Positions 1 through 46,437 of a stretch of DNA of 46,437 bases are shown one piece after another. The DNA lies in the NCBI RefSeq assembly GCF_001194135.2, contig NC_068996.1, positions 25,476,306 to 25,522,742 of the forward strand, given 5' to 3'. The position numbers and the translations under genes were made by a program. How positions within the stretch are numbered: position 1 is the first letter of the stretch; every line of letters begins with the position of its first letter. Source of the DNA: Octopus bimaculoides (lineage: Eukaryota). Under the pieces are notes generated by a model. The model had not been told where the DNA came from. It saw nothing but the letters and a program-made list of their open reading frames with translations, and made no database searches.

Positions 1-129
1 ATATATAATATGCTTATCTACCTACCTACCCTCTGTATGTTTTATGTATATGCCTATCTATCTATCTATCCCTCGATCTATCTGTTTGTCTGTCTGGATG
101 TATGCATGTATGTGTGCTCTCAAGAGAGC

Positions 130-720
130 ACCTCTGTGCCTGGGAACTTGTCTTGCTTGGTAATGTTCAGCAGCTTTCTCAGGCAGTTCATGTTTAGTTT
201 TTTGGCATGGCATTTGTAAACTGTCCAAGTCTCAGAGACATACAGTTGCGTAGGCAGTACAACAGCTCTCCTTTTTCACACTGATTCATGTAGCTGCCCA
301 AATACTGAGCTTCCCTTGGTGATGCATATGTTAATGTCTTTGTCAATGTTCATAGGTCTGGAGAGTGTGCTGTTGAAGTACATGAACTTATCAACAACCT
401 TCAGGGTTTCTCCTCTCATCCTCTCAAAGTGATAGCTGGTTCCCCATACGGCTTTGTCAGGACAGGTTAGTACATGACCCCTGTCTTTTGAGTACTGATT
501 GGGATGCATGTAGTGACTGGCTGGGGTAGTAGCTCTGATGGGATAACATGTGGTGCTTTTCAAAGTAGTTCGTCGACTTTGGTCCTCACCCAACAGTCAG
601 CATTCACCCATGGCTCCTCAAACCTGTCTGCATACAACAGCAGTGATACCCTGGGCTTCCGCTTCCACTGGCTGGCTAAACCATGGTGAGGGTAGCCAAC
701 AGCTCTGAAACCCCAGGTGA
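130..720 (-). mobile_element. RTE-clade LINE reverse-transcriptase fragment (decayed)
   Basis: Minus translation GETLKVVDKFMYFNSTLSRPMNIDKDINICITKGSSVFGQL resembles the RTE/BovB motif VVDKFTYLGSTLSR..IDDEV..RIAKAS.AFGRL; stops and frameshifts present. Confidence 0.8.
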
Positions 721-799
721 GCTAGGGATTGTCTGCCTATGTATGTGAAGACTGGAACTAGCAGACTATGTGGAGGAAACCATCTTATATCTATTTCTC

Positions 800-826
800 T
801 CTCTCTCTCTCTATTTTATTTATGTA

Positions 827-885
<59 letters not shown>

Positions 886-1033
886 GCTCAAGTACCTACC
901 TACCCTGTGTATGTTTTGTGTATGTATGTATCTATATACACATGTGCACGCAATACACTTATATACACATGATATATATATATGTCGGAAATAAAAGAAT
1001 TCATTTAACATATGCGTATTACTCCATTTATTA

Positions 1034-1082
<49 letters not shown>
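800..1082. repeat. (TA)n microsatellite cluster
   Basis: Directly visible TA runs. Confidence 0.95.
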
Positions 1083-1086
<4 letters not shown>

Positions 1087-1299
1087 TTCCTAATACAGTT
1101 GTCAACCAGTCATCTTGTCCCATTTGTGAGTCTACAAAGCTTCCTCATTCCTCACAGCTGCTTTTGGTTCAAGATCAATAGGTTGTCCTTGGCAGAGATT
1201 CCTAATTCCTAATCTGTCACCTGTTGTCTTACCTTTGCTGCTGCTGCAGTTGTCAGTGACATCATTAATAGTTTACTGATGCAGTGAATACCTGCCAAA

Positions 1300-1329
1300 T
1301 ACGTCATTACCGCCACCAAAACCACCGCC

Positions 1330-1360
<31 letters not shown>

Positions 1361-1445
1361 GTGATAACAGCAGCAGCTGGTGTAGTGGTAGTAGCAGTAG
1401 TATTAGTATAGTAGCAATAGCAATAGAAACAGCATCAGCAGCAAC
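1300..1445. repeat. Compound trinucleotide repeat (ACC/AAC/AGC/AGT)
   Basis: Directly visible. Confidence 0.85.
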
Positions 1446-1698
1446 AGTGCCACAGACATTGTCTTATGAGGCAGCATTTTGTAGCAGGATTTCCTATCTC
1501 ATTTGGCTAAATCTCATTCATTCAATAATAAGTGTTTCAGACCATAAAGTAACATATTACAGGTAAGGGTTGGGAGATAGCGATTAACATAGAGGAGTAA
1601 ATCTACCCAGGCATATTACTGGTATGCGTGTATTGATCTGAACTGGTTTGAAGGATATAACTAAAGATTGCAAATAATTTTGTTCTATGCATCACCGG

Positions 1699-1808
<110 letters not shown>

Positions 1809-2152
1809 CACACTCACATACAAAATTCAGCGACTCTTTATTCTTGCTTCTTGTTCCTGACTTTATGAAAACATGGATTTTATTTGCTGATTTTGATTTG
1901 CAAGTCTGATTGTTGATTCAGGAGATTTTTAGATTTTATCTTGATGAATAAAAGACAATTGAATCCATATTCACACAAGTATGTCATTCTAAATACAATG
2001 AAGATACAGTCATTGGTCATAGTCTTTTAACAATTAAAATTACGTTTAAAGTTCTTTGTGTGAATAGTTATTTTTAAGAGCAAGTTAATAATTTTATTCT
2101 GGAAATTAATTTTAATAAAGCATATACTTTCCCCAAATTGAGAATTCCTGAC

Positions 2153-2154
<2 letters not shown>

Positions 2155-2218
<64 letters not shown>
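2155..2218. repeat. (AG)n microsatellite
   Basis: Directly visible. Confidence 0.95.
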
Positions 2219-2223
<5 letters not shown>

Positions 2224-2444
2224 TCGACATTAGATCTGGCTTTGGTAGGCCACTGGCCTTCCACCACTATCATTTAGTATCTTCGGAAAGAGATGGAAAC
2301 AGATTAAGATGTATTAACTGATAATGGAATTAGTTCAATCTTCATCTCAATCTGCAGAAAAGACTGTTGAGGGGCCTAATTTCCACAAATTGGTGGATTG
2401 GTACTGATTTGTTACAGCATAGTAAGACTTTCATTATTCATTTC

Positions 2445-2680
2445 AGCTGTCTATCCTCTGAGTTCAAATCCAGCCAAGGTCAACTTTACCTTTCATCAAT
2501 TTTAGGGTTGATAAAACTTAGGTACCAGTCCTTGACAATGGATTGGTGGAATTATTAGTGTCGGATAAGAGGCCTTGTGCTATTTGTTCTGATGCTATGT
2601 ACTCGGAGTTCAAATCCCATCAAAGTCAACTTTGCTTTTCTTCTATTTGGGGGTCAATGAAATAAAGTACTAGTTCATAG
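2445..2680 (+). mobile_element. Two partial tRNA-derived SINE copies (family B)
   Basis: CTGAGTTCAAAT..GGTCAACTTT..CTTTCATC..AAGTACCAGT core recurs at 26425 and 32390. Confidence 0.65.
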
Positions 2681-2787
2681 TAATGGTGATGGTTTTGGTA
2701 GATTTGTCATTAGTGTATTAGAGAAGATATCTTATGGCATTTATTCTGGTTCTTTGGAAGGTAAACACAATCTATCACTTAGTTTAA

Positions 2788-3007
2788 CCCTTTCATTATT
2801 GTATTTATTTTGAGATGTTCTGCGTTTCTTTCAATTACTTTAAATATAACAAAGAATTTAGTAAAATAACTTAGTTATCATTAAGCTAGTGTTAGGAACA
2901 TAAATTGTGACTAAGGTTTGGTGGAAGATTTTAATTCAAAACTTTTGAAAACAAGACATTTGTACTCAGAGCCAGAGCCGGTTTCAGCCGGGTTGGTAAT
3001 GAAAGGG
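2788..3007. mobile_element. piggyBac-like MITE, 220 bp
   Basis: TTAA at 2784-2787 and 3008-3011; perfect 11-bp TIR CCCTTTCATTA/TAATGAAAGGG. Confidence 0.8.
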
Positions 3008-3293
3008 TTAACACCACTGTCTGGCCCTTAGGTGCCATTTGTGGAGTTCACTCTGTTGTAAGCATTTAGACCATGTCTTTGGTCTAGGGATAACTTCCTC
3101 TTTTCATCCCACCAGCTTTGGTGGCCCTGCAGAAGGTAGAGGATCATAGACACTATTCTAACCTTCTCTGAATAAAATGGTATAAAAAAATAGGATAAAA
3201 ATACAACTGCATATTTATTCATTTATTTATTACCCAACTTTGTATTGGTACTCTAATAAATTATTATCACTTTATAGACCAGTTCTACCTTAA

Positions 3294-3513
3294 CCCTTTA
3301 GCATTTAAACCAACCATATCCGGCCCAAATTTTCTACTTGTTTTATGTTTAAACTGGCTAGATCCAGCCTCTTATACCTACCCTACTATGTCATTCTAAA
3401 AATATACAATTACGCCATTGAAATCTTGAAGCTATGTGATAATGCATGATTAATTCAAAACAGTATGGATAAATAAGCATTACATTTGACAGACTAATGT
3501 GAATGCTATAGTG
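3294..3513. mobile_element. piggyBac-like MITE, 220 bp (second family)
   Basis: TTAA at 3290-3293 and 3514-3517; TIR CCCTTTAGCATT vs AATGCTATAGTG (2 mismatches). Confidence 0.7.
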
Positions 3514-4082
3514 TTAAGCATTCACTGTCCATATTTTCCATCATATATGGGAGTTATCTCCCTTGCTGTTATATCAGATATTAAACACCTCCCAGGGGGA
3601 GGTTTTGTCTACTAATTGCTTGTTTAACCTCAGTTGAATGAAATATTATGATCCACTATATTATGTAAGTGAGACACTACCATTTGATCTGTTTAGGTTG
3701 GTTAAATATAAAAAATAAAGAAGAAAATCGTTATTAATATAGTGCAGTTTGTAACATGGCATGTGTTAAGTACAAAGCTGATCAAACTTGTATGCAACAT
3801 TCCACACTATAAATGAGTTAATCCAGTATTTCTCATTGGGAGAGCCTGCACTTGCTAGAATGAGATGATTGACTGAAGTTGTTTGGATGCTAATGGTTTG
3901 GCATTGCAGATTAAACATTTAGCTCATTTTGGTAACAAAACTTTTTGGTGCTGGAGGAAAATGCACATACATGTGTGTGCAAAAATATACACATACAGAT
4001 AGAAAGAGTGTGAGAGAGGGAAAGGGGGAGGGAGACATTAAAAAATAATTATTAGCGACAGAGGCAATATTATTACTGAGAT

Positions 4083-4742
4083 ATAATATTTATTCCCACT
4101 TAAACATGAATGTTCTGTTAGAACAAACTATACTGTGGTAGATACCACAAGAGAAACTTTCATATAGGTTTTGGTGCAAAATGCAGCCTTGTTTATATTG
4201 CTAGTAGCGAAATAAATCCCTGCCACCTCCAGCACCGTGAGCACCAGATCGTGTGATTTTCACCTCCCTTGGTTATATTAATGATGAACACTACAGATAG
4301 CATCTCCCTGCTAGTGATTTATAGAAAACCAGTGCCAGAACAGCTGCTGGTATCACGATTAGTCAGTGAGCTTCTTAAAAAATATTTATTAGTAACAAAG
4401 CCAGTATTAATACTAAAAGGTAATATTTATTCCCACTTAAATGTGGATGTTCTGTTAGAACAGACTTTACTGTGGTAGTTACCATGAAGAAAACTCTCAT
4501 ACTAGATTTTTGGTACAAAATGTCTTGTTTATATCACTAACAGGGAGATAAATCTTGCTATCTCCAGGCCTGAGACCACTAGATCACTTGATTTTGACCT
4601 CCCTTGGTCTTGTCATTGATGAACTCTTGATCACTAGAGATAACAATGATTCACCTCCCTGCCAGTGATATATAGATTCTGATAGAACATACATATATGT
4701 TCTAACAGAACATTCACTTATAAGTGGGGTTAAATATTACCT
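4083..4742. repeat. Diverged tandem duplication (about 335-bp period); second unit bounded by a 45-bp inverted repeat (MITE-like)
   Basis: TAATATTT.ATTCCCACTTAA...GTTCTGTTAGAACA at about 4085 and 4418-4462; inverted copy at 4698-4742 (40/45 identical). Confidence 0.7.
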
Positions 4743-5199
4743 CTTGAAGACATTACAATACAATTACAATGTGGGTATTGTACAGTGGCGCAGATAAATT
4801 GTCATGATTAATAAAATTAGCATGGTTTAAAAAATTTTAAACTTGCCCAAACATCATAGTAAAGACAAGAACGACATGGATGATGAAACTGTTTTGTGTT
4901 CTCATTAATAAAAAGAGGTGACAGGGACAAAATATTTTCACTAAGGTTTTTTTTTTTGCGTGTAGTGACAGGTGGTGGTAGTTGTCAGTTTGAGAATTGT
5001 TGGGTTTGTCTAAACAAGATCTTTTTTTTTATTAAACATCACATATCAAATTTGTATGTTACTAAATGTTGAAACTGACTATGCATGCTTGAGTGTGTGC
5101 ATGTGTATGAATCTGAATCATTATAAGCGATAAGTGTTGATTGTGGTAACATTATGTTAATATGACCACTGCCATTAACAACAGTGAAACATAGTCACC

Positions 5200-5481
5200 A
5201 CCACCTTCACCACCTGCCGCAGTCACCACCACCACCACCACACTTACATAAACATTAGCTTTCACTTTGTTTATTTGTTTTTTTTTTGTATGATAGTAAA
5301 ATATGAATTAAGTGGATAATGCACACCTAGATAAACAAGGCCTGGAGAGATGGATGGGACAGTATTGTCAAGGCTGGAATGTCTTTGGTCATAGGTTAGC
5401 TCAGTCAGGATTAAGCCAGGGGCAAAACAACAACTGCAATAGCAACAACAATAACAACAACAACAAACACAAAATGCCACC

Positions 5482-5512
<31 letters not shown>

Positions 5513-5560
5513 GGCTATGACAACAACTACAACAACAGCAACAGCAATAGCCATAACAAC
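5200..5560. repeat. (ACC)/(AAC) low-complexity repeats
   Basis: Directly visible. Confidence 0.8.
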
Positions 5561-6789
5561 ACTCACTCTCAATACTAACTCTAATAACTATTTTAATAAA
5601 TCAGAATGAATACCAATAACTCCCCAAACAACAGAAGAGATGGCTGCCCGCAAATGTAATTTGAATTAGAGTGGCTGTTCCAGTGCATCTACCTTGCTAT
5701 CCTCTAGGGCAATGTTTTTCCCATTTAGTCTACTTGGACCATGAGATGGACTGACAATCCTTTTTAGATATTTCTCTGCTGTAAGGAAGAGGAAAGATAT
5801 AATGATTAAGGCAGGCCTTTAAGCATCATTTCAATAAGCATTATTGTCTGAAATATGTTGTTTAGGTTTATATTAATGTATAACATTGGATCCAATCCCA
5901 TATTATGTCACATAGAAATCACAATACAATCATGTGCACAACTGAGATTTTATCCAATGTACAGCCATTGTTTATGTGATAGTTTGGTGGCATGGCTAGA
6001 ACTTTCTATGAGTGAGGCCTACAAATACAGCAAATTGGGTGCCAAAAATTCAGCTGTCTGTGGATTTATAGCTATTTTCACAGTTGCATATTCAACCTGG
6101 AAAGACTGAAAAAGAAGACACACTATGGCAACTGAATATGTATTTGCTATGTAAAGATTAGCCCAAATGTCGAGTTTCTAACAAAGACTTTCTGTATGTG
6201 TCATATTATGCTGTTTCATCCAAATGTTTCCATTAATTGTATTACACGAACATCCTTTCTATTAATGTAACAAATAAATTATTTTCTAATACATAAAGAA
6301 GCTTTCCTTGTTACAAATGTATCACTCCACAGGAGAGACTGTATATTGTATGAAGTCATGATGTGCATTTTTATCTCCCACAAAATCACACCCTGCCATT
6401 TTTTTGTCTTTAGAAAAGAAGGGTATATTAGGTGATGTAATTCGGAGTTCATTGACTCAAGGAAAAAAAATGAGATAGTCGTGGTCAGAACATCTTTGAT
6501 TGGAAATTTGTTTAAGTTTGAGTGAGTAAGCAGCATCTGATAGTGAGGTTTCAGATTAGGAGTTCAACAGTTTTGAGGAGTATGGAGTTACTCTCTTGTC
6601 ACTGTTACTGGGCCAGAGTGGTAGTATCTATCAAAGGCCTCACTCATGGATCAAATAGCAGAAAGTGTTCCTACGGTCAAGGCATAAGTTAGAGATACAA
6701 CATAAACAACAACACTATTTTTTGGTGTTGTGTTGGTGGGAGAAACTGGCGTAAACATAAAGATACATAAATACACATACATACCTCCA

Positions 6790-6950
6790 CCCCTACCCCA
6801 ACACGATAGATTTCTGCACAGTTTCCGTTCACTAAATTCCACTCCTGGTCTATCATCGGTCAATCTGAGATTACAGTACCCAAGGTGCCACACTCAGGGA
6901 TTGAACCCAGAACTCTGTGTTTGTGGTGTGATCACACGACCATGCCTGCA
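6790..6950 (-). mobile_element. SINE family A, decayed 5' part
   Basis: Similar to the head of the full copies at 7172-7549 and 19595-19972. Confidence 0.55.
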
Positions 6951-7171
6951 CCTAAGTTTTGTTTTAACTTTCAAAACTTTTTATTCATTTATTTATTGAA
7001 AGTGTAGACCATTGCTGGTTTCCTTGTAGTCTATTTTTCTTTCTCTTGTTTTACTTAACCTGTCCTAAATACATCTCAGATATATCCAAGTTGTTGTTTT
7101 CTTAGATCAAATATAATCAAATAGACCAGCTGTGACTGAACATAGCTTTTATTATTGTAAGTTTTTATAGT

Positions 7172-7549
7172 AATCTTTTATCTTTAACTTGTTTCCATCA
7201 TTAGACTGAGGCACCACCTTGAAGAATTTCAGTCAAATGAATTGATCCCAGTATTTATCTTTTTCGAAGCCTGGTGCTTATTCTATAGGTTTCTTTTGCT
7301 GGACTGTTAAGATATGGGGACATAAATGTACCAACACCGGTTGTCAAGTAGTGGTTGGGGACAAACACAGATACACGTGCGCGCAACAGATTTCTTTCAG
7401 TTGCCGTCTATCAAATCCACAAACAAGACTTTGGCTGGCCCAAGTTTATAGTAGAACATTCTTGTCCTAAGTGCATACACAGTGGAACTGAACTGGGAAC
7501 CATATAGTTAGGAAGCAAACTTCTTACCACACAGCTACAACTGCGCCTA
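7172..7549 (-). mobile_element. tRNA-derived SINE family A, full length
   Basis: Minus head TAGGCGCAG..GCTGTGTGGTAAGAAG (A-box-like)..GTTCAGTTCC (B-box-like), central GGATTTG.TAGACGG.AACTGAAAGAA, tail AAACAAGT.AAAGATAAAAGA; multiple copies in window. Confidence 0.85.
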
Positions 7550-7559
7550 CAGAACTATT

Positions 7560-8950
7560 TTATCCAATGTGATTTGGGGGTCGTTTGAATCAGCTAGAGT
7601 GTGTTGTCCTGGACTTCCAAGTCTATATAAGCCAATACAGCATACCCAGAAGTGTCGTCCCCATAAAAGCGTCACCTGGAGGTAAACCGCCCTCTCGTCC
7701 TCTCCCCAATTTTTTCACGTGTGGGAGGTCGAAGGAATGAACAACCACTTGTATACTAATATAACTCTATTAGCAAATCTATGTGGGGGAGGTGGCCTGT
7801 ATTAGTGTAGTTATGGTGAGGAAATACTTGATGAATCTTGAGAGAAAACAAAACATTGAGTACGGACTATAATTACGGTGTGAGGGAGAAAGTTTGGAGA
7901 ATCCAGCGTTTCGGTGAGTGCGTGTATAGCGGAGCAAGGGGGGGGGGTTCTTTCGTCAAGATAAAGAAAAAAAGAAACGGAAAAGAAAATTTACGTGGAA
8001 AGTAGCGCTGTTGGATAGTAACGGCGACTGGGAAGGAAAAGGATGAGAAGATAACGATACAATTGGAGGAGGAATATTAGCGCGCGTGTATGTTTTATAT
8101 ATACACACACACATTCTGTATGTGTGTGCACATGTTTGTATGTGTAAGTGAAAGGGAGATGAAGGCGCCCACACTTGATCTTGTTTCACTTTTATTCTTA
8201 TCAGCTACCATTAGGCGTCAGTCGAATACGCCCAAACTGTTGTGTTTATTGCCGGTTGATTCTCACTTGACTTAAGCGTTAGTCGTTCAAACCAAACGTT
8301 ACGTTTAAATATAAAACGTTTAATTAAGAAACTCTGGTCAGCTCTGCTCGGGAAAACCTATTTCAGATGAATGGAGAATTAGTTTGACGGTGAGAATTTG
8401 GTTGCTACTGCAAACAGGTACTCCTACTTCCACCATCGAGACGCAAATATTTTGTTTCGTCTCAGGTCAGCCGCTGGTCCAGCAGGCATCTTATTCAAAA
8501 ATGTTCTGTTGCGTTGTTCTTGTTATCGTTCTTTATCCACAAATCAACTCTAATAGAACAAATCAAAAGTATTCTAGCCATCATCAACCAATAATTTTTT
8601 CCAGCAGTACATTTCCCAGTGTATCTTATCCATTCTAAAGACGTTAAGGTTGTGTATCCTATCTTTTATTCCGTTTGAATATATCTAAAACTAATCCAAA
8701 GCTTACTGGCTCACATTTGTTTTTAAGGATAAAAGGATGGAATTTGGTTGATATTTCTAGCAGATCGAGTGTCCACGTATTAGGCTCCCTTGTTTTATCA
8801 ATAAATTTAAATAGCGCTCGTCTTTTTAAGGGGGAGGTAACTCAGAAGAGTATTCTTGCAGTTCCGAAAGAAGACTACTGCAAGTTGGGACACGAACAGT
8901 AGACTAGAAAATATCCTGATTTATAAAGATTTACATATCGCCATCATTCT
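7560..8950. promoter_or_regulatory. CpG-retaining unique region, candidate promoter / first-exon zone
   Basis: Visibly high CpG density against CpG-depleted flanks, no recognisable repeat; plus-strand donors CG|GTGAGT (7914) and CG|GTGAGA (about 8389), acceptor TTTTGTTTCGTCTCAG (8465). Confidence 0.45.
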
Positions 8951-9276
8951 TTTTAAAAATGTGTGTGTGTGTGCACGTGTTCACTTATTTTAATTTAAAG
9001 TAAATTTTGACCAGCTACCTACTTGCTAGCAATCTTATGAAAGAAAACCTCTTGTTTCGTTAATCATCCTTTATATCTTAAGAAGGTCTTGCAGATTTTT
9101 ATTGTCCTAGATATTGTGATCTTTTGCAGTGTATGAATTAAAGATTTGTATTCTCTTTCCAAGATCCTATGTTCCGCCATTACTTTGTTCCAGATGGGTT
9201 GGTATGTATCTTGTTCCTCCAGGCATGAAGTTGAAAGTACTAGGTTTGCAAACTCCCTATCAATGATCAATAGATG

Positions 9277-9662
9277 TTTAGGAGAGTGGGTTATATATCT
9301 TTAGATATACACCTAACTCTCCTACATTAAATTGGAAGAGAACTGAACGCAGAAACTCCAAACTGATCAACAACAACAAATATTTATTGTTCGGTGGAAA
9401 AGGAAAACAGCTTCTAATTGTCCGGTTTTAAAGTAGCCTGAAATGTAGATGTACGGTTCTTCGTGTTGGTGTCGTTATAAAGACAACTTGGTTCAACCAC
9501 ACTCAAATGGGAGAGCTTGCTTAGACGTCTTGCTTGGTCGTTGTCTGCCTTTGTAAGAGACCGAATAAATAGCGGGAATGCTTCGATGTTGAAACCCAAT
9601 CATGCGTGGTTAAGGATTCAGCAATGGCGTCGGCCTTTTGGCGCCAATGTGACGTCACTACA
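9277..9662 (-). mobile_element. Solo-LTR-like insert A (386 bp), probably Gypsy-type
   Basis: 4-bp TSD GATG (9273-9276, 9663-9666); minus 5' end TGTAGTG; AATAAA 9383-9388; terminal hairpin 9277-9326; removal restores LINE frame KVYIY*SLIGSLQ. Confidence 0.75.
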
Positions 9663-12157
9663 GATGTACACTTTCTTCTGTATTTTTCTAACCACATTGG
9701 TGTCCAGAGGGCAGCTGATTTCCACAACAGAACATATCTTTTCGTTGTGGTCCCACACAATATCTGGCTGGTTGGGTTTTAACTTGGTGGCTATTTTCAT
9801 TTCTAAGTTCCACCAACATTCTTTTAATCCATTGGTCTCAATATAGTCAACATTATTTGTAGGTGTATTCTTTTTTGTTGTTCTGATCCAGACTGTTGTG
9901 ACCACTGCATCATGCCTCATGCATGGGAAGATTATATCTGGAAGACATTCCCTCACAGTTGGCAATAATATGGTTGACATCTTGGTCTTACACAGCCTAC
10001 ATTTGTTGCCTATCAATGTTTTCTGCCTTTTATGTTGTAGGCACTTAGTGGAAATCTCTTGGTAGCCTTCAAAGAGGGATGTCATAAACTTGTTACTACT
10101 CCGTGCCAAGCTTTTGACATGATCAATCCCATCTATGGTTTGCGTTTTTCATGTGAAATACCCATGTACTATCTTCTCAATGAGTTGGTCCATCTTTTTA
10201 TTTTGTTGTTATAAGTAGAATTTACCAATACTTCTTGGAGAGAAATCTGTATCAGCTCTTATTTCACACCTCTCCTCAAGTTCATTAGCTAGCCTAATTA
10301 TATTATTGGTTTCGTGGTCACAAACTGGGCAAGATAGTCACTAGTCTCTTTCCTCTGCTGCAGATGTTTCAGTTTCACAATACATGCTTCATATCATGTC
10401 AATACAATTTTGAGACCACAGCCACCATCCTTGTGTGGGAAGTATAACCTGTCTACATCTCCATTGATGTTGAAGTTTCCTGTAACACTGAACTGCTAGC
10501 AAGTTCAAACAATTATCTCATTGAGTTCTTTTAGTGACCCAATTCAGAAGAACAGATGTTGGTGTGAGGACAGGCACTGCAAAAGTGTTATGGGCAATAT
10601 GCTTGTTGTAAGTTGAGACTTCTGATGACCATATTCTCTTTACTCTCCTGAGGTGTTCATTTCTGATCCCTTCCTTATTTATGGCTCCATCATATCTGAC
10701 ATTCTTATCTTGTCCAAGATTATAATTGTTATCTGACTGTAGAGGTTGTATTGCCAGGCCATTCAGTTCTAGGTTTTCAGAAGAGGGCACAACTTTTCCG
10801 CATTCTATTGTTAGTAGAAAATTGGATAATGAGCTCTAATTGCATTTTATTATGGTTGATACTTGGCTCATGTAGTTTCAGGTCATCAATAAAGAAAAGA
10901 TGGGAGATACTTCTGGATCCATTGCTATGGCCACAATGCTTTGTGGACAGGTATGATAGTGAATTTAATGAGAGGACAGAGGGCAACACTGACAGGCTAT
11001 CACTCTGAAAGATGCCTTTTTGGTAGTGAATGCTATTCAATTCAGTTTTATCCTTATCATTCCTAAGGAGTAAAGTGATGTACTAAGATTTGGTCAGGTA
11101 TTTAATAGCACTCACTAGTGGTTGTGGGACTTTGGCTAACTGTAAGACCTTAAGAATCCACTCATGTGATATACTCTCAAAAGCCTTCTGGTAATCCAGC
11201 TACTCTACAATTAAGTTCCTGTGATTTTTTTCTGTGTTTTCTTTTCTTTTTGTTAATTAGTAGCTGCTATATATGGTCCTACACTTTCTTTTCTCAAGCT
11301 TGCTCAGGTGTTGTTGATGGCACACTGATCTTGTAAGAATAGATTGTGGCACCCTGTGTAAAATTTGTTCAATGATATTCTGGTAGGCTATTGGGCTATA
11401 ATTTTTAGCAAGGGTTGTCTGGCTCTTCTTGGGGAGGAGGAGAGTAGTTGCAGTTGATAACCAATGAGGTAGTTCTTGTGTGCCTTTGGTACTTTCTCTA
11501 TACAACTGTATAAGATCTTGCCAATAAAAGTTGAAATTCTTCAGCCTTTATGAGGTCTGGGCCTGGGGATTTCCTGTTTGACATTTTCTGTAGAACTATT
11601 TTGAGTACTTCAGCATCTATTTCATATTGCTTTTGTTGGACATACTGGCAGTAGTCCTGTTCCAATTCTTTTAGCCATACAGCTTGTTTTTTGAACTCAT
11701 TATTTGTTTCCCATACAGATCTCCAGTAGCACCTCAACTTGATCTTTTGTGGGGGTGTCTTTTACATAGATTGACCCTTTTGCATTGAAACTGCAGTAAA
11801 TTATGTACCAGATCTCTGACACATAATTTATTGAGCATTTGCCACTTATATATTGTATATTTGTAATTTTAGTTTTTCATGTGTAGCTGTGAGTTGTTTC
11901 AGCACGTGCAGTTTAGAGGTTAGGTTTTTGAATCCTGTATCACCAAGTTATCTCTCTAGGTCTTCCTGTTCTCTGTGTTCATTTCATACCTATAACTATC
12001 TGTGAGATATTTTTTCACAGGAATAAAGTTTTATTTTTTAAGTAATGTACTGATGCTGGTTCAAGCTTTCAACTTGAATCTTGATTGCATGGTTTCAGCT
12101 CTTTGTGATACACGAGTAATGTAATAGCTGAGACATATAACTAAAAATTAATAATTT

Positions 12158-12607
12158 TGTAGTGGCGCGAAATTATAGCCGCCATTGAGGAAGTACTATC
12201 TGCACATGTGCAAGGGACTTGCCTTTCCGGAAGCCACTTGAGTGAGCATGCATAGTAAAACTAGTAGTTAAAGAGTTGGTTTCACTTTGTAAGTCAGTTG
12301 AGCGAGAGACCTTCGACGTGACAATACCTCGCTCCTCCACGAAGCACTCTTCACCACGATGCCTTCGATGGTGATAGCTACTTGTTTTTCTGGCAGGCAT
12401 CAAGGAAGCCCTTAACCTTCCATTACCAAACTACAACTTAATCAGCGGCTGCTAAGCTGAATGACAGGAATTGTGAAACCAAGCATCATCATAAATAAAA
12501 CCTTTTTATTATATTGTTAATTGTTCTAATGTCTCTTCATATATAATGCTGTTGAAAGGTGATAGAGAGAGACTAAAGTCTCTATGACAACTATCAAAAC
12601 TTTTACA
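12158..12607 (+). mobile_element. Solo-LTR-like insert B (450 bp), probably Gypsy-type
   Basis: TGTA...TACA termini, 4-bp TSD ATTT (12154-12157, 12608-12611), AATAAA 12494-12499, terminal hairpin 12550-12607; removal restores LINE frame KTYEIINF*LYVSAIT. Confidence 0.8.
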
Positions 12608-13462
12608 ATTTCATAGGTTTTCATACTTCTAGACTGTGCAGTCTTCAGATAATTGTTTGCTATTTCGTTTACTGCCATTAATTTTAATTTACTGGGTTCT
12701 TTACTTTTGCTGCTGTTGTATGGCCTGTCATTCAAATTAAGGTTGAGGGCCTATTGAAACATTTTTCCAGATCACTTGTAAGGAGGCATCAACAAGTTTT
12801 TGGTGCTCTGTTTATACAGTATAGGTATGAATTTCAACTAAATTGTTGGTGTGTTGTTTACTGCTAGACTTAGCTGACCATTCTGTCTGTCCATCAGTGG
12901 AAGTGGGATGATTATCTTAAATGACTGGCTTTATAGTGCAGCCAGCCTGCCTTGCATCAGAGATTTCTATTAGACGTATCAAATTACATCTAATGATATG
13001 TTTTGCTTGTTCATTTAAATGTTTTGGTGAAAAATCTAATTTGGGTGTTTGGAGTTCCACAAATTTTTTAGCATTTGCATAAACCAAACTTTTGGGGGTC
13101 AGGTTGTATATATACTTCATATAAATGTTTGTTAAGATTCTAGGTCCATTGCATACAGTGATTGTAGTCACAATTTGGTAAAGAAGACTTATACATTTAG
13201 CCATGATGATTTTGTCTGTTCACTGATATTTGTATTTGTTTCTCAAAATAAACAATGATTATTTTTTAAAACTTTGACAAAGTTTTGTCAGAATTAAATT
13301 TAAAGTTGTTCACAGCATGGGTAATCTTTCCTTTCAGGTTGTTTTTAATTCTACAATTGTATTTAAACATACATATTGAGTGGTGTTTGTCGTTCTTGTG
13401 TCTTTTTCTTTTATGTATGTATGTATATGTGAATGTGCGTGTGTCTGTGTGCACGCATGCAT

Positions 13463-13498
<36 letters not shown>

Positions 13499-13632
13499 CT
13501 CCTCGTCCTCGTCCTCGTCCTCGCCCTCCTCGTCCTCGTCCTCCTCCTCCTCCTTGTCCTCGTCCTCGTCCTCCTCCTCCTCCTTGTCCTCGTCCTCGTC
13601 CTCCTCGTCCTCGTCCTCCTCCTCCTCACCAC

Positions 13633-13704
<72 letters not shown>

Positions 13705-13859
13705 NNNNNNNNNNNNNNNNNNNNNNNNNNNNNNNNNNNNNNNNNNNNNNNNNNNNNNNNNNNNNNNNNNNNNNNNNNNNNNNNNNNNNNNNNNNNNNNN
13801 NNNNNNNNNNNNNNNNNNNNNNNNNNNNNNNNNNNNNNNNNNNNNNNNNNNNNNNNNNN

Positions 13860-13957
<98 letters not shown>
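13463..13957. repeat. Compound (GTC)/(CTC)/(ATC)n microsatellite spanning an N-gap
   Basis: Directly visible; source of the poly-amino-acid ORFs. Confidence 0.95.
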
Positions 13958-14130
13958 TTAAGGTCTGTTTTCCATGCTGCATGGGTTGGACAGTTTGACT
14001 GGAGCTGGTAAAGCCAGGGGCCACACCAGGTTCCATTGTCTGTTCTGGTTTCTACAGCTGGATGCCCTTCCTAATGCCAACCACTCCACAGAGTGTACTG
14101 GGTGCTTTTTATATGGCTCCAGTGCCAGTA
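13958..14130 (-). mobile_element. RTE-family 3' tail fragment
   Basis: TTTCCATGCT..GGGTTGGACAGTTTGAC..GGATGCCCTTCCTAATGCCAACCACTC matches the reverse complement of the tail after the RT CDS at 44750-44945. Confidence 0.75.
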
Positions 14131-14153
14131 TCAATTCTGCTGCAGCAGACAGG

Positions 14154-14192
<39 letters not shown>

Positions 14193-14879
14193 CGTGTGAG
14201 AAATTACAATAAATACAAGTTTTATGTGATTTATTCCTTGTGTATATTTCACCATTGAAACTATTAGCATCCTCTGCAGTGGACGTTCCAAGTGCCACTG
14301 GATGCTGGACCACAACAGACCATAGGAATCTGTACACACAAGATATAATGTGTGGCAGCTGATGATGGGAACACACATTTGCTTTGCTCGATAATTAATT
14401 TCTTATATCTTAGTCCAGTTATTCTGAGGTTGTCCTTCATTCTTGTAAAGTGGAAAGTGTTTGTGGATTCATACTCTGTGGGCATCACTTTGGTATCGTT
14501 TGACTTTCCATCATAGGTAATCTAATTAGGCTCAGATAGTGTTTAGATATTGGTATCTAGTTTTGGGAGGTTCTGTAGTATATTTATTGATATATATTGT
14601 TGTTGTTCTATATCTACTTTCCATGCTGGCATGAGGTGGACAGGTCAACATGGAGCAAGTCAGCTCTCACTTGGACTTTCTGCTCTTAAGCAATTCACTA
14701 TATACAACAGGATGTTTGGGTCCAGCACCTCATGAAGTAGAATGAAATTTATAGAAATCTGACTGAATATTGTGCTGAATTATGGAGGGAATGTCTAAAA
14801 AGACAAGAGAGATGTCCAAGAATGTTTTCTTGAAGATTAACCTAGATTTGTGAGATTATTTTTGAGAAACAGACAATTT

Positions 14880-16050
14880 TTATAGCAAAAGAAACATCTG
14901 AAATATGGCAAATATTGTAAGATATATTGTTGAGACTTATTCATAGTTCTTTACAGAACCAATTAAATAAAAAGGATAGAAGAAATCAAATGGTAATCTG
15001 CTATTTTGTAAGGGAGCTCCTGTAAAATACTCCAAAGCTGGTTCAGAAACATCTTGAAATGCTACAGACATTACCAGTTCAATACTGTATCTTTTTCATA
15101 GTTTGTTGGATCACACTGTAATAATATTATCTTTAGTTTTCCATAGACTAAAAAAATCTCAATAATCTTTGGCTGAGGATTACTACTTATGGATACAGCT
15201 TTAGAATATGATACTTGTATTTGCATTCCTGTAACAACTTGGGTGCACTGATCTGGTGCTTCAAACTGAGACTGTGGAGGTTTATTCTGTTTATATATTG
15301 TCAACCAGTCAGCAACAAACTCTACTGGAGAGGTACCAAATATTGCTACATGGGTGGCATTTTGTTGCTGCAGAATATTGCTCATTCCTTCAAGGTTTTT
15401 GCACTGAATACTGAGGTCAGAGAGTTTTAATTTTAAGAAGCAACCAGTCTGCATATCAACTCCAAAAATAACAGGCACTCGATTTTGCCAGAACACAAGC
15501 CATCAGGTGAAGGTTGTAGAATTAATTGTAAGTCAGTTGGTTCAATCAGAGCTTAAATTAATTATCGAATGTCCTGTTGGCAAATTAGTTCTTGTTCCAG
15601 CTAATAATGGTTTCACCCCTTATGTAACCAGGGTTACCACTCCTCTTGAAATTTGTATTATTTTCTGTCTCCATCATTTGAAATTCTGTGGAAGAGGTTT
15701 GAGTAAAAGGTAAATCGGGCTGTGTTAAATTCATTAAATTGAGAGTCAGATGGACTGAAGTGTATAAAATGATAAATAACCTTGTTGACAATATTCATGC
15801 AACTAGAACCAGATAATATAGGAGTAAATTGATTCGTGGAACTGCTGAATTCTGATGGATCAAAGCTACCAAATTTGTTATACATGATGATATTGGATAT
15901 GGCAATTGTATAGTTGCTATTGTATAAGTCAAAACCCAGCTTATTACCTGACTTGTTTCTACGGTTGGATGCACTTACAGTTTTATTCAATAACGTTTCA
16001 ATTATTTGAAGTCTTCCTATAAGAAGGAAATGGTTTTTAACAAAGTTGCA
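14880..16050 (-). pseudogene. TCTN: Tectonic-family (TCTN1/2/3-like) intronless pseudogene, C-terminal half
   Basis: Stitched minus frames: PILSGSSCMNIVNKVIY; RSGNPGYIRG/KPLLAG; NRVPVIFGVDMQTGC; THVAIFGTSPVEFVADW; SNPQPKII; SVAFQDVSEP..NSRLPFDFFYPF (cf. TCTN1 SGNPGYVVGLPLAAG, RTPVLFGYTMQSGC, LNPQAKI, VTFVDVSAP..NARLPFNFFFPF). Frameshifts near 15750, 15614 and 15095; TGA at 15542, 15533, 15503; no introns; 5' limit uncertain. Confidence 0.88.
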
Positions 16051-16109
16051 AAACTCCACCATTGAAATGTAGATAAAAAACCAAATTCACCTTTTAAACT
16101 TGAGAAAAG

Positions 16110-16310
16110 TAATGCAAATTTTTAGTGTTCCACTTACAGATTGTATTTGTAATGTGCTTGTTAGCTACATTGTGTCACATAGAGAGGTAGTACCTTGACA
16201 ACATTTTGGGGCGTCTGCTAATTAAATGTGTGATGTCTTCCACAGAAGTATGGCATAATCAACATTTCAGATTCATCTTGGGGTTCCAAGAAGTTATGTA
16301 TGTATATTTG
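16110..16310 (-). mobile_element. R4/Dong-like LINE fragment (CCHC zinc knuckle)
   Basis: Minus KC*LCHTSVEDITHLIS..PKMLSRYYLSM*HNVA resembles the CCHC region of the same clade at 32870-33590. Confidence 0.7.
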
Positions 16311-17209
16311 TATGCATACAAGCATGTATATATTTATGCCTATATATATCTGTCCATGTGTTAAGCATGATTATATACATACTTGCAATGGTGTATATAT
16401 GTATGTGTTCATATGCATGTATGTATATCTATGCACATGTGTATATAAATGTGTATGATAATCATGATATGTGTGTGTATGTGTGTTTATGTATATATAT
16501 ACATACATACACATACCCATACACACACCCATACATACATACACTCATACATGCATACATAGCTACATACATACATACATACATACATGCATATACACAT
16601 ACATAAATACATATATACATACATACATACATANNNNNNNNNNNNNNNNNNNNNNNNNNNNNNNNNNNNNNNNNNNNNNNNNNNNNNNNNNNNNNNNNNN
16701 NNNNNNNNNNNNNNNNNNNNNNNNNNNNNNNNNNNNNNNNNNNNNNNNNNNNNNNNNNNNNNNNNNNNNNNNNNNNNNNNNNNNNNNNNNNNNNNNNNNN
16801 NNNNNNNNNNNNNNNNNNNNNNNNNNNNNNNNNNNNNNNNNNNNNNNNNNNNNNNNNNNNNNNNNNNNNNNNNNNNNNNNNNNNNNNNNNNNNNNNNNNN
16901 NNNNNNNNNNNNNNNNNNNNNNNNNNNNNNNNNNNNNNNNNNNNNNNNNNNNNNNNNNNNNNNNNNNNNNNNNNNNNNNNNNNNNNNNNNNNNNNNNNNN
17001 NNNNNNNNNNNNNNNNNNNNNNNNNNNNNNNNNNNNNNNNNNNNNNNNNNNNNNNNNNNNNNNNNNNNNNNNNNNNNNNNNNNNNNNNNNNNNNNNNNNN
17101 NNNNNNNNNNNNNNNNNNNNNNNNNNNNNNNNNNNNNNNNNNNNNNNNNNNNNNNNNNNNNNNNNNNNNNNNNNNNNNNNNNNNNNNNNNNNNNNNNNNN
17201 NNNNNNNNT

Positions 17210-17810
17210 CCAATCTGATTTGGCAGAGTTTCTACAGCTGGAGGCCCTTCCTAATGCCAACCACTCAGAGAGTGTAGTGGGTGCTTTTATGTGCCACCAG
17301 CACGAGGGCCAGTCAGGCGGTACTGGCAACGGCCACACTCGAAATGGTGTAATAATAATAATAATAATAATCATTTAATGTCTGTTGTCTATACTGGCAT
17401 GGGTTAGACGGTTTGACTGGGCTGGTAAGCTGGAAGGCTGCACCAAACTCCAGTCTGATTTGGCATGGTTTTCTACAGCTGGATATCCTTCCTAACATTG
17501 ACCACTCCAAGAGTGTAATGGGTGCTTTTATGTGTTACTGGCATGGGTACTGTTTGCATGACACCGGGCTGTGTTTATGTGCCACCAGCATTGGTGCCAA
17601 TTTGCATGACACTGGTATCTGCCACAACTATGATTTTACTCAGCTTGATGGGTCTTCTCAAGTACAACATAATGCCAAAAGTCTTGGTCATTGCCTCTGT
17701 AAGGTCCAACGCTCAATAGGAACTCAGCCACTTTGCCTCTGTGAGGCCCAATGCCTGAAAGGAACCCAGCCACTTTGCCTCTGTGAGGACCAATGTTCAA
17801 AAGGTGTTCT
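17210..17810 (-). mobile_element. Two stacked RTE 3'-end fragments
   Basis: Same tail motifs as 44750-44945, twice, separated by (AAT)n. Confidence 0.75.
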
Positions 17811-17844
17811 TTAATAATAATAATAATAATAATAGTAATAATAA

Positions 17845-18454
17845 TTTTCTCAAATGATGTAGGTATGATATTTGGGATTGAAAAGTATGCTATATATCTA
17901 ATGAAATGAGAAAGCTTTGAAGCCAGAAAATTGAAATGACAAATGGACAGACAATGAAAACAGTTGAGAAAGGATGGTAGTATGAGTATTGAGGAATACT
18001 GGAGGCTGATGAAATAAAACATGAAGAAATGAAGCAAATTACAAGTAGAGAGTATACAAGGAGAGTGGGAAAGATATTACAGCCAAAGTTGAATTCAAAA
18101 AATACTATCGAAGCAATAAATGTGATGGACAGTATCAGTAATCAGATATGGAGTAGGAATTGTTGATTGGACAAAAAGCAATATACAGAAATTTGACAGA
18201 GAAAGTAGAAAGCTGTTGACAATGTATGGAGTCCATCATATGAAAGCTGATATTAACTGGTAGTACTAGAAGAGAGACCAGGATGGAAGAGGCTGAATTG
18301 CTGTGGAGGACTGTGTTGTACAGATGGAAAGAAAAAGCCTATTAGAATATTTACAGAACAACACAGAGAAATTACTAAAATCAGTGAATAAAGAACAGGT
18401 GATCAAGTGTGGAAGAGGAGAAAAGGATAAGAATGAAATTCAAAGAGAGCACGT
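17845..18454 (+). mobile_element. R4/Dong-like LINE RT C-terminal fragment
   Basis: FSNDVGMIFGIEK..EY*GILEADEIKHEEMK..EYTRRVGKIL..KLNSKNTIEAIN..VIRYGVGIVDWTK..HHMKADI..GRG*IAVEDCV; starts right after (TAA)n. Confidence 0.8.
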
Positions 18455-18848
18455 NNNNNNNNNNNNNNNNNNNNNNNNNNNNNNNNNNNNNNNNNNNNNN
18501 NNNNNNNNNNNNNNNNNNNNNNNNNNNNNNNNNNNNNNNNNNNNNNNNNNNNNNNNNNNNNNNNNNNNNNNNNNNNNNNNNNNNNNNNNNNNNNNNNNNN
18601 NNNNNNNNNNNNNNNNNNNNNNNNNNNNNNNNNNNNNNNNNNNNNNNNNNNNNNNNNNNNNNNNNNNNNNNNNNNNNNNNNNNNNNNNNNNNNNNNNNNN
18701 NNNNNNNNNNNNNNNNNNNNNNNNNNNNNNNNNNNNNNNNNNNNNNNNNNNNNNNNNNNNNNNATCCGTGATTCCCTTCGAAGAAAGCTTTGTAAAAGTG
18801 CGAATAACTATTGAGTCACTCTTGTGTGTGTATGTGTGTGTGTGTGTG

Positions 18849-18894
<46 letters not shown>

Positions 18895-18899
18895 ATCAT

Positions 18900-19590
18900 G
18901 AACAACATCATCTAGTTGAACTTGCTTGGACATTTTTAACCCACACATGCTATCCATCTTGGTCCTGCATTAGTTAAGGGAGGTCTACAGGGAGACATCC
19001 AGTTTCTCTGGTGTGTTGATCTACATGTTGTGTTTGTTTGACCTGCTCTAGTAAGACCATGCCCTGGCATCCATAGCAGTAGGTCACTTGTCAGCTCTTG
19101 TTTAACTCACCAGCAATGTCCTGCAAAGCACAAGCACCTTTCTTTTATAATAGTGGAAATAGTCAAGAGATCTCTATACAGCTGTTTCTTGGTGGGATGA
19201 GCTCTTCAAGATACATGTAAGACTGCTCTTAACATTCAGGTGTAAGTTCCATCTAACTTGTGTTCCAGTTGTTTTGGTAAGCATCCAGGCCTTTGCTTCG
19301 TATAACAGGACTAATTCTACAATTGTACAGAAAATTTTTCTTTTTTGATTTCCAGTCAAGATAAGTGATTGGACATCCAGCTAAAAAAATAACTGAAGCA
19401 GACTATGTTGATAATTTAGCTTTGCTCTCTGATACAATGACAAATTCCACCCAATTACTTAAGAGCGTAGAATTAGCTGCATGTGATGCTGGACCACATG
19501 TTAATCCTAGTAAAACCAAGTCCATTGCCTACAACCAACAAGGATATCAGCAGAGACCCCATCAATCAAGTTGATGATTTTATGAACCTC
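18900..19590. mobile_element. RTE-clade LINE fragment with internal inversion
   Basis: Plus 19365-19590: ADYVDNLALLS..VNPSKTK (RT core); minus 19359 downwards: KIFCTIVELVLLYEAKAWMLTK (downstream RTE motif). Confidence 0.7.
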
Positions 19591-19594
19591 AGTC

Positions 19595-19972
19595 CTGAGA
19601 CAGCCTTGCTCAACTACATAGTTCAGGGTTCAGTCCCACTGAGTGGCACCTTGTGGAAGTGTCTTCTAGTATAGCGTTGGGCCAACCAAAGCCTTGTGAT
19701 TGGATTTGGTAGACGGAAACTGAAAGAAGCCAATTGTGTGTGTGTGTGCATGTGTGCGTGTGTCTGCGTTTGTCCCCCAACACCACTTGATAACTGATGT
19801 TGATGTGTTTACATCCCTGTAACTTAGCAGTTTGGCAAAACAGACCAATAGAATAAGTACCAGGCTTAACAAAAAGTACTGGGGGTTGATTCATTCAACT
19901 AAAAATTCTTCAAGGTGACACTCCAGCACAACCACAGTCTAATGACTGGAACAAATAAAAAATAAAAGATAT
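19595..19972 (+). mobile_element. SINE family A, full length
   Basis: GGGTTCAGTCCCACTG..GGATTTGGTAGACGGAAACTGAAAGAAGCC..tail. Confidence 0.85.
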
Positions 19973-20609
19973 ANNNNNNNNNNNNNNNNNNNNNNNNNNN
20001 NNNNNNNNNNNNNNNNNNNNNNNNNNNNNNNNNNNNNNNNNNNNNNNNNNNNNNNNNNNNNNNNNNNNNNNNNNNNNNNNNNNNNNNNNNNNNNNNNNNN
20101 NNNNNNNNNNNNNNNNNNNNNNNNNNNNNNNNNNNNNNNNNNNNNNNNNNNNNNNNNNNNNNNNNNNNNNNNNNNNNNNNNNNNNNNNNNNNNNNNNNNN
20201 NNNNNNNNNNNNNNNNNNNNNNNNNNNNNNNNNNNNNNNNNNNNNNNNNNNNNNNNNNNNNNNNNNNNNNNNNNNNNNNNNNNNNNNNNNNNNNNNNNNN
20301 NNNNNNNNNNNNCCATCCCACTTCCATTGCGCGTGCACACACACACACACACACATTCACATACTCCCCGCTTTATATAGACACACATATATTCACACAC
20401 AGAGTTGAAACACTCACCCCTTCCTTCCTTATTCATCTATCACCCCTTCCTTTCTCATTCATAAACCACAAGAGTATTATTATAGTAGATTATCTCGGTA
20501 ACCATGGGAGCTATGAAAAAACACAAAGCCCAGCATCACACCAGATCATTCTACACATCTGTGTAATTTTTTGCGCAATACTACACAGCCGTTTGACTGT
20601 GAATCCCCA

Positions 20610-22040
20610 GACAAGAAAGAATCTCATTTGGCTTGCTGGGTCTTCTCAAGCACAGCATATCTCCAAAGGTCTTGGTCATCACCTCTGTAAAGCCCAACAT
20701 TCGAAGGTCATGCTTCACCACCTCATTCTAGGTCTTCTTGGGTCTATCTCTTTCACAGGTTCCCTCTACTGCTAGGGTGTTACACTTTTTCACACAGCTG
20801 TCATTATCCATACGCTACACATGACCATACCAGTGCAGTCGTCTCTTTCTTGTCTCTTCTGGCAAGCCAGAAGGCTGCACAAGGCTCTGATCTGATTGGG
20901 CAGAATTTCTACAGCCCTTCCTAATGCCAACCACTCTGAGAATGTAGTAGGTACTTTTTACGTGCTACCGGCACAAAGGCCAGTCAGGCGGTATTGGCAT
21001 CAACCACACTCAAACGGTTCTTTTTAATTGCTACCGGCACAGGTGCCAATCAGGTGGTACTATCATCGGCTACGACAATGACTTCACTTGACTAAACAGG
21101 TCTTCACAAGCGCAGTTTATTGCCAATGATTGAAGGGTACACTTAGATGGGTTGGTTATGCTGCACTAGCATAGGGCACAATTACAGTCTCACTTGGCTT
21201 GCTGGGTCTTCTCAAGCACAGCATATCTCCAAAGGTCTCGGTCATCACCTCTGTGAAGCCCAACATTCGAAGGTCGTGCTTCACCACCTCATCCTAGGTC
21301 TTCCTGGGTCTACCTCTTTCACAGGTTCCCTCTACTGCTAGGGTGTGACACTTTTTCACACAGCTGTCGTCATCCATACACTACATATGACCATACCAGT
21401 GCAGTCGTCTCTTTTGCACACCACATCTGATGCTTCTTATCTCCAACTTTTCTCCAGAACACTTACACTCTGTTGTGTATACACACTGACATTACACATC
21501 CAGCAGTACATACTAGCTTCATTCCTTGCAAGCTTACACATGTCCTCAGCAGTCACAGCCCATGTGTCACTGCCATCTAGCATGGCTGTTTGCACATATG
21601 CTTTATACAGCCTACCTTTTACTCTGAGCTAGAGGTCGTTTGTTACCAGCAGAGGTAGGAGCTTTCTGAACTTTGACCAGGCTATTCTTATTCTAGCAGC
21701 TAAGCTCTCAGAGCAACCACACCCACTACTGACTTGGTCACTTAGGTAACAAAAACTATCAACTACTTGTAGTTTTTCCCCCTGGAATGTGACAGAAGTT
21801 GTTTTTTGCACATTTTCAGTGTTTATTGCCCCTGAGCATTTGCCACACACAAAAACTTCCTAGTTAGTCTTCGTTTGATATTGCTGCACCTCTTATGTGT
21901 CCATAGCTTATGCCAGGTACATCTTACAGAGTTTCTACCTACACCTTTTCTACAGATTGAGCAGGGACATCTACCTGAAGGGATTTGTGATCTGTCTACC
22001 TTCCTGCTTATCAAGACTTTTACTTTTGCTAAATTGACTC
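20610..22040 (-). mobile_element. RTE LINE 3' portion with a 226-bp internal duplicate
   Basis: Minus CSICRKGVGRNSVRCTW.KLWTHKRC, GEKLQVVDSFCYLSDQV, ARIRIAWSKFRKLLPLL; 20622-20848 nearly equals 21188-21413. Confidence 0.85.
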
Positions 22041-22559
22041 TAAGGCCCTTTGATTCTAGACACGGTGATTATGTGTGGGTATGCCCTGAGAATGCATACA
22101 TAAGTATAAGTTCAAATATGAAATAGAAGTAGTGCTAGTGTAATAAATATTATCAACTTCACATATTTAAGGTACATGCTGTGTGTATTTGCCAGTGGGC
22201 TGTGATTTGATGTGAATACTCTCTCGAAGTGTTAGGTATTTATCACGATGCTTGTCTCTCTCTCCACCCCCTGTTCTTGCAGTATAACACCATTTTTTCA
22301 TCTCTCTCTCCTCCCCCTGCCAATTGTACCATCGCTATCCTGTTGCTCCCCCATATGCCAATGTTCACCACTCACTTCATTACCTCTCTCCTCTCCTCTT
22401 GCCTTTCTCTTTTTGCACACTCATGATCTCCCTACTCACTCATATTGTCCAATCCTCTGTGCTACTCCACTTACATTCACCTTTTATCTTAATGGTATGC
22501 TCTGACGTATCTTCACCTTCAGCTGCTATCTCTCTCTATCTCTCCAACTTGTATAGCCA

Positions 22560-22870
22560 TAGACACCTGTTTCTGCCCTTCTATCATAGTTTAACTTCTC
22601 GTCACTTGGCACAAAGCCACCTCCCTCAACACTTCTCCCCACCTCAGTTGAGATGTTTTTCTCTTGCAAGTTACTTGGCATCCTCACTGGTGCTAGTGTC
22701 ATGTAAGAAGCACCTATTACATTGTAAAATGGTTGGTATTGGGAAGGGCATCCAGACGTGGAAACCATGCCAAAGATGACACTAGAACTTGGAATAGTTC
22801 TCTGGCCTTCCAGCACCTGTCAAATCATCCAACCCTCACTGGCATGGAAGATGGATGTTAAATGATGACA
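22560..22870 (+). mobile_element. Interspersed repeat ending in an RTE-type tail and (GAT)n
   Basis: GGGAAGGGCATCCAG..GAAACCATGCCAAA..GGCATGGAAGATGGATGTTAAATGATGA. Confidence 0.6.
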
Positions 22871-23250
22871 ATGGTGATAATGATGATGAATAGAATAAAA
22901 AGTAGCACTTAGAATATGTAGCAGAATTTTACTCTAAATTATATCATTACATTCACTGAGGAATGTGATTGCAGTAAGAACCTCAGAGTAGCAAATGGAT
23001 GATGTTGAGATTTCACTCATTTGCTACTCTGAGTTTAATTTGAACTGAATGCACTTAGGTTTGCGTTTTTTTAAAAATTAAAATATTGTAGGGTGGAATT
23101 TTGTTGATTTTTAGCAGATCAAGCGACCATGAGGAAATTTCCATTTTTTCCCTTGCTTTCAATGAGTTGGAAAATAAAACACACATACACAACCATGCAT
23201 ACATACAAAACACACACACACACACACAAAAGCGCATATGTTTATATATG

Positions 23251-23332
23251 AATACAGAGACTGAGTGGTTGAGGCGATGGACTAGAAATCCATTGGGGGC
23301 TCTCTGCGTAGGTTTGAATCCGATTGGTGACA
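23251..23332 (+). pseudogene. tRNA-Ser(AGA) pseudogene
   Basis: CTGAGTGGTTGAGGCGATGGACTAGAAATCCATTGGGGGCTCTCTGCGTAGGTTTGAATCC closely follows the metazoan tRNA-Ser-AGA body (intact anticodon arm and variable arm); acceptor stem does not pair, B-box has C>T. Confidence 0.85.
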
Positions 23333-23675
23333 ATTAGGTATTTAAGTATTTTATTTTTAAAGGCAGTGCTCCAGCATGGCCACAGTCAAATGACTGAAAC
23401 AAGTAAAAGAGTAAAGAAGATATATATATATATANNNNNNNNNNNNNNNNNNNNNNNNNNNNNNNNNNNNNNNNNNNNNNNNNNNNNNNNNNNNNNNNNN
23501 NNNNNNNNNNNNNNNNNNNNNNNNNNNNNNNNNNNNNNNNNNNNNNNNNNNNNNNNNNNNNNNNNNNNNNNNNNNNNNNNNNNNNNNNNNNNNNNNNNNN
23601 NNNNNNNNNNNNNNNNNNNNNNNNNNNNNNNNNNNNNNNNNNNNNNNNNTATATATATATATGTATGTATATATG

Positions 23676-23731
<56 letters not shown>

Positions 23732-23812
23732 AAAAGAGAGAGAAAGATAGAGAGAAGTGAGGGAACATGTTGGATCAGAAACTGAAAATAATATACAAGA
23801 AATATACTTTAC

Positions 23813-23909
23813 CACAAATGTTGCAGCAATGTCCTGTTGGTCTTACTGGGGACTGGCACTGTGGTTTCTTGCAGAATGGTGAATGCATTTTACATATATT
23901 GTCAAAGAT
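23813..23909 (-). CDS. AMN: Amnionless-like, coding exon 4 of 4 found (VWC-like Cys-rich)
   Basis: TTAATTTCAG acceptor, 97 nt IFDNICKMHSPFCKKPQCQSPVRPTGHCCNIC-G, GTAAAG donor; cf. AMN C..ALRPQGQCCDLCG; phase 0 matches previous exon. Confidence 0.9.
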
Positions 23910-24109
23910 CTGAAATTAAATATTCATATTTTCAAAAAAGATAATCTTATTTTTATTTTGCAAAGAAGAAAAAATGCTGCTTTAATAAAGGTCTTGGGGA
24001 AAATAAAAATATATGATTGATCAACAGGGTTTGGTATAGCAATCAAGAAGTCAACAGTTTGTTTTTATCATCATTGCTATGTTGTAAATGCACCAACTTT
24101 AAAAATCGT

Positions 24110-24472
24110 TCACATTAAAACTATGTTGGAATTAGACTTGGAAAGTTTGTGAGGAACCCATTGACCCAATTTGCTGACTTTTGCGATGGCATGCAGGTAT
24201 TGATGAATGGTTAAATGACCAAATCCAAGCTTCTCTGCCAGTTCCTCAACAGTTATGATAGGATTTTGTTCCACCAGGGTTTGCAGGGTGTTCTCATCAA
24301 GCTCTGCAGATCTTCCAGGATAAGGCTTGTCTTCTAAGCTGTTGTTTCCAGCACAGAATGTTTGGAACCACCATTGACACTGGCTTGCACTTATTGCCCA
24401 ATCCCCATATACTGCATTAATATTCCTCACACTTTCCGTTGCATTGTTGCCTATATTAAACTCATAAAGTGA
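24110..24472 (-). mobile_element. Mariner transposase N-terminal fragment
   Basis: NATESVRNINAVYG..LEDKPYPGR..TVEELAEKLG..LGQWVPHKL (HTH + WVPHEL motif). Confidence 0.85.
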
Positions 24473-24645
24473 NNNNNNNNNNNNNNNNNNNNNNNNNNNN
24501 NNNNNNNNNNNNNNNNNNNNNNNNNNNNNNNNNNNNNNNNNNNNNNNNNNNNNNNNNNNNNNNNNNNNNNNNNNNNNNNNNNNNNNNNNNNNNNNNNNNN
24601 NNNNNNNNNNNNNNNNNNNNNNNNNNNNNNNNNNNNNNNNNNNNN

Positions 24646-24685
<40 letters not shown>

Positions 24686-24688
<3 letters not shown>

Positions 24689-24845
24689 ATGGGCTTCTTT
24701 CAGTTTCCGTCCACCAAATCCACTCACAAGGCTTTGGTCAGTCTAAGGCTATAATAGAAGACACTTGGCCAAGATGTCATACAATGGGACTGAACCCAGA
24801 ACAGTGTTGTTGGGAAGCAAACTTCTTACCTCACATCCACACCTG
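24686..24845 (-). mobile_element. SINE family A, 5' half
   Basis: Reverse complement of family A head and core. Confidence 0.75.
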
Positions 24846-24850
24846 TATAC

Positions 24851-24891
<41 letters not shown>

Positions 24892-25251
24892 TAAATGTTT
24901 ATGTACATACATGAATATAAAACATTAAGCATATGACACTGTTCTATGTAACTTTGTATTGATGAAATTGTTACTTTAACTTAGTTCATACAATTTTTGT
25001 TAATGGCTTGTGAGATTGCATCCGGTTGTGAGATACTTAATTCTTTTTACTCTTCAATCAGTCTGGAATCAGGTATATTGCTTGTCCAGTCTTGTGTACA
25101 CTGTGAACATCATGACATCCATATAATGCAAAATCTCCATAACAACCTTATCTCAGTTTCATATAGTGCTGTCTATTATTGTTAATGATTGTAGATAATT
25201 AAAGGCAATTAGAGCATTAGGCTTGCTGTTCTCTGTTCTCTCAAAGCAATT

Positions 25252-25537
25252 TTATTTGAGGATGGTCATTTTTACTATAAACACATGTATTATTTGGCCT
25301 TCACTTCAGCTTTATTATTAGTTTATTTTGTCAAAGTTCTTTCATCACACATTTTGTGACCTCTTCAATGACAACTTGTTCTTCTTAGAAAAGAAGAACA
25401 AGTTGTTTCTGGCCTTATTCTATTTACTCCATCTTATCTTTCTGTGATACATATTTCTGTCTCTAATAATAATAATAAATCTGAAGTGAAGGCCAAATAG
25501 TACAATTGTTTATTGGCAAAATGACCATCCTCAAATA
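25252..25537. mobile_element. Foldback MITE with about 70-bp TIRs and a central perfect hairpin
   Basis: TTTGAGGATGGTCATTTT..ATTTGGCCTTCACTTCAG is inverted at about 25468-25535; ACAACTTGTTCTTCT / AGAAGAACAAGTTGT at 25371-25406. Confidence 0.75.
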
Positions 25538-25642
25538 TAGCAATATCTGTTTCAGTACATGATTTCATATCAAGAATCTTGCGAAACAAGATAGAATTTT
25601 ATTTGAATTTTTTCGTAAATAATTTTGTCATACATATGTAAG

Positions 25643-25965
25643 GTGAAGACACATGGTTTAGTGGTTAGGGTATGTGGCTTAAGATCATAAGTCACTAGTT
25701 AAATGCCTGGTGTCATGTTGTGTCCTTCAGCAAGACATTCTTTTTCACATTGTTCCAGTCCACTCAGCTGGTAAAAATGAGTTGTACCTTTAATTCAAAG
25801 GGCCAGCCTTGTCACACTCTGTATCATGCTGAATCTCCCTGAGAACTACATTAAAGGTACATGTGTCTGTGGAATGCTCAGCCACTTGCACATTAATTTC
25901 ACGAACAGGCTGCTCCATTGATTGGATCAGCTGGAACACTCATTTTCATAACTAACGGAGTGCCA
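25643..25965 (+). mobile_element. tRNA-derived SINE family C, full length
   Basis: TGGTTTAGTGGTTAGG A-box-like head, GTGTCCTT.AGCAAGACA..CCAGTCCACTCAGCTG core, tail ..ACGGAGTGCCA; second copy at 42175. Confidence 0.8.
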
Positions 25966-26007
25966 GTCTACATACATAAGAGAATGAAATGGAGAAAATG
26001 ATCTCAC

Positions 26008-26166
26008 CGGGCTTCTGTAGTTGCCACAATCACAACTAGCCGGATCAATACATGGTCGTCTTCTTATTGTCATGTGGGACTCATTTTCATCAGGTTTATA
26101 AGACTTGAAATATGTTTTGCCTACCTTGGAGTTTATGAAGTTGGAAAATGTGTTTGTTGAGAAAGA
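26008..26166 (-). CDS. AMN: Amnionless-like, coding exon 3 of 4 found
   Basis: TTTCTCCTCTTTTGCAG acceptor, 159 nt SFSTNTFSNFINSKVGKTYFKSYKPDENESHMTIRRRPCIDPASCDCGNYRSP, GTGAGA donor; cf. AMN CADPSGCVCGN; phases 0/0. Confidence 0.9.
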
Positions 26167-26424
26167 CTGCAAAAGAGGAGAAATGATCAACAGTAGAGTA
26201 ACATTGCTATAAATTATGTTAATGACAATGAATTTAAGTCTTTCTTGTTTGTAAGAAAGTAAAGTTTTGTTGAAGAATATTTCACTGCTATATTAAGAAG
26301 GTTAATTTATAACATAGCTTCTTTGCTGGATAATGATTATAAACTAGCAATTCATAAGAAATATTGGTAAAATGTGTTTTAATTAGTACAGGATTTCTTT
26401 TTCAGAGAAAAATGGATTTAAGAG

Positions 26425-26655
26425 AATTACATGGCAGTGAGCTGGCAGAATCGTTAGCATGCTGGACGAAAAGCTTAGTGGTATTTTGTCTGCCATTACG
26501 TTCTGAGTTCAAATTCCGCTGAGGCTGACTTTGCTTTTCATCCTTTTGGGCTCAATTAAATAAGTACCAGTTACACACTGGGGTCAATGTAATCGACTTA
26601 ATTCCTTTGTCTGTCTTTGTTTGTCCCCTCTGTGTTTAGCCCCCTGTGGGCAATA
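26425..26655 (+). mobile_element. SINE family B, full length
   Basis: GAGCTGGCAGAATCGTTAGC head, GTTCTGAGTTCAAATTCC, tail GGGCAATAAAGAAATA. Confidence 0.8.
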
Positions 26656-27045
26656 AAGAAATATATATATATATATATAGTTCAAATTTATAGAAAACAA
26701 AGACAGACAGGTGAGGGAACAACAAGCAGGTGTATCAGTTTGACACTTGGGAAGAATGGAAATGTCTTTGATTTTTTGAGCCTCTGCTCTTGAACAGATA
26801 GGAATGAGAAGAAAAAAATGGAAAGAGAATGCAAACAAATAGAGAGAGAAAAAATATGTAAGGATTAACAGTTTAATATGATGAAATATACATACATCTA
26901 CATAACAGCAGTTGATGTAGATGTTGGTTGGTTAGTTGATTTCTCCAGTTATGCTTTATATCATATGGAGAAAGGGGAGAGAGGGTAAAAGATTGATACA
27001 GAAAGAGAGAGAGAGTGAGAGATAGAGGGGAGAGAGAGTGAGATA

Positions 27046-27098
<53 letters not shown>

Positions 27099-27329
27099 TT
27101 ATCATAAGAGGTGTAGGATGAGTGGAGAGAATGATCATAGACGAGTAGGAGAAGGAGGAGAGGTAGTAAATAACAGAGTAGTAGACAGAGAGGAGTTATA
27201 GAGAAGAGAAATTTGTTTTATTTGGTTTTATTATAAGGTAATGAGTATTTTTCTTTTGAAAATTAATATTCATTCCATTATGTTTGTATAAACACCAAGA
27301 ATTTGATAAAAGTTAAATTATTATTATTG

Positions 27330-27745
27330 TATGTCATATTCCCTGATATTACTCGTGGCTGCAAAAGTTTCGAAGTTACCCGACTTCTTTATGCTCACTG
27401 CGGTCTCTCACCCCTTGAAGGAACTCTTCTGATGAAGAGACTACAGTGGTTTGGTCACATGTTTCGGTGCCCCCATGATGAATATGTCTGGAATGTGATA
27501 GCATCAGATCCTCCTCCAAGTTGGTGTAAGTGGAGAGGTAGCCAGCTGAAGATGTGGCTCATGACAGTCAAAGAAGATATGGAGCTTGTTTCTGGTCCTT
27601 GAGTCTTTGGCATTTGTCATTGGAACTGGGAATGGCTTCAGCATGCTACAGAATCAGCCACTAACAGACGTGAATAGGCTACTTTGACTTGTAATGCAGT
27701 AAACTCAATGGGAGCTGGCTTAAATACTCCCGGGTGAATGCCATA
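27330..27745 (+). mobile_element. RTE-clade LINE C-terminal fragment
   Basis: KRLQWFGHMFR..WCKWRGSQLKMWLMTVKEDME. Confidence 0.7.
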
Positions 27746-28289
27746 ATATGACAAGATAAGAAGGCCCCTCATATAACGAGTAGCACTTTAGTTTCCTTTA
27801 TTTTGAAGGGAATGAACAAAAGTTCACTCTCTTATGTGTGTGTGTATGTATGTATGTATGTATGTATGTATGCATGCATGCATGTATGTTATCAGCAAGG
27901 GAGTTTTCTGGGATATTTGTTCTATATGGTGCAGAATATGCTACAGAGTACAAACTGTGATAAGATGAAAAGGTGGATCAATAGGAAAGCATGGGTAGTG
28001 AAGGTAAAAGTGCCATTGCAAAGTTCGGAAACATGTGATACTCTTCATAATGCACTTGACAACATTGTCTTTAATGGACTTGATATAGGTTCAAAACAAG
28101 TTTACAAAGCTGAGTCAATGTACTCAGTCTTAGAAGACAGAATATCAAGATTGGTTTGATGATGCTATTGTCACCAGACTTATTGAAGAAAGGAGTAAGT
28201 TGTATGAGCAGCTCCTTTTTAGAGGAGGACATGATGTGGGCCACTTTTGTGAAAGGCCTCAAAGATGCAAAATCTAAATTCCAATTCTT

Positions 28290-28800
28290 TTATTCTTTTA
28301 CTTGTTTCAGTTATTTGACCGCAGTCATGACTGCAGTCATGCTGGAGCAGCACCTTAAAAGGTTTTTTTCAGTCAAAGAAATTGACCTCAGGGTTTATTC
28401 TTTGTAAGCCTAGTACTTATTCTATTGGTCTCTTTTGCAGAGCTGCTAAATTACAGGGATGTAAACACATCAACATCAGTTGTNNNNNNNNNNNNNNNNN
28501 NNNNNNNNNNNNNNNNNNNNNNNNNNNNNNNNNNNNNNNNNNNNNNNNNNNNNNNNNNNNNNNNNNNNNNNNNNNNNNNNNNNNNNNNNNNNNNNNNNNN
28601 NNNNNNNNNNNNNNNNNNNNNNNNNNNNNNNNNNATATATATGCCACAAGCCTCTTTCAGTTTCCATCCACCAAATCCATTCACAAAGCTTTGGTTGGCC
28701 TGAGGCTATAGTAGAAGACACTTGCTCAAGGTACCACATAATGGGACTGAACCTGAACCATGTGGTTGCAAGCTTCTCACTACACAACCATGCCTGCACC
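28290..28800 (-). mobile_element. SINE family A spanning an N-gap
   Basis: Tail at about 28290, head at about 28800. Confidence 0.8.
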
Positions 28801-30391
28801 TAAAAAATATGGAATGCTTCACAAATTTGTGTGTTGTCCTTGTGCAATGTGAAACTTTTAGGATGAAAAAATTTAGCAGTAAAGCAGTGAGCTTATAATG
28901 GCATAAACTTGAAAGCATTATACAGCATAACAAGGGAATTGTTTGGTCCATAGTCCTGAAAAGTGGTACAATTGAAGTCAAAAGATGGGTGCATCCTCAT
29001 TAGAGATCCAGCACATACCATAAAATGGTGGGCTGGACACTTTAAAGATATGTTGATAACCCATCTATAGTTGATCATAAAATTATTAATGGACTGTTAC
29101 AAAAGGAGGTTATGATAGAGATAATGAAGGATCCAACTGTTGATGAGATAGGGTTAGGGTAAGTTTATGGTCTGGACCACATATCTGTTGAGTTGATTTG
29201 CTTTGGAGGAGACAATAATTGTTATGGCAATTCATAGGCTAGTTTTATCTGTATAGCATGGCAAGTCTGTCCGATAAAACTGGGTGGATTCAGTTATGCT
29301 TTCTATTTACAAAGGCAAGGGATCCAAGTCTGAAAATGGTGACTGTCATGGTATAAGCCTGCTCAAATCAGCAGATAAAGTTCTGTCTAAGGTTTTGTTG
29401 AATTGATTGATAAGATAGATCTGCCCTGGTGTGTATTCAATGTGGATTGAAGGTTGAGTGGGTAACTACGGACATAATTTTCTCAGCTCACCAGCTTAAG
29501 GAGAAATGCAGCTGATCAGGTTTCTGTGGCTCTTACCAAGGCCTTTGAAACTGTTAATCATAGGGCATTGTGAGTCATATTAGCGAAGCTTGGATACCCT
29601 CCTGAATTTGTTGGGATATTTAACGAGCTTCATCACAACATGAATTTCCAATTTCAGTGGAAAATTGTATCAAACAGGGTGACATATTGGCACCTATTCT
29701 GTTCTCTATATACTTTGCTGTGATACTATCACATACTTTCCATGACTGAAATTGGTGTTTACTTGCAATTTAAAGCCTCTGGCAAAGTCTTCAATCTAAG
29801 ATGTCTCAACATCAAGTCAAAAAATTTTTGACATTCTTATCAGAGAACTTTTTTATGTTGATGATTTTGTAGTTCACTCAGTAGATGTGTAGATGATATT
29901 GGACGTCTTCTGTGATGTGTGTACTGCATTTGGACTTCACACATTAGTGTGAAGAAGGCAAAGATCATTTACACTCCATCAGTTGGGGAAGCATGTGTGG
30001 AGCTTGATACCTTTGTGAGAGGGAAAAGACTTGAAGTGGTGAACAGCTTTGTGTATCATGGAAGTAAACACAATTGAGATAGTACTCTTGATGGCAAAAT
30101 AAATCATAGGATTGCAAAAGCTTGTGCTGCTTTTCGAAAACTCAAGAGGCAAGTTTGCTCAGATCAGGATATCACAAGAAACACAAAACTTTCTGTGAAT
30201 GAGGCCTGTGTTCTTACAGCCTTGCTATATGAGTGGGAAATGTGAACACCTTACCAGGTGTTATATCAAAGCTGTCGGACAGGTTTCATCAGTACTTCAC
30301 CCTCTATATTCTCTTACACATATGATGATGTTATACTTGAGAAAGCAGGTAGTACCAGTATTGAGAAAAGAATAATTTTGAATTAGATGTA

Positions 30392-31638
30392 CAAAAGAAA
30401 CCACAATTTTGCAATATTATTTCATTCACTTAGTTTTACATGTTTACACTCTTATCGCCTTCAAAGCATTCTTCATTTGAAGCAATGCATGGGTCCAGAC
30501 ACATTTACCACTATTGAAAGCAGTGCCGGAACTCTTGCTAAGTAATGCTTTTTAACTGTCATTTTTTCCTTCACTTCTTCCACATCTGCAAAACGTTTTC
30601 CTTTAAGGATCTTTTACATTTGATGGAACAAAAATAGTTGCAGGGAGCAAGATCAGGTGAATAGGGAAGGTGGATAAATGGGGTCATGCCATTTTCGGTC
30701 AAAAACTGTTTCACACTCAAGGTGGTGTGCAATGGTGTATTGTCATGAGGAAACCATCACTCTCCGCTTTGCCAAGTAAAATGTCTGATTAACAGTTTGA
30801 CCAGGTGGAACAAATATTGTGTGGAAAAGTCCTTTCACATCAATGAAACAAGTCAACATCATCTTGACATTGGACTTCACTCGACCCACTTTTTGGGGGC
30901 ATGGTGACATTGAATGCGTCCATTGACTTGACTGCTGCTTCATTTCTGGGTTGTAGCCATAGAACCAGCTTTTGTCACCAGTGATGACCTTCAAAAAATG
31001 GTCCGGATTAACTTCCAACTGTTCTTTCAGTTCATGACACACATTCAATCATGACTGCTTTTGATTTTCCATGAGCAAGTGAGGCACAAATTTTGCTGCA
31101 ACTCTTTTCATTCCCAATTCCTCGATCAAAATTGGTTGGGAGGAGTTCCAGGACACACTACTCAAATAAACAAGTTCGTCAACTGTTTGGTGACAGTTTT
31201 CTAAGATCAGTTCATGAATTTCCATGATGTTTTCATTCGTCTAGGAGGTTGACAGTTGCCCTGAATGAGGCTGGACTTCAAGTGACAAGTGACCATTCCT
31301 AAAGTGTGAAACCACTTGTAAACTTGTGTTTTGCTCATGGCAGTGCCTTGCAAGCTGTTTGAAGCATGAGAACTATTTCGGCCATTCTTTTCCCTAGCAG
31401 AAAACAGAATTTCATGAAAGCACACTGTCCCTTCATTTTAGCCATCACAAAAATTGATGAACAGGGGAGAAGTACTGCAAAACAAAGATGCACCATGTCA
31501 CAGTATGACATCACCTGCCGCCAGTCAGTAGACTGATGCCTGAAGGTCACATGAAGTGGCTTCTAGTGGCAGAAGCCTGAACTACAATGGACTTGTCCTA
31601 TAGGGAATGTTTCCAGTTACTTTTGGATATTCCCCTTG
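30392..31638 (-). mobile_element. Mariner DNA transposon, near full length, decayed
   Basis: TA at 30390-30391 and 31639-31640; transposase motifs KTQVYKWF, VITGDKSWFYGYNPEMKQQSSQW, GQTVNQTFY; left TIR partly deleted. Confidence 0.88.
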
Positions 31639-32389
31639 TATTGGGTTGGCCATGTCAGAATGGATGATGGAAGGATACCTAAACAAGTTTTTTTTCCATG
31701 AAGAGTTGACCAAAGGCAAAAGGCTACAGCATAAACCAAGGAAAGTGACATAAGGATGTGATAAAAGGCAATCTTAAAGCTTTGATGACAGATGTGGTTA
31801 ATTGGGAGGCATTGGCTGAAAAACCATGCATCATGAATAAAGATTGTTAAGAATAAATGCGATGTCCGTGAGCAAAAGCAAGTGGAACATCAATTCTGAA
31901 GTATTCACTCTGTAAGCATGACTCAAGTGGAGTGCTTACAAAAATCCAACTGAAATTGAAGTGTAATGAGTGAGTGGATAATTTCTTCTCTCAAGAGCTG
32001 GATTACTCAACCACCTAAACTCACATGAACCAAGGAAAAATCAAGCAGCTTGCAAGATGGTTCTATTGTCATGTCCTCTGCAACACACTTGTAATGAGTG
32101 TGGCTTGATATTGCAAGTCAGCTAGTGGCCTTGACCAGGCATGGTAAGATACATGAGATCACAATCAGCTGGTGATGCCAGAAGACAAACAGTTCAAATG
32201 TTAAATCTGTGGATATACTTTCAGGTACTTGGTTATACAGGGTTCAATAAAAAGATGGCACTCTTCTGACAAGAAGGGACAATCAACATATATGTATGCA
32301 TATATGTGTGTATATACACACACACATATCTGTATGTATGTATGCATATGTATATGCATGCATGCATGTATGTATTTCTTGGAGTTTTA

Positions 32390-32630
32390 TGTAAGTTCTT
32401 ATTTCTTTATTGCCCATAAGGGGCTACACACAGAGGGGACAAACAAAGACAGACAAATGGATTAAGCCGATGATATTGACGCCAGTGCATAACTGGTACT
32501 TAATTTATCGACCCTGAAAGGATGAAAAGCAAAGTTGACCTTGGCGGAATTTGAACTCAGAACGTAGCGGCAGACAAATACTGCTAAGTATTTCGCCTGG
32601 CGTGCTAACGTTTCTGCCAGCTCACCGCCT
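32390..32630 (-). mobile_element. SINE family B, full length
   Basis: Reverse complement of the 26425-26655 type. Confidence 0.85.
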
Positions 32631-32869
32631 TCTGTCTTTGCTTCATGTAAGTTCTTATGAGAATTCAAGCTAGTCACTAACAAATCAACAAAACTTTTTG
32701 AGTTAAAAGAGTTTCCAATATTTGTAAATATGTAGTTGAGTTGGTGTGTTGGTTGAACTGTTGATGCACACACCCAAGTGCGTGCATCTATTTATTTAAA
32801 GAATCTCAGATGGAGAATCTTTGAAATTTCTCACAAATCTTTACTGTGCCACTAATAGAATGGATTTGG

Positions 32870-33590
32870 AGAATCTGCATCAGTTTCTTTTGCTTTTTCT
32901 ATTTTTTGTGAAACTTTGTGAAGCTCTGTAAAGTTGAGCATTTCTTGGTTTTTGTGAAAATTTGTTGGTATGTAACCTAATGTACCTATGATGATAGGTA
33001 CAATGAAAATTCATAGTCAGTATGCAAGAGCTGTAAATGTTCTCTTTCTCCTGGACTTCTGATTCTACATTCACATCTGTTGGGCAGCTGAACCCTACAA
33101 TAGTGCATGACTTTTGTTCTCTGTCCTGGAGAATAATATCAGGTCTGTTATGTTTGCACTGAATTAATGTTTTTATTAGGATGTTCCACCAATATTCCTT
33201 GTTTTAAAGGTGTGTATACCTACTGGTTCTGACATGTCTTTGATGTATATATCAGGACAGTCCTTCTTGCAAAGATAGCATTGTAAATAGCCTTTGCAAC
33301 TATATCATACCTCAGGGGCAGGTAGTACCTCATAGATATTGTGGGGCAGCTGCTGATCATGTGGATGATATCTTCCACACTGGTATAGCAGAGCTGGCAT
33401 TTTTATGACAATGTGGAGATTTGGTGTTATCTTTGTCCCTCTTGTTTATTAAGTATTTAGTAAGTATCTCCTGTTCCTGGATAACAAAAGCATACCCTTC
33501 TAGGTAGGATGTAATGTATCTATCACAGGTTCAGGAGAGACTACTCTTCTTGTCCATGCTGTTGTTGCCCTCTATTTTATGTATGTATAT
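32870..33590 (-). mobile_element. R4/Dong-like LINE 3' fragment (CCHC + RLE)
   Basis: Minus CQLCYTSVEDIIHMISSCP..RYYLPLRYDIVAKAIY and FIVPIIIGTLGYIP. Confidence 0.8.
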
Positions 33591-33859
33591 ATGTATGAAT
33601 GCATGTGTGTATTTATGTATATGTATATGTGTATTTATGTATATGTATTTATTTATATATGTATATGTATCTAAGTCTTTAGGGAAATTTGGCTAGTATT
33701 TCTGGCAGGCCAGTCTCCTTCATTGACATGAGGAATCCTCTACATGTCAATCTGTAGTGTAGAGGTCAGCATCTGATGAAATAAAGTCTATAAAACGGGG
33801 TTCCATTCCTAGCTGAGACATTTCATGTCACTGGATCCTCTCTTCTGTAAAATCCTGGC

Positions 33860-33953
33860 CAACAGAGATGGCGAAAGAAAGAGAAATAGTGAGAGAGGGC
33901 GAGAGGGGAGAGAAAAAGAGAGAAAGAGAAGCAGTGAGAGTGTGAGAGAGAAA

Positions 33954-34031
<78 letters not shown>

Positions 34032-34080
34032 AAAAGAGAGAGATAGAGAAAGAGATGGCAGGAGAGAAAGGGAGATAGTG
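33860..34080. repeat. Compound (GA)/(GT) microsatellite
   Basis: Directly visible. Confidence 0.9.
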
Positions 34081-34479
34081 ACTATCAGGCTGATAGGCTG
34101 ATTATCCTCAATGCACTGCATGTGACACAAAACATTTTGTGATAACCTATTGACCCACCAACAGTCATAGATAGGACAATAACATTTCATGCAATGTTAT
34201 TACCAGTTCAAATATGCTTCTCTTCCCCCTCCATAATAACATTTCATTCTATTTAGTCTGTTTCCTCCTTGACAAGGAAAGAGATTAGTTAATGCTGCCA
34301 GTCACTGAAACTGTGAAACTGTGACTGATGAAGTAAAGGAAATGTTTCTTTTGACAGTGCTCATGATCCCTGTAACCTATTCCAACCTCACTTCCCCTCA
34401 TGACACCAGCGAGGTTGATACCATTAGAAATGACAACCAAATTTCTCTCAAAGTCACCTTCACTCCTTTTGTATCTTCT

Positions 34480-34779
34480 TTTATTTGTTTCCCCTCATTG
34501 GGCTGTGCCCATGTTGGGGCATTGCCTTGAAGGATTTAGTCAAATAATATGGCCCCAGTCCTTATGTTTTTTTTACCTAAGTCTGGTACTTTTATCAGTT
34601 TCTTTGGCCAAGGTTACGGGCTGTAAACAAACTAACAAAAGTTGGCAAGTGGTAGTGGAGGACAAATGCAATCACACACGTGCATGCAGACACACACACA
34701 TGTACACACATATACATGTGCGTATGTGTGTGTGTGTGTGTGTGTGCGTGTATGTGCGAGTGCGTGCGTGTGTGTGTGT

Positions 34780-34814
<35 letters not shown>

Positions 34815-35160
34815 ATCTTGCTTGAAACATTGAGGAAGAAAACTAGTGTTACAGAAGCAATTCAGAAAGAACAATGAATATAAAAAATAACAATAACAAA
34901 AATATTGAAATGCAATCTTAGAAATACAGGTTTCAAATTTTGGCACAAGGTCAACAATTTCGGAGGAGGGTGTAAGTCATTTGCATTGATCCCAATGTTC
35001 AACTGATACTTATTTAATTGACCCCCAAAAGGATGAAAGGCAAAGTTGACCTCAGCTGAATATGAACTCAGAACAATAAAGATGAACGAAATACTTTCTA
35101 CCTGGTCTGTCAAGCATTCTGCCTGGTCTGTTAATAATTCTTGCAGCTGACTGCTTTACA
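34480..35160 (-). mobile_element. SINE family A 3' half, (GT)n, and a family B-related SINE
   Basis: Matches to copies elsewhere in the window. Confidence 0.65.
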
Positions 35161-35571
35161 ACCTTAGAAATATTTAGTCTTGATATTTCAGATAAAATAT
35201 CCCTTTTCAAAAGCATAATCCTCACTAACCTTGTAAAGAAACATTCTCTGATACCCTGCTCTCATTGAATGCAGAGCAATTTACACTAGAGCACCTTACA
35301 TTACTGACTATGAGAGATGTTTAATGCTTGTGGAGGCGAAAAAGGAGGAGGAGGAGATAATGTAGTATTGGGTGTGTTATTTCTGAATAACAGAAGGGAT
35401 GAAACACGGACGTTAAATAATGAGGAGAGTGAAGATGATGATGGTCATAGCAGGAATATTTTTATCATAGTTATGTTGTGCCAGAGCTGACACAGAGCTA
35501 AACACTTAAAAAAAATTACCACTTTTATATCCTATTTAATGTGTTTATATTATAGGAGTGCTGTAATACTG

Positions 35572-35845
35572 TAGTATTCACTCTGAGGAAATCTCTCATA
35601 TAGGTGTCTGGTGTATAAAAACACAGAGATGTTGGTTGTAGATTAAAAATGTCAAGCATTGGTGGGCAGAACAGTTATATCATGTGATTTCAGTAGATAC
35701 CTGTTGCTGATGAAGTGTAATACATACTGAAATCACATGATAGAACAATTCTGCCCACCAGTGCTTGAAATTTCTCATCTGCTAATATCTCTGACTTCTT
35801 ATACATTAGACACGTATATAAGAGACTTTCTCAGGGTGAATACTA
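35572..35845. mobile_element. Foldback element (about 123-bp arms, 29-nt loop), TA-flanked MITE-like
   Basis: TAGTATTCACTCTGAG..TCAAGCATTGGTGGGCAGAACAGTTATATCATGTGATTTCAGTA is inverted at 35725-35845; inner 44 bp have 4 mismatches. Confidence 0.8.
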
Positions 35846-36667
35846 GAAGCAACATAATAGATATATTATGTTGCTTCTATAATATATCTATGTTTAGTAG
35901 GGTATAAAGTTTGCCATTTAGTAATAATACTGCCTCCATTGCTAATACTTAATATTTTTTTAAAAAAGAGGAAAAGAAGAAGGAAGAGGAGAAAGGACAT
36001 GCAAACAATATATTGCTCTCTTTCTCTCTCTCTCTTATATATATATTATATATAGGTATATATATGATAAAAGGAGATGAATGAGTTATTTGGTAATGCT
36101 ATGGTTGCTTCATCAAGAATCTTTATTCTGATGCAAACATGGTACAGCCAGTTACACAATATGCACAACATCTACAAGCTATAAGATTATGCAGTATGTT
36201 ATACAATGCTCAACTCATCTGAATTGTTGATTCATCAGCATGTCACTACTTATTTGTATATTTGGTAAGCCTGATGAGTTGAGAGTCACATAATGTATTA
36301 CACAATCTTATAGATTTTTCGCATACTGCACACTTGACTATATATATNNNNNNNNNNNNNNNNNNNNNNNNNNNNNNNNNNNNNNNNNNNNNNNNNNNNN
36401 NNNNNNNNNNNNNNNNNNNNNNNNNNNNNNNNNNNNNNNNNNNNNNNNNNNNNNNNNNNNNNNNNNNNNNNNNNNNNNNNNNNNNNNNNNNNNNNNNNNN
36501 NNNNNNNNNNNNNNNNNNNNNNNNNNNNNNNNNNNNNNNNNNNNNNNNNNNNNNNNNNNNNNNNNNNNNNNNNNNNNNNNNNNNNNNNNNNNNNNNNNNN
36601 NNNNNNNNNNNNNNNNNNNNNNNNNNNNNNNNNNNNNNNNNNNNNNNNNNNNNNNNNNNNNNNNNNN

Positions 36668-36697
<30 letters not shown>

Positions 36698-36702
<5 letters not shown>

Positions 36703-37299
36703 TCTGATCAATAAGTATCTGGACTGTTGCCATAATAACAAAGCTAAAGCACAGTGAAACCGCTTGGTACAGATTAATTTTGAATTCATGTCAATAGTGA
36801 TGAATGCTCTGGGAGATCCACAACCAGAACTGTGATAGAAAATTGTTGAATCACCATCCGTGAGTTATCAGAGGATGTGCAGATTAGTTACAGTTCAGTT
36901 CAGTCCATTATCACTGAAGATTTGGGTATGAGACACGTATCTGCCAAGTTTGTACCAAAACTGATTTCAGCTGACCTAAAAGACACTTAGGTTTCAGTTG
37001 CACAAGATTTCCTTGATTGTGTCAAGAATGATGAAATCTTTTTGAAAACTTGCCAAGCTCTCGACAAAATTTAATGCAGATTCTTTGCTCAGCTTTCTCT
37101 GTCATGGTCAATGTGATGATCACGTGCTACACATGTTCCTTCCAAGCACTGCTGTAAACAGCGGAAGTGAGCTAGAATGTTTAAACTTAGTGTACGTGCA
37201 CAGCAGAGTTCAAGGTCAATCTGTGCCAAGCAGCTTCACTCCTCATGCTTTAGCTTCATTGCTATGGCAGCAGTCTGGATACTTATTGATCAGACCACA
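36698..37299. mobile_element. Non-autonomous mariner derivative built from two opposed 5' ends
   Basis: TIR TCTGATCAATAAGTATC at both ends within TA; internal plus TIRELSEDVQIS..LGMRHVSAKFVPKL. Confidence 0.8.
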
Positions 37300-37304
37300 T
37301 ATGT

Positions 37305-37603
37305 TGTTCTTGGCACTCCGTCACTTACGACGTCGAGGGTTCCAGTTGATCCGATCAACGGAACAGCCTGCTCGTGAAGAGCACTCCACAGACACGTGTA
37401 CCCTTAACATAGTTCTCGGGGATACTCAGCGTGACACAGTGCGACAAGGCTGACCTTTCGAATTACAGGCACAACAGAAACAGGAAGTAAGAGTGAGAGA
37501 AAGTTGTGGTGAAAGAGTACAGTAGGGTTCGCCACCATCCCCTGCCGGAGCCTCGTGGAGCTTTCAGGTGTTTTTGCTCAATAAACACTCACAACACCCG
37601 GTC
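37305..37603 (-). mobile_element. Young SINE-like element sharing the family C tail with a different head
   Basis: Minus 3' half aligns to about 25800-25965 (about 22-bp deletion); CpGs retained; 5' end runs into a gap. Confidence 0.7.
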
Positions 37604-37765
37604 NNNNNNNNNNNNNNNNNNNNNNNNNNNNNNNNNNNNNNNNNNNNNNNNNNNNNNNNNNNNNNNNNNNNNNNNNNNNNNNNNNNNNNNNNNNNNNNNN
37701 NNNNNNNNNNNNNNNNNNNNNNNNNNNNNNNNNNNNNNNNNNNCATGCACCGGCACACATATATG

Positions 37766-37797
<32 letters not shown>

Positions 37798-37959
37798 CTG
37801 AAATAAAAGATGGACTGCTCTCTGTTGTAACATTTCAGATTTTAGATGTGTCAAATGAAGGTTAACCTGGGGTTAAATACTACCATAACTAGGCCACTAC
37901 TGCTGCTTCCACTACAACTTCTGCTGAGGTTACCACCTCTGTTATAGTCACAACAGTCA

Positions 37960-38216
37960 ACAACGAGCAACACTGCTAACCCCCACTAAACATTACCACC
38001 ACCACCACCACCACCATTAACACCAGCATCAACTCCATGAATATCCCCACCACCAAAACCGCTAACACCACCACCAACATCACTACAACCACTGTTATAA
38101 CAATCACTGCTAGTACCACTACCACCACCACCACTACAGCCACTACTATGATCATCACTGCTATCACTATCAATACAACCACCATTGCTACTACCACTGC
38201 TACCGCCGCCACCACC

Positions 38217-38248
<32 letters not shown>

Positions 38249-38252
38249 CAAT
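37960..38252. repeat. (ACC)/(AAC)/(ACT) low-complexity tract
   Basis: Directly visible. Confidence 0.85.
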
Positions 38253-38298
38253 AAATGTAACCGAATATAAACTGAACTATATAAAGTTTACAACTTAC

Positions 38299-38522
38299 CT
38301 GTCCCATGAAATAAATAGAATTCGCAGTAAGTTCCATATCCGTGCTGAGGTCGATATAGTAGCTGTTTCCTCGTGGGAAAACCACATCATCTGTTGGACA
38401 TGGAACCTTTTCTGAATCCAAAGAATGATAGTCAGCATCACAATTGGCTGATCTTGATTTTGCAACACACCAATTTGCGGGATCTACCCATTCTCTTCCA
38501 TAGGTGGCATTGAATTCTACCT
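38299..38522 (-). CDS. AMN: Amnionless-like, coding exon 2 of 4 found
   Basis: TTCTTTATTATTCAG acceptor, 224 nt (E)VEFNATYGREWVDPANWC..DSEKVPCPTDDVVFPRGNSYYIDL..YFMGQ, GTAAGT donor; cf. AMN WHDPHLW..DAERVPCRHDDVFFP. Confidence 0.93.
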
Positions 38523-38837
38523 CTGAATAATAAAGAATAATTACTTTTATGTGGCATCATTCCACAAATCATATGAATGAAGGTAAGAATCTCATAGTCT
38601 TCAAACAGTAGCAGGGTATATTCCCCCAAGAAATACCAGACAAATTGATGATACCTGGGTATGTTCCAACCAACAATTCTTAATATGTGTTTTGAAATGT
38701 AACTTGGTAGACTTCACCAGGTGATGCTGTTTAGTCGGACATGACACTGGATAAAGGCTTGTCTAAACTTATGTTTATATTTGACTACACGCATGCACAC
38801 ATGCATGCATGCACACACACACACACACACACGTTTT

Positions 38838-39247
38838 TTCGTTTATCTTTTTCTTGTTTTAGTCATTAGACTGCAGCCATGCTGGGGCACTGCCTTGAAG
38901 GGTTTAGTCAAACAAATCAACCCCATTACTTATTTTGTTTTAAAAAGTGTGGTGCTTATTCTAACTGCTAAGTTATGGAAATGTAAACAAACCAACACTG
39001 GCTGTCAAGCGGTGGTTGGGGGATAAAGACACATGCACATAGATACATAGATACATTCACACGCACTCACACTCACACGCACACGCACACACAATCAGGT
39101 TCTTTCAGTTTTCATCTACCAAATCCACGCACAAAGCTTTGGTTGGTTTGGGGCTATAATAGAAGATATTTTCCTGAAATGTCACATAGTGGAACTGAAT
39201 CCAGAACCATGTGGTTGGGAAGCAAATTTCTCACCACACAGCCACAA
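38838..39247 (-). mobile_element. SINE family A, full length
   Basis: Head at about 39245, tail at about 38840. Confidence 0.85.
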
Positions 39248-39430
39248 CAGCATTTACTGTCCTTCTTCTATGATGGCATAGGATGGACAATTTGACAAGT
39301 TCTGATGAGCCAGTGAATGCCAAAGAATGCCAAAGCAGGCATTGAAGCTTGAATGTTTGCTTTGGCATTCTTTGTATGGCTGGATGCACTTCCTAATGCA
39401 AAATACTTTTCCTAATTTCAAAATGCCTTT

Positions 39431-39670
39431 CTTAACATCAAGATGTCCTTCTTAAAGCCAAGATGACCTTCCTAAAACTAAGATGACCCTCCTAAAACCA
39501 TGATGACCTACTTAAAGCCAAGATGACCTTTCTAAAGCCAAGATGACCTTCCTAAAGCCAAGATGACCTTTTTAAAGCAAAGATGACCTTCTTAGAGCCA
39601 AGATGACCTACTTAAAGCCAAGATGACCTTCCTAAAGCCAAGATGACCTTCCTAAAGCCAAGATGGCCTT
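39431..39670. repeat. Minisatellite, 12 x 20 bp, consensus CYTAAAGCCAAGATGACCTT
   Basis: 12 contiguous units counted, no spacers. Confidence 0.95.
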
Positions 39671-40248
39671 CTCTGTATGTGCACAACTGTGTAGGTACAG
39701 TATGGCTGAATAGTCGAGAAGTTTCCTTTGCTACCATGAGGTCATAATTTCAATTCTGATGCATGGCATCTTGGGCAAGTCTCTTTTTCCCTCTATAATT
39801 AAGTAATAATGTTTGTTTTTCTCTTTTAACTGATAAAGTGAAAATATCTTAAACAAATGTCAGGGTAGGTCTTGTTTTGGAGGTAAGCCAAAACAAGTCT
39901 ATATTTGTTCCAGTGATGCCCCTTAACATACCCTAATCATCTTTTAACATAAGTGTTTTCCCTGTAGGCATTGATTAAACAGATGGTCATTGTTCAGATT
40001 TGGGCAAGACTTCCTTTTGTACCCCCCCAAAACACCCCTTTTTTTAATTTAATTTTTTTTTTCTACACAAACCCCTGTTTTCGGCTATGGAGAATACGAA
40101 TCTGCAAAAAAATTGGCAAAAATTGGCATTACCTCCCCCTACCTCCACTAAATTCTTCATTTTTACTTTTTTCAGAATTTTTTTTTCAAAATATACGGAA
40201 AAATACGGAGATAATGATTCTGAAAAAAATTTCAAAATGTTTTTCTAC

Positions 40249-40368
40249 TTAGGGTTAGGGTTAGGGTTTTAGGGTTATGGTTTTAGGGTTATGGTTAGGG
40301 TTAGTTTTAGGGTTTTAGGGTTAGGGGTAGAGTTTTAGGGTTAGGGTTAGGGTTTTAGGGTTAGGGTT
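40249..40368 (+). repeat. Interstitial telomeric-type (TTAGGG)n with TTTTAGGG/TTATGG variants
   Basis: Directly visible. Confidence 0.9.
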
Positions 40369-40928
40369 ACCGAAAAAAGTGAAAAACGACGAAATTGTTG
40401 GGGGTGGGNNNNNNNNNNNNNNNNNNNNNNNNNNNNNNNNNNNNNNNNNNNNNNNNNNNNNNNNNNNNNNNNNNNNNNNNNNNNNNNNNNNNNNNNNNNN
40501 NNNNNNNNNNNNNNNNNNNNNNNNNNNNNNNNNNNNNNNNNNNNNNNNNNNNNNNNNNNNNNNNNNNNNNNNNNNNNNNNNNNNNNNNNNNNNNNNNNNN
40601 NNNNNNNNNNNNNNNNNNNNNNNNNNNNNNNNNNNNNNNNNNNNNNNNNNNNNNNNNNNNNNNNNNNNNNNNNNNNNNNNNNNNNNNNNNNNNNNNNNNN
40701 NNNNNNNNNNNNNNNNNNNNNNNNNNNNNNNNNNNNNNNNNNNNNNNNNNNNNNNNNNNNNNNNNNNNNNNNNNNNNNNNNNNNNNNNNNNNNNNNNNNN
40801 NNNNNNNNNNNNNNNNNNNNNNNNNNNNNNNNNNNNNNNNNNNNNNNNNNNNNNNNNNNNNNNNNNNNNNNNNNNNNNNNNNNNNNNNNNNNNNNNNNNN
40901 NNNNNNNNNNNNNNNNNNNNNNNNNNNN

Positions 40929-40978
<50 letters not shown>

Positions 40979-42174
40979 AATACACACACATACACACAAA
41001 CACACACACAAATACACACACACACACACACACATATTTAAGACAAAAAAAAGCTTGAAGTTACATACACCACCTTCAAACATACATAAGAAAATAAAAT
41101 GACCCACAAACATAATTAGAGCAGTCACAAGCACTACCACATTTATTTACACAAAGAAGCAACAACAATGGGACATAACCAGTACATTAGATCTCTGAAT
41201 CAGCAGGGTTGTTAAGAGTGTAGACAAAATGCCTTGATTCTTTCAGGGTCAATAAAATAAGTACCAGTTGAACACTTGGGGTTGATGTAATCAACTTACC
41301 CCCTACCCCGAAATTGCTGACCTTGTGCCAAAATTTGAAATTATTATTTGTTCAGGATCTCCACATTCTGTGTTCAAATCTCAATGAAACCAATGTTACT
41401 CTATACTCCTGAATAGAGCATTAGAGGAATTGTTAGAGATGTTGTGTAAGATGCTTTGTGGTATTTATTGAGACCATTTGTGTTCTGAGTTCTTGGATGA
41501 TAGATTTAATCTGTCTCCTGGTTTAGCACCACCACCTGGTCCTTGAAAGCCTTTAGCAGAGTCCATTATGTTGAAGACATTTGAGCCAGGTTTCTCATTT
41601 GAGGATAACTACCTCCTGACTTAGAGGTTCTGTAAAGGTATAGGTTCTTAGATGTTGTCCTTTGCTCTCTGGAGGACAACATCATCACATCGATACATCA
41701 TAACATCAATATCCTCACTGTGCTGGAATGTATACAACTAGAGCTAAATGTAGAGGAACAACATAAATGCCATGCTGTGATAATGTCTACTTTGTCCACC
41801 TATTCTATTGCCATTTCTGTTATTGCTATGGTTTAGTCTCAGAATTAATCTGTTTTTGTACAACCTGCTAAACTAGTGGAGCAAAAAAGAATGAGAATCC
41901 ACAACACAAGGAGTCTTCAAACAGAAAGCAACTCACCCAGATACTGAGCTATCCTCAAAATGAACATTTCATCTGAAAACTTACAACAGACTGGACTCTG
42001 CTAAAGCCACCCAAGGATCAGATGTGGGTATTAAACTGGCTGACAGATTAATTCTACCACCCTGAAAAAATGTACGTTTCATTCTGTTAGGCTTCTAAGC
42101 AGTTTCAGTTTTTACCTGACGTTCACAAAACTTTGGATGACTTAAGGATTTGCTAATAGATATTTGCTTAGGTG

Positions 42175-42495
42175 AAGGTGCATGGCTTAATGGTTAGGGT
42201 ATTTGGTTCATGGTTGTAAGGTCTTGGGTTCAATTCATGGCTGTGTATTGTGCCCTTGACCAAGACATTTTATTTCATGTTACTCCAGTCCACTCATCTG
42301 GCAAAAGTGAGTAGCACCTGTATTTCAAAGGGCTAGCCTTGATGCATTCTGTGTCATGTTGAATCTTCTCATGAACTACATTAAGGGTACACATGTCTAT
42401 GGAGTGCTCAGCCACATGCACATTAATTTCATGAGCAAGCTGTTTCATTGATTAGAACAACTGGAATCCTTATTGATGTAACCAACTAGTGTCAG
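42175..42495 (+). mobile_element. SINE family C, full length
   Basis: Colinear with 25643-25965. Confidence 0.8.
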
Positions 42496-42656
42496 TAGTA
42501 CTTGCTTAGGTTTCTGAGCAGTGGTGTTAAAACAATGTGAAGGTATGAGGTCTGATGGTTAAGATATTGCATTCATGGTCATAAGGCTGTCAGTTTAATA
42601 CCAGCATTGTGTATCATGTCCTTGAGCAAATATGTTTATTTCATATTGCTCTAGGC

Positions 42657-42981
42657 CAGGGCTGGCCAACCTGAGGCCTGCAAACTTTTATCTTGTGGCC
42701 TGCTTGATACTTTCTTGAAATGGGCTTTTTTAAACAAACATTTAAAAATTTTTATCAAAAATTAAAGATTGTAATGAAAAGTGGCAATAAAGTGGAATAG
42801 TATAAGTGGCAATAAAGCAATAGCCTACAATTATATCATTTTAAACGAATGAAAAGTATGAAAAATTCTTGCTTCTGTAATTTGATTATTTGATTATTAG
42901 TGCATAAAGTAAACAAGTGGTCCTCAAAAAACTTTCTGTGATTAAAGTGGCCCGCAATGCAATTTAAGTTGGCCAGGCCTA
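42657..42981. mobile_element. hAT (Charlie/Buster-like) MITE inserted into a SINE
   Basis: TIR CAGGGCTGGCCAAC / GTTGGCCAGGCCTA; 8-bp TSD CTCTAGGC (42649-42656) / CTCTAGAC (42982-42989). Confidence 0.8.
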
Positions 42982-43344
42982 CTCTAGACAATATAGCTAA
43001 AAATAAGTACAAGCCATATTCCAGTGCAGTCCTTTCTTCTTCTAGCTGTCACATTCTGTATGTTCTGTTGAGTGGAGGAGTAGGAGGACTGACAGGATGT
43101 TGATTTCCGCTTGTGAACATAAAGGCAAAAGTAGACGACATGCAACTAGTGAGTGATGACTATGGATGGGAGGTATTGAAACCAGAATAAAAGTGCTTCC
43201 AAAGCAAACTCTTAGTTGCATAATCAAGCATGTACTTAATTGATAACAAAGGCAGGTAAGTAAAGAGATGGGCATTAATAAAAAATGCATTAAGTTCAAA
43301 GGGTAGCCTTTCTTTTGGCAATTCAGAAAATGCAAAATTCTTAC

Positions 43345-43438
43345 CTTGACCAGAATTAGCACAGCTTGTACTAGGGCTAGAAGTGAATCCTAGTTCCATG
43401 AATGAATTCAGAATTAGCATTCCATTCTTGGGGAATAC
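43345..43438 (-). CDS. AMN: Amnionless-like, coding exon 1 of 4 found
   Basis: TTTCTTCTTTCTCAAG acceptor, 94 nt VFPKNGMLILNSFMELGFTSSPSTSCANSGQ-G, GTAAGA donor; G+AG gives Glu in frame with the next exon; cf. AMN LLPLDGELVLASG..DCGAGE. Confidence 0.88.
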
Positions 43439-43492
43439 CTTGAGAAAGAAGAAATCGAAGTATAATAATTATTTAGATTATGTATGTATGTA

Positions 43493-43531
<39 letters not shown>

Positions 43532-43744
43532 GAGAGAGATAGAGACTAATAGAAAAATTTCTTCATAGAAGCACACTGTCTGAAAAAATTTTTCTGAAAT
43601 TAAAACTATTAATTATATAAAAAATTAAAAAGCTTTTAAAAGAGCAGCTTGACACAGACCCACAGACCTTAAGGAAAGAAGCTTTTGTACTGTAGACAAT
43701 ATTTACTGTTTACAGTTTTTTAAACACAAATGGTTTTTTTTTTA

Positions 43745-44945
43745 AAGATATGGAAGCAAGGTCTAGATTTCAGGTATGGAAGCAAGGTCTAGAATTGAAG
43801 GGCCTTAGAGTTAACCTAGCAAAAACCAGTAGGAAAGCAGACAAATCACAAATCCCTTCAAGTATATGGCCCTGCTCGATCTGTAGAAAAGGTGTAGGTA
43901 GATGTACCCATTGTAAACTATGGACACATAAGATGTACCCAATGTAAGATTTGCCCAATGTAAGATGTACCCGATGTAAGATGTACCTGATGTAAGCTAT
44001 GGACACATAAAAAGTGCAGCAATATTAAAGGAAGGTTAACAGGGAAAATAGCTTTTGTGTGTGGATGATGTACAGGTACAATAAACACCGAAAATATACA
44101 GAAAACAGACTCCATCAATTGCCAGGGTGGTAAGCTAGAGGTAGTAGATAGCTTCCATTATCTAAGTAACCAAGTTAGTAGCAGAGTTGGATGCTCCAAG
44201 AGCATAGCTGTGAGAATAAGATTAGGCTGGACAAAGTTTAGAGAGCTTCTACTTCTGCTGGTAAAAAAAGGCCTTTCCTTCAGAGTGAAAGGCAGATTGT
44301 ATGATGCCTGTGTGTGAACAGCTATGCTTCATGGCAGTGAAATGTGACCTATGACAACCGAGGACATGTATTGACTTGAAAGAAATGAAGCCAGTATGCT
44401 TCACTGGATGTACAGAGTCAATGTGCATGTTTGACAGAGTGTAAGCATCTTGAGAGAAAAGTTAGGCATAAGAGGCATTAGATGTGGTGTGCAAGAGAGA
44501 CGGCTGTGCTGGTATGGTCATGTGATGTGTATGGATGAGGACAGTTGTGTAGAGAAATGTTGATCTCTAACTGTGGAGGGAACCTGTGGTAGAGGTTGAC
44601 CCAGGAGGACATGGTACAAGGTGGTGAAGCATGATTTTTGTACTTTGGGCCTCACAGAGGCAATGACTGGTGATCGAGACCTTTGGCATTATGTCATGCT
44701 TGAGAAGAAGACTCATCAAGCTATGTAAAATTGCAGTCATGGCAGATACTGGTGTCACACAAATGGCACCCATGCCGGTGGCACGCAAAAGCACCCATTA
44801 CACTCTCAGAGTTTTTGGTGTTAGGAAATACACCCAGCTGTAGAAACTATGCAAAATCAGACTGAAGTCTGGTGCAGCTGTCCACCTTACTAGCCCTGGT
44901 CCAAACATTTGACCCATGTCAGTATGGACAATGAATTTTAAATGA
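43745..44945 (+). mobile_element. RTE LINE 3' portion with 3' UTR
   Basis: GLRVNLAKT..CSICRKGVG; GKLEVVDSFHYL; RLCWYGHV; tail ending in (TA)n. Confidence 0.85.
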
Positions 44946-44961
44946 ATATATATATATATAT

Positions 44962-45298
44962 ATGTAGATATATAAAAAGATAAAGAGAGCAATGGTAAGG
45001 TTGGAAATATATTTTATGGATAGAGTCTTACAGCTGTTTCTGGGAAGATCCAGTATTTCCCTTCATCGGAGACAGAAATAGTAAAGGAATCGATTATTAT
45101 ATCCATAGGAGGAGAGTTTTAGTATGAAGTGATAGTGAATGTGATCCGCCTATGGATATAATAATCGATTCCTTTACTATTTCTGTCTTCGATGAAGGGA
45201 AGTACTGGATCTTCCCAGAAACAGCTGTAAGACTCTATCCATAAAATATATTTCCAACCTTACCATTCCTCTCTTTATCTTTTTATATATTTATACAT
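44962..45298. mobile_element. Young foldback element (about 150-bp arms, 31-nt loop)
   Basis: 44962-45113 is the reverse complement of 45145-45298 with only about 5 mismatches. Confidence 0.9.
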
Positions 45299-45454
45299 AC
45301 ACACGCTAATACATGACTTATAATCCCCAATCCTGTTCATACAACGACTGGGGCAAAACTAGTCGGTATACAGCACTTACTCAGTATTACCTGTATCCTC
45401 TAGGGTTTGGTTAAATCCAATACCCTCCTCAACCTTGTATATATATATATATAT

Positions 45455-46140
45455 AAGTGAAAAATTATCTGCACTGTCACCATGACATATCTTTATTATT
45501 GTCAAACTGCCTTCTTTGCATTTGTGCTTATAGTTGGTACTATTGTGGTCACGTGATCAAAATTTGAGCCTGATCACACTATTTTCCTTTCTAGTTTTAC
45601 AGTGTAAGCATGGCCACTCCACTAGCAATGTGCACTGAAGAAGAACAAAGAGCAGTGATCCGATCAAGAGTGCAAGATATAGTACTTTGCTGGCCAACAA
45701 ACTGAAGCCAGCAGTTAGTACCAAATGCTAAAGCCTATTGTCAAAGTAAGTTTTGTTGTTACATGACAATGCATACCCATACATGGCTGCCCAGATCATT
45801 GAAACTATTAACCAATTGGGTTCTGAGGTGCTGGAATACACTACTTACAGCCCAGAACTTGGCCTTTCCGACTATCATATCTTTGGGTTGCACTAAAATG
45901 ATTTATGAGGTTGTCAATTTCCTACAGAAGAAGATATGAAGGAAGCAGTGCATAAATGGTTGCAAAACCAAATGAAAACCTTCTTCTTGGAGGAAATACA
46001 CAAGCTTGTTGACTGCTGGATCAAGTGCATTGAAGAGGAAGGAGACAATATAGAAAAATGATGTACTTGTTTATTGTCTGCTTTTGTGTAAATACATTGG
46101 AAAAACAAGAGTTCATATAATTTTTGCATATAACTGTTTA
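45455..46140 (+). mobile_element. Internally deleted mariner
   Basis: MATPLAMCTEEEQRAVIR joined to LLHDNAYP..YSPELGLSDYHIFG..WIKCIEEEGDNIEK (D,D34D-type end). Confidence 0.85.
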
Positions 46141-46158
46141 CTCTCCTTTATATATATA

Positions 46159-46245
46159 CTAGCAGAAATACCCGGCTTTGCCCGGGTTAAAGAGAATAAT
46201 GAAATCTAAAAACGCCGTCTAGACTACGCAACCCTCAACTGTTAG
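46159..46245 (-). mobile_element. Helitron-type 3' terminus
   Basis: Minus CCCGGGCAAAGCCGGG hairpin, 8 nt, then CTAG followed by T. Confidence 0.65.
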
Positions 46246-46437
46246 TAGCTACGATACCATATTTCTACATTAATAACTCTCCAATCCATGCCAGCATGGA
46301 ACATAGACATTAAGTGGAATGCCAGTCTCTCATCTAGGAGGGCCTTGAAATCAATGTTACCAACTGGGGACTATGTGTGTCGTAGTGATAATAAAAAGAC
46401 CCAAAGGAGGTCTGCAACGAAATAATTTTACTCAACA

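What the first reader, a model, noticed from the sequence alone, without database searches (positions are those of the whole stretch)
9277..12607. Two diverged LTR-like inserts share a conserved architecture ending in a TGT...ACA-bounded hairpin with a C-TAAA-G loop
Seen: insert A (minus, 9662 to 9277) and insert B (plus, 12158 to 12607) look dissimilar internally. Both begin TGTAGTG, carry GGCGC[CG]AAA then CGCCATTG, place AATAAA 106-108 nt from the 3' end, and finish in a 50-58 nt inverted repeat (9277-9326; 12550-12607). The stems differ (GTATATC/GATATAT vs AGAGAC/GTCTCT) but the loop C-TAAA-G is identical. Established: TG..CA ends with 4-bp TSDs typify Gypsy integrases. Inference: structure conserved despite sequence change suggests a functional U5 element (3'-end processing, packaging, or a duplicated att-like site), possibly an undescribed LTR lineage or a short non-autonomous mobile unit.
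Basis: partly seen in the sequence, partly recalled or inferred. Interest (0 to 1): 0.72.

Follow-up and report, generated by a model that had tools for sequence, protein, structure and literature searches.

The report
Two related solo LTRs in octopus
Two short inserts in an Octopus bimaculoides locus are most likely leftover end-pieces (solo LTRs) of two related Gypsy-type retrotransposons. They share an ordinary LTR layout plus a conserved terminal hairpin that may help start reverse transcription; this is a modest, not a surprising, finding.

Summary
Insert A (minus strand, 9662→9277, 386 nt) and insert B (plus strand, 12158→12607, 450 nt) are discrete insertions with 4-bp target duplications (CATC; ATTT).

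For A this is well supported. Removing exactly 390 nt restores an uninterrupted, in-frame alignment of the disrupted non-LTR reverse-transcriptase gene to intact homologues.

A and B share:
- a significant 5' block (TGTAGTG…TGGCGCSAAA-N7-CGCCATTG);
- AATAAA 106/108 nt from the end;
- a 17-nt block;
- a 46–53-nt hairpin capped by C-TAAA-G that stops 2 nt before the element end. Five of the seven inner-stem pairs are changed on both sides.

Their middles are unrelated.

The window is Octopus bimaculoides. Its LTR elements are essentially all Gypsy, dominated by the CsRN1 and Mag-A/B clades. CsRn1-like elements make 4-bp duplications and have TGT…AAA ends, as A does.

Best reading: two solo LTRs of related Gypsy families with the standard U3–R–U5 plan. 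The hairpin is a U5-terminal element comparable to the retroviral and Tf1 U5-IR stem-loop. Its function is inferred, not shown.

No further copies could be retrieved, so the covariation rests on two sequences. "Undescribed lineage" is not supported. I rate it a new member of a known kind, of low to moderate interest.

The parts
9277..9662 (-). Insert A: 386-nt solo LTR (TGTAGTG...CCTAAA)
   Evidence: Sequence read. It is single-copy in the window. Removing it plus 4 nt restores the host ORF alignment. CpG observed/expected is 0.97, against 0.07 in the host element.
9663..9666 (-). Target-site duplication of A, 5' copy (CATC)
   Evidence: The register is ambiguous by +/-2 nt because ACATCT is shared at both junctions.
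9273..9276 (-). Target-site duplication of A, 3' copy (CATC)
9622..9662 (-). A 5' (U3) end: att TGTAGTG, CRE palindrome TGACGTCA (9657-9650), then the 25-nt block TGGCGCCAAAAGGCCGACGCCATTG
   Evidence: The E2F-like (TTTGGCGCC on the opposite strand) and YY1-core (GCCAT) readings rest on my own knowledge and are not tested.
9383..9388 (-). A polyadenylation signal AATAAA, followed by a GT-rich stretch
   Evidence: The layout is as in PMC3601003.
9325..9341 (-). A conserved pre-hairpin block TCTCTTCCAATTTAATG
9279..9324 (-). A terminal three-tier hairpin (9 + 3 + 7 bp), loop C-TAAA-G at 9304-9299, ending 2 nt before the LTR end
12158..12607 (+). Insert B: 450-nt solo LTR (TGTAGTG...TTTTACA)
   Evidence: CpG observed/expected is 0.64.
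12154..12157 (+). Target-site duplication of B, 5' copy (ATTT)
12608..12611 (+). Target-site duplication of B, 3' copy (ATTT)
12158..12187 (+). B 5' (U3) end: TGTAG + TGGCGCGAAATTATAGCCGCCATTG
12494..12499 (+). B polyadenylation signal AATAAA, followed by a T/GT-rich stretch
12532..12548 (+). B conserved pre-hairpin block TCTCTTCATATATAATG
12553..12605 (+). B terminal three-tier hairpin (6 + 6 + 6 bp), loop C-TAAA-G at 12573-12578, ending 2 nt before the LTR end
9073..11947 (-). Host element: a degenerate non-LTR retrotransposon (reverse transcriptase, zinc-binding region and C-terminal PD...E motif) interrupted by A. It is context, not part of the LTRs.

Best explanation
A and B are solo LTRs left by two different but related families of Ty3/Gypsy LTR retrotransposons of Octopus bimaculoides. 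The clade is most likely CsRN1, otherwise Mag-A/B.

Shown:
- Each is a discrete insertion bounded by a 4-bp target duplication. That is the footprint of a DDE integrase.
- Both are far less CpG-decayed than the old non-LTR element that A interrupts, so they arrived later.
- They share the ends of the LTR but not the middle.

Inferred layout:
- U3 begins with the integrase site TGTAGTG and a GC-rich 25-nt block. That block has E2F-like and YY1-core motifs, plus a CRE in A. It is a likely promoter or enhancer module.
- A family-specific U3/R region follows.
- AATAAA plus a GT-rich downstream element sets the R/U5 border about 15-25 nt later.
- That gives a retrovirus-sized U5 of about 85-90 nt.
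- U5 ends in a conserved 17-nt block and a 46-53-nt hairpin capped by C-UAAA-G, which stops 2 nt before the LTR end.

Inferred mechanism:
- In a full-length transcript this hairpin would lie directly 5' of the primer-binding site.
- It would act like the U5-IR stem-loop of avian retroviruses and Tf1, or like the U5 stem with the A-rich loop of HIV-1.
- It would hold the template-primer complex in a form that lets reverse transcriptase start minus-strand synthesis.
- Its 3' arm would double as the U5 integrase-binding end.

The internal genes were later lost by LTR-LTR recombination, which keeps the duplication.

Sub-confidences: solo LTRs of LTR retrotransposons about 0.85; Gypsy given that about 0.95; CsRN1 clade about 0.45; hairpin under selection at all about 0.55; U5-IR-like role about 0.3-0.35.
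For: Insertion status:
- A's flanks, joined after removing 390 nt, align without a gap to an in-window paralogue.
- The same joined flanks align in one frame across the junction to four intact homologues, for example ...EKENIYGPLLRNLQ.
- B has a clean ATTT/ATTT duplication at TGT...ACA.

Homology of the ends:
- 5' block z = 4.9.
- The 5' pattern is unique to A and B.
- AATAAA lies at 106/108 nt from the end.
- The 17-nt pre-hairpin block occurs exactly only in A and B, though its relaxed form is not unusual in shuffles.

Hairpin:
- Both stop 2 nt before the end.
- The loop is identical and 5 of 7 inner pairs are changed on both sides.
- They are the only two C-TAAA-G hairpins among 27 perfect hairpins in the window.

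Organism and priors:
- The Tectonic exon is 100% identical to an O. bimaculoides UniRef protein.
- LTRharvest copies in this genome were 100% Gypsy. CsRN1 (15 families) and Mag-A/B (10 families) dominate.
- CsRn1-like elements make 4-bp duplications and end TGT...AAA or ATA, with LTRs of about 380 bp.
- The CsRN1 LTR model has the 5' motif TGTGGYG. The general LTR plan is short inverted ends + AATAAA + a GT-rich stretch.

Age: CpG observed/expected is 0.97 (A) and 0.64 (B), against 0.07 in the host element and 0.26 in the window.

Known analogues: the U5-IR stem-loop is required in Tf1 (reference). The A-rich U5 loop with the tRNA anticodon, and the ASV U5-T-psi-C interaction, are described.
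Against: - No second copy of either family and no full-length element could be obtained. LTR status (paired copies, PBS, PPT) is therefore not shown, and covariation rests on two sequences.
- B's hairpin is not unusually stable (z = -2; 13% of local windows fold as well).
- A's inner stem is (TA)n-like, and sliding partners by +/-2 still pairs 64-70% of cells.
- Sense and antisense strands fold about equally, so an RNA-level role is not favoured over a DNA palindrome.
- The 3' 114 nt are only weakly similar in sequence (z = 2.1).
- B ends ACA rather than AAA/ATA. The 5' motif fits the CsRN1 and Mag-A consensus equally well (one mismatch each), so the clade is open.
Confidence: 0.35

Rival explanations
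1. A and B are solo LTRs as above, but the terminal palindrome is a by-product rather than a selected element. It could arise from template-switch or snap-back mutation that creates and homogenises inverted repeats, or from an inverted duplication of the U5 integrase site. The shared loop and flanking block would then be inherited from a common ancestor.
For: - The fold is as good on the antisense strand.
- B's energy is ordinary.
- A's stem is TA-repeat-like and pairs when slid by 2.
- Perfect short palindromes are not rare in this locus: 27 outside microsatellites.
Against: - Two lineages diverged enough to have unalignable middles keep a three-tier hairpin at the same place, 2 nt from the end.
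- All five variable inner pairs are compensated and the loop is unchanged.
- B's GA/TC stem cannot come from a simple repeat.
Confidence: 0.25
2. A and B are solo LTRs, and the hairpin is functional but in another step. Candidates are definition of the 3' end (pausing or termination downstream of the poly(A) site in the 3' LTR), genome packaging or dimerisation, or integrase recognition of the U5 DNA end.
For: - It lies about 55-105 nt downstream of AATAAA, after a GT-rich element.
- Its 3' arm is the terminal approximately 20 bp that integrases bind (PMC3601003).
Against: - The loop CUAAAG is not self-complementary, as kissing-loop dimerisation sites are.
- U5 downstream of the cleavage site is not in the 3' end of the RNA.
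- Nothing here distinguishes these roles from a role in priming.
Confidence: 0.2
3. A and B are complete short non-autonomous mobile units moved in trans by a Gypsy integrase. They would never have been LTRs of a longer element.
For: - Both are isolated, about 400 nt long, and have their own duplications.
- No internal retrotransposon sequence, PBS or Gypsy protein fragment is present in the window.
Against: - Solo LTRs with intact duplications are the common product of LTR-LTR recombination.
- The layout is exactly U3-R-U5, with a poly(A) signal and a U5-sized tail.
- No mechanism is known that would reverse-transcribe such a unit without a PBS and PPT.
Confidence: 0.07
4. The resemblance is chance: two unrelated inserts that happen to share short motifs picked out after the fact.
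For: - The motifs were chosen post hoc.
- The middles are unrelated.
- The relaxed 3' block with 2 mismatches is not rare in shuffles: 16 of 100 gave two or more matches.
Against: - The 5' similarity was reached by 0 of 2000 shuffles.
- The exact patterns are unique to A and B in the window and in shuffles.
- Both have the same AATAAA-to-end distance, the same hairpin position and the same loop.
- Fourteen chance matches elsewhere have no stem.
Confidence: 0.02

Closest known systems
LTRs of CsRN1-clade Ty3/Gypsy retrotransposons (CsRn1, PwRn1, AgCR; Gypsy-1_OB and 14 further O. bimaculoides families)
   Same: - 4-bp target duplication.
- LTR of about 330-470 bp.
- TGT start, and an ...AAA end in A.
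- 5' end TGTAGTG against the clade motif TGTGGYG.
- The clade is abundant in cephalopods and in this species (PMC2582038, PMC3601003, PMC6238403).
   Different: - B ends ACA.
- The clade's tRNA-Trp PBS, CHCC Gag and RT phylogeny cannot be checked on solo LTRs.
- No hairpin or GC-rich 5' block is described for the clade in the papers read.
LTRs of Mag A/B-clade Gypsy elements (the other dominant clade in O. bimaculoides)
   Same: - TGT...ACA ends.
- AATAAA with a GT-rich stretch after it.
- The 5' motif TGTTRKR differs from TGTAGTG at one position.
- B's last 12 nt fit RMRWMYAYAACA at 10 of 12 positions (PMC3601003).
   Different: - A's AAA end and its 3' sequence fit poorly.
- The duplication length for this clade was not found in the papers read.
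U5-IR stem-loop of avian retroviruses and of the self-priming retrotransposon Tf1
   Same: It is a stem-loop inside U5 placed next to the PBS. In those systems it is needed to start reverse transcription (Lin & Levin 1998, cited in PMC4600332; PMC3601003).
   Different: Here only the position at the U5 end and the compensatory changes are seen. No PBS, no primer and no functional data are available.
HIV-1 U5 stem with the A-rich apical loop
   Same: Both have an A-rich loop (UAAA here) at the top of a U5 stem just upstream of the PBS. [quoted passage not shown]
   Different: The primer of these octopus elements is unknown. CsRn1-like elements use tRNA-Trp, whose loops are not complementary to UAAA (my own recollection of the tRNA sequence). 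This is analogy only.
General LTR plan (Benachenhou et al. 2013, PMC3601003)
   Same: Short inverted ends TGT...ACA, a conserved AATAAA, a GT-rich stretch after it, and a variable U3.
   Different: That plan lists no conserved terminal U5 hairpin and no GC-rich block right after the 5' end.

Membership tests
Solo LTR of an LTR retrotransposon | Discrete insertion flanked by a 4-6 bp target-site duplication | tested here: met
   A: CATC/CATC. Removing 390 nt restores the alignment to a paralogue and to four intact homologues in one frame. B: ATTT/ATTT.
Solo LTR of an LTR retrotransposon | Short inverted termini 5'-TG...CA-3' | tested here: inconclusive
   B is TGT...ACA. A is TGT...AAA, a variant reported for CsRn1-like elements. 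It is not the canonical CA.
Solo LTR of an LTR retrotransposon | U3-R-U5 layout: AATAAA, a GT-rich stretch, and a U5-sized tail | tested here: met
   AATAAA lies 106/108 nt from the end and is followed by GT/T-rich sequence. The plan is described in PMC3601003.
Solo LTR of an LTR retrotransposon | The same sequence occurs as direct pairs flanking gag-pol, with a PBS after the 5' copy and a PPT before the 3' copy | not testable with these tools
   The octopus genome is not in any searchable collection. There is no other copy in the window or in 153 kb of related loci.
Ty3/Gypsy, CsRN1 clade | 4-bp target-site duplication | tested here: met
   PMC2582038.
Ty3/Gypsy, CsRN1 clade | LTR ends TGT...AAA or TGT...ATA; end motifs TGTGGYG / MSYYAMA | tested here: inconclusive
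   A is TGT...AAA and fits 6/7 at both ends. B is ...ACA and fits 6/7 and 5/7. The Mag-A motif fits the 5' end equally well.
Ty3/Gypsy, CsRN1 clade | PBS complementary to tRNA-Trp; CHCC Gag; RT phylogeny | not testable with these tools
   Solo LTRs carry none of these. The PBS motif TGGTGASCCCGW is absent from the window.
U5-IR-type stem-loop | Stem-loop in U5 directly upstream of the PBS | tested here: inconclusive
   In both inserts the hairpin ends 2 nt before the LTR end. The PBS itself is not present.
U5-IR-type stem-loop | Pairing kept by compensatory changes | tested here: met
   Five of seven inner pairs are changed on both sides and the closing C-G is invariant. This rests on n = 2 and on low-complexity stems.
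U5-IR-type stem-loop | Needed for initiation of reverse transcription | not testable with these tools
   This needs experiments.
Any Rfam RNA family (including hammerhead ribozymes of Penelope elements and retrozymes) | Match to a curated covariance model | tested here: not met
   No match at E <= 1 in 8500-13300 on either strand.
TIR DNA transposon / MITE | Terminal inverted repeats longer than a few bases | tested here: not met
   Only TGT/ACA is shared between the ends. The only inverted repeat in A is the local hairpin.
tRNA-derived SINE | tRNA-like head | tested here: not met
   ARAGORN finds no tRNA-like sequence in the window.

The most novel reading that the evidence does not exclude
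The invariant C-UAAA-G loop on a co-varying U5-terminal stem is a lineage-wide primer-selection element of a cephalopod Gypsy lineage. It would be an invertebrate counterpart of the HIV-1 A-rich loop or the ASV U5-IR, pairing with a loop of the primer tRNA. The conserved GC-rich 5' block would be a second cis element rather than a mere set of promoter motifs.
Probability: 0.1. Interest if true: 0.55.

Novelty: new member of a known kind. Interest (0 to 1): 0.3.

Why it matters
Cis-acting RNA structures of invertebrate Gypsy elements are almost unstudied. What is known about U5 structures comes from retroviruses, Ty1/Ty3 and Tf1.

If the hairpin is conserved across octopus Gypsy families, it would give two things. 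It would be a simple sequence-plus-structure signature for annotating solo LTRs in cephalopod genomes. It would also be a testable case of a U5 initiation element outside the model systems.

As it stands, the locus mainly shows two ordinary, relatively young solo LTRs nested in and next to an old non-LTR element near the Tectonic gene.

Tried and rejected
- **Six-frame peptides of A and B against the 5.8-billion-protein collection**, to reach other copies through spurious ORFs: no hit.
- **Exact look-ups of window ORFs and of the octopus Tectonic protein:** not on record.
- **Pattern scans.** The 5' motif in metagenomes gave one GC-rich bacterial chance hit and nothing in viral contigs. The 3' motif in viral and prokaryotic collections gave 14 chance hits without stems.
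- **Seven loci fetched through homologues of the host RT** (Argonauta hians and three ENA assemblies, 153 kb): no A/B-like sequence, motif or C-TAAA-G hairpin with a stem of 6 bp or more; the one 5-bp case, in L020, is unrelated. These assemblies share no SINEs with the window, so they are not close Octopus relatives.
- **Rfam:** nothing.
- **A and B as the two ends of one element:** rejected. The outer flanks give no duplication, the middles are unrelated, and A sits inside the host ORF.
- **A and B as terminal repeats of the host RT element:** rejected. The direct repeats around homologous RT genes in L016 and L020 are just duplicated 3' ends with (ACTT)n or (ACAT)n tails.
- **Coding overlap for the 5' block:** considered. 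The conservation pattern is not codon-like.
- **TGGCGCC as a PBS-like sequence:** considered. It matches only the first 7 nt of a tRNA-Lys-type PBS, and B differs. I read it as an E2F-like site instead, and neither reading is tested.
- **The bacterial promoter/terminator scan** is irrelevant here.
Full report
**What the window is.** It is a eukaryotic draft assembly with N gaps, many microsatellites, mariner fragments and SINE-like repeats. An exon at 15071-15496 (minus) has a Tectonic domain and is 100% identical to a UniRef protein of Octopus bimaculoides. An Amnionless exon lies at about 38296-38556 (minus). The finding therefore sits in non-coding DNA of the California two-spot octopus.

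**Checking the observation.**
- Both inserts begin TGTAGTG.
- Both contain an ungapped 25-nt block, TGGCGCSAAA-N7-CGCCATTG, that is 18/25 identical. In A it is preceded by an extra 11 nt that make a perfect TGACGTCA palindrome.
- The combined pattern occurs only in A and B in the window, even with three mismatches allowed in the 25-nt block, and never in shuffles.
- The first 50 nt are significantly similar (z = 4.9; 0 of 2000 shuffles). The last 114 nt are weakly similar (z = 2.1) and the middles are not similar at all (z = -0.3).
- AATAAA is followed by 106 nt in A and 108 nt in B.
- A further shared block, TCTCTTCNNATNTAATG, lies directly 5' of each hairpin. It is weaker support: its exact form occurs only in A and B, but with two mismatches allowed 16 of 100 shuffles also gave two or more matches.

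**The hairpins.**
- A folds to -21.9 kcal/mol (z = -5.7), among the best 0.18% of 56-nt windows of this locus.
- B folds to -13.7 kcal/mol (z = -2.0), which 13% of local 63-nt windows reach. B's hairpin is unremarkable by energy.
- The case rests on position and form. Both hairpins have three tiers, both end exactly 2 nt before the end of the insert, and both are capped by C-TAAA-G.
- Among 27 perfect hairpins outside microsatellites (stem of at least 6 bp, 4-nt loop), these are the only two with that loop.
- In the inner helix, five of seven pairs differ on both sides between A and B, and the closing C-G is unchanged.
- Caveats: there are only two sequences; A's stem is (TA)n-like; sliding the partners by two columns still pairs 64-70% of cells; and the antisense strands fold about as well. 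An RNA-level role is therefore not distinguished from a DNA palindrome.

**Are they insertions?** For A this is well supported.
- A lies inside the C-terminal region of a degenerate non-LTR reverse-transcriptase gene on the minus strand.
- Homologues of that gene carry Pfam RVT_1, and one (P0005) also a sub-threshold zf-RVT match.
- When 390 nt are removed (386-nt element plus one CATC), the joined flanks align without a gap to a second, diverged copy of the same kind of element at about 33160-32920.
- The joined flanks also align in a single frame across the junction to four intact homologous proteins...KKVYI|Y*SLIGSLQ against ...EKENIYGPLLRNLQ and similar.
- The element is therefore TGTAGTG...CCTAAA with a 4-bp duplication.
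- B has a clean ATTT/ATTT duplication around TGT...ACA, and its flanks are unique in the window.
- CpG observed/expected is 0.97 in A and 0.64 in B, against 0.07 in the host element and 0.26 in the whole window. Both inserts are much younger than their surroundings, or are protected from CpG decay.

**What they are.**
- TGT starts, 4-bp duplications, a length of about 400 nt, an internal AATAAA followed by GT-rich sequence, and a tail of about 85-90 nt after the expected cleavage site make up the general U3-R-U5 plan described for animal Gypsy and retroviral LTRs (PMC3601003).
- There are no long terminal inverted repeats, no tRNA-like head and no Rfam match.
- In O. bimaculoides, de novo detected LTR retrotransposons were 100% Gypsy (275 copies). 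The catalogued families fall mainly in the CsRN1 clade (15 families, 0.138% of the genome) and the Mag A/B clade (10 families, 0.175%) (PMC6238403 and its supplementary file 3).
- CsRn1-like elements always make 4-bp duplications. Their LTRs end TGT...AAA or TGT...ATA, are about 380 bp long, and use a tRNA-Trp primer site (PMC2582038). The LTR model of that clade starts TGTGGYG.
- A fits this well. B fits partly, because it ends ACA. The Mag-A end motifs fit about as well.
- I conclude that A and B are solo LTRs of two related Gypsy families, with CsRN1 the leading candidate clade.
- This remains an inference. Paired copies, PBS and PPT could not be examined.

**How it most likely works.**
- The shared 5' block follows the integrase site directly. 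On the opposite strand it reads TTTGGCGCC or TTTCGCGCC (E2F-type), and it ends in a GCCAT core (YY1-type). A adds a CRE. From general knowledge these look like promoter or enhancer sites of a CpG-rich promoter. This is not tested.
- In a full-length RNA the terminal hairpin would lie in U5, two bases plus any spacer from the primer-binding site.
- Stem-loops at that place are known to be needed for starting reverse transcription. Examples are the U5-IR stem-loop of avian retroviruses and its counterpart in the self-priming Tf1 (reference 17 in PMC4600332), and the HIV-1 U5 stem, whose A-rich apical loop pairs with the primer's anticodon loop (PMC3185550).
- I take this as the most likely role (about 0.3-0.35).
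- The rivals are a role in 3'-end definition, packaging or integrase binding (0.2) and a non-selected palindrome (0.25).

**Attempts to find relatives.**
- The octopus genome is not in any collection I could search. Exact look-ups failed.
- A search with all six-frame peptides of A and B found nothing.
- DNA pattern scans of metagenomic, viral and prokaryotic collections gave only chance matches without stems.
- Through homologues of the host reverse transcriptase I fetched 153 kb from Argonauta hians and three ENA assemblies. None contains anything like A or B.

**Verdict.**
- The interpretation as LTR-like inserts with a conserved terminal structure is supported.
- The suggestion of an undescribed lineage or a new kind of mobile unit is not supported.
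- This is a new member of a known kind. The one detail worth following is the U5-terminal hairpin with its invariant loop.

Noticed in passing
window 15071-15496 (-): Exon with a Tectonic domain (Pfam TCTN_DUF1619, E = 7e-8). It is 100% identical to an Octopus bimaculoides UniRef protein, which identifies the organism.
   Followed up: yes
window ~38296-38556 (-): Exon-like ORF with an Amnionless domain (Pfam PF14828, E = 2e-14). It is a second host gene in the window.
   Followed up: partly
window 9277-12607: The two solo LTRs lie head to head (5' ends facing) only 2.5 kb apart, although LTR elements make up well under 1% of this genome. This could mean a local insertion preference, or that solo LTRs are under-counted.
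   Followed up: no
window ~32920-33402 (-): A second, diverged copy of the same kind of non-LTR RT element that A interrupts. It served as the empty-site comparison.
   Followed up: yes
window 7650-8520: CpG-rich stretch (observed/expected 1.1-1.4 in a genome at 0.26) just beside insert A. It could be a CpG-island-like promoter or another young insert. It has no similarity to A or B.
   Followed up: no
window 24110-24727 (-) and 30743-31048 (-): Mariner-type transposase fragments (Pfam HTH_48 and Transposase_1).
   Followed up: partly
window 25371-25406, 35844-35879, and 44959-45113 with 45145-45299: Two perfect 16-bp stem, 4-nt loop palindromes, and a 155-nt inverted repeat (95% complementary, 31-nt spacer). 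They may be foldback or MITE-like elements.
   Followed up: no
window 40235-40390: Interstitial telomere-like TTAGGG/TTTTAGGG repeats next to an assembly gap.
   Followed up: no
window 14049, 17229, 17470, 20899 (about 74-nt units): SINE-like repeat sharing TTTCTACAGCTGGA.GCCCTTCCTAATGCCAACCACTC. This is consistent with the SINE-rich octopus genome.
   Followed up: no
window 39313-39689: 20-nt tandem repeat array, adjoined at its 5' edge (from about 39313) by the most stable local folds of the window (down to -35 kcal/mol per 56-63 nt).
   Followed up: no
L016 7700-8464 / 13029-13785; L020 8976-9505 / 15622-16151: In related loci the host-type RT genes are flanked by 533-765-nt direct repeats. 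These are duplicated 3' ends of the non-LTR element, ending in (ACTT)n or (ACAT)n tails, not LTRs.
   Followed up: partly
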